Positions 1 to 64,000 are shown, counted from the first letter of the stretch. The stretch: 64,000 nt of DNA from an uncultured Bacilli bacterium (GCA_934167695.1 CAKPLP010000005.1:22955-86954), one strand, 5' to 3'. Translations and numbers: made by a program. The notes: generated from the letters alone by a model not told the origin.

Positions 1-479
1 AGAAATAAACCACAAGGTCCTATACCACCTACAATTTTAGCTTTATCCCTTATTCCTATTTGTCTTAATTCTATTCTTGTTTTATACTTGTCCGCTAATT
101 TCTTCGCAATTTCCCTAAAATCAATTCTATTATCAGCTACAAATAAAAAGAATAATTGTTTTCTATCAAAAGTATAATATGAATCAACAAAATTCATACT
201 TAATCCCATTTTATTTTGTAATTTTTTAGCTTCCAATAACGCCTTTTTAGAATCCGAATTATTTTTTTCAATAATTCTTTCATCAGACTCATCAACTTTT
301 CTCACAATTTTATTTAAAACAGAATCTGATGTATCATCAACAAATCCCAATACTTGTCCACTATATAAAGATTTATCAATACTTATTATTACACGATCGC
401 CAACTTTAACAATATTATTTTCATCAAGAAAAATTCTTTTTTCACGTGTATTATCTTGCAATACTAATACATTACTCAT
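1..479 (-). CDS. ricT: PSP1-domain protein RicT/YaaT (partial, runs off the window start)
   Basis: The minus-strand translation from the ATG at 479 (MSNVLVLQDNTREKRIFLDENNIVKVGDRVIISIDKSLYSGQVLGF...) matches the YaaT N-terminus pattern. It lies immediately downstream of holB, as in B. subtilis. Confidence 0.6.
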   Translation of the reverse strand, partial: MSNVLVLQDNTREKRIFLDENNIVKVGDRVIISIDKSLYSGQVLGFVDDTSDSVLNKIVRKVDESDERIIEKNNSDSKKALLEAKKLQNKMGLSMNFVDSYYTFDRKQLFFLFVADNRIDFREIAKKLADKYKTRIELRQIGIRDKAKIVGGIGPCGLF

Positions 480-1294
480 GAAATCACCTCATTAATATCA
501 AGTATCAAATTATCTAACATAAGTTTATAATTAAGATTATATTCAAAATTCTTCAAATACTTTTCTATAACTAAAATTAATTTTACTAATTGTTCATTTG
601 ATACAAAACTAATATTATCAATAATAGTAGTTTTTCCGTTAATAACTAAAAAAAAGTATTCTTCAATATTCTTTAAATATTTAGTAGCCTCTAATTTATC
701 AGGAATTAAAGTAATAATATGATTATATGACAAAAAAACATTATTTTTAGTAAATAAGGTATTAATTAAATCAATCGTTTTTTCATCAAGATTTATCTCA
801 TCATCATTTTTTAATGAAAATACCTGACATCTAGATCTAATAGTATCCAGAACATTATATCTATTATTCGTTAATAATATAGCAATAATATTAGGAGAAG
901 GTTCCTCCAAAAATTTTAACATAGTATTACCAGATGACGAATTTAATTTTGAAGCATCTGTAATTACGTATATTTGTTTATTATTATATATTGATTTTTC
1001 TTTAAAAGCCGTCTTTATATCCAAAAGTTGTTCTTTTTTTATCCAACTTCCTGACGGATCTATTATTTTTAAATCTGGATAACTCTTAGCATTAATTAAG
1101 TTACAAATATTGCATTCATGACAACAATTATCGACTTTATGCTGTGGACATAATAATAATTTTACTAAGATATCTAAAAATTTTTCTATTTCATTATATC
1201 CATTAGTTTCAATTAAGTAAGCATGAGAAATTTTTTCATTTTCTATTTCCTTCATAATTACATTAAAAAAATCATTTTGTATTTCAAATTTCAT
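476..1294 (-). CDS. holB: DNA polymerase III delta-prime subunit
   Basis: AAA+ clamp-loader-like sequence with a Cys-rich zinc module (CPQHKVDNCCHECNICN). Its position between bofA and yaaT matches the conserved Firmicute order. Confidence 0.75.
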   Translation of the reverse strand: MKFEIQNDFFNVIMKEIENEKISHAYLIETNGYNEIEKFLDILVKLLLCPQHKVDNCCHECNICNLINAKSYPDLKIIDPSGSWIKKEQLLDIKTAFKEKSIYNNKQIYVITDASKLNSSSGNTMLKFLEEPSPNIIAILLTNNRYNVLDTIRSRCQVFSLKNDDEINLDEKTIDLINTLFTKNNVFLSYNHIITLIPDKLEATKYLKNIEEYFFLVINGKTTIIDNISFVSNEQLVKLILVIEKYLKNFEYNLNYKLMLDNLILDINEVIS

Positions 1295-1310
1295 ATAACC
1301 ACCTACTCAA

Positions 1311-1496
1311 CTATAAAACAGTTAATTTAAATAAAATCAATGCAAACAATCCAGGAGCACCAAGAATAGTTACAAAAATTATAGTTATAACATTAATCGG
1401 AATAATTAAATTAAAGTTAGTAGCAATAATATTATAACCATATAATAGAAAAGAACTAAAAACTATCTGCCTTAAAATTTTAAATATTTTTTCCAT
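1311..1496 (-). CDS. bofA: BofA-like small membrane protein (pro-sigma-K processing inhibitor)
   Basis: IPINVITIIFVTILGAPGLFALILFK aligns with the B. subtilis BofA segment VPINLVTTAISGILGIPGIAALVVIK. An AAGGGTGA RBS precedes the ATG. Its position after recR matches B. subtilis. Confidence 0.45.
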   Translation of the reverse strand: MEKIFKILRQIVFSSFLLYGYNIIATNFNLIIPINVITIIFVTILGAPGLFALILFKLTVL

Positions 1497-1536
1497 AATA
1501 TCACCCTTAGCAAATAATATGAAAAAAATAAAAAAG

Positions 1537-2133
1537 TTATTCTATCTCTTTTCTATCATACATCGCTCTCTCTAAAGTTAAAGTATCTACATATTCCATA
1601 TCAGCTCCCATTGGAACTCCACTAGCTAATCTAGTTACTTTTATATCTAATCCATCTAAAATTCTTTTAATATATAATGCAGTAGTTTCACCCTCAATGC
1701 TAGGTTTAAAAGCAAAAATTATTTCATTAAAATCGCTATCTTTAATTCTATCAATAAGTTTTCCTAATCCAATATCTTCAGGATTAATACCATCAATCGG
1801 TGAAATCAATCCATCTAAAACATGATAATAACCTTTAAAAATTCCCATACTTTCAAATACAAAAACTGTTTTTACATCATCTACAACACATAATACATCT
1901 TTATTTCTAGTAGAATCACTACAAATACTGCACAATTTATCTTCTGTTAGAACATTACATTCAGTACATTTATGTACCTTATTTTTTACATCTTTTAATC
2001 CATTAGAAAACAATTCTATTTGATCATCATCAAATGCTAAAGTCGCAAAAGCCAATCTTTCAGCTGTCTTTTGACCAATTCCGGGTAAATATTTAAAAGC
2101 CTCTATTAAACTTTTTATACTCTCTGGATACAT
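1537..2133 (-). CDS. recR: recombination protein RecR
   Basis: N-terminal HhH (LPGIGQKTAERLAF), a C4 zinc finger (CTECNVLTEDKLCSICSD) and a Toprim region. Confidence 0.9.
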   Translation of the reverse strand: MYPESIKSLIEAFKYLPGIGQKTAERLAFATLAFDDDQIELFSNGLKDVKNKVHKCTECNVLTEDKLCSICSDSTRNKDVLCVVDDVKTVFVFESMGIFKGYYHVLDGLISPIDGINPEDIGLGKLIDRIKDSDFNEIIFAFKPSIEGETTALYIKRILDGLDIKVTRLASGVPMGADMEYVDTLTLERAMYDRKEIE

Positions 2134-2136
2134 ATA

Positions 2137-2430
2137 TTAAAATAATCCTGGAATACTTCCATACTTTGACATTTTTTGTTCAGTAATATCATCAACTTTT
2201 TTATTAGCTTGATTAACAGCCACAACCAACATATCTTGTAATATTTCAATATCATCATTTTCTAATGTATCACTATTAATGTTAACTTCTAGCAATTCCT
2301 TCTTTCCATTAACTTTAACTGTAACTAATGAACTTTCACCAACAAACTCCATATTATCTATTTCATTTTTTATTTTCATCATATCTTTTTGCATATTTTG
2401 TGCCTGTTTCATTATTGCTTGCATATTCAT
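2137..2430 (-). CDS. ybaB: nucleoid-associated protein YbaB/EbfC
   Basis: A 97-aa protein beginning MNMQAIMKQAQNMQKDMMKI. It lies between dnaX and recR. Confidence 0.85.
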   Translation of the reverse strand: MNMQAIMKQAQNMQKDMMKIKNEIDNMEFVGESSLVTVKVNGKKELLEVNINSDTLENDDIEILQDMLVVAVNQANKKVDDITEQKMSKYGSIPGLF

Positions 2431-2455
2431 TATTTATCACCATTCCTTTTCTTAT

Positions 2456-4108
2456 TTAACACACTTCTACTATATCACCAAATATATCAGATGCGCTATT
2501 ATTATTTGTATTTTTTTCTTCTTTTTTATCGAACACTAGTTCTTGTTCTTCTATATATTTATAAGTAATATTATTCTTTTTGTTTTTCACATATTCCTTT
2601 GCAGCATCATTCCAATCAGAATCAGTAATTATAGCCAATTTTTTATTAATATTCAATTTTTCTTTTAATACTTTTGACATTGCATCAATATTATTTAAAT
2701 TTTCTAAGACTATAGATTCATATTCATAACTAATTATCAAATAATCCTCACTTGAAAGTCTAAGATTACCTTCCAACAATGCACAAACTAAATAACCTAT
2801 TTGTTGATCAAAAACAAAATCATTTAATTTTTCAAAGCTATTCTTATCTTTATTTAGTTCCTCCTTAGTTGCATTAATAAAGGCATTATTCAAACGTGTT
2901 TTCATAATATTCATTATATTAGAATTTAATAAGTTATTATCGCTGACAATAGAAGTTTCATGTGAAACTTGATTAACAACACTATGATTTTCTTCTTTAG
3001 CACTTATTGCTGGTTCATTTATATTCTCTTTCTTCTTAATGGATGCTTTATCATTAGAAATTATTTCCCGGGAAATAATTTTATTATTATTTATAAAAGA
3101 TAAAAACATTATTTCTATATATATTTTAGGATTTGAACTTTTTTTAATATCAAACATTTTTTCATTTATAAGATTTGCCAATTTTTGATAATTGTCTATA
3201 TTTACCTTACCAGTTTCATTAATGTATTCCGAAATAATCTCTTCCTTTAAATAATTTAATAATTGAATCATTATTTGAATAAGATTTTTTCCTTTATCAT
3301 TCCATTTTTCCAAAAAATTAATTGTAGAAATAGCATCAAAATCAAATATATAATTTATCAATTCTTCTAAATCACTTTTAACAACTAAGCCATTCAAATT
3401 TAAAAAATCATTCATTAAAATTTTACCATCTGAATAAGAACTTAATTTATCAAGCATTCCTAAAGAATCTCTCATTCCACCATCTGATACTATCGCAATA
3501 TTCTTTAAAACTTCTATATCAACATCAATATTTTCTTTTTTAGAAACCATAGTTAAATTATCTATAATATTTTGTTCAGTCATTCTAGAAAAATTAAAGC
3601 ATTGACATCGTGAAATTATTGTTTCAGGAATTTTTTGAGGATCAGTAGTAGCTAATATAAATATAATATGTTCAGGTGGCTCTTCTAATGTTTTTAAAAG
3701 AGCATTAAATGCTTGAATTGTAAGCATATGAACCTCATCAATAATATATACTTTATATTTCAATTCACTAGGAACCAAATTGATTTTTTCTCGTAAATTT
3801 CTAATTTCATCAACACCATTATTAGAAGCAGCATCTATCTCTATAATATCAAGACAATCATCACCAGAAACATTACATATATCACAACAACCACAAATAT
3901 CACCATCATTATTATTTAAACAATTAACTGCTCGTGCAAATATCTTAGCTGTGGATGTTTTTCCTGTTCCACGTGGACCAATAAACAAATACGCATGAGA
4001 AATTTTATTATTTTTTATAGAATTTTTTAATGTTTTTACAATTATTTCTTGTCCAACTATATCTTCAAATTTTTTAGGTCTATATTTTCTATATAAAGTT
4101 TGATACAT
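2456..4108 (-). CDS. dnaX: DNA polymerase III gamma/tau subunit
   Basis: Walker A motif GPRGTGKTS and a Zn module (CGCCDICN). The N-terminus is YRKYRPKKFEDIVGQE, typical of DnaX. Confidence 0.9.
   Translation of the reverse strand: MYQTLYRKYRPKKFEDIVGQEIIVKTLKNSIKNNKISHAYLFIGPRGTGKTSTAKIFARAVNCLNNNDGDICGCCDICNVSGDDCLDIIEIDAASNNGVDEIRNLREKINLVPSELKYKVYIIDEVHMLTIQAFNALLKTLEEPPEHIIFILATTDPQKIPETIISRCQCFNFSRMTEQNIIDNLTMVSKKENIDVDIEVLKNIAIVSDGGMRDSLGMLDKLSSYSDGKILMNDFLNLNGLVVKSDLEELINYIFDFDAISTINFLEKWNDKGKNLIQIMIQLLNYLKEEIISEYINETGKVNIDNYQKLANLINEKMFDIKKSSNPKIYIEIMFLSFINNNKIISREIISNDKASIKKKENINEPAISAKEENHSVVNQVSHETSIVSDNNLLNSNIMNIMKTRLNNAFINATKEELNKDKNSFEKLNDFVFDQQIGYLVCALLEGNLRLSSEDYLIISYEYESIVLENLNNIDAMSKVLKEKLNINKKLAIITDSDWNDAAKEYVKNKKNNITYKYIEEQELVFDKKEEKNTNNNSASDIFGDIVEVC
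3063..3076. repeat. ATTTCCCGGGAAAT 14-bp palindrome inside the dnaX coding sequence. Three more copies lie in the gyrA-downstream repeat array.
   Basis: Exact string match. The GC-rich core CCCGGG is unusual in a roughly 25% GC background. Confidence 0.6.
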
Positions 4109-4177
4109 AATCTTTCACCACCACTAATAAAATTATATCAAATTTTTTCTTATTTTAAATAAAATTTATTATAAATT

Positions 4178-4621
4178 CTACCTAATATTAGAAAAAAAAT
4201 CATTCATTATTTTTTTTATTTCTTCAGAAAAATATCCACAACTATAATTAACTTTATTGTTGATTAAATCCTTTTCAAATATAGCTTTAATAATAATTGA
4301 ATTATTCTTATCTTTATTACTTAACCCACAATAAACGTTTTTAATTCTTGATTGTTTTATTGCACTAGCACACATAGGACAAGGCTCTAAGGTAACATAC
4401 ATATCACAATCAGATAATCTCCAATTATTCAAAATTTTTGATGCTTTTTCCACAGCCAATATTTCTGCGTGACTAATACAACAATTAGACTTTTCTTTTA
4501 AATTATAAGCTTTTGCCAAGACAACATTATCTTTTACGATGACAGCTCCAACTGGAACTTCACCCATCATAGCTGCCTTTTTTGCTTCATCGATTGCAAG
4601 TAACATATATTCTTCTTTCAT
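4178..4621 (-). CDS. tadA: tRNA-specific adenosine deaminase TadA
   Basis: CDA-fold motifs HAEILAV and PCPMCASAI. The start was moved to the ATG (MKEEY...) that follows a GGAGG RBS. The TTG-start extension in the ORF track overlaps the SRP RNA. Confidence 0.85.
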   Translation of the reverse strand: MKEEYMLLAIDEAKKAAMMGEVPVGAVIVKDNVVLAKAYNLKEKSNCCISHAEILAVEKASKILNNWRLSDCDMYVTLEPCPMCASAIKQSRIKNVYCGLSNKDKNNSIIIKAIFEKDLINNKVNYSCGYFSEEIKKIMNDFFSNIR

Positions 4622-4630
4622 TTTTCCTCC

Positions 4631-4712
4631 AAAAAAAAGTGCACATAAGTTAAATGTGTTAAGGCTGCTATCTTCCAATCCTGACCTGTTTCCACAATAA
4701 CTTATTGCACAA
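4631..4712 (-). ncRNA. ffs: signal recognition particle RNA (small 4.5S-type SRP RNA)
   Basis: The minus-strand sequence GUGCAAUAAGUUAUUGUGGAAACAGGUCAGGAUUGGAAGAUAGCAGCCUUAACACAUUUAACUUAUGUGCAC-U8 carries the conserved domain IV: CAGGUCAGG ... GGAA tetraloop ... AGCAGCC. The 5' and 3' ends pair, and a U-tract follows. Confidence 0.6.
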
Positions 4713-4759
4713 ATTTATTTTATACTACTTTTAATTTTTTTTCAACAAAAAAAGTTAAT

Positions 4760-4833
4760 AAAAATATTTCCCGGGAAATATTTTTAACTCTCCGAACAAA
4801 TTCTGTGGAAAAAGTTCCACGTGGAACATTTCT
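4760..4833. repeat. composite repeat copy A: ATTTCCCGGGAAAT (4766-4779), TGTGGAAAA DnaA-box-like (4804-4812), GTTCCACGTGGAAC palindrome (4814-4827)
   Basis: Direct sequence comparison with copies B and C. Confidence 0.8.
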
Positions 4834-5005
4834 TTTTATTATATAAAAGTAATATTCCAACATTATAAAAAACAATAAAATTTAAATATATAAAATTATA
4901 TTCATAATAATTAATAGTACTTACTACTTCTAACCGCATTAATAATATTTTATAAAAAAAAGATAAAAATATTAAACTATTTAAACATATCTCATATATT
5001 AATAT

Positions 5006-5078
5006 AAAAATATTTCCCGGGAAATATTTTTAACTCTTCGAATAAGTTCTGTGGAAAAAGTTTCACGTGAAACATTCT
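5006..5078. repeat. composite repeat copy B: ATTTCCCGGGAAAT (5012-5025), TGTGGAAAA (5050-5058), GTTTCACGTGAAAC (5060-5073)
   Basis: Direct sequence comparison. About 90% identical to copy A over roughly 65 bp. Confidence 0.8.
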
Positions 5079-5220
5079 TTTTACTATACCTAATTTTTAT
5101 ATAGTTTTATCAATATACAATTCTTTTTATAATTATAAATTTATAATCAAATTATATATTAAAATTAAATATATTTGTTAATGATTAACAATTAACTAAT
5201 CAAAGCTTTATCATAATCAA

Positions 5221-5300
5221 TAAAATATTTCCCGGGAAATAATTTGCAAATTAATTTTTTTCAACAATATGTGTGGATAAAAAGTTTCACGTGAAACATA
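5221..5300. repeat. composite repeat copy C: ATTTCCCGGGAAAT (5227-5240), TGTGGATAA, a perfect DnaA box on the opposite strand (5273-5281), GTTTCACGTGAAAC (5284-5297)
   Basis: Direct sequence comparison. Confidence 0.8.
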
Positions 5301-5533
5301 AAATTATTAACAGGTACCTTAATTTAAGATATAAAACTTCCAACAAAACATATTTAACTTTAATAATAAACAATTTCAAAAAATTTTTATTTTTTATATT
5401 AATTATTAAAAACAATATAAAATATATTATATTTGTACTCATATTTTGAAACCATTTAATTAACAAATTATTAAATATTAAAAAAACATAATATATATTT
5501 AATAAAAATAACTAATAAATATACAATAAAAAT

Positions 5534-5603
5534 AATCCACAAAAAATGTGAATTATTTTTGTTTCACGTGAAACTTTTTCAGCTTCAAAATATTTTTTCC
5601 ACA
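5534..5603. repeat. partial, inverted repeat copy D: TAATCCACA (5534-5542), GTTTCACGTGAAAC (5561-5574), TTTTCCACA (5595-5603)
   Basis: Same motifs as copies A-C, but inverted in order and orientation. Confidence 0.6.
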
Positions 5604-5689
5604 GAAAAACGATATTATTATACTATTTTATAATTATAAATCTCATTATACTCAAACATTTGTTTAATATTATGCCATAAAAAAAGAGA

Positions 5690-8152
5690 TTATTCAGTAA
5701 TCTCCTTTTCAACTTCTTCTAATTTATTATCTTCAGAATCATCTTTAGTAACTAACGCAATAGTTGCAACAGTTTGATCATCTCTTAAATTTATTAGTCT
5801 TACTCCCTGAGTAGCTCTCTTCAAAATAGAAATCTGATTTAATGGCATCCTTATAATAGTACCACTATTAGTAATAATCATTAAATCATTATCATTTAAA
5901 TTATCAATAGTTTTCAATGAAATTATTGAGCCGTTTTTATCGGTCATATTTAGCCCTTTAACGCCTTTACTACCTCTATGGGTTAATCTATATTCATCAA
6001 CTAAAGTTTGCTTACCATAGCCCTTTTCTGTAACAATTAAGACATATTGCTCAGGATGAACAATTTCTGCACCTATAACAACAGAATTTTCCATATCTAT
6101 TCCTTTTACTCCACTTGCAGTTCTACCCATAACTCTTACTTCATTTTCATTAAATCTAACCATACGACCATTACTTGAACCAATAATAATCTCATCATTT
6201 CCTGTAGTTTTTCTAACACTTATTAATTGATCATTCTCCTTCAAAGTAATTGCCAATTTTCCGCCATTTCTTATTCTATCAAACTCAGAAAGATCAGTTC
6301 TCTTAATTAATCCATTTTTAGTAACAAAAACTAAATACTTAATACTATCAGATTCAGTAGAAATATTTACAACAGAGTTAATTATCTCACCTTTATCTAA
6401 TGATAATAAATTAATTATAGGTAAACCTTTTGATTGTCTAGCAAATTCTGGTATTTCATATCCTTTTAATCTATAAACTTTACCCATATTAGAGAAGAAT
6501 AATATATAATCATGGGTTTTCATATTAACTAAATGCTCTACAAAATCTTCTTCATTAGTAGCCATTCCTTTAATTCCTACTCCTCCACGATTTTGAGCTT
6601 TATATACATCACTTTTAACCCTCTTAATATAACCTTTATTAGTTAAAGTAACAATAATATCATCAACAGGTATCAAAGATTCATCTTCAATATATTCAAT
6701 AGCAGTCATATCAATATTTGTTCTTCTCTCATCTGCATATTTATTTTTAATTTCTAACATTTCAGATTTTATTATATCCAAAACTTTTTGTTCACTAGCT
6801 AATATAGACCTTAATTCTTCTATTTCTGCTAATAAAGCTTGAAGTTCATTTTCAATTTTATCTCTTTCCAAGCCAGTCAATCTTCTAAGTTTCATCTCCA
6901 AAATAGCTTGTGATTGAACCTCGCTTAAATTATAAGTATTAATTAACCCATTCATAGCATCTTCATCACTCTTAGATGACTTAATTAACTTAATAATTTC
7001 ATCTATATGATCAAGAGCTATTTTTAATCCTTCTAAAATATGTGCTCTCTTTTCATCTTTTTCCAAATCAAATCTAGTACGTCTTATTACAATTTCCTTT
7101 TGATAATCAACATACTTAGAAATTATATCCTTTAATCCTAATGTTTTAGGAACACCCTGATCAAGCATTAAAAAGATTATACCAAAGTTATTTTGGAAAG
7201 CAGTATGCTTATAAAGATTATTAAGAACAACTTGAGGATTAGCATCTTTTTTCAAAGTTATAGTAATTTTAATACCATCTTTTAAATCAGTGTGGTAATC
7301 ACTAATACCCTCTATCGTTTTATTGTGAACTAATTCTGCAACCTTATTTTTTAAATCTAAAGTATTAACACCATAAGGAACTTCATCAATAATTATATAA
7401 TGCTTTCCTTTTTCTTCTTCTATTCTGGCCTTACTTCTTATAGTTATTGAACCACGACCAGTTTCATAAGCCTTTCTAATACCACTATTTCCCAAAATAG
7501 TTGCACCAGTAGGAAAATCAGGTCCCTTAATATACTGCATTAAGCCATCTAAATCGATATCAGGATTATCAATATAAGCAATACATCCATCAATTACCTC
7601 TCCTAAATTATGAGGTGGAATATTAGTAGCCATTCCTACAGCAATACCCATAGTTCCATTAACTAAAATATTAGGAAATCTTGATGGAAGAATTTCAGGT
7701 TCTTTTTCTGTTTCATCAAAATTAGGCTTAAAATTAACTGTATTTTTATTTATATCTCTCAATAATTCTAACGAAATCTTAGAAAGTCTAGATTCAGTAT
7801 AACGCATAGCTGCTGCGCCATATCCTTCTATATTACCAAAATTACCATGACCATCTACCAACATATAACGATAAGAAAAATCCTGAGCCATTCTTACCAT
7901 AGCTTCATAAATTGAACTATCACCATGTGGATGATATTTTCCCATTACATCACCAACAATTCTAGCACTTTTTTTATGAGGTTTATCTGGAGTATAACCT
8001 GATTCATACATTGAATACAAAATACGTCTATGAACAGGCTTTAAACCATCTCTAAGATCAGGTAAGGCACGTGATATTATTACACTCATAGAATACTCTA
8101 AAAATGAATCTCTAACTTCTTTTACTATATTATTTTTCTCTAATCTATCCAT
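5690..8152 (-). CDS. gyrA: DNA gyrase subunit A
   Basis: An 820-aa protein containing the RYTE(S/A)R active-site region (MRYTESRLS). It lies immediately after gyrB. Confidence 0.95.
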
Positions 8153-8169
8153 TTTATTACCTCCTTAAC

Positions 8170-11218
<3,049 letters not shown>

Positions 11219-11330
11219 TATTCACCATAAAAACTGCTCATTTTATCACCTATCCCCTAGATCAGTATTCCTATACACATACAACTATATTATATCATAG
11301 AACCCATTTTTATGCACTAAAAAATAGTTA

Positions 11331-11795
11331 TTATTCATAACTATTTCCATTTTTTCTATTCTTTAAAAGATAGCTTAGCCTAGTTGCTCTAAAAATTTGA
11401 TTTTGCACCGCTCTAAATGATAAAGGAAGTAACAATTCAGCACCATTATCAAATACAATTTTCGTTGTATTATATTGATCTTCATAGAAATTCTTAACCC
11501 TGTTAACAGCTATCCACATACATTCATTATCATCAGGACTTGTCGTTGGAAAAAAGACTATATTTCTTGCATCTTCAACTATAATAGGAATTTTATAATT
11601 TGCACCAATTATTGCCTTAGCTCCTTCCTTTCTTCCTTCATAACTACTACCAAAATATTTACAACTATGATCTAAAATATCAAAAGATTTTTTTTCTATA
11701 ACATAATTATTATTATCCTCCAATATTTTAGAACTACCATTAGCCATTGAAATAATAGCTAAAGTACCTTCATTAATTTCATATTCATTTTTCAT
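11331..11795 (-). CDS. comK: ComK-family competence transcription factor homolog
   Basis: SCKYFGSSYEGRKEGAKAI...IPIIVEDARNIVFFPTTSPDDNECMWI...IVFDNGAELLLPLSF aligns with the B. subtilis ComK segment SCRFFGSSYAGRKAGT...PPIMVDPSNQIFLFPTLSSTRPQCGWI...VTFSNGKTMELPISY. The start was set at MKNEY after an AGGGGGA RBS. Confidence 0.7.
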   Translation of the reverse strand: MKNEYEINEGTLAIISMANGSSKILEDNNNYVIEKKSFDILDHSCKYFGSSYEGRKEGAKAIIGANYKIPIIVEDARNIVFFPTTSPDDNECMWIAVNRVKNFYEDQYNTTKIVFDNGAELLLPLSFRAVQNQIFRATRLSYLLKNRKNGNSYE

Positions 11796-11930
11796 AAATT
11801 TCCCCCTATGTAGACATTTTCCTGTCCACATCTATAAAATAACACATCCAAAACTCGAAATTTGTTGAAATATGTCACTAAAATTTAAAAAATGTCAAAA
11901 AAAAATTACTAAAATAAATTAGCAATTTTT

Positions 11931-13061
11931 TTAATAAGTTCTAATTGGTAAAACTAGTTGTGTTAAAGTTTCTTCTTCACTAGATTTTAAAATTATTGGT
12001 TTTATTTCACCTACGTAATGAATTTCCACAGTTTCTGTTGAAAAACTCTTTAAAGCTTCCATCATATATCTTGCACTAAATGAAATTTTAATATCATCTT
12101 CTACATTTTTTGTAATTTTCATTTTTTCTTCTACTCTACCAATTTCAATAGAAGATGATTTTAATATTAAAGTATTACCGTCAGTTTCTAAAGTAACTAT
12201 ATTTTTTTCTTTATCACTTGTTAAAATACTTGCACGATCTATCACACTATAGAAATCATTTAAATTAGCAGTAATTATCATATAAGATGATTCAGGCATT
12301 AAATTAGCAGTATTTGGATAAGTACCATTAATCAAACGAGATTGAAATAATACATTTTTATATTTAAATAAGATTTTATTATTAAATATATGAATTTCTA
12401 CCTTACTATCAGGATCATCATCCATTATTCTAGAAAATTCTACAATATTATGACTAGGAATTACAATATTATAATTATCTTCACTAACTTTATCTAACTT
12501 AATAATCTTACGAGCAAGTCTATAACTATCAGTAGAATTACATTCTAATGTATCTCCAACAATATTAAAATTAATACCAGTTAATACAGGCTTTGTTTCC
12601 TCATTTGATGCTGCAAAAGCTGTTTGATTAACTAAATCCTTAAAAATAGAACTATTAATATCTATTTTCTTTTTACTTTCTTCTAAGTTAATAGAAGGAT
12701 ATTCACTTTCATTAATTCCATTTAAATTAAATTCACTATTTTCTGTGTAAATTAATATTTTTAATTCATCAATTACTTCAATATTAATATATTTATCAGG
12801 TAATTTACGTACAATATCTAATATATATTTACCTTGTACTATAATATTTCCTTCATCTTCTACTTTAAAGTCTTCATCATTATCACTTTCAATAGTAGTT
12901 TGAATAGTAATATCATTATCTGAAGCAGTTAAAGTTAATTTATTTTTCTTTAATTCAAATTTAATACCAGCAAGAACAGGTATCAAATTCTTAGTAGATA
13001 TAGCTTTAGATACTTTATTTAAAGCATCTAATAAAATTTCTTTTTTAATTGTTAATTTCAT
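11931..13061 (-). CDS. dnaN: DNA polymerase III beta sliding clamp
   Basis: A 376-aa protein of conserved three-domain clamp size, immediately downstream of dnaA. Confidence 0.9.
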   Translation of the reverse strand: MKLTIKKEILLDALNKVSKAISTKNLIPVLAGIKFELKKNKLTLTASDNDITIQTTIESDNDEDFKVEDEGNIIVQGKYILDIVRKLPDKYINIEVIDELKILIYTENSEFNLNGINESEYPSINLEESKKKIDINSSIFKDLVNQTAFAASNEETKPVLTGINFNIVGDTLECNSTDSYRLARKIIKLDKVSEDNYNIVIPSHNIVEFSRIMDDDPDSKVEIHIFNNKILFKYKNVLFQSRLINGTYPNTANLMPESSYMIITANLNDFYSVIDRASILTSDKEKNIVTLETDGNTLILKSSSIEIGRVEEKMKITKNVEDDIKISFSARYMMEALKSFSTETVEIHYVGEIKPIILKSSEEETLTQLVLPIRTY

Positions 13062-13213
13062 TTTAATTCCTTCTTTCTTATTCTATTAATATAAATTGTA
13101 TTATTATTATAGCTGTGGAAAAAGTTGAAAACTCTTCTTTTCACTTATATTATAACATATTTTTTAAAATTATCCTGTGGAAAACATTGTTGATATATAT
13201 TTTTTTCCACAAC
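13062..13213. promoter_or_regulatory. oriC: oriC, dnaA-dnaN half: DnaA boxes plus an AT-rich unwinding region
   Basis: TGTGGAAAA at about 13114 and about 13176, TTTTCCACA at about 13203, and an AT-rich run (ATATAAATTGTATTATTATTATA). Confidence 0.7.
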
Positions 13214-14575
13214 CTATTCAATATCCTTTTTTAATTTTTCTATAATATTAGCCAAATCTTTATTAACTTTTATCTCATTTTCTATTTTCTCTACAGAATG
13301 CATTACAGTAGAATGATCTTTTCCACCAAATTCTGTTCCAATCTTAGGAAATGATTCATTAGTCATGCATCTACATAAGTACATCGCAATCTGTCTTGGA
13401 AAAGCAATATTCGAACTTCTTTTTTTACTTCTAATATCTTCAACACTTATTTGGAAGAATTCAGCTACAACCTTTTGAATTCTATGAACATCATTTTTTT
13501 CACTAATTCCTTTACTAATAAAGTCTTTTAATGCCTCAATAGCTAAATTTAAAGTAATTGCAGACCCTCCCATGATAGCAGAATATGCAACAAGTCTTGT
13601 AATAGAACCCTCTAATTGTCTAACATCATTACCCATATTAGAAGCAATATATTCTATAACATCTTCTGGTATTTCCTTTTCAAAATTACCTGCAATTATT
13701 TTTCTTTTTATAATTTCTACTCTTAAATTGAAATCCGGTGGAAAAATATTAACTGTCAATCCCCAACAAAACCTTGTTCTTAAACGATCTTCCAATAACT
13801 TTAAATCATCTGGAGATCTATCTGATGATATAATAATTTGCTTAGAATCACTATATAATGTATTAAAAGTATGGAAAAATTCCTGTTGAGTCTGAGTAGC
13901 TCCACCTAAAAATTGAATATCATCAATAATTAATACATCAACATTTCTATATTTATTTTTAAAGAAATCTACATAGTTGAAATTTGTTCCATTACTATCC
14001 TTTTTATTTATACCAATAAAATCCTGAATAAATTGATCACTTGTAACATATAAAACTCTTTTATTAGAATTAGCAATTATATAATTACCAATAGCATGCA
14101 TTAAATGAGTTTTTCCAAGACCACTATTACCATATATAAATAATGGATTATACATTTTTCCGGGATTCTCAGCTACAGACAATGCTGCAGCCTGTGCAAA
14201 CTTATTACTATTACCAACAATAAAATTTTCAAATGTATATTTTGTATTTAAATTACTTTGTTCTTTATTATTATGGGGAACTCCACTAGGAATATCTTCT
14301 ACCTTAGTTTTTTTATTCTCTTCCTTAATTTCTTCCTCTAAAACAAATTCCAGCTCAAAATTTGTACCAGTAATATTATTTAATATATATTTAATTTTTT
14401 CTTCATAATTATCAGATAAATGTTTCTTATGAATAGGCATAGGTACAACAATAACAGCTTTTCCATCTTCTAATTTATATAATTTCGTATCTGCAAACCA
14501 AGTATCGTATGCAAGAGAGGAAAGTTCTTCTTTAATTTGTTTTAAAAAATTGGTCCAAAGGACCCCCATATTCAT
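13214..14575 (-). CDS. dnaA: chromosomal replication initiator DnaA
   Basis: AAA+ motif GNSGLGKTHL and a C-terminal DNA-binding domain. The start was set at MNMGVLW after a GAGGGGAG RBS. The 31-aa extension upstream in the ORF track runs into the DnaA-box array. Confidence 0.95.
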   Translation of the reverse strand: MNMGVLWTNFLKQIKEELSSLAYDTWFADTKLYKLEDGKAVIVVPMPIHKKHLSDNYEEKIKYILNNITGTNFELEFVLEEEIKEENKKTKVEDIPSGVPHNNKEQSNLNTKYTFENFIVGNSNKFAQAAALSVAENPGKMYNPLFIYGNSGLGKTHLMHAIGNYIIANSNKRVLYVTSDQFIQDFIGINKKDSNGTNFNYVDFFKNKYRNVDVLIIDDIQFLGGATQTQQEFFHTFNTLYSDSKQIIISSDRSPDDLKLLEDRLRTRFCWGLTVNIFPPDFNLRVEIIKRKIIAGNFEKEIPEDVIEYIASNMGNDVRQLEGSITRLVAYSAIMGGSAITLNLAIEALKDFISKGISEKNDVHRIQKVVAEFFQISVEDIRSKKRSSNIAFPRQIAMYLCRCMTNESFPKIGTEFGGKDHSTVMHSVEKIENEIKVNKDLANIIEKLKKDIE

Positions 14576-14927
14576 TTGACCATCTCCCCTCGAGCAATTT
14601 GTACAACAATTATAATAAAACATATTGTGGAAAAAATAAACAAAAAAATAACAATTTTTTTTCTCCACAACATTTCCACAGTTTTTTCCACATCCGAATG
14701 TTATATTCTATAATGATAAAAATCACTTTTCCACATTTTCCACAATTTTTTTATTAACAAGTTTAAAAAAGATATTCACAGCAATGTTAATTCTGTGGAA
14801 AAAGAAAAATAATCACAAAAATTAATAAATAAAAAGAATAAATTTTCTCGATAATAAAACTTTTATTTGACAAATAAAACTTTTATCCATTATAATAAGG
14901 GAGATTTATGTCTGGAGGTGGAAATTT
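14576..14927. promoter_or_regulatory. oriC: oriC, rpmH-dnaA half: array of at least 7 DnaA boxes
   Basis: TGTGGAAAA (14634), TTCTCCACA (14662), ATTTCCACA (14672), TTTTCCACA (14685, 14727, 14736), TGTGGAAAA (14794). It lies between divergent rpmH and dnaA. Confidence 0.8.
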
Positions 14928-15050
14928 ATGAAGAGAACTTATCAACCAAATAATCGTAAAAAAGCTAAAAAATTAGGCTTCTTTGCTCGTAAAAAAACAA
15001 ATATTTTAAATCGTCGTCGTCGCAAAGGTCGTAAAAATCTTTGTAAATAA
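14928..15050 (+). CDS. rpmH: 50S ribosomal protein L34
   Basis: Translates to MKRTYQPNNRKKAKKLGFFARKKTNILNRRRRKGRKNLCK after a GGAGG RBS. It is below the size cutoff of the ORF track. Confidence 0.85.
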   Translation: MKRTYQPNNRKKAKKLGFFARKKTNILNRRRRKGRKNLCK

Positions 15051-15100
15051 TACCACCGTTTTTTAAACAGTGGTTTTTTAAATTAAAAGAAGGAATAAAT

Positions 15101-15430
15101 ATGAGAAAATTATATATAGTAAAAACAAAAGAAGAATTTAATGACTTAATAAATAATGGCTCATGTAAAAAAAATAAATATTTTGTAGTATATTCAAAAT
15201 CCAATAATTTAAAATATGATCGCTTTGGTTTTTCAGTAGGAAAAAAAATTGGAAATGCTGTAGTTCGTAATAAATATAAAAGGAAAATGAGAAGTATCAT
15301 AGATATTTATAGAAAAGACTATCTTAATTGTAAAGATTATATTATAATATTAAGAAGTAGAGCATTAAATCTAAATTATCAGGAATTAAAGAATGAATTA
15401 ATATCTCTACTTGATGTGAGGGAGAAATAA
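15101..15430 (+). CDS. rnpA: RNase P protein component
   Basis: A 109-aa basic protein directly after rpmH. It contains the conserved FGFSVGKK region. Confidence 0.85.
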   Translation: MRKLYIVKTKEEFNDLINNGSCKKNKYFVVYSKSNNLKYDRFGFSVGKKIGNAVVRNKYKRKMRSIIDIYRKDYLNCKDYIIILRSRALNLNYQELKNELISLLDVREK

Positions 15431-16374
15431 TGAAAAAAAACAAAAATACTAACAGAAAAAAAATACTTATTTTAATATTGTTAATAATAACATTAACCAC
15501 AGGATGTACAAAAACATTAGTAGATAAAAATAAAAAAGCAGTAATAAATAAACAAACTGGTCAAAATTTAACAGCGAACATTTTATGTAAACCAACTGCA
15601 AAAGAAACAATAAAACAATATAAAAAAAACAAGGTAAATATAGATAAGTTACCAGATTGTGAAAATTTTAAAATTAATTCAGGAAAATATGAAGGATTGT
15701 GGACTACAATTCTTGTAAAGCCATTAGCATATGTAATTTTACAATTAGGAAAATTAACTAAAAATTATGCACTAGCATTAGTATTAATAACAATTATTAT
15801 TAGACTAATAAGTTATCCGTTTACCAAAAAGGCAGCTATGCAATCAGAATTAATGAAAAAGGCTCAACCAGAAATGCAAAAAATTCAAAAGAAATATGCT
15901 GGTAAACAAGATGAAGAATCTATGATGAAACAAAGCCAAGAAATGATGATGATTTATAAAAAATACAATATTAGTCCATTAGCAGGTTGTTTATTTTCCT
16001 TTATTCAATTACCATTATTTATAGCTTTTTATGAAGCCGTTCAACGTTTTCCAGCTATATTTGAAGATCAATTTATAGGAATTCAATTAGGTACAACTCC
16101 AAGTGTTGGTATAACAACATCAACATTTTATATCTATATAATAATAATGCTTCTAATCTCTTTAACTACAATTTATTCATTTAAAATGAATATGTCAGGA
16201 CAAACATTAGATCCTACAATGAAAAACATGCCAATATATATGAGTATTATGATCATAATAACAGCATTATTTATGCCTTCTGCACTTTGTATTTATTGGA
16301 TTGTTAATAACTTATGTACAATATTACAAAATATAATAGTAAAAAAACATATAGATCAATTAAAAAGGAGTTAA
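15430..16374 (+). CDS. yidC: membrane protein insertase YidC/OxaA (lipoprotein type)
   Basis: A lipobox LTTGC followed by a multi-TM 60-kDa-insertase-like core. Its position after rnpA is conserved. Confidence 0.85.
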   Translation: MKKNKNTNRKKILILILLIITLTTGCTKTLVDKNKKAVINKQTGQNLTANILCKPTAKETIKQYKKNKVNIDKLPDCENFKINSGKYEGLWTTILVKPLAYVILQLGKLTKNYALALVLITIIIRLISYPFTKKAAMQSELMKKAQPEMQKIQKKYAGKQDEESMMKQSQEMMMIYKKYNISPLAGCLFSFIQLPLFIAFYEAVQRFPAIFEDQFIGIQLGTTPSVGITTSTFYIYIIIMLLISLTTIYSFKMNMSGQTLDPTMKNMPIYMSIMIIITALFMPSALCIYWIVNNLCTILQNIIVKKHIDQLKRS

Positions 16375-16378
16375 TAAT

Positions 16379-16987
16379 ATGGAGTCATATACATTTAGTG
16401 CTGATACCAAATTAGAAGCAATAAATCAAGCAAAGAAAACATTAGTAGAAACAGAAAATAATTTAATTATAAAAGAAATAGAAAATTCTAATAATAGTCA
16501 AGATGTAACAATAAAAGTTATAGAAAAAAGAGAAGTAATAAACTTTATTAAAGATTATATAAAAAAACTTCTAATTAATATAGGTTATAATGAAATAAAT
16601 ATAGAAGTTCAAAATAAAGATACAACACCAATATTTACTATATATTCTGATAATGATTCACTTTTAATAGGAAAATCAGGTAAAAATCTTCGTGCACTTC
16701 AAATAATAGTACAACAAGCTATAAAAAATGAGTTAGATGAGTCATTTAAATTTGTAATAAATATAAATGATTATAAAGAAAAAAGAGAAAAATCATTAAT
16801 TAAATTAGCTCATAATATTGCAACAGAAGTAAAAACAAGTAAGATATCAGCAAAATTAGACTCAATGAACTCTTATGAAAGAAGAATAATTCACAATGCT
16901 TTATTACATAATAAAGATGTTTATACAGAAAGTGAAGGAGAAGAACCAAACCGCTATGTTGTAATAAAACCAAAGGAGGACAAATAG
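16379..16987 (+). CDS. jag: KH/R3H RNA-binding protein Jag/KhpB
   Basis: A C-terminal R3H region (SMNSYERRIIHNAL). Its position after yidC is conserved. Confidence 0.8.
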   Translation: MESYTFSADTKLEAINQAKKTLVETENNLIIKEIENSNNSQDVTIKVIEKREVINFIKDYIKKLLINIGYNEINIEVQNKDTTPIFTIYSDNDSLLIGKSGKNLRALQIIVQQAIKNELDESFKFVININDYKEKREKSLIKLAHNIATEVKTSKISAKLDSMNSYERRIIHNALLHNKDVYTESEGEEPNRYVVIKPKEDK

Positions 16988-17084
16988 TCCTTTTTATTTG
17001 TCAATAATTCACTTTTATGGTATTATAGTCACGACTTAACATTATACTTTATAGTCAAAATATTAATAAAAAGAGGAATGAAAA

Positions 17085-18437
17085 ATGAATGATACAATAG
17101 CTGCAATATCAACAGCCTTGGGAATAGGAGCCATTTCTATAGTAAGAATGAGTGGAAAAGATGCAATTTCAATAGCAAATAAAGTTTTTAGTAAAGATTT
17201 AGAAAAAGTATCCACTCATACAATAAATTATGGATTTATTAAAGAAAATGACGAAATAATCGATGAAGTATTAGTTTCAGTAATGAAAGCTCCACATACT
17301 TACACAACAGAAGATGTAATAGAAATAAACTGTCATGGTGGTATAACAACGACAAATAAAATTCTAGAAATACTCTTAAAAAATGGTGCTCGTCTAGCAC
17401 AACCGGGGGAATTCACCAAAAGAGCATTCTTAAATGGAAGAATAGATCTGACAAAATCAGAAGCTGTAATGGATTTATTAGAAAGTAAAACAGAAACTGC
17501 TAGAAAATTAGCAATAAATTCTCTTCAAGGAAAAACAGCTTTATTAGTAGATAATTTTAGAGATAAGATAAAACAGTTAATATCATCAATAGAAGTAAAT
17601 ATAGATTATCCGGAATATTATGATATAGAAGTTATTACACTAGATAAAGTAAAACAAGAAACAACAAAAATGAAAAAAGAATTAGAAAATATAATTAAAG
17701 AAAGTGAAAATAGTAAAATAATTAAAAATGGAATAGATACTTTAATAATAGGAAGACCTAATGTTGGAAAAAGTAGTATTTTAAATAAATTCCTTGATGA
17801 AGATAAAGCAATAGTTACAGATATCGCAGGAACAACAAGAGACATTGTAGAAGGCCAAGTAATGCTCGATAATATTATTTTAAATATTATAGATACAGCA
17901 GGTATAAGACAAACAAATGATAAAGTAGAAAAAATAGGTGTAGAAAAAAGTCTATCCCTTATAGATAATGCTGATTTAGTAATTGTAGTTTTAAATAGTA
18001 ATGAAGAATTAACTAATGAAGATATAAATTTATTAGAAAAAACTAAAAATAAAAATACTATAATTGTTCTTAATAAAAATGACTTAGAAAGAAAAATAGA
18101 ATTAGACAAATTAGACGGATATAACTTAGTTAGTACAAATACCAATAATTTAGAAGGAATAAATAGTCTAAAAGAAAAGATAAAAGAAATGTTTAATTTA
18201 GAACAAATATCTACTAAAGACTATAATTATCTTACTAACGTAAGACAAATATCACTTGCAAAAAATGCTTATCAAAAACTAATAGATGTAGAAAAAGCTT
18301 TAAATGAAAATTTACCAGTAGATATGATTGAAATAGATTTGAGAGATTGTTTTGATATTCTTGGTGAAATAACTGGTAAGACATACAGTGATGAAATAAT
18401 TGATAACCTTTTTGAAAGATTCTGTGTAGGAAAGTAG
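17085..18437 (+). CDS. mnmE: tRNA modification GTPase MnmE
   Basis: G-domain motifs GRPNVGKSS and DTAG, and the C-terminal CVGK. Confidence 0.9.
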   Translation: MNDTIAAISTALGIGAISIVRMSGKDAISIANKVFSKDLEKVSTHTINYGFIKENDEIIDEVLVSVMKAPHTYTTEDVIEINCHGGITTTNKILEILLKNGARLAQPGEFTKRAFLNGRIDLTKSEAVMDLLESKTETARKLAINSLQGKTALLVDNFRDKIKQLISSIEVNIDYPEYYDIEVITLDKVKQETTKMKKELENIIKESENSKIIKNGIDTLIIGRPNVGKSSILNKFLDEDKAIVTDIAGTTRDIVEGQVMLDNIILNIIDTAGIRQTNDKVEKIGVEKSLSLIDNADLVIVVLNSNEELTNEDINLLEKTKNKNTIIVLNKNDLERKIELDKLDGYNLVSTNTNNLEGINSLKEKIKEMFNLEQISTKDYNYLTNVRQISLAKNAYQKLIDVEKALNENLPVDMIEIDLRDCFDILGEITGKTYSDEIIDNLFERFCVGK

Positions 18438-18444
18438 GAATAGT

Positions 18445-18927
18445 ATGAAAATAGCAGTTATAGAACATTTAAAAGAAGATAAAAATAAAGATACTTTTAA
18501 TAGAAAACTATATTTAAGTAGTTATTTTCAAGAGATATTTGCAAATTTAGATATATTATGGATTCCTATTGTTTCAGAAAAATTTACTGAAGAAATTTGT
18601 GATATCTGTGATGGATTGTTAGTAACAGGAAGTGCTAATGATGTTCATCCAAAGTATTATAATGAAAAAGTATTAGCTGGAAAAGAATATAAATATGATG
18701 AATTTCCAACAGTAAAAAAAGCAATAAAATTATTTAATAAAAGGAACAAACCAATATTAGGTATTTGTGCTGGAATACAAGAAATAAATGTAGTATTTGG
18801 TGGTTCATTAAATCAAGAAATTGAAAGAGAAAATATTTTTGCAGTTCAGTGGCATCCAGAAGTTTCTAATGATATGAATTTATTCAAAAAATTCATTGAT
18901 TTGTGCAAGAAAAAGCAACAAAATTAA
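18445..18927 (+). CDS. class I glutamine amidotransferase-like (peptidase C26 / gamma-glutamyl hydrolase family), short form
   Basis: GICAGIQ (nucleophile Cys) and VQWHPE (His) motifs. At 160 aa it is shorter than typical family members. Confidence 0.45.
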
Positions 18928-18949
18928 AATAAAATGTGGTGGTGATAAA

Positions 18950-20830
18950 ATGAAATATGAAATAATAGTAGTCGGTGGAGGTCATGCAGGATGTGAAGCA
19001 GCTCTAGCAGCAGCAAGAAAAAATCATAAAACTCTTCTAATAACAGGAAATATAAATAATATTGCAGATATGCCTTGTAATCCATCAATCGGAGGACCAG
19101 CTAAAGGAATAATCGTAAGAGAAATAGATGCCCTAGGTGGAGAAATGGGAAGAAACGCTGATAAAGCAACTCTCCAAATAAAATTGTTAAATACAAAAAA
19201 AGGACCAGCAGTTCAAGCATTAAGGGCTCAAGCTGATAAAGTAATTTATCCTAAGGAAATGTTAAAAACATTAAAAAACACAAAAAATTTAACAATAATT
19301 GAATCCCTTGTTGAGCATTTAATAGTAGAAAATAAAAAAATAAAAGGTGTTATTTTAGAGGATGGAACTAAAATAAAGGCGGATGCAGTAATATTAACAA
19401 CAGGTACATATTTAAAAGGAATGATACTAGTAGGAAGTAAAAAAACAAGTGGAGGCCCACATGGAGAAAGGCCTAGTAAGTATTTAAGTGAAGATTTAGA
19501 AAAATTAGGTTTTAAAATTTTACGCTTAAAGACCGGAACTCCTCAAAGAATAGATAAAACAACTATAGATTACAGTAAAACATCAATAGAACAAGGAGAT
19601 AAAAAAACTCATACATTTTCATTTGATAATATTGCCTATTATGATGTAAATAATCAAATTCCATGTCACTTAATATATACAACAAAAAAAACTCACGAAA
19701 TAATAAAACAAAATCTTGAAAAATCAAGTATGTATGGAGGTTATGTAGAAGGTGTTGGTCCTAGATATTGTCCATCTATTGAAGATAAAGTAGTTCGTTT
19801 TGCAGATAAAGAACGTCATCAATTATTTTTAGAACCAGAAAGTAATGATGAAAATAATCCAGATTATGGAAACACAATATATCTTCAAGGATTTTCAACA
19901 AGTATGCCTTATGACATTCAAGAAGAAATGGTTCACTCTCTTCCCGGATTAGAACATGCAAAAATATTAAAATATGCTTATGCAATCGAATATGATGCAA
20001 TCGATGCTAGGGATTTAAAACAAAGTTTGGAAACAAAAATTATAGAGAATCTTTATACCGCAGGTCAAATAAATGGTACAAGTGGATATGAAGAAGCCGC
20101 AGGTCAAGGGCTTATCGCTGGAATAAATGCAGCTTTAAAATTAGAACAAAAGCCACCATTAGTTTTAAAAAGAAATGAAGCATACATTGGAGTATTAATT
20201 GATGATCTAATAACAAAGGGAATTAAAGATCCTTATAGAATGCTTACATCTCGTGCTGAATACCGTTTACTTTTAAGAAATGATAATGCAGATATCAGAT
20301 TAAGAAAATATGGACATGATATTGGATTAATATCAGATGAAAAATACAATCTATTTAAACAAAAATTAGAGGATATTGACAGTTTATATAAAGTATTAAA
20401 AGAAAATAAAATAACACCAACAAAAGATACTAACTCTTACTTAGAAAGCATTAAAACAGCACCATTAAAAGATGGCATTACATTGTATGATTTATTAAAA
20501 AGACCTGAAATAACTATGAAAAATGTAGAACATTTTTTACAAATAGATTATTCTGATGAAGTAAAAGAACAAGTAGAAATAAATATTAGGTACGGTGGAT
20601 ATATAAAGAAAGCAAATTTAGATGCAGAAAAAATGCTAGCATTAGAAAATAAAGAAATACCATCAAATATTGATTATAATAAAATACCGAATATTGCCAG
20701 TGAAGCACGTGAAAAGCTAAATAAAATTCATCCAACATCAATAGGTCAAGCAAGCAGAATAAGTGGAGTTAACCCAGCAGATATTTCCATTTTAATGGTA
20801 TATTTAAGAAGGTGTGGAAATAATGAGTGA
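18950..20830 (+). CDS. mnmG: tRNA uridine 5-carboxymethylaminomethyl modification enzyme MnmG (GidA)
   Basis: FAD-binding motif GGGHAGCEA. The start was set at [10 protein letters not shown]. Confidence 0.9.
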
Positions 20831-21470
20831 AAAAGATTTTATAGAATCATTAAAAGAAATAAATATTATTCCCACTGACACTCAGTTACTACAATTAAAA
20901 AAGTATTATAATTTATTAATAGAATGGAATCAAAAAATAAATTTAACTAGAATTACTAATGAAAAAGATGTTTACTTAAAACATTTTTATGATAGTTTAA
21001 CTATTACAAAAGTAGTAGATTTAAATACCTGCACTACCCTATTAGATTTTGGAACAGGAGCAGGATTTCCGGGAATGGTTTTAAAAATAATGTACCCTTC
21101 TTTAAAGATAACACTTATAGATTCATTAAAAAAAAGAACTATATTTTTAAATGAAGTAGTAAAAGAACTAAACTTAAAAGATATTGAGGTTGTTCATTGT
21201 AGAATAGAAGATTATCCATTAAAAAAATTTGATATTATTACAACTAGAGCAGTTGCAAATTTATCTAAATTATTAGATTATACTCATAAATTAATAGATA
21301 ATAATACTAAATTTATTCCATTAAAAGGTCATGTAGATGATGAAATAGAATTAGCTAAAACAAAATTAAATAAATATAATTTACAAATAGTTACAAAAGA
21401 AGAATTCAACTTACCTGTAGAAAACAGTACAAGAACAATTTTAATTATAGAAAAAAAGAAAAATAATTAA
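20823..21470 (+). CDS. rsmG: 16S rRNA (guanine527-N7)-methyltransferase RsmG (GidB)
   Basis: SAM-binding motif [10 protein letters not shown]. It overlaps the mnmG stop, as is typical. The start could instead be 20814. Confidence 0.85.
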
Positions 21471-21580
21471 ATATATATTTTATTCTAAAGCATTAATAAA
21501 ATGCTTTTTTACTTGAAACCAAATAATAATTAATGCTATAATATCGGTATAAAGATAAAGAATAAAAGGGAGGAAAAAAT

Positions 21581-23059
21581 ATGGACACTGATAAGGAAGT
21601 AATTTATCTACATTTAGATGATATAATACCAAATAGATTTCAGCCTCGTGAAGTATTTGATGAAAGAGCCCTAAAAGAACTAGCCGTTTCAATTAAAGAA
21701 CATGGTGTAATTCAACCAATTATTGTACGTCAAATTAAATCTAATAATAAATATGAAATAATTGCAGGAGAAAGAAGATATAAGGCATCTGCATTAGCAG
21801 GACTAACAAAAATACCAGCAATTATTAGAAACTTAGATGATAAAGAAGCAGCAAAAGTTGCATTACTAGAAAACTTACAAAGAAAAAATTTAAACCCTAT
21901 AGAAGAAGCGCGAACATATCAAAAAATAATTGAATTAGATCAAATGACTCAAGAGGATTTAGCCAAAACGATGGGAAAAAGTCAATCAGCAGTAGCAAAT
22001 AAATTAAGATTGTTGTCATTACCAGATGAAATTCAAAAATCTCTTTTAAAAGAGGAAATATCTGAAAGACATGCTAGAACTTTGCTAAACTTGGAAACCC
22101 CAGAAGAACAAAAGGAAATGTTAAAAAGAGTTATAAAAGAAAAAATGACAGTTAGAAAATTAGAAGAGGAAATAAAAAGAAAAAATATGCCAGAAGAAAC
22201 TGAAAAAATAAAAGATCAAGAAGATTTACAATCAATAATAAATCCACAACCAGTTAAATTACAGTCTGAAAAGAGTTTTTTAATGGATCCTACTCCAATA
22301 GATAATAGTAGTGACAAAATAATAAATTATGGTGAAATAAATGATGAAGAAGAACAGGAAGAAGCCTCATCAACTGATGAACTTTCATCAAGTGCTGCAG
22401 AGCCTATAGATTTAGGAAAATTAAAATCCAGTTCTGTTGATATAGCGGATTATAATAGCATTAAACAACAAGAAGATAATAAAACTGATGACTTAGATAG
22501 TCTATTAAATCTAAAAAATCCTGATAATAATCAAAAAGATAATAAATTCTTTACACCAGCACAAGAAGCATTGCGAGAAAGTGAAAACAATAAAGAAAAT
22601 AAAGAAGATTATTTTTCAGCACCAGATTTAATGTCAATAGAATTACCAAATTCAAGTAGTAGTGCACAATCTGGAAATACCTTTATGGATAAACCAAACA
22701 TTCCGACAAATAAGTTTGATAGTTTAATTGATTTTGCAAATTCTTCTCCATCCCCTACTAAGTCAAATAATAATCTAACAAGTCTTGATCAGACTTTATT
22801 CCAAAAACCAATCGATACAAAAATGGAAAATAATAATTCAAAGTCAAACAAATCACTAGGAATGGCTCTAATGACAGAAGCATACAATAGCAATACCAAA
22901 AATAAAGAAGAACAATATAATATTCAACAAATGGTAAATGCTATCAGAAAAACATTAGCAGATTTAGAAGCTCATGGCGCAAAAATAGATACAGATGAGA
23001 TGAATTTTGAAAATCAATATCAAATATTAATAAAAATAGATAAGGACAGTAATTACTAA
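21581..23059 (+). CDS. noc: Noc-like ParB-family protein with a long low-complexity C-terminal extension
   Basis: The N-terminal 190 aa align with B. subtilis Noc (IPNRFQPR, GERR, HTH KSQSAVANKLRLL). It is followed by a roughly 290-aa acidic Ser/Asn/Asp-rich region. Its position after rsmG matches noc. Confidence 0.7.
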   Translation: MDTDKEVIYLHLDDIIPNRFQPREVFDERALKELAVSIKEHGVIQPIIVRQIKSNNKYEIIAGERRYKASALAGLTKIPAIIRNLDDKEAAKVALLENLQRKNLNPIEEARTYQKIIELDQMTQEDLAKTMGKSQSAVANKLRLLSLPDEIQKSLLKEEISERHARTLLNLETPEEQKEMLKRVIKEKMTVRKLEEEIKRKNMPEETEKIKDQEDLQSIINPQPVKLQSEKSFLMDPTPIDNSSDKIINYGEINDEEEQEEASSTDELSSSAAEPIDLGKLKSSSVDIADYNSIKQQEDNKTDDLDSLLNLKNPDNNQKDNKFFTPAQEALRESENNKENKEDYFSAPDLMSIELPNSSSSAQSGNTFMDKPNIPTNKFDSLIDFANSSPSPTKSNNNLTSLDQTLFQKPIDTKMENNNSKSNKSLGMALMTEAYNSNTKNKEEQYNIQQMVNAIRKTLADLEAHGAKIDTDEMNFENQYQILIKIDKDSNY

Positions 23060-23174
23060 GGCATAAATAAGTTATGCCTTTTCTTTTAAAATATAAAACT
23101 ATAAATATTAGTTTTCAAATATTGTTTTTTTTGATACAATATAATTTGTTAGAAAGTGAGAAAAAGGTGATAAG

Positions 23175-23963
23175 ATGGGAAAGACAATTTCACTAGTAAA
23201 TCAAAAAGGTGGTGTAGGTAAAACCACTACAAGTATAAATCTTTCTGCATCATTGGCAGTATTAGGAAAAAAGGTTTTATTAATAGACTTAGATCCTCAA
23301 GGAAATACAACAACAGGTGTAGGAATAAATAAAGCGGACATTGATAAAAGTATTTATGATGTTTTAATTGGAAATTGTAAAATAAAAGAAGCTATGATTA
23401 AAACAAAGTATAAAAAATTATATGTAATACCTGCAACTATTAATTTAGCAGGATTAGATATAGAATTATTAGAAAAAAGTCAACATGAACCGGGATATCA
23501 AAAAGGAAACCAATTAAAAAATAATATTGATGAAATAAAAGATGATTTTGACTATATTATTATTGATTGTCCTCCATCATTAGGTTTAATAACTACAAAT
23601 GCATTAACTGCTTCAAATTCAGTAATAATTCCTGTTCAATGTGAATTTTTTGCTCTAGAAGGAATTATGCAATTATTAAATACAATTATGTTAGCTCAGA
23701 AAACTTTAAACCCAGATTTACAAATAGAAGGAGTATTATTAACAATGCTTGATTCAAGAACTAATTTAGGTTTCGAAGTAGTTGACGATATTAGAAAATT
23801 TTTCAAAGAAAAGGTTTACAATACCATAATTCCCAGATTAATAAGATTAACGGAAGCTCCTTCACATGGAGAACCAATAATAGCATACGATCCAAAAAGT
23901 AGAGGATCAGAAGCTTATATAAATCTTGCAAAGGAAGTGATTGAGAGAAATGGAACAAACTAA
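23175..23963 (+). CDS. soj: chromosome partitioning ATPase ParA/Soj
   Basis: Deviant Walker A motif KGGVGKTT. Confidence 0.85.
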   Translation: MGKTISLVNQKGGVGKTTTSINLSASLAVLGKKVLLIDLDPQGNTTTGVGINKADIDKSIYDVLIGNCKIKEAMIKTKYKKLYVIPATINLAGLDIELLEKSQHEPGYQKGNQLKNNIDEIKDDFDYIIIDCPPSLGLITTNALTASNSVIIPVQCEFFALEGIMQLLNTIMLAQKTLNPDLQIEGVLLTMLDSRTNLGFEVVDDIRKFFKEKVYNTIIPRLIRLTEAPSHGEPIIAYDPKSRGSEAYINLAKEVIERNGTN

Positions 23964-24840
23964 TATAAAAAGAAAGGCCTTAGGTAAAGGTTTAGAAGAA
24001 TTATTTAGTAGTGAACCAATAGACTATACTAAAGTAGAAGAAAAAATAATAGATCAAACACCAAAAGAAAAAATTGTAAATATACCTTTAAAAGATTTAA
24101 GAAGTAACCCATATCAGCCAAGAAAAATATTTGATGAACAAGCATTAGAAGAATTAGCATCATCAATTAAAGAACATGGAGTTTTTCAACCTATTATTGT
24201 TAAAAAAAGTATAAAAGGTTATGAAATAATAGCAGGAGAAAGAAGAGTAAAAGCCTCTATAATTGCAGGACTTGAAGAAATTCCAGCGATTGTAAGAGAA
24301 TTTTCCGATTCAGAAATGATGGAAATTGCTCTTCTAGAAAATCTTCAAAGAGAAAATCTAACTTCTATTGAGGAAGCAAATGCCTATCAAAAATTAATTG
24401 AAAATTTAAATATTACTCAAGAACAATTAGCAGAAAAATTAGGTAAAAGTAGATCCCATATCACTAATACTTTAGGACTTTTATCACTACCACAAGAAAC
24501 ACAATCATTAATAAATGAAAGAAAAATATCAATGGGACATGCAAGAGTTTTAAGTAAATTGGAGGACTCTTATCAAATAAAAGAATTAACTGACAAAGTA
24601 ATAACAGAAGGATTAAGCGTAAGAGACTTAGAAAATCTAACATCAAAAAATGATGATTATGTTAGAAGAAATAAAATAGTTAAAAAAAGTAATAAAGAAA
24701 ACCCATATAAATATATAGAAGACAGTTTAAATGAAAAATTAGGGACTAAGGTAAAATTAAAAAATAATAAAATAGAAATTTCATTTACAAATACCAATGA
24801 TTTAAATAGACTTTTAGAAATAATGCACCTTGATAAATAA
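23941..24840 (+). CDS. spo0J: chromosome partitioning protein ParB/Spo0J
   Basis: ParB box (GERR) and an HTH. It is paralogous to the Noc N-terminus. Confidence 0.85.
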   Translation: MREMEQTNIKRKALGKGLEELFSSEPIDYTKVEEKIIDQTPKEKIVNIPLKDLRSNPYQPRKIFDEQALEELASSIKEHGVFQPIIVKKSIKGYEIIAGERRVKASIIAGLEEIPAIVREFSDSEMMEIALLENLQRENLTSIEEANAYQKLIENLNITQEQLAEKLGKSRSHITNTLGLLSLPQETQSLINERKISMGHARVLSKLEDSYQIKELTDKVITEGLSVRDLENLTSKNDDYVRRNKIVKKSNKENPYKYIEDSLNEKLGTKVKLKNNKIEISFTNTNDLNRLLEIMHLDK

Positions 24841-24851
24841 GGAGGTAAAAA

Positions 24852-25676
24852 ATGATTACATTATTTAACACCTATGAAATAGAAATAAAATATTTCATTT
24901 TACCAATCGTTTATATTGCAATCGGAATAGTTTCATATATAATATTAAAAAAATTAATTGATAATATTTTTTCTAGAAAGACTCTTAAAAACTTTAAAAA
25001 AAGACATTATCAAAAAAGAGCTGATACTGTAAAAATTATGATTTTAAATACATTAAAATATACGATTATTATTTTTACGATATTAGCAGTGTTAACAGTT
25101 TATGGATTTAATATAAGGTCTATATTAGCAGGTTTAGGAATTACTGCTGCTATTATTGGTTTAGCATTTCAAGATATAGCAAAAGATCTTTTAGCAGGTA
25201 TATTTATAATAGCAGAAGATCAATATGAAATTGGAGATACTATAGAAGTTGATGGATTTATGGGAGAAGTTGTTTTTATTGGATTAAAAACAACTAGAAT
25301 AAAAGACTTTAAAGGAAGAACTAAAATAATTGCTAACCATAATATTACAGAGGTTATTAATTACAATTTATCAAATTCATTAGCAATAGTTGATATTGGA
25401 ATTGATTATGATGCTGATATGGATAAAGTAGAACAAACTCTTAATAATGTAATAGAGGATTTAAATAAAACATTACCTAAATTAAAAGGAAATGTTGAAT
25501 TATTAGGAATTAATGAATTAGATGATTCATCAGTAGTTTATAGAATAATCGCCCCAGTATCATCAATGGAACAATATAAAACAGAAAGAATAATGCGAAA
25601 AAAAATTAAATTAGCCTTAGATAAAGCAAAAATTAAAATACCATATCCACAAGTAGAGGTGCACAATGGAAAATAA
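24852..25676 (+). CDS. mechanosensitive ion channel, MscS family
   Basis: An MscS TM3 and beta-domain pattern (GLGITAAIIGLAFQDIAKDLLAGIFII...GDTIEVDGFMGEV). Confidence 0.7.
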   Translation: MITLFNTYEIEIKYFILPIVYIAIGIVSYIILKKLIDNIFSRKTLKNFKKRHYQKRADTVKIMILNTLKYTIIIFTILAVLTVYGFNIRSILAGLGITAAIIGLAFQDIAKDLLAGIFIIAEDQYEIGDTIEVDGFMGEVVFIGLKTTRIKDFKGRTKIIANHNITEVINYNLSNSLAIVDIGIDYDADMDKVEQTLNNVIEDLNKTLPKLKGNVELLGINELDDSSVVYRIIAPVSSMEQYKTERIMRKKIKLALDKAKIKIPYPQVEVHNGK

Positions 25677-25866
25677 TAAACAATATGGCATAGGTACCAA
25701 AGTTCAAATGAAAAAACAACATCCATGTGGTGGTAACATAGTAGAAGTTGTAAGAGTTGGTGCAGATATAAAAATAAAATGTTTAACATGTAATCATACA
25801 ATTTTAATTCCTCGCATTGATTTTAATAAAAAAATAAAAAAAATAATTTCTGAGGAAGTGAATTAA
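25666..25866 (+). CDS. small DUF951-like protein
   Basis: A 66-aa protein with HPCGG and CLTCNH motifs. A YyzM-like position is inferred. Confidence 0.4.
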   Translation: MENNKQYGIGTKVQMKKQHPCGGNIVEVVRVGADIKIKCLTCNHTILIPRIDFNKKIKKIISEEVN

Positions 25867-25867
25867 T

Positions 25868-27475
25868 ATGACAGAAAAAAGAAAATTAAGATTGAAAAAA
25901 TTCTATTTTCATCCAATTACCATGTTATTAGTTGCAACTATAGTAGTTTTAATACTAAGTTCTATTTTATCAGGATTAGAAGTTCAAGCAACATATAACC
26001 TAGTTAATAAAACAACAAATGAACTTGAGCCAACATTAGTAACTATAGAAAATCTTTTAACCTATAATGGATTAAAGTCACTAATAAGTAGTGCAACAAC
26101 AAATTTCGTAGCATTTGCTCCATTAAGTATGTTAATAATATCTTTAATAGGAATAAGTATAGCCGAATCAACTGGATTAATAGATACCCTATCAAAAAGA
26201 AAAATAAAAAAATTAACTAAAAATAAATTAACATTTATAGTATTGTTTTTAGGTGTTATATCATCATTAATAAGTGATGTTGGTTATGCAATATTAATTC
26301 CTCTTGCAGCAATAATCTATGAAATAAATGGTAGAAATCCATTGTTAGGTATAATTACTGCATTCTGCGGAACAGCCTTCGGAAGTGGTGTTAGTCTATT
26401 CGTAGGTTGGAGCGAAGTAAACTTAATTCCATCTACAACAAGTGCAGCACATTTAATTGATACTTCAACCCACATAAGCTTAAGTTCAAATTTATTCTTT
26501 ACAATAGTATCAACATTTGTAATTTCTATCGTAGGAACAATTATAATAGAGAAATTAATAAGTCCTAAACTTGGAAAATATCATTTTCATGATCGTACTA
26601 CAGGAGAAACACTAAAAACATCAGAGTTAATTATCGCAGATATAGAAGAAGTAGAACAAAATAAAATTGCAATAGAAAAAAAAGAAAAAAGAGGTTTACG
26701 TTATGCATTAATTGCAACAATAATTTCACTTCTAATATTTATTTACATGTTAATACCAAATTTACCGGGATCAGGGTTATTACTAGATACAACAGAAGCA
26801 ACTTATGTAAATCAATTATTTGGAAAATCTTCTTATTTCCATCTAGCATTTTCATTTTTAGTATCACTTTTCTTTATAATAATTTCTTTAGCCTATGCTA
26901 TAGGTGCTAAGAGTATAAAAAATGATCGAGAATTAATAGAAAAAGCTAGTGCCAATTTTAAAAATATCGGAATGATTTTAATATTAATGTTTGTCTTTTC
27001 TCAATTTTTAGCAGTTTGGAAAAAGAGTAATATAGGAATTATAATAACAACATGGTTAGCTACTCTACTATCACATTTAGAATTTACAGATATACCTTTA
27101 ATAGTAACAACATTAATATTTATAGCCATTGCTAATATTTTTTGTACAAGTTTGACAACAAAGTGGAAAATCTTCTCTCCTATTGTAATTCCCCTATTCA
27201 TGCAAGCAAACATCTCACCACAATTTGCCCAAATAGTAATGCGTGCAGGAGATTCAATGACAAAAGGAATTACTCCATTTTTATCATTCTTTATTATTTA
27301 TTTAGGATATTTAAATCTATATAATCAAAATAAACAAAAACCTATCACAATTCACCATTCTCTTAAAATAGTAACTCCATTTTTTGCTATTATAAGTTTT
27401 ACATGGATTTTGTTAATTATAGGATGGTATATAATAGGTATTCCAATAGGACCGGGGGTTAGTCCAACCATTTAA
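25868..27475 (+). CDS. AbgT-family (p-aminobenzoyl-glutamate transporter-like) membrane transporter
   Basis: A 535-aa polytopic protein. Its N-terminal region resembles the AbgT/YdaH family. Confidence 0.5.
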   Translation: MTEKRKLRLKKFYFHPITMLLVATIVVLILSSILSGLEVQATYNLVNKTTNELEPTLVTIENLLTYNGLKSLISSATTNFVAFAPLSMLIISLIGISIAESTGLIDTLSKRKIKKLTKNKLTFIVLFLGVISSLISDVGYAILIPLAAIIYEINGRNPLLGIITAFCGTAFGSGVSLFVGWSEVNLIPSTTSAAHLIDTSTHISLSSNLFFTIVSTFVISIVGTIIIEKLISPKLGKYHFHDRTTGETLKTSELIIADIEEVEQNKIAIEKKEKRGLRYALIATIISLLIFIYMLIPNLPGSGLLLDTTEATYVNQLFGKSSYFHLAFSFLVSLFFIIISLAYAIGAKSIKNDRELIEKASANFKNIGMILILMFVFSQFLAVWKKSNIGIIITTWLATLLSHLEFTDIPLIVTTLIFIAIANIFCTSLTTKWKIFSPIVIPLFMQANISPQFAQIVMRAGDSMTKGITPFLSFFIIYLGYLNLYNQNKQKPITIHHSLKIVTPFFAIISFTWILLIIGWYIIGIPIGPGVSPTI

Positions 27476-27546
27476 GACGAAAGTCTTTTTTTCTTGCTAA
27501 TAAAAAGATAAAAGTATATAATAAGTAGAAGAAAAGAGGTAATAAT

Positions 27547-28647
27547 ATGAGTTTAACAGCCGGGATTGTAGGACTACCAAACGTAGGAAAATCTACCCTA
27601 TTTAACGCTATTACAAAAAAGCACATTTTAGCAGAAAATTATCCATTTGCAACAATAGATCCAAATGTTGGTGTAGTTACAGTACCAGATAAAAGAATAG
27701 AAAAATTAGCAGAAATGTACAAACCAAATAAAGTTATTCCAACAGCCTATGAATTTACAGATATCGCAGGTTTAGTAAAAGGTGCTTCAAACGGAGAAGG
27801 TTTAGGAAATAAATTTTTAGCACACATAAGAGAAACAGATGCAATTTGTGAAGTAGTAAGATGCTTTGAAAATGGTAAAATAATTCACGTTGAAGGAAAT
27901 ATAGATCCAATAAGAGATATCGAAACTATAAATCTAGAATTGACAATCGCGGATTTAGATATTGTAAATAATAGATTAGAAAAAGTTGCCAAAAAAGCAC
28001 GCACTAGTAAAGAAAAAAACGATTTGTTAGAAGTAGAAGCTTTGAAAAAGGCTAAAGAAGCATTAGAAAATAATATTCCTTTAAGATTGGTTAATTATAC
28101 TGAAGAAGAAAAATTAATATTAAAGTCTTATAGTTTTCTAACTATTAAACCTATAATTTATCTTGCAAATGTATCAGAAGAAGAAATTTCAAATGAAGAT
28201 AATGAGTATGTTAAAAAAGTAAAAGAATATGCTTTAAAAGAAAATGCCCCAGTAGTAAAACTATGTGCAAAATTAGAAGAAGATTTAAGTGAATTAGAAG
28301 AAGATGAAAAAAAAGAAATGCTTGATGCTTTAAATATTCCTTCAAGTGGTTTAGATCAGTTAATTGCTACTACTTACGATATTCTAGGATTAGCAACATA
28401 TTTTACAGTAGGAAAAGATGAAGTAAGAGCATGGACATTTAAAAAAGGAATGAACGCAAAAAAATGTGCAGGTATAATTCATACTGATTTTGAAAAAGGA
28501 TTTATAAAAGCAGAAGTTATGAGTTATGATGATCTAATAAAATATGGAAGTGAATTAAAAGTAAAAGAAAATGGAAAAACAAGACTTGAAGGCAAAGATT
28601 ATTTAATGCAAGATGGAGATATTTGCCATTTCAGATTTAATGTATAA
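27547..28647 (+). CDS. ychF: ribosome-binding ATPase YchF
   Basis: GIVGLPNVGKSTLFNA and a C-terminal TGS domain. Confidence 0.9.
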   Translation: MSLTAGIVGLPNVGKSTLFNAITKKHILAENYPFATIDPNVGVVTVPDKRIEKLAEMYKPNKVIPTAYEFTDIAGLVKGASNGEGLGNKFLAHIRETDAICEVVRCFENGKIIHVEGNIDPIRDIETINLELTIADLDIVNNRLEKVAKKARTSKEKNDLLEVEALKKAKEALENNIPLRLVNYTEEEKLILKSYSFLTIKPIIYLANVSEEEISNEDNEYVKKVKEYALKENAPVVKLCAKLEEDLSELEEDEKKEMLDALNIPSSGLDQLIATTYDILGLATYFTVGKDEVRAWTFKKGMNAKKCAGIIHTDFEKGFIKAEVMSYDDLIKYGSELKVKENGKTRLEGKDYLMQDGDICHFRFNV

Positions 28648-28760
28648 TAAAAATAATAAAAAAGTTTTACAAATAACTATAAATCTGATATAATACATTC
28701 GAGTATTTAAAATACTCCTTGCCTTTATAAAAGGCCATAAGTCCAAAGGGAGGTGTAACA

Positions 28761-29048
28761 ATGAGAAAATATGAGTTAATGTTCATCGTAAAATCTGATA
28801 TGGAAGAAGCAGAAATTAAAAAAACAGCAGAAGCTATGAAAAAGATTTTAACAGATGGAAAAGCAACTATATTAGAAGAAAAAGCAATGGGACAAAAAGA
28901 ATTAGCATACGAAATAAACAAAATGAAAACAGGTTACTATTTTCTTTATGTAGTTGAAACAACAAGTGAAGTAATCGATGAATTCGAACGTGTAGCAAGA
29001 ATTAATGAAAATATACTTCGTCATTTAACTATTAAAGTAGAAGACTAA
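28761..29048 (+). CDS. rpsF: 30S ribosomal protein S6
   Basis: MRKYELMFIV start. The rpsF-ssb-rpsR operon order is conserved. Confidence 0.9.
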   Translation: MRKYELMFIVKSDMEEAEIKKTAEAMKKILTDGKATILEEKAMGQKELAYEINKMKTGYYFLYVVETTSEVIDEFERVARINENILRHLTIKVED

Positions 29049-29063
29049 AAGTGAGGAAATTTT

Positions 29064-29543
29064 ATGAATAAAGTATTTTTAATAGGTCGTCTAACTAGAG
29101 ATCCAGAACTAAGATATACAGGCAGTAATATTGCTGTTGCTACTTTCTCTCTAGCTGTAAATAGAAATTTTACTAATCAATCAGGAGAAAGAGAAGCAGA
29201 TTTTATTAATATTGTTGTTTGGAGAAAACAAGCAGAAAATGTAAAAAATTATTTAAGTCAAGGTAGTCAAGTAGCTATTGATGGTCGTCTTCAAACTAGA
29301 AGTTATGATGATCAAGACGGTAAAAAACGTTATGTGACTGAGGTTGTTGCAGATAATGTTGAATTTTTAGGAACAAGAGGAAATAATTCATCTACTCCTA
29401 CTACATCAACAAATCAATGTGAACCTACTCCATATGATTTTGCCGCTCCATCAAATAACACTACAACTACCAATATAGATAATAATCCTTTCGCAGATTT
29501 TGGATCAAACATTGAAATAAGTGATGATGAATTACCATTCTAA
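29064..29543 (+). CDS. ssb: single-stranded DNA-binding protein
   Basis: An OB fold ([19 protein letters not shown]) and the acidic tip DDELPF. Confidence 0.9.
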
Positions 29544-29557
29544 AAAGGAGGATAATT

Positions 29558-29773
29558 ATGGCAGAATTTTATCGTAAAAAGAAAAAGGTTTGTATGTTAT
29601 GTACAGGAAAAACTGTAGATTACAAAGATCCTGAATCTTTAAGAAAATATGTTAATGAAAAAGGTAAAATAGTTCCAAGACGTATTACAGGAACATGTGC
29701 ACGTCACCAAAGAGAAATAGCTCGTGAAATAAAAAGAGCTCGTGCAATCGCTCTATTACCTTATACAAAGTAG
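29558..29773 (+). CDS. rpsR: 30S ribosomal protein S18
   Basis: A 71-aa protein with the conserved S18 core ([11 protein letters not shown]). Confidence 0.9.
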
Positions 29774-29775
29774 TA

Positions 29776-29806
29776 AATTGATAGTAGTAACTATCAATTT
29801 TTTTTA
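29776..29806 (+). terminator. rho-independent terminator after rpsR
   Basis: A perfect 10-bp stem AATTGATAGT / ACTATCAATT with an AGTA loop, followed by T7. Confidence 0.7.
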
Positions 29807-29825
29807 AATAAAATAGGAGAAAAAT

Positions 29826-30965
29826 ATGTTTGAAGATTATAAAGGAGTAATTGATTTAGATTTAGTATTAAAAGAAAGTTATAATTATAAATATGATTCC
29901 AATAATTTAGAAGATTTTTATAATCAAGATTTTATAGAAATGGAAGGAAATGGATTAACGGCAATGTGTTGGATCAAATATCAAGATAATAAATATTTGT
30001 TTAAACCAATGAAAGATTCATGTATTAATATCTGGGGAGAATTACTTTCTAATCAATTAGCAAAGCAAATTGGCATTCCATGTTGTAACTATAGAGCAGG
30101 TAAATTAGGAAATAAATATGGAGTAATTACTGAAAAAATAAATAAAAAAGAAGAAACCCTAATATTAGGAAGTGAAATAATTCAAGAATTTTTTGACTAC
30201 TATCCAGAAATCAAAAAGAAATATATAACAGAAATGCTAACAGATCCAAAAAATAATAACTGTTATAACCAACAACATCATCTTTTTAATCATTTAAATA
30301 ATTTAGAACAAATTTGGTTTATACTATCAAGTTTTGATAATATAAAGAAAAATAATTCAAAAAACTATAATTTTTCAACTTTAAATCAAGAAGCAATTAA
30401 TTCAATTATTACATTTTTAAGTGTAATGTTAATTTTTGATATTGTTACATTACAAGCAGATAGAAATGTGAATAATTGGGCTGTACTTTACAATACAAAG
30501 GAATTTAAGCCATGTCCTTTATATGACAATGCAATATCCTTTGGTCTAGGTTATAATAATATGAAAGAAAGAGTCCATGACTTTAGAAATCAAGTATTAA
30601 ATTATAAATATTTTAATGATGATATAAATATTCAAAGTTATATTTACAAACCATCTCCCCTATTTACTTTGTCTAGTGAAAATAAAAATGAACAAAAACA
30701 AAGAAAACATAATAATATTTTAAAAGTATTCGATGAATTTTTAACAAAACTGGATGATAATTATAAAGAGATAGCATATTATTTAATTCAGAGTATAGAA
30801 GATGAAAACTTCTCTAATTTAATAACAAAAACAGAAATTGAAAATGGAATAGTAATGGATGCAGAAGTTAGATTTTATATAGAATCAACAATGAAATTTC
30901 ATTATAAATATTTAAATGAAATCATAAACAAGCATAAAGTTAGGAGTAGTATTAATGCAAAGTAG
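29826..30965 (+). CDS. HipA-like / atypical kinase-fold protein
   Basis: The C-terminal half has QADRNVNNWAVL followed by PLYDNAISFG. This resembles the HipA_C catalytic loop (DxHxKN) and the APxYD motif. It is not part of the conserved rpsR-rplI synteny. Confidence 0.35.
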   Translation: MFEDYKGVIDLDLVLKESYNYKYDSNNLEDFYNQDFIEMEGNGLTAMCWIKYQDNKYLFKPMKDSCINIWGELLSNQLAKQIGIPCCNYRAGKLGNKYGVITEKINKKEETLILGSEIIQEFFDYYPEIKKKYITEMLTDPKNNNCYNQQHHLFNHLNNLEQIWFILSSFDNIKKNNSKNYNFSTLNQEAINSIITFLSVMLIFDIVTLQADRNVNNWAVLYNTKEFKPCPLYDNAISFGLGYNNMKERVHDFRNQVLNYKYFNDDINIQSYIYKPSPLFTLSSENKNEQKQRKHNNILKVFDEFLTKLDDNYKEIAYYLIQSIEDENFSNLITKTEIENGIVMDAEVRFYIESTMKFHYKYLNEIINKHKVRSSINAK

Positions 30966-31374
30966 TATAGTTGAACAATTTGAAAATCTTACTAATATTC
31001 TTTTAGAAGAAGGCTATGATATAAAAAAAATAAATAGTGATAATTTTAATATTGGCCAAAATAAAATAAAAGAAGGAAATTTATATTTTATTTGTAATAA
31101 TAAAAATGTTTATGCAGCCTTGTTAATCTGGAATAATACATACTGGTGGTCATTATATAAAAATTATGAATTTCAACCATTTAAACAAGCAGTACCTATT
31201 AATAATGAACAAAGAATAGAAGAAAGTAATTACATTATAGAAATGATGATGAATATTACTGAAAGTACAAAAATTAAAAAGGTGTTTCCCAATATTGAAT
31301 CACTAAGTATTGATGAAAAAATAAAAGTATTAAAAAAAATAGGTCTAAATTCTGAAGGATACCATATTCGTTAA
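30955..31374 (+). CDS. hypothetical 139-aa protein, translationally coupled to the upstream kinase-like gene (11-bp overlap)
   Basis: An ORF with no recognisable motifs, co-oriented with and overlapping the preceding gene. Confidence 0.3.
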   Translation: MQSSIVEQFENLTNILLEEGYDIKKINSDNFNIGQNKIKEGNLYFICNNKNVYAALLIWNNTYWWSLYKNYEFQPFKQAVPINNEQRIEESNYIIEMMMNITESTKIKKVFPNIESLSIDEKIKVLKKIGLNSEGYHIR

Positions 31375-31501
31375 ACTATATTTTCTATAAAGGTGATCTT
31401 ATTTTATAACTTCACCTTTTTATCTTGCCATACAACTTATAATATTAGACAATATTTTAAAATTATTATATAATTAATATTAGAAATTACTAGGAGGAAG
31501 T

Positions 31502-32488
31502 ATGGGGATTGTAGAAAGTAAAAGAAAATTTAAAAAGCTAATAAGAAAATCAAAAAATATATTTATAGTTGCACATAAAAACTTAGATCTAGATGCCCTA
31601 GGCAGTTCAATAGGAATGTATAGTATTCTAAAACAAAAAAGAAAAAACTGCTTTATGGTTATAGATGATAAAAATCCAGAAATGGGAGTTTCTAAAGTAT
31701 TACGAGAAATAGAAGGCTGTTATAATATTATTAAAAGTACAGATATTCCAGTTTATCTATACAAAAGAAATAAAAAAAACTTATTAATAATTTTGGATAC
31801 TAATAAAGAATATTTATTACAATCAGAAAATATCCTTGAGTATTTTACAAACAAAATAATTATAGATCATCATGATTTAAATAAAGACTCAATAAGTGAT
31901 GGTCTAATTATAAATGAAGAAAATATGTCAAGCACCTGCGAAATGGTTGTTAATATTTCTAACTTTTATAATATAGACTTACCTCCATATGTATGCACTG
32001 CTCTACTATCAGGAATGGTTTTAGATACAAATAACTTTACATTAAAGACAACAGCAGATACATATTATACAGCTTATTATTTAACTGCTTTAGGAGCAAG
32101 TCCTAAAAAGGTACAATATTTATTAAAACAAGATTTAAGTACCTATGCAGAACAACAAAAGTTAATGGTAAATATAGAAATAAAAGATAAGGTAGCAATA
32201 ACAAAAGGTACTCAATATGTAATTTATAGAAGAGAAGATTTAGCAAAAACAGCAGATACTTTATTATTCTTTAATGATATAGAAGCATCCTTTGTTATAG
32301 GAAAAATAGGAAAAGATGTTGTCGGAGTATCAGCCCGTTCATTAGGTGATTATGATATATCTAATATTTTAGAAGAACTTGGTGGTGGAGGTGACTCCTA
32401 TAACGGTGCAGCTGTTTTTGAAAATAAAACAATCGGAGAAGTAGTAGAAATACTAAAAAAAGCAATAAAAAATCAGGACGGTGAATAA
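31502..32488 (+). CDS. DHH/DHHA1 phosphoesterase (NrnA / GdpP-like catalytic module only)
   Basis: DHH motif (IIDHHD) and a DHHA1 glycine-rich motif ([10 protein letters not shown]). It occupies the gdpP slot before rplI but lacks the TM, PAS and GGDEF domains. Confidence 0.6.
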
Positions 32489-32489
32489 T

Positions 32490-32930
32490 ATGAAAGTAAT
32501 ATTTATAAAAGATTTAAAAAAACAAGGCAAAAAAGGCGAAATTAAAAACGTAAAAGATGGATATGCAGAAAATTTTCTTATAAAAAATGGATATGCTGTT
32601 CAACTAAACAATGAAAATTTAAAACAATATGAAAAAGAAAAACATCAAGAAGAAAAGAAGTTAGAATTAACAAAGAAAAATGCACAAGAATTAAAACAAA
32701 AATTAGATAATACAATAATTGAATTTAAAGTAAGAACTGGTGTCGGAGATAAAGTATTTGGAAGTATTAGTGCTAAACAAATAAAAGATGAACTATCAAA
32801 ACTAAACTATCAAATAGATAAACGACAAATAGAAATGGAAAATGCAATTATTTCATTAGGCTTTCATACAGTAAGAATAAATCTATTCCAAGATATTTAT
32901 GCAAATATAAAAGTTCATGTAATAAAGTAG
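32490..32930 (+). CDS. rplI: 50S ribosomal protein L9
   Basis: [30 protein letters not shown]. The ATG start was chosen over the GTG of the ORF track. Confidence 0.9.
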
Positions 32931-32940
32931 AGGTGATATT

Positions 32941-34311
32941 ATGGCTCTTAGAACTATGCCAAATAATATAGAAGCAGAAAAGTCCGTTTTAGGGGCCTGC
33001 TTCTTATCTAAATATGCTCTTCAAAAAGCTTGTGAAAGTTTAGATGAAGAAAAATTCTATGATGAAAAAAATAGTAAAATATTCCATGCAATGAAAAATT
33101 TACAAGAACAAAAAACTCCTGTAGACTTAACTACATTAACTTCAGAACTTCAAAAAGGTAATCAACTAAATGAAGTTGGTGGTGTGGAATATTTAACTGA
33201 AATCTTAAATTTTGTACCTGTTGCGACGAACGTAGATTATTATATAAAAAGTGTTGAAGATACCGCAATTTTACGTAATTTAATTGATACAGCTTCTAAT
33301 ATTGCAACAGAAGGATACAATCAAACCGAAGATATAAATCAAACCTTAGATGATGCAGAAAGAAAAATTTTAAATATAGTAAAAAATCGTAAATCAAGTG
33401 AATTTAAATCAATTCAGGAAGTTATGACAAATGCAGAAGCAAACTTAGAAAAACTAGCAGAATCTAAAGGAGAAGTAACGGGTTTACCAACAGGATGGTA
33501 TGATTTTGATAAATTAACCGCTGGTCTTCATGAAAACCAATTTATTATAATAGCAGCACGTCCAGCAATGGGAAAAACAGCTTTTGCCCTAAATATGGCA
33601 ACCAATGTAGCAATAAATACCGGAAAAACAGTAGCTTTATTTAACCTAGAAATGGGTGCAGAACAACTAGCAACAAGAATTATTTCATCTCTTGGTCAAA
33701 TAGAAGGCTATAAATTACAAACTGGTAAATTATTGAATGAAGATTGGAAAAGAGTAAGCGAAGCAGTAAGTCAATTAGAAAATACCAATATTTTTATAGA
33801 TGATACCCCCGGTATAACAATCGGTGAAATTAGAGCCAAGTGTCGTAGACTTGCTAGTAGTGAAAAAGGTTTAAGTTTAGTTATAATAGATTATTTACAG
33901 TTAATTTCTGGTGGTAAAAATTATGGAGCTAATAGACAACAAGAAGTTTCAGATATTTCACGTTCCCTAAAAACATTAGCAATGGAATTACATATTCCAG
34001 TAATTGCCCTAGCACAATTATCTCGTGCTGTAGAAGGAAGAGAAGACAAACGACCTTTAATGAGTGATTTACGTGAATCAGGTTCTATTGAACAAGATGC
34101 TGACATAGTATCATTCCTATATAGAGATGATTACTATAACAAAGAAGCAAGAAATGATGAAAATACAAGTATTAGTGAATTAATTATTGCAAAACACCGT
34201 AATGGACCAACCGCTACTATAGAATTATTATTCAAAAAAAATACTAGTACATTCTTAAATATTAGGAAAGAAGGTAATATGGGTGCTAAAAAAGAAGAAA
34301 ATTCAAACTAA
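32941..34311 (+). CDS. dnaB: replicative DNA helicase (DnaB-type; DnaC in Bacillus)
   Basis: RecA-like helicase motifs (ARPAMGKTAF, DYLQLI). Its position after rplI is conserved. Confidence 0.9.
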   Translation: MALRTMPNNIEAEKSVLGACFLSKYALQKACESLDEEKFYDEKNSKIFHAMKNLQEQKTPVDLTTLTSELQKGNQLNEVGGVEYLTEILNFVPVATNVDYYIKSVEDTAILRNLIDTASNIATEGYNQTEDINQTLDDAERKILNIVKNRKSSEFKSIQEVMTNAEANLEKLAESKGEVTGLPTGWYDFDKLTAGLHENQFIIIAARPAMGKTAFALNMATNVAINTGKTVALFNLEMGAEQLATRIISSLGQIEGYKLQTGKLLNEDWKRVSEAVSQLENTNIFIDDTPGITIGEIRAKCRRLASSEKGLSLVIIDYLQLISGGKNYGANRQQEVSDISRSLKTLAMELHIPVIALAQLSRAVEGREDKRPLMSDLRESGSIEQDADIVSFLYRDDYYNKEARNDENTSISELIIAKHRNGPTATIELLFKKNTSTFLNIRKEGNMGAKKEENSN

Positions 34312-35773
34312 AATACTGCTTATATCATTAATAAGTATGTCAGTATTAGCAATGGGTTCAAAAGCATTAAAAACAACTCCTAAAACAGTTTATCATGTTT
34401 ATTTAGAGGGAAAATCTATAGGGCTTATAAAATCAAAAAAAGCTCTCGAAGAATACATTGATAAACAACAAGAAAGTCTAAAACAAAAATATAATGTAAA
34501 TAAAGTATATACATCTTCTGATATAGATATCAAAAAAGAAATAACTTATAGTAATAATATCTTATCTACTAAACAAATATATGAAAAAATAAAAGATAAA
34601 ACATCATTTACTATTGATGGATACAAAATAGTAATAAAAAACACTGGTGAAACATCAACAGATGTAAAAAAAGCAGATAAGAAAAATAAAACAATATATG
34701 TAATAGATAAAAATATCTTTACTAAATCTATTGATACAACTGTAAAATCATTTATAAATACAGAAGATTATAATATATATAAATCTAATAAAAAACAAAC
34801 AATAAAAAATACTGGTAAAATAATAGAAAAAATATATATACAAAATGATATAACTATAAAAAAAGATAAAATTCCAACAGATAAAAAAATATATACACAG
34901 ACAGATGAACTTAGTAAATTCTTATTATTTGGAAAAACTGATAGTGAATCAACCTATACTACTAAAGAGGGAGATACAATTAGTGATATTGCCTATAATA
35001 ATAAAATGTCAAATGAAGAGTTTTTAATAATTAATACCAACTTTAAAGATGAGAATGCATTATTATACCCCGGACAAGTTGTCAATATTGGTATTTTAAA
35101 TCCACAAGTAAATATAGTAGAAGAAGATGAAATAGTTGCATTAGAAGAGAAAAAATATCAAACAGAAACTAGATATGATAATAGCAAAAATGTTGGATAT
35201 CAAGAAGTCGTTCAAGCAGGTTCAAATGGTAGTAATAAAGTTACTCAAAAAGTACAAAAAATTAATGGTGAAACGACTAATATAGTAACAACTAACACTG
35301 AAGAAATAAAGCCTGCAGTTACAGAAATAATTGTTAAAGGTGGTAAAGAAAATTACTATAGTGGCTATGGTAATGCTGTTGCAACAAGAGGAGAATGGGG
35401 CTGGCCAGCAACATGTTCTACAATTTCAAGTCCATTTGGATGGCGTTGGGGAACATTACATGATGGAACAGATATATCAGGTTGTGGTAGAGGATCAAAT
35501 ATATTTGCCGCTCAGTCAGGTACAGTTGTAAAAGTTGCTAGTAAATATGATAATGGTAGATACATAATTATAAATCATAATAATGGCTATTACACCTTAT
35601 ATGCACATTTACAAGGTCAAATAGTAAAAGAAGGTCAAACAGTAAGTAAAGGACAAGTAATAGGAACAATGGGAGATACCGGATTTGCAACAGGAGTACA
35701 CTTACATTATGCTATATGGTATGGTTATCCTTATTATGGAGGAAGAGTTTTAAATGCCATGTCAATGTACTAA
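34283..35773 (+). CDS. secreted LysM-domain M23 (LytM-type) peptidase
   Basis: A signal/TM N-terminus, a LysM-like segment (YTTKEGDTISDIAYNN), and M23 motifs (HDGTDI ... HLHYAIW). Confidence 0.65.
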   Translation: MLKKKKIQTKILLISLISMSVLAMGSKALKTTPKTVYHVYLEGKSIGLIKSKKALEEYIDKQQESLKQKYNVNKVYTSSDIDIKKEITYSNNILSTKQIYEKIKDKTSFTIDGYKIVIKNTGETSTDVKKADKKNKTIYVIDKNIFTKSIDTTVKSFINTEDYNIYKSNKKQTIKNTGKIIEKIYIQNDITIKKDKIPTDKKIYTQTDELSKFLLFGKTDSESTYTTKEGDTISDIAYNNKMSNEEFLIINTNFKDENALLYPGQVVNIGILNPQVNIVEEDEIVALEEKKYQTETRYDNSKNVGYQEVVQAGSNGSNKVTQKVQKINGETTNIVTTNTEEIKPAVTEIIVKGGKENYYSGYGNAVATRGEWGWPATCSTISSPFGWRWGTLHDGTDISGCGRGSNIFAAQSGTVVKVASKYDNGRYIIINHNNGYYTLYAHLQGQIVKEGQTVSKGQVIGTMGDTGFATGVHLHYAIWYGYPYYGGRVLNAMSMY

Positions 35774-36530
35774 TTTAAAATTTAAAACTATGGCAAGTGG
35801 ATCTAAAGGAAATTGTGCCATAGTATTATGTGATAAAGTTAATCTAATCATTGATATAGGTATTTCATATTTAAATTTAAAACGTAAATTGGAAGAAAGT
35901 TATTTAGACTTCTCTTCCTTTTACGGTGTTCTTATTACCCACTCTCATGCAGATCATATAAAAGGCTTATCATCAATAATTAAACATACAAAGTTAAAAG
36001 TATTAATACCAAAAAAAATGTATCAAGAACTACAAGAGATTGTTCCATTAGAAAGAGTTATATTTATAGAAGATAAAAATAAATTAGGCAATGTAGAGAT
36101 AGAACTAATTCATACATCTCACGATACTGCATGCTCTGTCGGTTATATAATTACTTTTGCCAATAAAAGCCTAGTATATGTTACTGATACTGGTTATATT
36201 AATAGAAAATACTTACAAAAAATGGAAAATAAAGATATTTATTTAATAGAAAGTAATCATGATGAGGAAATGTTAATGAATGGTCCTTATCCTCCATTTT
36301 TAAAACAAAGAGTAATCAGTGATCGAGGCCACTTATCCAATAAAACAACTGCAACATATTTAAAACAAATAATAGGTACAAATACTAAATATATATTATT
36401 AGCACACTTAAGTGAAAAAAATAATACAGAGTCTTTAGCATACAACACAACTAAAGAAGTAATAAAAGATAAAAATATCGATCTTATGATAGCAAGACAA
36501 GATGAAGAAAGTACTCTAATAGAGGTGTAA
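35754..36530 (+). CDS. MBL-fold metallo-hydrolase (YycJ/WalJ-like)
   Basis: HxHxDH motif (ITHSHADHIKGL). Its position before rlmH matches yycJ. A GGAGGAAG RBS precedes the start. Confidence 0.65.
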   Translation: MPCQCTNLKFKTMASGSKGNCAIVLCDKVNLIIDIGISYLNLKRKLEESYLDFSSFYGVLITHSHADHIKGLSSIIKHTKLKVLIPKKMYQELQEIVPLERVIFIEDKNKLGNVEIELIHTSHDTACSVGYIITFANKSLVYVTDTGYINRKYLQKMENKDIYLIESNHDEEMLMNGPYPPFLKQRVISDRGHLSNKTTATYLKQIIGTNTKYILLAHLSEKNNTESLAYNTTKEVIKDKNIDLMIARQDEESTLIEV

Positions 36531-36531
36531 A

Positions 36532-36987
36532 ATGATTAAAATAATATGTGTAGGAAAAATAAAAGAAAAATATCTAGTAGATGCAATAAACGAATATAAA
36601 AAAAGAATTTCTAAATATACAAATTTAGAAATAATCGAAATACAAGATGAGAATTTTGATGAAATAGAAAAAATCAAAAAAGTAGAGGCAGAAAAAATAA
36701 ATAAATATATTAATAAAAAAGATTATATTATCACATTAGAAATAAATGCTACGGAACTAACATCAATGGATTTAGCTTCGAAAATGGAAAAAATTAATAT
36801 TGAATATAGTAATATAACCTTTATTATAGGAGGAAGTTATGGACTTCATGAAGAAATAACTAATCAAGCAAATTTTCATCTATCTTTTTCAAAATTAACA
36901 TTTCCGCATCAATTATTTAGAGTACTGTTATTAGAACAAATATATAGAACATATAAAATTAGAAATAATGAAAAATACCATAAGTAA
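36532..36987 (+). CDS. rlmH: 23S rRNA (pseudouridine1915-N3)-methyltransferase RlmH
   Basis: A 151-aa SPOUT fold (MIKIICVGKIKEKYL). Its position after yycJ is conserved. Confidence 0.8.
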   Translation: MIKIICVGKIKEKYLVDAINEYKKRISKYTNLEIIEIQDENFDEIEKIKKVEAEKINKYINKKDYIITLEINATELTSMDLASKMEKINIEYSNITFIIGGSYGLHEEITNQANFHLSFSKLTFPHQLFRVLLLEQIYRTYKIRNNEKYHK

Positions 36988-36997
36988 AGGAGAATTT

Positions 36998-37657
36998 ATG
37001 ATAGGAAATAGTTGGGATTTATTATTAAAAGAAGAATTTAATAAGCCATATTTTAAAGAATTGATTAATTTTATAAACCAAGAATATCAGCAAAAGACTA
37101 TATATCCTCCCAAGAGTGAAATATTTAATGCTTTTCGTTATACAAAATACGAAGATTTAAAGGTTGTTATATTAGGACAAGATCCATATCATGGTGAACA
37201 TGAAGCACAAGGATTATCTTTTTCAGTAAACAACTCTATTAAAAGACCACCATCTCTTCAAAATATATTTAAAGAATTAGAAAGTGATTTATCAATTACA
37301 ATATCAGATAATAATTCTTTAGTACCATGGGCACAACAAGGAGTATTATTATTAAACTCAGTATTAACAGTTATTAAAGATAGTCCTGCATCACATCAAA
37401 AAAAAGGATGGGAAACCTTTACTGACAATGTTATAGAAATAATAAATAAAAAAACTACCCCTGTTGTTTTTATACTATGGGGTAACTATGCTAGAAGCAA
37501 AAAAAAGCTAATAACAAATAACATTCACTATATTATAGAATCTCCTCACCCATCTCCTTTTTCTGCATATAATGGCTTTTTTGGAAGTAAACCATTTTCA
37601 AAAACAAATGAATTTCTTATAAAAAATAATATGGAACCAATTAATTGGAAAATATAA
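36998..37657 (+). CDS. ung: uracil-DNA glycosylase
   Basis: GQDPYHG and HPSP motifs. The start was set at MIGNSWDLL after an AAGGAGA RBS. Confidence 0.9.
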   Translation: MIGNSWDLLLKEEFNKPYFKELINFINQEYQQKTIYPPKSEIFNAFRYTKYEDLKVVILGQDPYHGEHEAQGLSFSVNNSIKRPPSLQNIFKELESDLSITISDNNSLVPWAQQGVLLLNSVLTVIKDSPASHQKKGWETFTDNVIEIINKKTTPVVFILWGNYARSKKKLITNNIHYIIESPHPSPFSAYNGFFGSKPFSKTNEFLIKNNMEPINWKI

Positions 37658-37671
37658 AAACTAATTCATCA

Positions 37672-38190
37672 TCATTTAAGAGAATTAGTTTTTTTTTCAG
37701 GATATAATTGAAAATTTTTAAAACCACAAAATAATTTTACAAAATTTGTTGGAAATTTTGTTTTCATTTCATTATAATCTTTAACACTATTATTGTAAAA
37801 TTTAATTGAAGCCTTTAATTCACTGTCATTACTTTTTATTTCATTATTTAAATTAATAATTTCTTTATCTTTTATTAATTCATCATCTTCATATAATTTA
37901 TCAATAAATTTACTATAATATTCTTCTAAAGTTTTATTTAATTTAAAACTATCTAATTCAGAAAATTTAGCTTCATCATAGTCATCAAAGTAATTATCAT
38001 CATTAATAATTTTTTTACTTTGTCCCAATAGTTTACTTTTTATTTCTAAATAATTATTAATGTTAATTTTACCATCTTCTATTTTTATGTTTACCCTACC
38101 CATTCTTTTCTTAGAAATAATGATTGATAAAATCACAAAAAACAATATAATAGCGATAACGCTAACAATAATAAGTATTTTCATATTCAT
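37672..38190 (-). CDS. LemA-family membrane protein
   Basis: An N-terminal TM helix and the conserved LemA segment FYNNSVKDYNEMKTKFPTNFVKLFCGFKNFQLY. Confidence 0.7.
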   Translation of the reverse strand: MNMKILIIVSVIAIILFFVILSIIISKKRMGRVNIKIEDGKININNYLEIKSKLLGQSKKIINDDNYFDDYDEAKFSELDSFKLNKTLEEYYSKFIDKLYEDDELIKDKEIINLNNEIKSNDSELKASIKFYNNSVKDYNEMKTKFPTNFVKLFCGFKNFQLYPEKKTNSLK

Positions 38191-38431
38191 AAAACCACCT
38201 CTTATTATCTAACGTAATTATAACAAACAATAAAAAAAAGCGCAAGGTTCCAGTAAATAGAACTAAACTGTAAAATAATAAAATATCCATAAAATTTATT
38301 TTAATTACTTTTAATATGTTGTATACTGTATATTATGATAGAAAGTAACAAAGACTATCACCAAAAATCTAAAAATGTATTATATATACATCACATTTGT
38401 TGTGTAAAATCAGAATAAAAGAGGTGTATTA

Positions 38432-39361
38432 ATGAAAAATAAATTAAAAAATAAATATATATTTATACCTCTGGGAATATTAATTGTTTTAATGATTTTC
38501 TTAGGAGGAGTATATGCAGCAACAACAATCGCAGGAAGTAGTGTAACCTATTCAAATTCATCATCCGGTTTACTAGCTACAACAGTTCAGGCGGCAATCG
38601 ATGAATTATATACCCAAACAGATATAAGAAAAATGGGGAATTTTATAGGTGCATATAAATACAGTACAGCAACATCAACAAAATGTATCACAGGTAATGA
38701 ATCAACATGTGTAAAATCAACATGCTATAAAACAAAAACAAGTGGAAGTTGTCCCGCCGGAACAATCGTAAAATATAAAGTAAATGATACAGACATAGTA
38801 ACATTTCATGTAATGTATGATAATGGAACTACTATGACAATGCAAAGTCAAAGAAATATTGTATATAATAACCATTGGTATGAAGCAGCTAATAATACTT
38901 ATTCAAATACATCTGGTCCGATTGTAGCATTACCAGCACTAGAAAGCGCAACTGCTGGCTGGACTAATGTAAATAACCAAACATATACAATGGGTACAAC
39001 AACTTTCAAAACTAATGCCTACACTGGTTGTAGTACATATAGTTCATGTGCGACCAACACTTATACATTAGCATCAAGAACAGCAAAGGCCAGAATGATA
39101 ACAATACAAGAAGCAAAATATTTAGGATGTACAGCTACTGATAAATCATGTCCAATCTGGATGAATAATTATTTACCACAATCCACAAGTTATGGAGGAA
39201 CAATAAATGATACAACAGATAGAAACACTGGTTACTGGACTATGAATGCTTATCCTTCAAATGTTTATTATGCGTGGTATGTTTCCTCAACTGGAAGTGT
39301 CAAAACTTATGATGCTTATGCTACATTTGGTATAAGAGCAGTTGTCGTAGTATCAAAATAA
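38432..39361 (+). CDS. secreted/anchored Cys- and Thr-rich protein of unknown function (full-length copy)
   Basis: An N-terminal signal-anchor followed by a Thr/Ser/Cys-rich mature region. A paralog at 47889-48620 shares a roughly 300-bp identical block. Confidence 0.5.
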   Translation: MKNKLKNKYIFIPLGILIVLMIFLGGVYAATTIAGSSVTYSNSSSGLLATTVQAAIDELYTQTDIRKMGNFIGAYKYSTATSTKCITGNESTCVKSTCYKTKTSGSCPAGTIVKYKVNDTDIVTFHVMYDNGTTMTMQSQRNIVYNNHWYEAANNTYSNTSGPIVALPALESATAGWTNVNNQTYTMGTTTFKTNAYTGCSTYSSCATNTYTLASRTAKARMITIQEAKYLGCTATDKSCPIWMNNYLPQSTSYGGTINDTTDRNTGYWTMNAYPSNVYYAWYVSSTGSVKTYDAYATFGIRAVVVVSK

Positions 39362-39384
39362 AAAAGCCTTAAAAAGCTTTTTTT
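39362..39384. terminator. putative bidirectional terminator between the convergent Cys-rich gene and the gerQ-like gene
   Basis: A short stem AAAAGC / GCTTTT flanked by A- and T-runs. Confidence 0.35.
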
Positions 39385-39691
39385 ATGCATTAATATCCTG
39401 ATCAAAAATAACATAATCAATATTATCATTCCAAATTAAAATAGAGTTTCCTGTAGTAGAATCTTTAATTAAGGTGTAATCCTTTCCAGCTCCCTCAATA
39501 GTTCCCTTAAAGATAATATCCCTCCACTCATTAGAATGATCAAATGATACATAAAATGAAGCATTTTTACCCTGATGCATCATTAATATATTATCACTAT
39601 AAGAAGCAGACATATCAGTTCTAGTTGGCATACTTCTAAAGTTATTTCCTTGATAATTAGAATACATATAATTACTATTCATATTTTCCAT
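39383..39691 (-). CDS. gerQ: GerQ-like spore coat protein (C-terminal domain type)
   Basis: GKNASFYVSFDHSNEWRDIIFKGTIEGAGKDYTLIKDSTTGNSILIWNDNIDYVIFDQ aligns with the B. subtilis GerQ C-terminus KKATFYMTFENSKEWNAKVFRGVIEAAGRDHIIISDPQTGKRYLLLMVNLDYVTFDE. Confidence 0.6.
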   Translation of the reverse strand: MENMNSNYMYSNYQGNNFRSMPTRTDMSASYSDNILMMHQGKNASFYVSFDHSNEWRDIIFKGTIEGAGKDYTLIKDSTTGNSILIWNDNIDYVIFDQDINA

Positions 39692-39734
39692 TCCTTTCTC
39701 TTACATTAAATCTTATGTAAAAGAAATAAAAATA

Positions 39735-41711
39735 TCACTCAGCTTTTGTATTATCTAATTTACTATCAAAGACAGATTGTTCTACACTAGGTTCTGTTCC
39801 TTTTATAAAGTACATTAGCTTTTTCTTTGTTGCTCCCTCCTCTACTGCCTTACCAGAGATTGGATCTACTAAAACAGCAGAGACATTATCAGGTTTCTTA
39901 TACCAATCATCTTTCTTTCCATCTTCATACGCTTCTATACTTTTATACCAAATATTTTGAGCATACTTTGCAACAACATTACTAATTGTTTTATTATCAT
40001 CATATCCTAACCAAATAGAAGTAACAATATCTTTATTATATCCTATATACCACTCATCAGTATCAGTAGTACCGCTTTTTAAAGAATAAGTATGTTTTAA
40101 TTTAGAAGCAAGACCTATCGCTGTAGGATAATTATAATCAATATAATCAGGATCATACGTTGCAGTTAACATATTATTTAAAATATATGCAATACTTGAA
40201 TTTAATACTAAAGTTTTATCATTATCAGCCTTATATAATACTTTTCCATCTTTATCCTCTATCTTCTCAATTAAATGAGGTTTTATTCTATATCCCAAAT
40301 TTGCAAATGCAGCATATCCTGCCGTCATTTCAATCATATTAATTTCATTAGTTCCCAAAGGTAAACTAGGTACATCCTCTAACTTAGCAGTAATCCCTAC
40401 TCTTTTTGCAACATTTATCATAGCATCACTACCAAGAAATAAATTAGTTTTAACTGCATAAATATTATCAGAATAAGCAATAGCAGTAGACATAGAAATA
40501 GCCTTATTAGCATACTTATCATTATAATTTTTAGGAGAATAATCATCCCTTTCAGAAAAAGTAAAAGTAGTTTTCTCACTTGTAAAAGAACTACTAGTAG
40601 TAAATCCACTTTCTAATGCTGCATAATATAAATAAGGCTTCATTGTAGAACCAACTTGCCTTTTGGCTTTAACTGCCCTATTATATTGAGAACTGTTATA
40701 GTCACGCCCTCCTACTAATGCCACAATTTTTCCATTGACAGGATTCATCATAATTGCAGAAGCTTGTAATTGCTCTTCTTTAGCAAGTTCATCATTAATA
40801 TTTTTTTCTAAAGTAGTTTGAGCATTTATATCTAAATTTGTATATATTTTTAATCCCTTAGTATCTGTATAAGAACTAGGGATATTTTTAATTGATTTTA
40901 ACTCATTTAATACTGCATCCTGATAATACATTAAAGTACTAGAATCATTATCAGTCTTTTTTCCATAATAAGTAAGATTTTCATTATAAGCATTATCTGC
41001 CTCATTTTGAGTAATATACTTATTTTTAACCATTAAGTTTAAAATAGTTCTCTGTCTTTTTTTAGCAATCTCTTCATTAACTAATGGAGAATAATTACTG
41101 GGTGACTTTGGTATTCCAACCAACATACTAGCTTCCGCTAAACTTAAATCTTTAGCACTTTTATTAAAATAAAATTGACTAGCATTTTCAATACCATACA
41201 TACCATGCCCATAGTTGATAGTATTTAAATATCCCTCTAAAATTTGTTTTTTACTATAATTAGCCTCTAATCTAATAGTATATAATGCTTCATTCCATTT
41301 TCTCTTCCAAGTTTTATCAAAATCTAAAAATAAATTCTTAGCATATTGCTGACTAATAGTAGAAGCTCCCTGACTTGCTTTTCTATTAATAATATTTACA
41401 TAAGTTGCCTTTATAATTCTAAATATATCAAATCCTTTATGTTTATAAAAATTCTTATCCTCAGTAGATATAGTGGCATTAATAACACTCTTAGAAATAT
41501 TATTTAAATCAATCCACTCTTTAGTACCACTTCCCTGAAAAAAAACTTTCTTACTACTATCATATAAAGTTAAACTATTAGCAGCCTTAATTTCAAGTTT
41601 AGGAGTAAGTTTTGCATATAAAAAAGCACTTAAACAAATAATTCCAACTCCTAAAATTAATATTAATAATAGATTTCTAATACATCGTAAATGCTTTTTC
41701 ATATTATTCAC
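39735..41711 (-). CDS. class A penicillin-binding protein (PBP1A family: transglycosylase plus transpeptidase)
   Basis: An N-terminal TM helix, glycosyltransferase-51 motifs (EDKNFYKHKGFD), and transpeptidase SxxK / SxN / KTG-like motifs (STMKP, KSGTT). Confidence 0.85.
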   Translation of the reverse strand: MNNMKKHLRCIRNLLLILILGVGIICLSAFLYAKLTPKLEIKAANSLTLYDSSKKVFFQGSGTKEWIDLNNISKSVINATISTEDKNFYKHKGFDIFRIIKATYVNIINRKASQGASTISQQYAKNLFLDFDKTWKRKWNEALYTIRLEANYSKKQILEGYLNTINYGHGMYGIENASQFYFNKSAKDLSLAEASMLVGIPKSPSNYSPLVNEEIAKKRQRTILNLMVKNKYITQNEADNAYNENLTYYGKKTDNDSSTLMYYQDAVLNELKSIKNIPSSYTDTKGLKIYTNLDINAQTTLEKNINDELAKEEQLQASAIMMNPVNGKIVALVGGRDYNSSQYNRAVKAKRQVGSTMKPYLYYAALESGFTTSSSFTSEKTTFTFSERDDYSPKNYNDKYANKAISMSTAIAYSDNIYAVKTNLFLGSDAMINVAKRVGITAKLEDVPSLPLGTNEINMIEMTAGYAAFANLGYRIKPHLIEKIEDKDGKVLYKADNDKTLVLNSSIAYILNNMLTATYDPDYIDYNYPTAIGLASKLKHTYSLKSGTTDTDEWYIGYNKDIVTSIWLGYDDNKTISNVVAKYAQNIWYKSIEAYEDGKKDDWYKKPDNVSAVLVDPISGKAVEEGATKKKLMYFIKGTEPSVEQSVFDSKLDNTKAE

Positions 41712-41804
41712 CTTCTCTTTTAGTATTAAACAAATCTTTTAAATTATGTATCTATTTTAACTAAGTTATGTTATAATCTAATAGAAATTCAAGTTGGTGA
41801 TTAA

Positions 41805-42176
41805 ATGCAAAGATACAAGGTTTTAATTACAATTAATTCTGATAATGACAAAAAAAGTTTTACTCAAATAATTAATTATGATGAAGAAAAACAATATTTA
41901 TATTATGTTGAAAATGATCCAGAAAAAACAGTAAATATATATGATTATAAAAAAAACACTCTAAAAAGAGATAATTCAAAAATATATTTAGAGTTAAATT
42001 TTATTAATAAAAAAATTACTAATAATAAATTACAACTAAAAGATTTAAACAATTATTTAGATATAGATATTTTTACTGAAAGTATTGAAGTTATTGATAA
42101 AAATATCACAATAAAATATTTATTAAATAATGAAAAATATTTATATAAATTAGAAATAATGGAGGAAGTAAAATGA
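41805..42176 (+). CDS. DUF1934-like protein (YwiB-like) upstream of argS
   Basis: A 123-aa protein overlapping the argS start by 4 bp. The ywiB-argS pairing is conserved in Firmicutes. Confidence 0.45.
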   Translation: MQRYKVLITINSDNDKKSFTQIINYDEEKQYLYYVENDPEKTVNIYDYKKNTLKRDNSKIYLELNFINKKITNNKLQLKDLNNYLDIDIFTESIEVIDKNITIKYLLNNEKYLYKLEIMEEVK

Positions 42177-43918
42177 GTATATTAAAAGATTTAAAAAGTT
42201 CTTTAAAAGAAATAGTAAAACAAGCAGGTTATGATTTAGAAGAAATAACATTTGTAGAATCATCACGTCCTGATTTAGGAGATTATCAAATAAATGATGC
42301 TATGCGTCTAGCCTCAATTTATCACACCTCACCACGAGAAATCGCTGAAAAAATAGTTGCTATTCTTAAAGAAGATCCTAGATTTACTAATATAAATATA
42401 GCAGGACCAGGCTTTATTAACCTAACATTAAGCACTTACTATTTACAAACATCATTAAACAGAATCTTAGACGATTTTTCTAGTAATATTGATAAAGAAC
42501 AACCTAAAAAAATTATGATGGACTATGGTGGTGCAAATATTGCAAAAACACTTCACGTAGGACACTTACGTTCTGCTAATATTGGTGAAGCAATTAAAAG
42601 ACTAGCCAGATATTTAGGGTTAGAAGTCATTAGTGATGTTCACTTTGGAGATATTGGAAGACAATCAGGTATGGTTATATCAGAAATAAAAAAAAGATAC
42701 CCTACTCTAGATTATTTTAATCCGAACTTTACAGGAGATTATAATAAAATAGAATTCGAAATAACTCCAGAAGAATTAGGAGAAATATACCCTACTGCCT
42801 CTTTAGATGCAAAAAATAATGAAGAAAGAATGCAAGAAGTAGTAGAAATAACTAAAGAATTAGAAGAAAATAATCCAGCCTATCAAGCACTATGGAATAA
42901 AATAAAAGAAGTTTCAATAAAAGATATAAAGCAAGTATATAAAGATATTAATACATCATTTGACTTATATGAAGGAGAAAGCGACTGTTATCCATATATC
43001 CCAAAAATGATAAAGTATATGGAAGATAATAACTATCTAAGAGAAAGTCAAGAAGCAAAAGTAATAGATATAAAAGAAGAAACAGACAAATCCCCTATGC
43101 CACCTCTTGTTGTTATTAAATCAAATGGAGCTACATTATACGCCACTAGAGAACTTGCAACACTATATTCTAGAATAGAAAGATTTAATCCAGATGAAAT
43201 ATGGTATTTTGCAGACTTTAGACAATCATTATACTTTGAACAAGTATTTAGAGCAGCAAAAAAATCAAAACTAATACCAGAAAATACAAAATTAGGTTTC
43301 TATGGTTTTGGTACTATGAATGGTCCAGATGGAAAACCATTCAAAACAAGAGATGGTAATGTAATGAGTCTAAAAGAATTAATTCATTTACTAGAAAATG
43401 AAACCTTAACGCGTCTTAATAAAGACATTGTTTCAAAAGATAAACAAAAAGAAACATCAAAACAAATAGCAATAGCAGCCCTAAAATATGCAGATTTAAT
43501 ACCTTACCGTGAAACAGATTACATATTTGATCCTTCTAAATTTGTAAGTTTAGATGGAAAAACAGGACCATACTTATTATATTCAACTATTAGAATGAAA
43601 TCCCTGTTAAATAAAGCTGAAGAGAAAAACTATTACATAACAAAATTAAAAAACAAAACAGATAGACAAGTTGCAATAACGTTATTAAAATTACCACAAG
43701 TATTAACAAGATGTTTAGAACAAAAATCATTAAATGAACTTACAGATTATATTTATAAATTAACTAGTAGTTACAATACTTTCTACAATGAATGTAAAAT
43801 TTTAGTAGAGCCTGACAAAGCCCAAAAACTCTCATGGTTAGCATTAACAAAACTAGTATATAATACTAATATTCAAATTTTAAATATATTAGGAATTGAT
43901 GTTCCAGAAAAAATGTAA
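42173..43918 (+). CDS. argS: arginine--tRNA ligase
   Basis: Class I HIGH motif (HVGHLRS) and ArgRS-type anticodon-binding domain architecture. Confidence 0.9.
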   Translation: MSILKDLKSSLKEIVKQAGYDLEEITFVESSRPDLGDYQINDAMRLASIYHTSPREIAEKIVAILKEDPRFTNINIAGPGFINLTLSTYYLQTSLNRILDDFSSNIDKEQPKKIMMDYGGANIAKTLHVGHLRSANIGEAIKRLARYLGLEVISDVHFGDIGRQSGMVISEIKKRYPTLDYFNPNFTGDYNKIEFEITPEELGEIYPTASLDAKNNEERMQEVVEITKELEENNPAYQALWNKIKEVSIKDIKQVYKDINTSFDLYEGESDCYPYIPKMIKYMEDNNYLRESQEAKVIDIKEETDKSPMPPLVVIKSNGATLYATRELATLYSRIERFNPDEIWYFADFRQSLYFEQVFRAAKKSKLIPENTKLGFYGFGTMNGPDGKPFKTRDGNVMSLKELIHLLENETLTRLNKDIVSKDKQKETSKQIAIAALKYADLIPYRETDYIFDPSKFVSLDGKTGPYLLYSTIRMKSLLNKAEEKNYYITKLKNKTDRQVAITLLKLPQVLTRCLEQKSLNELTDYIYKLTSSYNTFYNECKILVEPDKAQKLSWLALTKLVYNTNIQILNILGIDVPEKM

Positions 43919-44035
43919 AAAAAATAGTTGCATAAGTATACAAACTATGATATATATATTGTCGATGTTTTATATCAAATTTAATAAACAAGTTATCTAT
44001 ATATTACATATAATGACTTGAATGGAGGAAATTTA

Positions 44036-44476
44036 ATGAGCATTGACAAAATGAAAAAAGAAGATTTAGAGTTACTTTCCAATAAGGATATAACAAATAT
44101 AATTTTAGAAGAGAGTAAAAAGCCACTAAATACGGCTGATTTATATAAAAAAATAATAAAGCTATTAGATTTGCCTGAATCTACTTTTGAAGAAAAAATA
44201 GGGGATTACTATACAGCTTTAACTACTGATAAAAGATTTATATTATTAGATGATGGTACATGGGATTTGAGAAACCGTCATACATCAGACAAAGTATTAA
44301 AAACAGCTATTAGTGAAGAAGATGATGAAGATGATGAATCACCAGTAGATGAAGATGAAATCTTAAATGAAGAAATAGAAGATGATTATTCTGATGAGGC
44401 AACATATGATGATAATGATGAAGATTTAAAAGATTTAGTAGTTTTAGATGAAGACGAAATGGATCTAGAAAGATAG
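44036..44476 (+). CDS. rpoE: RNA polymerase delta subunit
   Basis: An N-terminal HARE-HTH-like domain followed by a highly acidic Asp/Glu-rich tail. The ATG follows a GGAGGAAA RBS, whereas the ORF track uses a TTG start. Confidence 0.75.
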   Translation: MSIDKMKKEDLELLSNKDITNIILEESKKPLNTADLYKKIIKLLDLPESTFEEKIGDYYTALTTDKRFILLDDGTWDLRNRHTSDKVLKTAISEEDDEDDESPVDEDEILNEEIEDDYSDEATYDDNDEDLKDLVVLDEDEMDLER

Positions 44477-44563
44477 TAATATGACTTTTCATATTACTTT
44501 TTCTTTATTTTCAAAACTAAAATACTATGATATAATAACTAATATTAAAAAGGAGAGATCATA

Positions 44564-45622
44564 ATGTTTGAACACTTAGAACAAATAGAACAACATTATA
44601 ATGAAATAACTGAAGAATTAACAAAACCAGAAGTTTTAAATGATATTAAAAAAACTAGAGAACTATCTAAAGAATTAAGTGAATTAGAAGATGTAGTATC
44701 ATGTTTTAAAGAATATAAAAAAGTATTAGAAAACTTAGAAGATACTAAAGAAATGCTAAAAGATCCTGATTTAGGAGACATGGCAAAAGAAGAACTACAA
44801 GTATTAGAAGAAAATAAAAATAAATATGAAAAAGAACTAGAAATACTACTAATTCCTAAAGATCCTAATGATAATAAAAATGTTATAGTAGAAATAAGAG
44901 GAGCCGCAGGAGGAGATGAAGCTAATATATTCGCTGGAGATCTATTTAGAATGTATACAAGATACGCAGAGAAAAAAGGCTTTAAATATGAAGTATATAA
45001 CTCTGTAGATGGTGATGCTGGAGGATATAGTCAAATAGAATTTATGATAAAAGGAGAAGGGGCCTATAGTAAATTTAAATACGAAAGCGGATCACATAGA
45101 GTACAAAGAGTTCCAACAACAGAATCAAATGGTCGTCTTCAAACATCAACAGCAACAGTATTAGTAATGCCTGAAGCAGAAGAAGTTGATATTGAAATTA
45201 AACAATCAGATTTAAGAATAGATATTTATCGTTCATCAGGATGTGGAGGACAAGGAGTAAATACAACAGATTCTGCAGTAAGAATAACCCATTTACCTAC
45301 TAACACTGTTGTAACTTGCCAAAACGAAAGAAGTCAAATTCAAAATAAAGAACAAGCTATGAAAGTTTTAAAAGCAAGACTTTATGAATTAGAAAGAGAA
45401 CGTTTAGAAACAGAAGAGGGTAATGCTAGAAGAAGTAAAATAGGAACAGGCGATAGAGCCGAAAAAATCCGTACTTACAATTATCCACAAAATAGAGTTA
45501 CAGATCATCGTATCGGTTATACTACTAAAAACCTAGATAGAGTTATGGATGGCGACTTAGATGGTATTATAGAATCATTACAAAAAGAAGATCAAGCAAG
45601 AAAACTAGCAGGAGAAGAATAG
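44564..45622 (+). CDS. prfA: peptide chain release factor 1
   Basis: GGQ motif (SGCGGQGVNTT) and a PxT-type tripeptide region (RVPTTESNGRLQTS), rather than the SPF of RF2. Confidence 0.85.
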   Translation: MFEHLEQIEQHYNEITEELTKPEVLNDIKKTRELSKELSELEDVVSCFKEYKKVLENLEDTKEMLKDPDLGDMAKEELQVLEENKNKYEKELEILLIPKDPNDNKNVIVEIRGAAGGDEANIFAGDLFRMYTRYAEKKGFKYEVYNSVDGDAGGYSQIEFMIKGEGAYSKFKYESGSHRVQRVPTTESNGRLQTSTATVLVMPEAEEVDIEIKQSDLRIDIYRSSGCGGQGVNTTDSAVRITHLPTNTVVTCQNERSQIQNKEQAMKVLKARLYELERERLETEEGNARRSKIGTGDRAEKIRTYNYPQNRVTDHRIGYTTKNLDRVMDGDLDGIIESLQKEDQARKLAGEE

Positions 45623-45627
45623 TTTTA

Positions 45628-46473
45628 ATGAGAGTAGAAGACCTATTAGTTTATGGTAAAAAATACTGCCATTCAGATATTTCCAAAATTCTTCTAGGAG
45701 ATTTATTAAATCTAAATCCATTAGAACTATTAATACACTTAGATGAAGAAGTTTCAGAAGAAAAAGCACTTATATATAAAGAAGAAGTAAAAGCAATAAA
45801 AGAAAACAAACCATTACAATACGTTTTAGGATATACTAATTTTTATGGAAATAAATTTATAGTAAATGAAAAAGTATTAATTCCAAGATTTGAAACAGAA
45901 GAACTAGTAGAGAATACAATAAACTACATAAAAGAATACTTTAATATCCCAGTAAACATAATAGATTTAGGATGTGGAAGTGGTGTTATAGGTTTAACCC
46001 TAAAACAAAAAATAAAAGACTCGGACGTAACACTATTAGATATATCAGAAGATGCTCTAAAAGTAGCACAAGAAAACAGTAAACAATTAAATTTACCAGT
46101 TAAATTTATTAAAAATAATATGTTAGAGAATTTAAATGAAAAATATGATGTAATAATAAGTAATCCTCCATATATAAAAACTAATGAAGAAATAGAGGAA
46201 ATAGTAAAAAATAATGAACCACATCTAGCATTATATGCAGGAGAAGATGGCCTAGACTATTACAGAAGTATAATAAATAATATTCAAAATAATTTAAAAG
46301 AAAAATATCTAATCGCATTCGAGATAGGGTATGAACAAAAAGATCCTATTGTTAAATTATTAAATGAAAAATTAAACGACATTACAATTATTACTAAAAA
46401 AGATATGCAAGATAGAAACAGAATGATATTTGTTCTTTCAAATAGTTTAATAAAGTCGAAAAAAGATAGTTAA
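45628..46473 (+). CDS. prmC: release factor glutamine N5-methyltransferase PrmC (HemK)
   Basis: NPPY motif (ISNPPYI) and SAM-binding DLGCGSG. It lies directly after prfA. Confidence 0.85.
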   Translation: MRVEDLLVYGKKYCHSDISKILLGDLLNLNPLELLIHLDEEVSEEKALIYKEEVKAIKENKPLQYVLGYTNFYGNKFIVNEKVLIPRFETEELVENTINYIKEYFNIPVNIIDLGCGSGVIGLTLKQKIKDSDVTLLDISEDALKVAQENSKQLNLPVKFIKNNMLENLNEKYDVIISNPPYIKTNEEIEEIVKNNEPHLALYAGEDGLDYYRSIINNIQNNLKEKYLIAFEIGYEQKDPIVKLLNEKLNDITIITKKDMQDRNRMIFVLSNSLIKSKKDS

Positions 46474-46528
46474 AAACTGTATAATAAAAACCAAATCACC
46501 CTTTATAAATATGAAAGGTGATTTTTAA

Positions 46529-47047
46529 ATGAAAAAAGCAATAATTATTTTAAGTATAATAACAGGAATATTTGTAACAAATGACTTAACAAAAGAAAAG
46601 GTAGTTATACCAAAAGAATCTATAAGATTTAGAGTAATTGCAAACTCTAATACAGAAGCTGATCAAGCATTAAAAATTAAGGTAAGAAACTCTTTAGATA
46701 AAGATCTAGAAAAGATATTAGAAAATCAAAATAATATTCAAAAAGCTAAACAGTCTATCAAAAATAATTTACCATTATTAGAACAAACAATAAAAAATAC
46801 CCTAAAAGAAAATAATTCTAATATTAAATATACCATCAATTATGGAAATAATTACTTTCCTAGTAAATCATATAAAGGAGTAGTATATAACGCTGGTAAT
46901 TATGAATCATTAGTAGTAAAACTAGGAAAAGCAGAAGGAAATAACTTCTGGTGTGTATTATTTCCACCACTATGCTTAGTAGATGAAAATACAACAGATA
47001 CAGAATATCATATTCTAGTAAAAGACCTCTTGAAAAAATATTTTTAG
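46529..47047 (+). CDS. spoIIR: stage II sporulation protein R
   Basis: A signal peptide, then IRFRVIANSNTEADQALKIKVRNSL and a C-terminal WCVLFPPLC, matching SpoIIR conservation. Its position next to prmC matches B. subtilis. Confidence 0.65.
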   Translation: MKKAIIILSIITGIFVTNDLTKEKVVIPKESIRFRVIANSNTEADQALKIKVRNSLDKDLEKILENQNNIQKAKQSIKNNLPLLEQTIKNTLKENNSNIKYTINYGNNYFPSKSYKGVVYNAGNYESLVVKLGKAEGNNFWCVLFPPLCLVDENTTDTEYHILVKDLLKKYF

Positions 47048-47089
47048 AATAAAAATAAACAAACTTAATAAATTATATTAGGTGAGCAA

Positions 47090-47626
47090 ATGAATACAAT
47101 AATAACAGACTTCCTAATAGCAATAGCACTTAGTATGGATGCCTTTTCTATATCAATTTGTATGGCAACAAGTAATTTACTAAATAAAAGAAAAATGATA
47201 ATATTTCCAATAATAGTAGGAATACTACACTTTTTAATGCCTCTACTAGGAAACTACCTAGGTACTTTAATATCATTTAATTTAGAAAAAATAGCAGATT
47301 ACATATTAGGAGCAATATTTTTAATATTAAGTATAGAATTAATAACATCAAAAGAAAAAGAAAATTATTTAAAAATAAATTATATATATTTACTATTAAT
47401 AGCACTAACAGTAAGTATAGATAGTTTTACTATAGGATTAGGTCTTTCTTTAACTGATGAATATACAATAACAGCAAGTATAATATTCTCAGTTATAAGT
47501 GCCTTATTTACAGTTATAGGATTAACTATAGGAAAATATTTAAATAGAAAAATAGAAAACAAAGCCAATATTATAGGAAGTATATTATTATTTTTATTAT
47601 CTTTAAAATATTTTTTTAAATTTTGA
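47090..47626 (+). CDS. YtaF/MntP-family (DUF204) membrane protein
   Basis: A 6-TM protein with N-terminal LSMDAFSISI, the signature of the family. Confidence 0.5.
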   Translation: MNTIITDFLIAIALSMDAFSISICMATSNLLNKRKMIIFPIIVGILHFLMPLLGNYLGTLISFNLEKIADYILGAIFLILSIELITSKEKENYLKINYIYLLLIALTVSIDSFTIGLGLSLTDEYTITASIIFSVISALFTVIGLTIGKYLNRKIENKANIIGSILLFLLSLKYFFKF

Positions 47627-47817
47627 TTATACTATAAATGGTGAACAAAATGAATCATAAAAAAATACTTAATGAATATTTAAAAGGTACAGAATATTAT
47701 AAAAGGCTTTTAAAGTTTACAAAAAAGGACAAACATAGATAATTATTTTATCTATGTTTTTGTTGATGATAAAAATAAAATGTTGTATACTTTAGTTGTC
47801 TAATAATAGGAGGAAGT

Positions 47818-47862
47818 ATGAGAGTGTCAATCAAATGTTCTAGTGGGGGGGGGTCACTTTAG
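47818..47862 (+). other. mini-ORF (MRVSIKCSSGGGSL) with a strong RBS, containing a G9 homopolymer at 47848-47856
   Basis: GGAGGAAGT-ATG ... AGTGGGGGGGGGTCAC ... TAG. It lies directly upstream of the truncated paralog. Confidence 0.4.
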
Positions 47863-47888
47863 TAGAACAATAAATATATTTAAGAAAA

Positions 47889-48620
47889 ATGGGCAACTTT
47901 ATAGGAGTATATAAATACAGTACAGCAACATCAACAAAATGTATCACAGGTAATGAATCAACATGTGTAAAATCAACATGCTATAAAACAAAAACAAGTG
48001 GCAGTTGTCCTGTGGGAACAATCATAAAGTACAAAGTAAACGATTCAGATATAGTGACTTTTCATGTAATGTATGATACTGGATCTACTATGACAATGCA
48101 AAGTCAAAAAAATATTTTGTATGGTACAAGATGGTATCAATCAGATCCTACTAATGGATTTTCTAACACAACTGGTCCGATTGTAGCATTACCAGCACTA
48201 GAAAGTGCAACCGCAGGCTGGACTAATGTAAATAACCAAACATATACAATGGGTACAACAACTTTCAAAACTAATGCCTACACTGGTTGTAGTACATATA
48301 GTTCATGTGCGACCAACACTTATACATTAGCATCAAGAACAGCAAAGGCCAGAATGATAACAATACAAGAAGCAAAATATTTAGGATGTACAGCTACTGA
48401 TAAATCATGTCCAATCTGGATGAATAATTATTTACCACAATCCACAAGTTATGGAGGAACAATAAATGATACAACAGATAGAAACACTGGTTACTGGACT
48501 ATGAATGCTTATCCTTCAAATATTTATTATGCGTGGTTTGTTTCTTCCCATGGAAGTGTCCAAAATTATGATGCTTATGCTCCATTTGGTATAAGAGCAG
48601 TAGTAGTCGTTTCTAAATAA
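47889..48620 (+). pseudogene. 5'-truncated paralog of the 38432-39361 Cys/Thr-rich secreted protein. It lacks the signal-anchor and may be a silent cassette or gene remnant.
   Basis: The ORF starts at the equivalent of residue about 67 of the full copy. The central roughly 300 bp (about 48218-48520 versus about 38978-39280) is identical at nucleotide level, while both flanks have diverged. Confidence 0.45.
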
Positions 48621-48797
48621 TAGTTAACAAATATAACTATTTTTTTTTGCTTTCTTGACAAAGAGCAATATCTTTAATATGATACTTATAGAAATTAAAA
48701 ACAACTTTTTAAGTATAAAAATAATACAATATTTAATATTGCAGAAAAAATGAACTAAAAAAGACAATTTTAATACAATATAATGATGGAGGATTAC

Positions 48798-50051
48798 ATG
48801 AAGATACTAGAAATAACAGGAGGAGAAAAACTTAGCGGATCTATAAGAGTAAGTGGTGCCAAAAATAGTGCAGTAGCTTTAATTCCGGCTGCAATTTTAG
48901 CAGATGAAACAGTTACTATATGCAACATACCAGAAATAACTGATACAGATAATTTATGCGAAATTTTAAACCATTTAGGAGTAACAACAAAAAGAGCTAG
49001 TGAAAGTATAATAATAAATTCATCTAACATGCATAATAATGAAATAGATGAGGAATTTTCTAAAAAATTGCGTGCTTCATATTATTTTATGGGTGCCCTT
49101 TTAGGAAAATATAAAAAGGCTGTAATGTATTTTCCGGGAGGTTGTTCTATTGGAGCAAGACCTATAGATTTACATTTAAAAGGATTTGAAGCTTTAGGAG
49201 CAACAGTAAAGGTAGAAGATAATAAATATACAGTAGAAGCAGAAAGACTAATTGGTTGTCCTATATATTTAGATTTTGCATCAGTTGGTGCTACTATAAA
49301 TATAATGCTAGCAGCAGTCTTAGCAGAAGGTAAAACAACAATAGATAATGCAGCAAAAGAACCAGAAATAGTAAATATAGCAACATTTTTAAATAATATG
49401 GGAGCTCATATCACAGGAGCAGGTACTTCTACAATAAAAATTGAAGGAGTAAAACATTTACATGGCTGCTTTCATGAAGTAATCCCTGATAGAATAGAAG
49501 CAGGAACTTATGTTATTATAGGAGCCTTATGTGGTGATCAGTTAAAAATAGATAATATTATTCCAGAACATCTAGAATCTTTAATATCAAAACTTCAAGA
49601 AATTGGTGCTCAAATGGAAATTGGATCAGATTATATAACTATAACAAGAGGAGAAAAATATAAAGCAACAAACATTAAAACAGCTCCATATCCGGGATTT
49701 CCAACAGATTTACAACAACCTTTTTCAACATTACTAACTCAATGTGAAGGAAAAAGTAAAGTTGAAGAAACAATCTGGGAAAATAGATTTATGCATGTAC
49801 CATATTTATGTCAAATGGGAGCAGATATTATTGTTAAAAATCAAACAGCTACAATAATTGGTTCAACAAAACTAAAGGGAAAAGAAGTAGTAGCAACAGA
49901 CTTACGTGCAGGAGCTGCCATGGTTGCAGCAGCCTTAATCGCAGAAAATAAAACAATGATAACCAATGTTGAACATATTTTAAGAGGTTATGAAAATATA
50001 GTAGAAAAATTAACTCAAGTAGGTGCTAAAATAAAGAGTCGAGAAATATAA
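48798..50051 (+). CDS. murA: UDP-N-acetylglucosamine 1-carboxyvinyltransferase
   Basis: MKILEITGGEKLSGSIRVSGAKNS and the active-site Cys region (PGGCSIGARPIDLH). Confidence 0.9.
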   Translation: MKILEITGGEKLSGSIRVSGAKNSAVALIPAAILADETVTICNIPEITDTDNLCEILNHLGVTTKRASESIIINSSNMHNNEIDEEFSKKLRASYYFMGALLGKYKKAVMYFPGGCSIGARPIDLHLKGFEALGATVKVEDNKYTVEAERLIGCPIYLDFASVGATINIMLAAVLAEGKTTIDNAAKEPEIVNIATFLNNMGAHITGAGTSTIKIEGVKHLHGCFHEVIPDRIEAGTYVIIGALCGDQLKIDNIIPEHLESLISKLQEIGAQMEIGSDYITITRGEKYKATNIKTAPYPGFPTDLQQPFSTLLTQCEGKSKVEETIWENRFMHVPYLCQMGADIIVKNQTATIIGSTKLKGKEVVATDLRAGAAMVAAALIAENKTMITNVEHILRGYENIVEKLTQVGAKIKSREI

Positions 50052-50075
50052 ATATACAAAAGACTCTTTTTCTTT

Positions 50076-50801
50076 TTGGAGGAATATATGAAAAAGCACC
50101 TAAAATTAATAATTTTTATAATTACAATTATATCTATTTACCTTATTTATACATTAACAAATAAAAATAATTTAATTTATGTATCAATAGGAGATTCTCT
50201 ATCATTAGGAGAAAACTCTTATGGTGCCACAAACTATGGTTATAGTGACTACTTTAAAGATTATTTACAAAAAAACGAACTACTATCAGGATATAATAAA
50301 ACATTCACAGATAAAACAAAAACTATAAATGATATCTATAAAGATCTTCTAACAGACAAAAAAACACTAATTGAAAACAACTCATATAATTTAAAAAGAC
50401 TACTAAGAGAAGCCCATATAGTTACCATGTCCATAGGATTAAATGATCTAATATTCGAATATAATATTAATCAAAAACCACTTACAATATATGAAGAAGA
50501 TAGAATTGTAACAAAAGTATTTGATAATTACCAAAATTTAATTCAAGAAATAAAAAAATATTATAAATATCCAATATATATAATAGGCTATTATGAAAAT
50601 AATACAAAATACGATAATTTAATAAAAAAATTAAATGCTAAATATAAAAAATATTCCCAAAAAAATAATGATATCTATATAGATACAACTTTTATATCTA
50701 AAAATAATATATATTTTGATAATCCTAATTCCTATTATCCTAATAATTTAGCATATAAAGAAATATCTAAAAAAATAATTAGACTATATCAAAAAAATTA
50801 A
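50076..50801 (+). CDS. SGNH/GDSL-family hydrolase, membrane-anchored
   Basis: An N-terminal TM helix, then block I GDSLS (VSIGDSLSLG). Confidence 0.55.
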   Translation: MEEYMKKHLKLIIFIITIISIYLIYTLTNKNNLIYVSIGDSLSLGENSYGATNYGYSDYFKDYLQKNELLSGYNKTFTDKTKTINDIYKDLLTDKKTLIENNSYNLKRLLREAHIVTMSIGLNDLIFEYNINQKPLTIYEEDRIVTKVFDNYQNLIQEIKKYYKYPIYIIGYYENNTKYDNLIKKLNAKYKKYSQKNNDIYIDTTFISKNNIYFDNPNSYYPNNLAYKEISKKIIRLYQKN

Positions 50802-50829
50802 TTATAATATAGATAAAAAAGGAGATAAT

Positions 50830-51381
50830 ATGGATACAGTAGTAAAAACATTAGATAATGAACTATATCAAGTCGAATATAATAAATTTAAAGATATTTC
50901 AAAGATAAATAGAGATCATTCGATTTATTTAAAAGAAAATCCTATCTCTGATATTGATATTGTTGAAGTAATAGATACAAATAACGATAAAAAGAATTTA
51001 AAAAGCAATTATATTATAGATAAAAATGCATCTATATCACTATTAATGGAAGAAATAGATCTTTATTGTGATATTTACCAGTTACCACCAATAAATATTT
51101 CACAAAAAGAATGGAATATTCTTTTTAACACAATATATGAAATGACTATAGAGATAAAAAGAGAAAAAGACTATTATAAATTTTTAAATATAATTAATAA
51201 TTATACATTAGCAGAAGCATTAGTAGAAAATAGTGAAATAATTATATTAGAAGACTATGTAAAATCGCTTAATTATCTAAAAAAATACAATATATTAGAT
51301 CAAATACTAGAAAAAACAGCAAATAAAATAACAAAATATATAGATAAAAATAAAATAATTGTTTTAAAAAGGACTTTTTAG
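50830..51381 (+). CDS. hypothetical protein
   Basis: An ORF with an RBS and no recognisable motifs. Confidence 0.3.
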   Translation: MDTVVKTLDNELYQVEYNKFKDISKINRDHSIYLKENPISDIDIVEVIDTNNDKKNLKSNYIIDKNASISLLMEEIDLYCDIYQLPPINISQKEWNILFNTIYEMTIEIKREKDYYKFLNIINNYTLAEALVENSEIIILEDYVKSLNYLKKYNILDQILEKTANKITKYIDKNKIIVLKRTF

Positions 51382-51468
51382 CTTGCAAAATAAAACAAAA
51401 CTTGTTATACTAATAACGCTATTAATTACTATGATTAATATTTAATCATGGCGGAAGGAGAGATAAAA

Positions 51469-51684
51469 ATGAAAGCAGGAATCCATCCAGAATACAAAGA
51501 AAGTAAAGTAACTTGTGCATGTGGAGAAACTTTCACAACAAGAAGCACAAAGGATGAAATAACAGTAGAAGTTTGTTCTAAATGTCATCCATTCTATACT
51601 GGAAAACAAAACAGAGCATCACGTGCAGGACGTGTTGACAAATTTAATAAAAAATATGGATTTGATAAAAAAGAAACTGCTTAA
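51469..51684 (+). CDS. rpmE: 50S ribosomal protein L31
   Basis: [10 protein letters not shown], and CxxC...CxxC zinc ribbons ([15 protein letters not shown]). The start follows a GGAGAG RBS. Confidence 0.85.
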
Positions 51685-51696
51685 TGCAGTTTTTTC
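51674..51696 (+). terminator. rho-independent terminator of rpmE (the stop codon sits in the loop)
   Basis: A stem AAACTGC / GCAGTTT with a TTAAT loop, followed by a T-run. Confidence 0.65.
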
Positions 51697-51720
51697 TTTT
51701 TCCACAATTTTTGTGGAAAA
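51697..51720. promoter_or_regulatory. perfect inverted pair of DnaA-box-like 9-mers (TTTTCCACA-AATTTT-TGTGGAAAA) upstream of rpiB
   Basis: Exact sequence. It is the same 9-mer that dominates oriC in this window. Confidence 0.5.
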
Positions 51721-51777
51721 AATAAAATTTAGTTATGATATACTATATTTAAGAAATAATTAAAGGAGAATGATAAC

Positions 51778-52224
51778 ATGAAAATAGGAATTGCAAGTGA
51801 TCATAGAGGTTATGAACTAAAACAAAATATAATTAATAAATTAACAGAATATGAAATAATAGATTATGGAACATATTCCACAGAATCTGTGGATTATCCT
51901 GATTATGCCTTTAAATTAGGTGAAAAAGTAGCAAAACATGAAGTTGAATTTGGTATAGCTATATGTGGAAGTGGAATAGGAATATCTATTGCTTGCAATA
52001 AAGTTAAAGGAATCAGATGTGCAAAGATATCATCAAAAGAAGAAGCATACTATACAAGAAATGATAATGATTCAAATATAATTGCTTTCTCATCAAATAC
52101 AACATTAGAAGATGCCATAACATATATAAAAACATTTATAGAAACACCATTTTCAAATATAGAAAGACATCAAAAAAGAATAAATAAAATAACAAAATAT
52201 GAGGAAAATAACTATGAGTGTTAA
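51778..52224 (+). CDS. rpiB: ribose-5-phosphate isomerase B
   Basis: The N-terminus MKIGIASDHRGYELK is typical of RpiB/LacAB. Confidence 0.85.
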   Translation: MKIGIASDHRGYELKQNIINKLTEYEIIDYGTYSTESVDYPDYAFKLGEKVAKHEVEFGIAICGSGIGISIACNKVKGIRCAKISSKEEAYYTRNDNDSNIIAFSSNTTLEDAITYIKTFIETPFSNIERHQKRINKITKYEENNYEC

Positions 52225-52411
52225 ATCAATTATATATATACTAGTATCAATTTTAGTAATTTGGGCATTAGATTCCGTAAATATTACAAAAATTTTTAAA
52301 AAAAATAAAGAATTACAAGCAAAAGTACTATACTTATTATTAGCATTAGCACTTATATATTTAATAACCAATTTTATCTGGGACTTCTTTTTAGTAACAA
52401 AAATTTATTAA
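52214..52411 (+). CDS. small two-TM membrane protein
   Basis: A hydrophobic 65-aa ORF with an AGGAAAA RBS. Confidence 0.3.
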   Translation: MSVKSIIYILVSILVIWALDSVNITKIFKKNKELQAKVLYLLLALALIYLITNFIWDFFLVTKIY

Positions 52412-52460
52412 ATTAGTATAAAATTTTAATTTCTGTAAAAACTCTTAATGAGGTGGAAAA

Positions 52461-53147
52461 ATGAAAAAGAAATTAAAATTAAAATCCTATGTTTTACCAA
52501 GCTTATATGTATGCCTTTTTGTTGCAACCTTTTATATTACTCTAGTAGTTTCAAATATGTTAACTAAAAAAACTCCAATTCAAGAAAATAAAACTCAAAA
52601 TATAGATTATGTATCAGAAACTATTTTAGATAACGAACAACCAGTAATTAATGAAACACTTAAAATGCAAAAACCATATACAAATGAAAGTGTTACTATA
52701 GGTAAATACTTCTATGATTATCAAGGTGAAAGTGATAAGCAAGAAAACTCTATAACATATCACGATAATACATATATTCAAAACTCTGGAGTTGACTATA
52801 TTTTAGAAGAAAGTTTTGATGTAGTAAGTATTTTATCAGGAACAGTAACATCAGTAACAACAGATGACCTATTAGGAAAAGTAGTAGAAATAAAACATGA
52901 TAATAACTATGTAAGTGTTTATCAAAGTTTAAGTACAGTAAATGTAAAAAAGGGTGATACAGTAACACAGGGACAAGTAATAGGAAAAAGTGGTACAAAT
53001 GAAATTGACAAAGATATGGGAAACCATTTACATTTTGAACTTTATATAAAAGGTCAAGTTGTAGATCCAACACTATATTTAGACAAAGAAATTTCAACAA
53101 CTAATGATACAACTACTGACAATACTACAAAAAAAGAAGGAGAGTAA
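52461..53147 (+). CDS. membrane-anchored M23/LytM-domain protein, SpoIIQ-like
   Basis: An N-terminal TM helix and a C-terminal LytM domain with an HxH motif (NHLHFELY). Its position upstream of spoIIID suggests SpoIIQ. Confidence 0.45.
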   Translation: MKKKLKLKSYVLPSLYVCLFVATFYITLVVSNMLTKKTPIQENKTQNIDYVSETILDNEQPVINETLKMQKPYTNESVTIGKYFYDYQGESDKQENSITYHDNTYIQNSGVDYILEESFDVVSILSGTVTSVTTDDLLGKVVEIKHDNNYVSVYQSLSTVNVKKGDTVTQGQVIGKSGTNEIDKDMGNHLHFELYIKGQVVDPTLYLDKEISTTNDTTTDNTTKKEGE

Positions 53148-53205
53148 TCTTCTTTTTTCATAAAATGAACTTAACGTTTATATACTTAAGTAAGGAGAAA
53201 ATTTT

Positions 53206-53457
53206 ATGAATAAGATGATTGCAAGAAGAGTTATAGAAGAAGCTAATATAATAATAAATACTGAAATAACTTTAAGGGAGTTAGCAAAACACCTTGGAGT
53301 TAGTAAAAGTACAATACATAAAGATATGCAAGAAAGATTAATCCAACTAGATAAAGGTCTATATAATAATGTAAAAAAAGTCTTTAAAAAACACTTAGAT
53401 ACAAGATATTATCTAGGTGGAGAATCAACTAGAAAAAAATATCAAAAAACATTATAA
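53206..53457 (+). CDS. spoIIID: stage III sporulation protein D (DNA-binding)
   Basis: RELAKHLGVSKSTIHKDMQERL ... YLGGESTRKKY aligns with B. subtilis SpoIIID (IAKEFGVSKSTVHKDLTERL ... LRGGEATKLKY). Confidence 0.85.
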   Translation: MNKMIARRVIEEANIIINTEITLRELAKHLGVSKSTIHKDMQERLIQLDKGLYNNVKKVFKKHLDTRYYLGGESTRKKYQKTL

Positions 53458-53501
53458 ATTTTTGGTTATTTATGGTAAAATAATATACGTTGTGAAAGGA
53501 T

Positions 53502-54509
53502 GTGATAAAAGTGTTAGCGAAAGATATTGGAATAGATTTAGGAACAGCTAATGTATTAATCTACATAAAGGGAGAAGGAATAGTTTTAAATGAACCAAGT
53601 ATTGTAGCAATAGATACAGAAAATAAAAAAGTAATAGCTGTTGGAAAAGAAGCAAGTGAAATGTTTGGAAGAACACCAGAACATGTAAAAGCTATTAAGC
53701 CAATGAAAGATGGTGTAATAGCAGATTTTGAAGTAACAGAAATAATGCTAAACACTTTTATAAGAAAAATAAAAGCAAGGACACTTTTTACTAGACCAAG
53801 AATACTTATATGTTGTCCAACAAATATTACTCCAGTTGAAAAAAATGCTATAAAAGAAGCTGCAGAAAGAACAGGAGCAAGAAAGGTATATATAGAAGAA
53901 GAACCAAAAGTAGCTGCAATAGGAGCAGGAATGGATATTTCAAAACCTAGTGCAAATATGGTAATTGATATTGGTGGAGGAACAACAGATATAGCAATTC
54001 TTTCCATGAATGATATGGTAACATCAGCATCAGTTAGAATAGCAGGAAACTTATTTGATCAGGATATTATAAAATATATAAAAGATAAATATAAATTATT
54101 AATAGGAGAAAAAACAGCAGAAGATATAAAAATAAACTTTGCCAATGTATATAATCCAGATGAAAAATTAGAATTAGAAGTAAGAGGAAGAAACCTAATT
54201 ACAGGACTTCCACATACAGTAACAATTACTCAGGATGAAACAAAAGAAGCTTTAGATGAAAGTATAAATAAAATTATTAAAGCAACAACAAATGTTTTAG
54301 AGCAAGCACCACCAGAACTATCAGCTGATATTGTTGATAGAGGAATTGTTATGACCGGAGGAGGAGCATTACTTACAGGACTAACAGATCTAATTAAAGA
54401 ACAATTAAATGTACCTACGTTAATAGCAGACTCTCCCCTTACCTGTGTAGCAGAAGGAACAGGAGTACTTTTAAACAATATAAAACTTTTAGAAGAAGAC
54501 AACAGTTAA
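53502..54509 (+). CDS. mbl: MreB-family actin homolog (Mbl-like)
   Basis: DIGIDLGTANVLIY and actin-fold phosphate motifs. The spoIIID-mbl adjacency matches B. subtilis. Confidence 0.85.
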   Translation: MIKVLAKDIGIDLGTANVLIYIKGEGIVLNEPSIVAIDTENKKVIAVGKEASEMFGRTPEHVKAIKPMKDGVIADFEVTEIMLNTFIRKIKARTLFTRPRILICCPTNITPVEKNAIKEAAERTGARKVYIEEEPKVAAIGAGMDISKPSANMVIDIGGGTTDIAILSMNDMVTSASVRIAGNLFDQDIIKYIKDKYKLLIGEKTAEDIKINFANVYNPDEKLELEVRGRNLITGLPHTVTITQDETKEALDESINKIIKATTNVLEQAPPELSADIVDRGIVMTGGGALLTGLTDLIKEQLNVPTLIADSPLTCVAEGTGVLLNNIKLLEEDNS

Positions 54510-54571
54510 TTAAATCTTCTTTTTTTTTATAACAAATTATAGTATAATCAATTTAAGAAAAGAGGAGTATT

Positions 54572-55699
54572 ATGAATCAGGAAATAATAACGAGTTTGAA
54601 AATAGTCATAACTACCTTTATATGTTCTGCTCTGATTATGCCACTTATGAAAAAGGTTGCGACTCATGTTGGTGCTATAGACGTTCCTAGATCCGAAGAA
54701 GGTAATAGACATATCCATAAAAAAGCTACTCCAAAATTTGGAGGTTTAGGCATATTTCTAAGCTTTTTAATAGGATATATGATTTTTGGAAGTCAAAGCA
54801 TTCAGATGAATTCAATTTTAATAGGAAGTTTTATAGTAATATTAACGAGTATAACCGATGATATAAAACCAATAAAAGCTACCTATAAATTTTTAGGACA
54901 TTTAATTGCTGCATGTGTTCTAGTCTTTTATGGAAAAATAACCCTAAACGATGTTACCGCATTTGGTTTTTCATTAGACTTTGGAATTTGGGCATATCCA
55001 ATAACCCTATTATTTATAGTAGCATGCACTAATATTATTAATTTAATAGATGGACTAGATGGATTAAGTGGAGGTATTTGTTCAATATTTTTCCTAACGA
55101 TTGGAATAATAGGACTATATCAAGGCCGTGCAGGAAGTTTAGTAATGGTATTAACCTTTGTAATGTTAGGTTCAACATTAGGCTTTTTATTTCATAATTT
55201 TTATCCAGCCACAATCTTTGCAGGAGACTCCGCCACATTTATGGGATTTATTATTGCAGTAATTTCAATATTAGAATTTAAAGGACCAGCATTAACATCA
55301 TTCTTTGTACCAATAATAATTTTAGCAATCCCAATTCTTGATACATTCTTTGCAATAATAAGAAGAACATTAAAAGGAAAACCAATTTTTTCAGCAGATA
55401 AACAACATTTACACCATCAACTATTAGGAATGAACTTCTCACAAAGAACAACAGTTATAATAATCTATATAATAGATATATTATTCTCATTAGCAACAAT
55501 ACTTTATACAGTTAAAGATCCTCAACTAGGAAGTACTTTATATATTATTTTATTTTTAATAATAGTTTGGTTCGTATTTCATACGAGTATTATTTCAGAT
55601 AAAACCCCACAATTAACAGAAAAAATAGTAGAAAAAATTAAAATGCCTAAAAAGCCACAGAAAAAGGTTAAAAAGAAGAAAAAATTACAAAAAAAGTAA
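54572..55699 (+). CDS. glycosyltransferase family 4 (MraY/WecA/TagO-type) polyprenyl-phosphate sugar-1-phosphate transferase
   Basis: A polytopic protein with a DDxxD-like region (NLIDGLDGL) and a Lys-rich C-terminal tail. Confidence 0.65.
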   Translation: MNQEIITSLKIVITTFICSALIMPLMKKVATHVGAIDVPRSEEGNRHIHKKATPKFGGLGIFLSFLIGYMIFGSQSIQMNSILIGSFIVILTSITDDIKPIKATYKFLGHLIAACVLVFYGKITLNDVTAFGFSLDFGIWAYPITLLFIVACTNIINLIDGLDGLSGGICSIFFLTIGIIGLYQGRAGSLVMVLTFVMLGSTLGFLFHNFYPATIFAGDSATFMGFIIAVISILEFKGPALTSFFVPIIILAIPILDTFFAIIRRTLKGKPIFSADKQHLHHQLLGMNFSQRTTVIIIYIIDILFSLATILYTVKDPQLGSTLYIILFLIIVWFVFHTSIISDKTPQLTEKIVEKIKMPKKPQKKVKKKKKLQKK

Positions 55700-55776
55700 T
55701 TTTTTTTTTGTTGATTTTTAACACAAAATTGGAAAATTATGGTAAAATATTAAACTTATATGGGAGGTGAGGTAAA

Positions 55777-56511
55777 ATGATTGATTTTGTAATCTGTGAT
55801 GATAATAAAGAATTCACAATATTACTAAGAAAAAAAGTAAAACAATTTATGAGTAAATATCCAGAATTAGAATGTCAATATCATATTTTCTCTGGATATG
55901 GTAAAGAGTTTGAAAGAATAGTAGAATCTGAAAATACTTTTAAAGTATACTTTCTAGATATAGAAACTAAAAGAGGTTCTGGATTAGATGCAACCAGAAT
56001 GATCAGAGAAAAGTATGACGATTGGAACTCTATAATTATGATTGTAACATCACATGAAGAGTTCAGATATGAAGCATTAAGTAACAGATTATATTTATTT
56101 GATTTTCTAAATAAATTGAACAACTTTGACTCCAACTTAGAAGAAGACTTAAAGAACGTCTTAAAACAATATACCAGAAATAGTAAAAGTATTACTTTAG
56201 AATACGATAGAGCAATTCATAGAGTAGAACTAAGAGATATTATTTATGTAGAAAAACAAATAGATAGTAAGAAATGCATTGTAGTAACCACTTATGGTAT
56301 CAAATATGTACAATGTTCATTAAATGATATTTACAATCAACTAGATGGAGATTTCATGAAAGCAAGTAGAAGTCTAATAGTAAATATCAAAAAGATAAGA
56401 GAATATAACTCAAAGACAAATACCATTTACTTTGTAAATGAATACAAATCTAACCTAGTATCAAGAGAAAGCAAGAAGGAGTTGATGAATCGTGTTAGAA
56501 ATAATAACTAA
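55777..56511 (+). CDS. LytTR-family response regulator (AgrA-like)
   Basis: An N-terminal receiver domain (phospho-acceptor near FLDIE) and a C-terminal LytTR DNA-binding domain. Confidence 0.8.
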   Translation: MIDFVICDDNKEFTILLRKKVKQFMSKYPELECQYHIFSGYGKEFERIVESENTFKVYFLDIETKRGSGLDATRMIREKYDDWNSIIMIVTSHEEFRYEALSNRLYLFDFLNKLNNFDSNLEEDLKNVLKQYTRNSKSITLEYDRAIHRVELRDIIYVEKQIDSKKCIVVTTYGIKYVQCSLNDIYNQLDGDFMKASRSLIVNIKKIREYNSKTNTIYFVNEYKSNLVSRESKKELMNRVRNNN

Positions 56512-57826
56512 AACATTTTGTTTTGTATTAATTACAATATTATACTTCTGTATAATGAAAGGAACTCTTAATTCAAATGTAAAAATATTAAGTAAAAGAA
56601 ATTTCTTATTGCTGTTTATATTAATTATCATCGTCGCTGTATCATATACAACAGAATATTCTATACAAGCTGTAATCGTAAGAGTTATAGCAAATATTAT
56701 AGTATTCAAATTAATATTTGATGAGTCAATATATAAAACTACAGTTATATTAACATTAGCTATGATTATAAATATATTAGGAGATATTATAAACTCTGCT
56801 ATAATAATGAATTTTTATACATTAGAAGAAGTTAGAAGTCTTCCTATCGCTATGTTAATATCTAATGTTATGACAGTGTTATATTCATACATTATTTTTA
56901 GAATTAAATTTGTATCAGATAAACTAAAATTAGTAGCAAAAAATTTAAATGATAACAACATAGTTTCATCTATAATAATTTGCGCATCTATTTTTATTTT
57001 AGCAATATGTACTTTAGCAAATTTAGGTGACATTTTTACACTTAATATGTCATATTTTATAAATGTTTTAATAGTAATCGTTTTTGTAATAGTATTATTA
57101 ATATTTTTTGTTGACAATAATAAATATCAAAATTTAGTAAACCAATATGATTCACTATTTAAATATATTCAAACATTTGAAAGTAGTATGGATAAAATTA
57201 ATTTAAGTAACCATGAGTTCAAGAATGAGTTAATAATGTTAAAAAGTTACATTAAAGATGATCAAAAAGAAAAATCATTAAATATAATAAATGACATAAT
57301 TGCTGAGAATAAGAAGCAAGATAGTGCAATTTTAACTAGTTTGAAAAATTTACCAAAAGGTGGTATTAAAGGTTTATTATATTATAAAATTATTGTAGCA
57401 ATGGATAATAAATTAAAAGTCAGTCTAGATGTAAGTTCAACTATTAAAGGAAAACTAAACAACTTAGATATAGAACAATCAAAATTAATTTGTAATTTAA
57501 TAGGAATATATTTGGATAATGCGATAGAGGCATCACATGAAAGTGGTAAAAAATTAATTGGTATAGAAATATACACATTAGAAGATAAAGTTGAATTTGT
57601 TTTTTCTAATACCTTCAAAGATCAAGAAATAGATTTAGACAAGGTAGATAAAAATGGATATACAACAAAAGGAAAGAATCATGGAAGAGGTCGCTATTTA
57701 GCAAAGAGATTAATTGAAAAAAATGATTGGATTTCCTCTGAAACCAAAATAATGAACAACCTATATATTCAAAAGATTATAATAGATAAAAACAAATTAA
57801 TTAAAAGTGAAGAAAAAACAAAATAA
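56492..57826 (+). CDS. HPK10-family sensor histidine kinase (AgrC-like)
   Basis: A multi-TM N-terminus, an H-box SNHEFKN and a GHKL ATPase (GKNHGRGRYL). It overlaps the response-regulator gene. Confidence 0.75.
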   Translation: MLEIITKTFCFVLITILYFCIMKGTLNSNVKILSKRNFLLLFILIIIVAVSYTTEYSIQAVIVRVIANIIVFKLIFDESIYKTTVILTLAMIINILGDIINSAIIMNFYTLEEVRSLPIAMLISNVMTVLYSYIIFRIKFVSDKLKLVAKNLNDNNIVSSIIICASIFILAICTLANLGDIFTLNMSYFINVLIVIVFVIVLLIFFVDNNKYQNLVNQYDSLFKYIQTFESSMDKINLSNHEFKNELIMLKSYIKDDQKEKSLNIINDIIAENKKQDSAILTSLKNLPKGGIKGLLYYKIIVAMDNKLKVSLDVSSTIKGKLNNLDIEQSKLICNLIGIYLDNAIEASHESGKKLIGIEIYTLEDKVEFVFSNTFKDQEIDLDKVDKNGYTTKGKNHGRGRYLAKRLIEKNDWISSETKIMNNLYIQKIIIDKNKLIKSEEKTK

Positions 57827-57832
57827 CAATAT

Positions 57833-57869
57833 AAAAATACTATTGGCATAATTAACCAATAGTATTTTT
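57833..57869. terminator. bidirectional rho-independent terminator between the convergent sensor kinase and agrD
   Basis: A perfect 13-bp stem AAAATACTATTGG / CCAATAGTATTTT flanked by A- and T-runs. Confidence 0.7.
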
Positions 57870-57907
57870 ATAACATCAATTATATTTATAATAAGATGAA
57901 TAACATT

Positions 57908-58027
57908 TTAATCAATAAGTGATTCTAATGGCTGAGGTTCATCTGTTAAAAACATTACACACCCCATATTAGCACTTCCAACTATAAGCATTGCAACCAT
58001 TGCTATAAGTCTTGTTAATATCTTCAT
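57908..58027 (-). CDS. agrD: AgrD-like autoinducing peptide precursor (39 aa)
   Basis: Hand translation gives MKILTRLIAMVAMLIVGSANMGCVMFLTDEPQPLESLID. It has an amphipathic leader, a Cys followed by 4-5 hydrophobic residues, and an acidic DE-P tail. A GGAAGGG RBS precedes it, and it lies immediately downstream of agrB. It is not in the ORF track. Confidence 0.6.
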   Translation of the reverse strand: MKILTRLIAMVAMLIVGSANMGCVMFLTDEPQPLESLID

Positions 58028-58055
58028 ACTACCAACATCCCTTCCTATAAATTTA

Positions 58056-58685
58056 CTAAATATCATATTTAATTGATATTAAGCCATTTTTTCTTTTATA
58101 ATTTACATAATTCTTATATGGCTGTTTGAAAACCTTATAAGTTATGGGACTAACCATTACATCTTCCAAGACCACAGCATCGGTTAATAGAAGTGAAAAT
58201 CTATATTCATTTAAAAATAATGCAATAATAGTAAAAATTGTTGCTGTTGATACGGTAATAATTTTTCTAATGACTCTCTTTCTTTTATTAGGAAGAGGTC
58301 TTTTTATTGTGTCAGCGGGTGCATAAAAGAAAAGATATATAGTACCAAGTATTCCCGTTATAAATAAGACATTTTTATTAATATATAAATTTAATAGTAA
58401 AAACGGAAACATTACAAATGATAAAATGGAAACAAGTAAACACTCCCAACTTTTCTTTGCATGAAATCCAAATCCAGTAAATCTAACTATATTAAATAAT
58501 AATAATAAGATTAGCATTTCTTTAAAGATTCCAAATATAAAAGCTAATACAAATATAATAGCTGTTTTAGTGGTTGTTAAGTAAAGTCCCTCGAGTCCAT
58601 ATCTCAATTTCAACGTATCACCTTCATTGATTTTTTGATATTTGGCTATTAAATTAATAGCTCCATCCAAGAACTTCTCTTTCAT
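58056..58685 (-). CDS. agrB: AgrB-like membrane peptidase
   Basis: FGFHAKKSWECLLVSILSF...YAPADTIKRPLPNKRKR aligns with S. aureus AgrB ([23 protein letters not shown]...YAPAATKKKPIPVRLIK), including the catalytic His and Cys. Confidence 0.8.
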   Translation of the reverse strand: MKEKFLDGAINLIAKYQKINEGDTLKLRYGLEGLYLTTTKTAIIFVLAFIFGIFKEMLILLLLFNIVRFTGFGFHAKKSWECLLVSILSFVMFPFLLLNLYINKNVLFITGILGTIYLFFYAPADTIKRPLPNKRKRVIRKIITVSTATIFTIIALFLNEYRFSLLLTDAVVLEDVMVSPITYKVFKQPYKNYVNYKRKNGLISIKYDI

Positions 58686-58939
58686 ACTACCTACCTCACG
58701 AAAGTGATTATATCAGAAAAAAAAGTCGATATTTTTATATTGCTTTTTTAAATAAATTAAGGGTATGAAATTGAAAAAATTCTAAAAATTCGGTAAAAAA
58801 AATGCCAAAAATGCCCTGAAAATTACAATTCGAGGAAATAGGGTTCAAATAACCTAAAAGTTTGGTAAACTGAAATAGCGCACAAACAAAAAAATAGTTT
58901 AGTTAACTAAGCAAAAAGAAGTGAAGGTGAGGTGTATGT

Positions 58940-59158
58940 ATGATTGGACGTGTTAAGTGGTTCAATAATGAAAAAGGGTATGGCTTTATTGAGTATAAGG
59001 AAGATGAAGATATCTTTGTTCATTATTCAGCTATTAATTCTGAAGGGTATAGATCTTTAACAGAAGGTCAGTATGTAGAATTTAAACTAATAAACACAGA
59101 CAAAGGGTTTCAAGCATTGGACGTTAATCTTGTAAAAGAACCAACTATTGCAAAATAG
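58940..59158 (+). CDS. cold-shock protein (CspA family)
   Basis: [16 protein letters not shown]1 and VHYSAI RNP2 motifs. Confidence 0.85.
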
Positions 59159-59208
59159 TGGTTTTTTTTCTGGAAAAATGTTATAATACAAGTGAGGAGG
59201 ATGATGAT

Positions 59209-59733
59209 ATGGAAATAATTATTAGAGGCGATAAAATCAAAGTTACAGATTCTATGAAAAGCTACATACAAGAGAAAATAGGAAAGCTAGAAAAATATCT
59301 AGAAAATAGTGAATCAGTTCGCGCTACTGTTGTAGTAAAAATCAGAAATATTGATCAAATCGTAGAAATTACAATCCCATTAAAATCTCTTATTTTAAGA
59401 TCAGAAGAAACACAAGATGACTTCTATAAAGCAATAGATAAAGCCGTTGATAAGTTAGAAAGACAAATTAGAAAAAATAAAACTAAAATTTCTAAACAAA
59501 ATAAAATTGATAAAGACTTTTTAATTGATGAAATAGAAGAAGATGAAGAAACTAAAGATAACATAGTAAAAAGAAAAACTGTTTCTATGAAACCAATGAA
59601 TGAAGAGGAAGCAATATTACAAATGGAACTCCTTGACCATGAATTTTATATGTATATTGATAGCGATACTAATAAGGCATCAGTAGTTTATAAAAGAAAA
59701 AATGGTGACTATGGAGTAATAACTTCAGAATAA
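59209..59733 (+). CDS. hpf: ribosome hibernation promoting factor (long HPF)
   Basis: The start MEIIIRGDKIKVTDSMKSYIQEKIGKLEKY follows a GAGGAGG RBS. Its position before secA matches yvyD-secA. Confidence 0.85.
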   Translation: MEIIIRGDKIKVTDSMKSYIQEKIGKLEKYLENSESVRATVVVKIRNIDQIVEITIPLKSLILRSEETQDDFYKAIDKAVDKLERQIRKNKTKISKQNKIDKDFLIDEIEEDEETKDNIVKRKTVSMKPMNEEEAILQMELLDHEFYMYIDSDTNKASVVYKRKNGDYGVITSE

Positions 59734-59806
59734 AAGAAAAAATTCCAAGAAGCCCTTTATTTAGGACTTCTTTTTTGATAAAATAAATAGTTAGGGAGAG
59801 ATATAA

Positions 59807-62302
59807 ATGAAAATATTAAGAAAATTATTCGATCATGAGTATAAAGAACTAAAAAGATTCTCAAAAATAGCAGATCAAGTTATGGAACTTGATGAAGAAA
59901 TGCAAAAACTTACTGATACGGAATTAAAAGCTAAAACAGAAGAGTTTAAAGAAGCTTTAAAAAATGGAAAAACATTAGATGACATTTTAGTTGAAGCCTT
60001 TGCTGTAGCACGTGAAGCAAGTTACAGAGTAATAGGTGAAAAACCATTCTACGTTCAAATACTAGGTGCTTGTGCTATCCATTACGGAAATATTTCTGAA
60101 ATGAAAACAGGTGAAGGTAAAACATTAACAAGTGTACTACCTGCCTATTTAAATGCTTTAACAGGAAAAGGTGTTCATATAATAACAGTAAATGAATATC
60201 TTGCTAGTCGTGATGCTAATTGGATGGGTGGAATTCATAGATTCTTAGGATTAACAGTAGGAGTAAACTTAAGAGAATTAACAACAAAAGAAAAGAAGGA
60301 ACAATATAATTGTGATATTCTTTATTCTACAAACAATGAAATAGGATTTGACTATCTAAGAGATAATATGGTAGTTAACAAGGAAGATCGTGTTCAAAGA
60401 CCATTAAACTTTGCCATAATTGATGAAGTTGATTCAGTTTTAATAGATGAAGCACGTACACCATTAATTATTTCCGGCGGTCAAATGAATAGTGCCAACT
60501 TATATATAGATGCAGATCGATTTGTAAAATCATTAAAAAAAGAAGAAGACTTCATTTACGATGAAAAAACAAAAAGTGTTAACCTTAATGATCAAGGAAG
60601 TGAAAAGGCTGAGAAGACTTTTCATATAAAAAATCTTTACGATATAGATAATGCAACATTATTACATTATATAAATCAAGCTTTAAGAGCAAATTATGCT
60701 ATGAGTGCTGATGTTGATTATGTTGTAAAAGACGGCGAAATAGTAATAGTAGATCAATTCACAGGTCGTCTTATGAAGGGTCGTGCTTATAGTGATGGAC
60801 TTCATCAAGCTATTGAAGCAAAAGAAGGAGTTACTATAAATGAGGAAACAAAAACTCTAGCTCAAATTACTTTCCAAAATTTATTTAGAATGTATAAAAA
60901 ATTATCTGGTATGACTGGTACAGCAAAAACAGAAGAAGAAGAATTTAGAAATATTTACAACATGTATGTAATTGAAATACCTACAAATAAAGAAGTTATC
61001 AGAATAGATGCTCCAGATTTGGTATATGCTAGTAAAGCTGCTAAATATAAAGCTATTATTAAATTTGTTAAAGAAAGATATGAAAAAGGACAACCAGTTC
61101 TTATCGGAACTATCGCAATAGAAACAAGTGAATTAATTAGTAGTATGTTAAAACAAGCCCATATACCACATGAAGTTTTAAACGCTAAAAACCATGAAAG
61201 AGAAGCTGAAATTATATCAAAAATAGGTCTACATAAATCAGTAACTATTGCAACAAACATGGCAGGACGTGGAACTGATATTAAATTATCTGATGAAATA
61301 AGAGAATTAGGTGGATTATGTGTTGTCGGAACAGAAAGACATGAATCACGTCGTATTGATAATCAGTTAAGAGGACGTTCAGGACGTCAAGGAGATCCGG
61401 GATATACTCAATTCTTTGTTTCAATGGAAGATGATTTGATGGTTCGTTTTGGTTCTGATAGAATTAAAACAATGATGGAAAGCATGGGTATTGGTGAACA
61501 AGCTATTAGAAGTAGAACTATAACAAACTCTATAGGAACTGCCCAAGCAAGAGTAGAAGGAAACAACTTTGATATTCGTAAACAACTATTACAATACGAT
61601 GATGTAATAAATAATCAAAGAGAAATAATTTACGAAAGAAGAAATAATATTCTAGATAGTGAATCTATTCATACAGAAACATTAGATACATTTAGACATC
61701 ACATTGAAGATTTAATAAACTCACATTATGTAATAGATAATGAAATAAACGATGACGATATAGATGAAATAACAGAATTTGCAAATGAAAATTTATTAAA
61801 AAAGGATATTAAAAAATCATCATTAAAATCATTAGATAAAGATGAAATTATCGATAAAATATATAAATTAGTAGTAAATGAATATGAAGAAAAAATAGGT
61901 GATATACCAGATGAAGTAAAAGATGAATTTGAAAAAGCCATAACACTTCAAGTAATTGATAATTATTGGATGGAACACATTAATACAATGGCTCATTTAA
62001 GAGAAGGAATTTATCTAAGAGGTTATGGCCAAGAAGATCCTTTACACGCCTATACAATGGAAGGATTTCAAATGTTTGATTCAATGCTTCAAAAAATCGA
62101 TAAAGACATTACTGTATTTTTACTAAAAGCAGAAATAAGAAAAAATATAGAAAGAAAAGAAATTAAAAAAGATAAAATGATGACTAATGAAGATAAAGAA
62201 ACAACATTAAAGAAGAAACCAAAAAAGGTAAAAAAAGTAGGTCGCAATGAGTTGTGTCCTTGTGGCAGTGGCAAAAAGTACAAAAACTGTTGTGGCAAAT
62301 AA
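59807..62302 (+). CDS. secA: preprotein translocase ATPase SecA
   Basis: An 831-aa protein with DEAD-like motor motifs and the C-terminal Zn finger CPCGSGKKYKNCCG. Confidence 0.95.
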   Translation: MKILRKLFDHEYKELKRFSKIADQVMELDEEMQKLTDTELKAKTEEFKEALKNGKTLDDILVEAFAVAREASYRVIGEKPFYVQILGACAIHYGNISEMKTGEGKTLTSVLPAYLNALTGKGVHIITVNEYLASRDANWMGGIHRFLGLTVGVNLRELTTKEKKEQYNCDILYSTNNEIGFDYLRDNMVVNKEDRVQRPLNFAIIDEVDSVLIDEARTPLIISGGQMNSANLYIDADRFVKSLKKEEDFIYDEKTKSVNLNDQGSEKAEKTFHIKNLYDIDNATLLHYINQALRANYAMSADVDYVVKDGEIVIVDQFTGRLMKGRAYSDGLHQAIEAKEGVTINEETKTLAQITFQNLFRMYKKLSGMTGTAKTEEEEFRNIYNMYVIEIPTNKEVIRIDAPDLVYASKAAKYKAIIKFVKERYEKGQPVLIGTIAIETSELISSMLKQAHIPHEVLNAKNHEREAEIISKIGLHKSVTIATNMAGRGTDIKLSDEIRELGGLCVVGTERHESRRIDNQLRGRSGRQGDPGYTQFFVSMEDDLMVRFGSDRIKTMMESMGIGEQAIRSRTITNSIGTAQARVEGNNFDIRKQLLQYDDVINNQREIIYERRNNILDSESIHTETLDTFRHHIEDLINSHYVIDNEINDDDIDEITEFANENLLKKDIKKSSLKSLDKDEIIDKIYKLVVNEYEEKIGDIPDEVKDEFEKAITLQVIDNYWMEHINTMAHLREGIYLRGYGQEDPLHAYTMEGFQMFDSMLQKIDKDITVFLLKAEIRKNIERKEIKKDKMMTNEDKETTLKKKPKKVKKVGRNELCPCGSGKKYKNCCGK

Positions 62303-62346
62303 CCTCGCAAATCCTTATAAAATAAGGAATTGTTAAAAAAAGAAAA

Positions 62347-62466
62347 AATAATAAATTTGTCCACAGATGACAATTTGTCCACGATTTGTCCACATAGCAT
62401 AAATAACGTGGACAGAATCGTGGAACCCCCCCATAAAAATCAATAAAAAATCTACGTGGACAATTA
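62347..62466. promoter_or_regulatory. array of six TGTCCAC-core 9-mers (3 direct, 3 inverted) with a C7 tract. Candidate DnaA-box cluster or iteron/arm-site array.
   Basis: TTGTCCACA (62347), TTGTCCACG (62365), TTGTCCACA (62376), CGTGGACAG (62397), CGTGGAAC + C7 (62409-62422), CGTGGACAA (62445), TGTGGACAT (62458). Confidence 0.45.
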
Positions 62467-62553
62467 TTGTGGACATAGTTATATAAAATGTCAGCATTCG
62501 AAATGCTGGCATTTTTCCGTTTCATTAAGTTTTATAATGAAGGAGAGATAACT

Positions 62554-62793
62554 ATGGTAAGCGTAAGAAAACTTGGAAAGGTATATGAATACCGATTTGA
62601 AATTGCTTTAACTAACATTGGCAAAATATCTTATGAAGTATTAGAAGGATTAAATTATCGTGCTGCAAGACTGGCACAGATTCCTGATGAACAATATCGT
62701 GAAATGTTTAGAAAATATGCTTCTAGTAAAACAAAAACACCACAAGAAACCGAAATGCTATTAGATAGAATTGTTGAAGGAAAAAATCAATAA
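62554..62793 (+). CDS. hypothetical small protein (79 aa from the ATG after a GGAGAG RBS)
   Basis: MVSVRKLGKVYEYRFEIALTNIGK... The N-terminus loosely resembles the KRG-K-W-YR pattern of integrase arm-type DNA-binding domains. There is no catalytic domain. Confidence 0.3.
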   Translation: MVSVRKLGKVYEYRFEIALTNIGKISYEVLEGLNYRAARLAQIPDEQYREMFRKYASSKTKTPQETEMLLDRIVEGKNQ

Positions 62794-62810
62794 CAAAAAA
62801 AGTAGATTTA

Positions 62811-63185
62811 TTGAAGCAAGATATGTATCAAAAATCTAGTGGCAAAGTGAAAGGAACTAATGAATATATGTTTACTGATAATATTGCACAAAAAAACACT
62901 CCTGTAAAAAGCCCTTATAAAAGGCAAGAAGTAATAGATATTGTTACAGGCAAGGCATTTCAAAGGCAAGCACAAACACCCTGGACAAGTAATGAAAAAG
63001 AAGAATTGATGAAACAAAGACAAGATTTAAGACGAGCTCAATTCCACAAAGAACTCAACAAATGGGTTTGGGTCAAAAGCAAGTTCCAAATTTTAATGAT
63101 ATATTTCAACAACAAAAAAGACAACAACAAATTGAGCAACAACAAATGGAAGAAGAAATGGAACATGGTATGTCAATGTAATTAA
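62811..63185 (+). CDS. hypothetical basic protein. It may be disrupted, since a better-looking continuation lies in another frame from about 63062.
   Basis: A Lys-rich, low-complexity C-terminus. The alternative frame encodes MGLGQKQVPNFNDIFQQQKRQQQIEQQQMEEEMEHGMSM. Confidence 0.2.
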   Translation: MKQDMYQKSSGKVKGTNEYMFTDNIAQKNTPVKSPYKRQEVIDIVTGKAFQRQAQTPWTSNEKEELMKQRQDLRRAQFHKELNKWVWVKSKFQILMIYFNNKKDNNKLSNNKWKKKWNMVCQCN

Positions 63186-63189
63186 GGAG

Positions 63190-63848
63190 GAAAAAATAGA
63201 AAAATTATTTGATGCTATTAGAAAAAGCAACATTGAATTAGTTAAGGGTTTAATTAGTTCAGATGCTAGTTTAGTAAATTCAATTTCAATAAAGGGATTA
63301 GAAAAAGACAATGGTCAATCCCCATTACAAGTTGCTATAAAAACCAATAATATTGATATAACAAATTATTTGATAGATAATAATGCTAATGTTAATTTTA
63401 TAGAAAAAGATTCAACTAATGAATGGAAAGCCCCTGTTATTCATGATACTTTAAGAACTGCAATTATGAATACAAGATGGAATACTTTTGATGGTAATAT
63501 AAAAGTTTTCCATACAAAAGAAGAATCAGATAAAGCATTTTCATTATTAAAAAAATTATTGATTTAGGCGCTGATGTTAACGTACACGATTCATATCATA
63601 ATTCTTGTTTAGATCGTGCTTTACTTGATTGCAGGCAAATATTACCTTATTATGATATAGAAAAAGATTTATTAAGCAAAGACAGAGTGTTAACTGATGA
63701 AATCAAAGAAGATATTTCACGAATTATCAAAATACTAATTGATAATGGTGCTGATGTTAATGAGAGAAATATTAACTCTAATAAATCTTTTAAAGAAACT
63801 GCAAACAATAGTGTAATATCTAAATGTTTAACATTTGATATAAAATAA
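63190..63848 (+). pseudogene. ankyrin-repeat protein gene interrupted by a -1 frameshift in an A7 tract (63549-63555). No canonical start codon follows its AAGGAGG RBS.
   Basis: Four ANK-like repeats (GQSPLQVAIKTNNIDITNYLIDNNANVN; LIDLGADVNVHD; LIDNGADVNERN). Removing one A from the tract restores a continuous frame (...FSLLKKLIDLGADVN...). Confidence 0.5.
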
Positions 63849-63863
63849 TGAAAGGAGGAAAAA

Positions 63864-63959
63864 ATGAAAGAGTTTAAACTAAAGGAAAATGAAATTAAGG
63901 AACTTACAACAGTTAAAGGTGGTTGTATAGCATCAGATAGAATTACTGTTGATGGATAA
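63864..63959 (+). CDS. 31-aa peptide with a double-glycine-type leader (MKEFKLKENEIKELTTVKGG) and an 11-aa core (CIASDRITVDG). Candidate bacteriocin/RiPP or pheromone precursor.
   Basis: AAAGGAGG RBS. The leader matches the ELxxVxGG pattern of Gly-Gly leaders. A new ORF begins at 63973 and runs off the window. Confidence 0.4.
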   Translation: MKEFKLKENEIKELTTVKGGCIASDRITVDG

Positions 63960-64000
63960 AAAGTCGGTTATATGTATAGAGAAAACCTTACTAACGAAGC

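What the first reader, a model, noticed from the sequence alone, without database searches (positions are those of the whole stretch)
62303..62553. Post-secA array of six TGTCCAC-core repeats with a C7 tract and a terminator-like hairpin. It may be a DnaA-box cluster, iterons or integrase arm sites.
Where Bacillus has prfB after secA, this genome has three direct TTGTCCAC(A/G) repeats at 18- and 11-bp spacing, then three inverted copies (GTGGACA), a CGTGGAAC half-site shared with the 4.7-5.6 kb array, and a C7 homopolymer. A CAGCATT / AATGCTG hairpin with a T-run follows, then a small ORF whose N-terminus faintly resembles an integrase arm-binding domain. TTGTCCACA is a one-mismatch DnaA box, so this could be a third extra-origin DnaA-box cluster. 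The direct and inverted repeat geometry plus homopolymer also fits iterons or arm-type sites of a degraded mobile element. The downstream genes (frameshifted ankyrin, Gly-Gly-leader peptide, fragmentary ORFs) look like an accessory islet.
Basis: seen in the sequence. Interest (0 to 1): 0.65.

Follow-up and report, generated by a model that had tools for sequence, protein, structure and literature searches.

The report
Relic integrase arm sites after secA
The repeat cluster after secA is the left attachment-site arm of a small mobile element that inserts into the last codons of secA. The repeats are most likely docking sites for the element's integrase, which is now broken, so this is an ordinary mobile-element scar and not a DnaA-box cluster.

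Summary
Six TGTCCAC boxes (three direct, three inverted) lie within 118 nt after secA, against 1.7 expected in the whole 64-kb window. A strong hairpin with a T-run follows.

The array belongs to a mobile element, not to the host. A near-identical contig (L002) shows a ~5.6-kb island flanked by two copies of the secA 3' end. A further pair of boxes sits ~135 nt before the second copy.

Sixty-four human-gut contigs carry the same arm after secA genes of diverse hosts. Where both segments align, host secA is 65-72% identical and the arm 95-97%. In 21 contigs the ORF after the hairpin is an intact 436-aa tyrosine integrase. The window's 79-aa ORF keeps 17 of its first 18 residues and then turns into unrelated sequence.

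Related integrases keep the geometry, an 11-bp-spaced repeat pair next to the core. The motif differs between some lineages (TTGTCAAC, TTTGTTGCCA, GTGGTCA). It stays the same in others that target a methyltransferase gene instead.

Across 56 integrase-adjacent boxes the consensus is TTT-TGTCCAC-(C/G/A), so the final A of the DnaA box is not conserved. The C7 tract and GTGGAAC half-site are strain-specific.

Verdict: relic arm-type integrase sites of a decayed secA-targeting element. The kind is known and interest is low to moderate.

The parts
62261..62302 (+). Last 13 codons of secA (SEC-C zinc motif, ...CGSGKKYKNCCGK) plus the stop codon. This is the att homology (core) segment and was most likely supplied by the element when it integrated.
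   Evidence: A second copy, matching at 36 of 42 positions, lies at L002:18046-18088. In an alignment of 65 attL copies, host-like variation gives way to a conserved sequence at ...CC(A/T)|TGTGG. At right ends, the conserved element sequence ...AAGTTCATG is followed by a host-specific secA end.
62307..62333 (+). Small AT-rich hairpin just after the secA stop codon. It resembles the first half of a host secA terminator that was carried into the element's attP.
   Evidence: Free energy is -8.9 kcal/mol and z = -5.7. It is conserved in nearly all copies. By eye it aligns with the native terminator region at the L264 right end.
62355..62393 (+). Three direct TTTGTCCAC boxes, with TGTCCAC at 62358, 62376 and 62387. 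These are the proposed P' arm-type integrase sites 1-3.
   Evidence: They sit at the same relative positions in the 64 metagenome contigs. The 11-bp-spaced pair recurs in related elements.
62408..62414 (-). Inverted box 4 (GTGGACA).
62419..62432 (.). CGTGGAAC plus the C7 tract. This is a strain-specific variant of CGAGGAAACCCC and is not a conserved functional part.
   Evidence: Present in the window and L003 only. Absent from L001, L002 and every other copy whose array was read out.
62456..62475 (-). Inverted boxes 5 and 6 (GTGGACA at 62456 and 62469, 13 bp apart), just upstream of the hairpin and the integrase start.
   Evidence: L158 has inverted copies of its own motif in the equivalent place.
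62485..62516 (.). Hairpin with a 14-bp stem followed by TTTTT. It looks like a terminator in both directions. It probably serves as the replacement terminator for secA and insulates the integrase gene from read-through.
   Evidence: -15.7 kcal/mol, z = -5.2. An equivalent hairpin precedes the integrase start in L176, where it was folded, and in L158, where it was read by eye.
62540..62606 (+). Ribosome-binding site (AAGGAGAG) and the first 18 codons of the element's integrase gene, which is truncated here.
   Evidence: 17 of 18 residues are identical to the intact 436-aa integrase. DNA identity with intact copies ends at about 62606.
62607..62793 (+). Unrelated sequence fused in frame to the integrase stub. 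It forms the rest of the 79-aa ORF.
   Evidence: No Pfam or PHROG match. No similarity to the integrase beyond residue 18.
62794..64000 (+). Interior of the decayed island: an ORF of about 120 aa, a frameshifted ankyrin-like insert and an Imm33 pseudogene. In L002 the island continues beyond the window with an AraC-type regulator, a VirD4/TraG-like ATPase, a DUF4368 fragment, an integrase C-terminal fragment, the P-arm boxes and the second secA end.
   Evidence: L002 is 99.88% identical to the window over 59001-64000.

Best explanation
The 62303-62553 segment is the P' arm of an attL site. It was left by a small integrative element (about 3-7 kb when intact) that recombines into the last ~14 codons of secA, the stretch that encodes the SEC-C zinc motif.

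On integration the element supplies a replacement secA 3' end, a stop codon and a terminator hairpin. The native secA end and its terminator are pushed to the far side of the island (attR).

The TTTGTCCAC boxes are most likely arm-type binding sites for the N-terminal domain of the element's tyrosine integrase. There are six in the P' arm and two or three in the P arm. By bridging arm sites and core, the integrase would assemble the complex that integrates and excises the element.

The integrase gene starts directly after the arm. Boxes 5 and 6 and the hairpin may therefore also limit integrase expression, as described for KplE1 IntS.

In this genome the integrase survives only as an 18-codon stub plus a C-terminal fragment, so the array is a relic.

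Shown here: the insertion, its borders, its mobility between hosts, and the link between boxes and integrase. Inferred: that the integrase N-terminal domain binds the boxes, where the crossover lies, and the roles of the hairpin.
For: 1. Insertion with att repeats. L002 is 99.88% identical to the window over 59001-64000. It carries a second secA 3' end at 18046-18088, followed by a good terminator. Just upstream lie GTGGACGG-TGTCCACAATTTGTCCAC at 17888-17912 and an integrase C-terminal fragment.

2. attP form. The viral contig L012 has boxes, about 125 nt, a SEC-C-coding fragment, more boxes, and then an integrase gene.

3. Same arm in many hosts. Sixty-four gut contigs contain the exact 24-mer. 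Most show a long secA ORF (828-926 aa), the SEC-C motif 118 nt upstream, and the six boxes at fixed positions. In the 17 contigs where both segments align, host secA is 65-72% identical to the window and the arm 95-97%.

4. Integrase. In 21 contigs the ORF after the hairpin is an intact 436-aa protein with Phage_integrase and Phage_int_SAM_3 domains. The relatives in L012 and L176 also score above threshold for PF14657 Arm-DNA-bind_4. The window ORF matches residues 1-18 at 17 of 18 positions.

5. Box retention. All 21 copies with an intact integrase keep six boxes, against 25 of 38 copies with a truncated or missing integrase start (Fisher p = 0.002).

6. Conserved geometry, variable motif. 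After secA and before the integrase gene, L176, L177, L180 and L184 have TTGTCAAC x2 at 11 bp. L158 has TTTGTTGCCA x2 at 11 bp plus inverted copies and a hairpin. L143 has GTGGTCA x3 at 17 and 11 bp.

7. Same boxes, different target. The same TGTCCAC layout sits between related integrase genes and a (uracil-5)-methyltransferase gene in L126, L131, L140, L144, L145 and L167. The gene was identified by Pfam for L140 and L167.

8. Precedent. The arrangement in which attL overlaps the integrase promoter is described for KplE1 in PMC2951348.
Against: - There are no binding data. The partner protein is inferred from adjacency and comparative patterns.
- PF14657 was not detected at E <= 0.01 in the 436-aa integrase itself, only in relatives.
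- The crossover point is not resolved. The SEC-C segment varies among both attL and attR copies, and in L218 the two copies are identical.
- No excisionase and no convincing integrase promoter were found.
- The test linking intact integrase to retained boxes is not phylogenetically independent. Some 'lost' boxes are deletions rather than point changes.
- TTGTCCAC arrays also occur in viral contigs with no integrase nearby, for example L100, so the motif is not exclusive to this role.
- L002 and L236 carry a second integrase gene or fragment next to the right arm. The island may therefore be composite.
Confidence: 0.8

Rival explanations
1. The boxes are bound by another element-encoded or host DNA-bending protein (an excisionase, a repressor or an accessory factor), not by the integrase. 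Alternatively they act mainly as an operator controlling integrase expression.
For: Boxes 5 and 6 lie just upstream of the integrase start. The KplE1 precedent shows that both the integrase and the directionality factor bind attL and repress the integrase gene. Prophage-like relatives carry XRE/ImmA-type regulator genes beside the integrase gene, judged by eye from the sequences.
Against: The smallest intact copies, such as L241 at about 3.2 kb, encode the integrase and two or three small cargo ORFs. None was recognised as an excisionase or repressor, though these ORFs were not profile-searched. The boxes also lie in the P arm, far from the integrase promoter. The same boxes accompany related integrases that differ in target and cargo. 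An operator role is compatible with integrase binding and does not replace it.
Confidence: 0.1
2. The array is a chromosomal DnaA-box cluster. Host DnaA binds the boxes to titrate DnaA or to regulate neighbouring genes.
For: TTGTCCACA differs from TTATCCACA at one position, and two of the six boxes have that 9-mer. In some viral contigs TTGTCCACA and TTATCCACA boxes are mixed in one array, for example L087, L095 and L099.
Against: All six boxes have G at position 3. None of the boxes flanking dnaA has G there; they are mostly TTTTCCACA. Of 56 integrase-adjacent boxes, only 12 have A after CAC, and the conserved flank is the 5' TTT. At the homologous position related elements carry different motifs. 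The array is 95-97% identical in hosts whose secA is only 65-72% identical, so it is not a host regulatory site.
Confidence: 0.04
3. The boxes are iterons of a replication origin belonging to an integrated plasmid-like or phage-like element.
For: The repeats are short, in direct and inverted orientation, with one 11-bp-spaced pair next to an A-rich stretch. L100 has a similar array upstream of a large ORF that looked like a primase/helicase by eye.
Against: No initiator gene was recognised among the ORFs listed for five copies read end to end: L176, L218, L236, L241 and L257. Only L176's cargo was profile-searched. The boxes flank the att core on both sides at characteristic distances. The spacing is irregular (18, 11, 21, 48, 13).
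Confidence: 0.03

Closest known systems
Arm-type (P/P') sites of heterobivalent tyrosine integrases, as in lambda Int and Tn916 Int (from my own knowledge of these systems)
   Same: A short repeated motif, distinct from the core, lies on both sides of the core. The neighbouring gene encodes a tyrosine recombinase with a small N-terminal domain (PF14657 in relatives). The element is flanked by direct repeats of the core.
   Different: The motif is TTTGTCCAC, which resembles a DnaA box. The P' arm holds three direct and three inverted copies. The target is the SEC-C-coding end of secA rather than a tRNA gene or an AT-rich site. No excisionase was identified.
KplE1 / IntS-type recombination modules, in which attL overlaps the integrase promoter (PMC2951348)
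   Same: The integrase gene abuts attL and reads away from the junction. Its upstream control region is therefore the arm that carries the integrase-binding sites, which predicts negative autoregulation.
   Different: KplE1 is a tRNA-associated prophage of E. coli. Here the elements are 3-7 kb cargo islands in gut Firmicutes. A terminator-like hairpin sits between the boxes and the integrase start, and no promoter was identified.
Integrative elements of Firmicutes that insert into the 3' ends of conserved protein genes, for example rumA-, rplL- or rpsI-targeting ICEs and IMEs of streptococci (PMC4701971 and PMC5357655 surfaced in the search by title and abstract but were not opened; the gene examples are from my own knowledge)
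   Same: Integration into the 3' end of a housekeeping gene with restoration of the reading frame. Accretion and decay are seen at the same hotspot. Relatives of this integrase family do target a (uracil-5)-methyltransferase gene.
   Different: secA does not occur in the full text of those surveys. The intact copies seen here showed no recognisable relaxase or conjugation genes, though their ORFs were mostly not profile-searched.
DnaA-box clusters of Bacillus subtilis (from my own knowledge)
   Same: A cluster of 9-mers within one mismatch of the DnaA box, outside oriC and in an intergenic region.
   Different: Only 2 of the 6 boxes are within one mismatch. The motif does not match this genome's own oriC boxes. 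The array is horizontally mobile and tied to an integrase gene.

Membership tests
Arm-type integrase-binding sites in an att site of a tyrosine-recombinase element | The element is bounded by direct repeats of a core sequence (attL and attR). | tested here: met
   The secA 3' end is duplicated: window 62261-62302 and L002:18046-18088, 36 of 42 positions identical. The same structure is seen in L176, L218, L241, L257 and L264, while in L236 only the right-end copy is on the contig.
Arm-type integrase-binding sites in an att site of a tyrosine-recombinase element | A repeated motif, distinct from the core, lies on both arms at some distance from the core. | tested here: met
   Six boxes lie 56-173 nt after the secA stop codon. 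Two or three boxes lie about 135 nt before the second core. The attP-like contig L012 has boxes on both sides of the core.
Arm-type integrase-binding sites in an att site of a tyrosine-recombinase element | The adjacent gene encodes a tyrosine recombinase with an N-terminal arm-binding domain. | tested here: inconclusive
   Intact 436-aa copies have Phage_integrase and Phage_int_SAM_3 domains. PF14657 passes its threshold in the relatives L012 and L176 but was not reported for the 436-aa protein at E <= 0.01. The N-terminal motif VYEYRFE aligns with NWEYRFE of those relatives. In the window only 18 codons remain.
Arm-type integrase-binding sites in an att site of a tyrosine-recombinase element | The sites follow the integrase lineage rather than the host or the target gene. 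| tested here: met
   The same boxes occur with related integrases at secA and at a methyltransferase gene. More distant integrases have different motifs with the same 11-bp geometry.
Arm-type integrase-binding sites in an att site of a tyrosine-recombinase element | The integrase N-terminal domain binds the boxes directly, and the boxes are required for recombination. | not testable with these tools
   This needs EMSA or footprinting and integration assays.
DnaA-box cluster | The boxes match the DnaA consensus that the host uses at oriC. | tested here: not met
   Boxes near dnaA are mostly TTTTCCACA and none has G at position 3. All six boxes here have G there, and four of the six are at least two mismatches from TTATCCACA. 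Family-wide, A follows CAC in 12 of 56 boxes.
DnaA-box cluster | It is a chromosomal feature inherited with the host lineage. | tested here: not met
   The arm is 95-97% identical in hosts whose secA is 65-72% identical.
DnaA-box cluster | DnaA occupies the site in vivo. | not testable with these tools
   This needs ChIP.
Replication-origin iterons | An initiator (Rep) gene lies next to the repeats. | tested here: not met
   No rep gene was recognised in the ORF lists of L176, L218, L236, L241 and L257. Only L176's cargo was searched against Pfam; the other four were judged by eye.
Intrinsic terminator (hairpin 62485-62516) | A stable stem-loop followed by a U-run, downstream of a gene. | tested here: met
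   The stem has 14 bp, -15.7 kcal/mol, z = -5.2, and is followed by UUUUU. The consensus scan flagged it on the minus strand only. Termination itself was not tested.

The most novel reading that the evidence does not exclude
The intact relatives of this relic may form an undescribed family of minimal integrative elements in human-gut Firmicutes. They are 3-7 kb long and carry an integrase, two box-bearing arms and a few cargo genes for defence or resistance. No excisionase, relaxase, replication gene or phage gene was recognised. They target the SEC-C-coding end of secA and move between genera by an unknown route. Their arm sites resemble DnaA boxes, so host DnaA might serve as an accessory factor.
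Probability: 0.3. Interest if true: 0.5.

Novelty: new member of a known kind. Interest (0 to 1): 0.3.

Why it matters
For this window, the result removes a candidate 'third DnaA-box cluster' and explains the accessory islet. The secA stop codon marks an integration hotspot, and the final codons of secA and its working terminator came from a mobile element.

More broadly, the same arm sits after secA in at least 64 human-gut contigs. Cargo differs between copies: HerA/Mrr/YhcG-type nucleases in L176 (confirmed by Pfam), and what looks by eye like a two-component system plus ABC transporter in L218 and L257. The secA 3' end is therefore a useful landmark for finding small cargo islands in gut Firmicutes.

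The arm motif is defined well enough to test integrase binding directly. It is also a warning that one-mismatch DnaA-box matches can be integrase sites.

Tried and rejected
- Pfam and PHROG searches of the 79-aa ORF and the neighbouring small ORFs gave nothing useful.
- Rfam found no RNA family in 62200-62700.
- The first metagenome scan, for the native secA-end/terminator junction, was meant to find an empty attB or further attR copies. It returned nothing. No empty site from a close relative was obtained. All six contigs with the identical SecA protein were grouped with L002 or L003, the two places shown, both of which carry the array.
- Literature searches for secA as an integration target and for TTGTCCAC as an integrase site found no relevant report. 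That library is incomplete, so this is not proof of absence.
- The PDB sequence search matched only catalytic and core-binding domains of tyrosine recombinases, not the N-terminal domain.
- I tried to fix the exact crossover by comparing attL and attR copies. The left edge of the homology is near TGTGG (62261-62265). The SEC-C segment varies in both attL and attR, so the crossover stays unresolved.
- The consensus scan found no convincing sigma-70 promoter for the integrase gene. The candidate TGGACA-N17-TATATA (62457-62485) is my own reading and is weak.
- Rejected: the C7 tract and GTGGAAC as functional parts, because they are strain-specific. Rejected: the Gly-Gly leader peptide, which is an Imm33 pseudogene. 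Rejected: a parS role for GTGGAAC here, since it is a half-site only and is not conserved.

Full report
**The observation.** The intergenic region after secA (secA is 59807-62302, +) holds three direct copies of (A/G)ATTTGTCCAC starting at 62354, 62372 and 62383, with spacings of 18 and 11. Three inverted copies, GTGGACA, lie at 62408, 62456 and 62469. TGTCCAC occurs nine times in the 64-kb window against 1.74 expected, and no shuffle reached nine. Six of the nine lie within 118 nt. A hairpin with a 14-bp stem (62485-62515; -15.7 kcal/mol; z = -5.2) is followed by TTTTT. CGTGGAAC (62419-62426) and a C7 run (62426-62432) are present. An ORF starts at 62554 behind a good ribosome-binding site. 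So the description is accurate.

**Context in the same organism.** Exact-protein look-ups recovered three related contigs.

- L002 is 99.88% identical to the window over 59001-64000 and extends 4.3 kb further.
- L003 is identical up to 62522, just after the hairpin's T-run, and then continues with unrelated DNA.
- L001 comes from a more distant strain and has the same array and downstream genes.

The six boxes and the hairpin are unchanged in L001 and L002. The GTGGAAC/C7 stretch, however, reads CGAGGAAAACCC in L001 and CGAGGAAACCCC in L002. Those two features are strain-specific noise.

**The region is an insertion with att repeats.** At L002:18046-18088 there is a second copy of the secA 3' end (tgtggcagcggtaaaaaatataaaaattgttgtggtaaataa). 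It matches window 62261-62302 at 36 of 42 positions. It is followed by a good terminator hairpin and then non-coding DNA to the contig end. About 135 nt upstream of it lies GTGGACGG-TGTCCACAATTTGTCCAC (L002:17888-17912). Before that lies the C-terminal half of a tyrosine recombinase gene. The ~5.6 kb in between holds decayed mobile-element genes: an Imm33 pseudogene, an AraC-type regulator, a VirD4/TraG-like ATPase, a DUF4368 fragment and a truncated integrase. The structure is therefore attL (secA end + six boxes) - island - attR (boxes + displaced native secA end with its terminator).

**The boxes accompany one integrase family.**

- A scan of viral contigs for three closely spaced TTGTCCAC returned more than 120 loci of mixed kinds.
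- Among them, the low-GC prophage-like contigs L012, L036, L040 and L041 have the boxes directly 3' of a tyrosine integrase gene. The N-terminus of that integrase reads ...PNWEYRFE....
- L012 looks like an attP: boxes, about 125 nt, a SEC-C-coding fragment (CPCGSGKKYKKCCGKA*), four more boxes, then the integrase gene.
- A genome scan with an alignment of these integrases gave 80 loci.
- In L125 the order is integrase gene, three boxes, then the 3' end of a convergent 932-aa secA ORF.
- In L126, L131, L140, L144, L145 and L167 the same box layout (TGTCCAC ... GTGGACAAAnGGTGGACAAA) sits between the integrase gene and a convergent gene. Pfam identified that gene as a (uracil-5)-methyltransferase in L140 and L167.
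- So the boxes follow the integrase, not the target gene.

**The window has the co-directional layout.**

- In L158, L176, L177 and L184 the order is secA, about 50 nt, a repeat pair at 11-bp spacing, a hairpin with a T-run, a ribosome-binding site, and an integrase gene that begins M(I/V)(S/R)I.KRG.VYQY. L180 shows the same order behind a short SEC-C-coding fragment instead of a full secA.
- This is the window's layout. The motif differs, however: TTGTCAAC in L176, L177, L180 and L184, and TTTGTTGCCA with inverted TTTGGCAACAA copies in L158. The convergent-type L143 has GTGGTCA x3 at spacings of 17 and 11.
- Conserved geometry with a lineage-specific motif is what arm-type sites predict. Host DnaA boxes would not behave this way.

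**Intact copies of the window's own element.**

- A metagenome scan for the 24-mer TTTGTCCACGATTTGTCCACATAG found 64 human-gut contigs.
- Nearly all show a long secA ORF (828-926 aa, so several host groups), the SEC-C motif 118 nt upstream, and the six boxes at fixed positions. The hairpin and start codon follow.
- In 21 contigs the ORF is a complete 436-aa protein with Phage_integrase and Phage_int_SAM_3 domains.
- The window's 79-aa ORF matches its first 18 residues at 17 positions and then diverges at about 62607. It is a truncated integrase fused to foreign sequence.
- The relatives in L012 and L176 score above threshold for PF14657 (Arm DNA-binding domain). The 436-aa protein itself did not at E <= 0.01, although its N-terminus aligns with theirs.
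- Right ends in L176, L218, L236, L241, L257 and L264 share the pair TGTCCACaattTGTCCAC, about 135 nt of conserved sequence ending ...AAGTTCATG, and then a host-specific secA end and terminator.
- Element length is 3.2-6.8 kb. Cargo varies. L176 carries a HerA-type ATPase, an Mrr-like nuclease and a YhcG nuclease. L218 and L257 carry what looks by eye like a two-component system plus an ABC transporter.

**Mobility and selection.** In the 17 contigs where both segments could be aligned, the 755 nt of secA before the core is 65-72% identical to the window, while the 304-nt arm is 95-97% identical. In 38 more contigs the arm is present but secA would not align over 400 nt, through divergence or because too little secA is on the contig. 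In an alignment of 65 attL copies, host-like variation stops at ...CC(A/T)|TGTGG and a conserved sequence follows. This places the left edge of the element's homology at window 62261-62265. The last codons of secA are thus probably element-derived. The exact crossover is not resolved, because the SEC-C segment varies in both attL and attR. All 21 copies with an intact integrase keep six boxes, against 25 of 38 with a truncated or missing start (p = 0.002). This test is not phylogenetically independent.

**Against the DnaA reading.**

- The window contains the dnaA-dnaN region. The boxes around dnaA are mostly TTTTCCACA, and none has G at position 3.
- All six boxes here have G at that position, and only two are within one mismatch of TTATCCACA.
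- Across 56 integrase-adjacent boxes from 14 loci (16 arrays), the consensus is TTT-TGTCCAC followed by C (20), G (22), A (12) or T (2). The conserved flank is therefore on the 5' side, and the final A of the DnaA box is not conserved.
- Together with the horizontal mobility, this makes a host DnaA-box cluster unlikely. Binding cannot be excluded without an experiment.

**Against iterons.** No replication gene was recognised in the ORF lists of the copies read end to end (L176, L218, L236, L241, L257). Only L176's cargo was searched against Pfam. The boxes also flank the core on both sides.

**Mechanism.** The proposed sequence has four steps.

1. The integrase binds the core within the SEC-C-coding segment through its C-terminal domains.
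2. It binds the TTTGTCCAC boxes in both arms through its N-terminal domain.
3. Bridging core and arms assembles the recombination complex.
4. Integration replaces the end of secA and its terminator. The 62485-62516 hairpin then ends secA transcripts and shields the integrase gene from read-through.

The integrase control region lies inside attL, so autoregulation of the kind shown for KplE1 IntS is plausible. All four steps and the two regulatory roles are inferences. No excisionase and no clear integrase promoter were found. In the window the system is dead, so the array is a relic. It could still serve as a landing site for related elements, as the tandem arrangements in L180 and L264 suggest.

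**Verdict.** The finding is real and is now explained. It is the attL arm of a decayed integrative element that targets secA, and the boxes are best read as arm-type integrase sites. The kind is well known. The secA target and the DnaA-box-like arm motif were not found in the literature searched, so the family may be undescribed. Interest is low to moderate.

Noticed in passing
window 4814-4827: A perfect palindrome, GTTCCACGTGGAAC, lies between the ORFs at 4178-4678 and 5690-8152 near the origin region. It looks like a parS site.
   Followed up: partly
window 13114-13211 and 14626-14802: Clusters of TTTTCCACA boxes flank the 484-aa ORF at 13214-14668 (-). I take this ORF to be dnaA from gene order. 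This appears to be the organism's preferred DnaA-box variant and marks oriC.
   Followed up: partly
window 63864-64000 (continues in L002:14056-14375): The 31-aa ORF read as a Gly-Gly leader peptide is the N-terminus of an Imm33 (PF09951) immunity-protein gene interrupted by an in-frame stop codon.
   Followed up: yes
window 63199-63848: About 650 bp of frameshifted ankyrin-like sequence is present in the window and L002. It is absent from the otherwise collinear L001, L239 and L264, so it is a recent insertion or deletion inside the island.
   Followed up: partly
L003:12717-13387: In a contig with an identical secA and array, the DNA diverges right after the hairpin's T-run (window 62522). 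It then encodes a protein of at least 215 aa with no Pfam match. The same peptide segment (GVPTPNIEPFNPGTFVEA) is fused to the integrase stub in L257.
   Followed up: partly
L176:7377-11935: An intact-looking relative of the element carries a 398-aa protein of unknown family, a HerA-type ATPase (DUF87), an Mrr-like nuclease and a YhcG/DUF1016 nuclease. This looks like anti-phage defence cargo. Its integrase gene is split into two ORFs.
   Followed up: partly
L218 and L257 (element interiors, about +740 to +6250 from the array): Copies of the element carry a response regulator, a sensor kinase and an ABC transporter ATPase plus permease. By eye these resemble a peptide-antibiotic resistance module. 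They were not tested with profiles.
   Followed up: no
L100:7627-7950; L005, L063, L072, L121: Viral contigs carry TTGTCCAC arrays with no integrase nearby. In L100, three direct and four inverted copies lie upstream of a 921-aa ORF. In the other four contigs, paired TTGTCCACATTGTCCAC units lie near terminase-like genes. Contigs such as L087, L095 and L099 mix TTATCCACA with TTGTCCACA. These are unexplained and may be true DnaA-box or origin arrays.
   Followed up: no
L236 (oriented +5234 to +6514) and L002:17127-17765: A second integrase gene (426 aa in L236, a C-terminal fragment in L002) sits directly before the right arm. This suggests that some islands are fusions of two tandem elements.
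   Followed up: partly
window 55777-58685: An agr-type quorum-sensing locus lies just upstream of the cold-shock, hibernation-factor and secA genes. It comprises a LytTR response regulator, a histidine kinase, a small peptide ORF and AgrB (Pfam labels).
   Followed up: no
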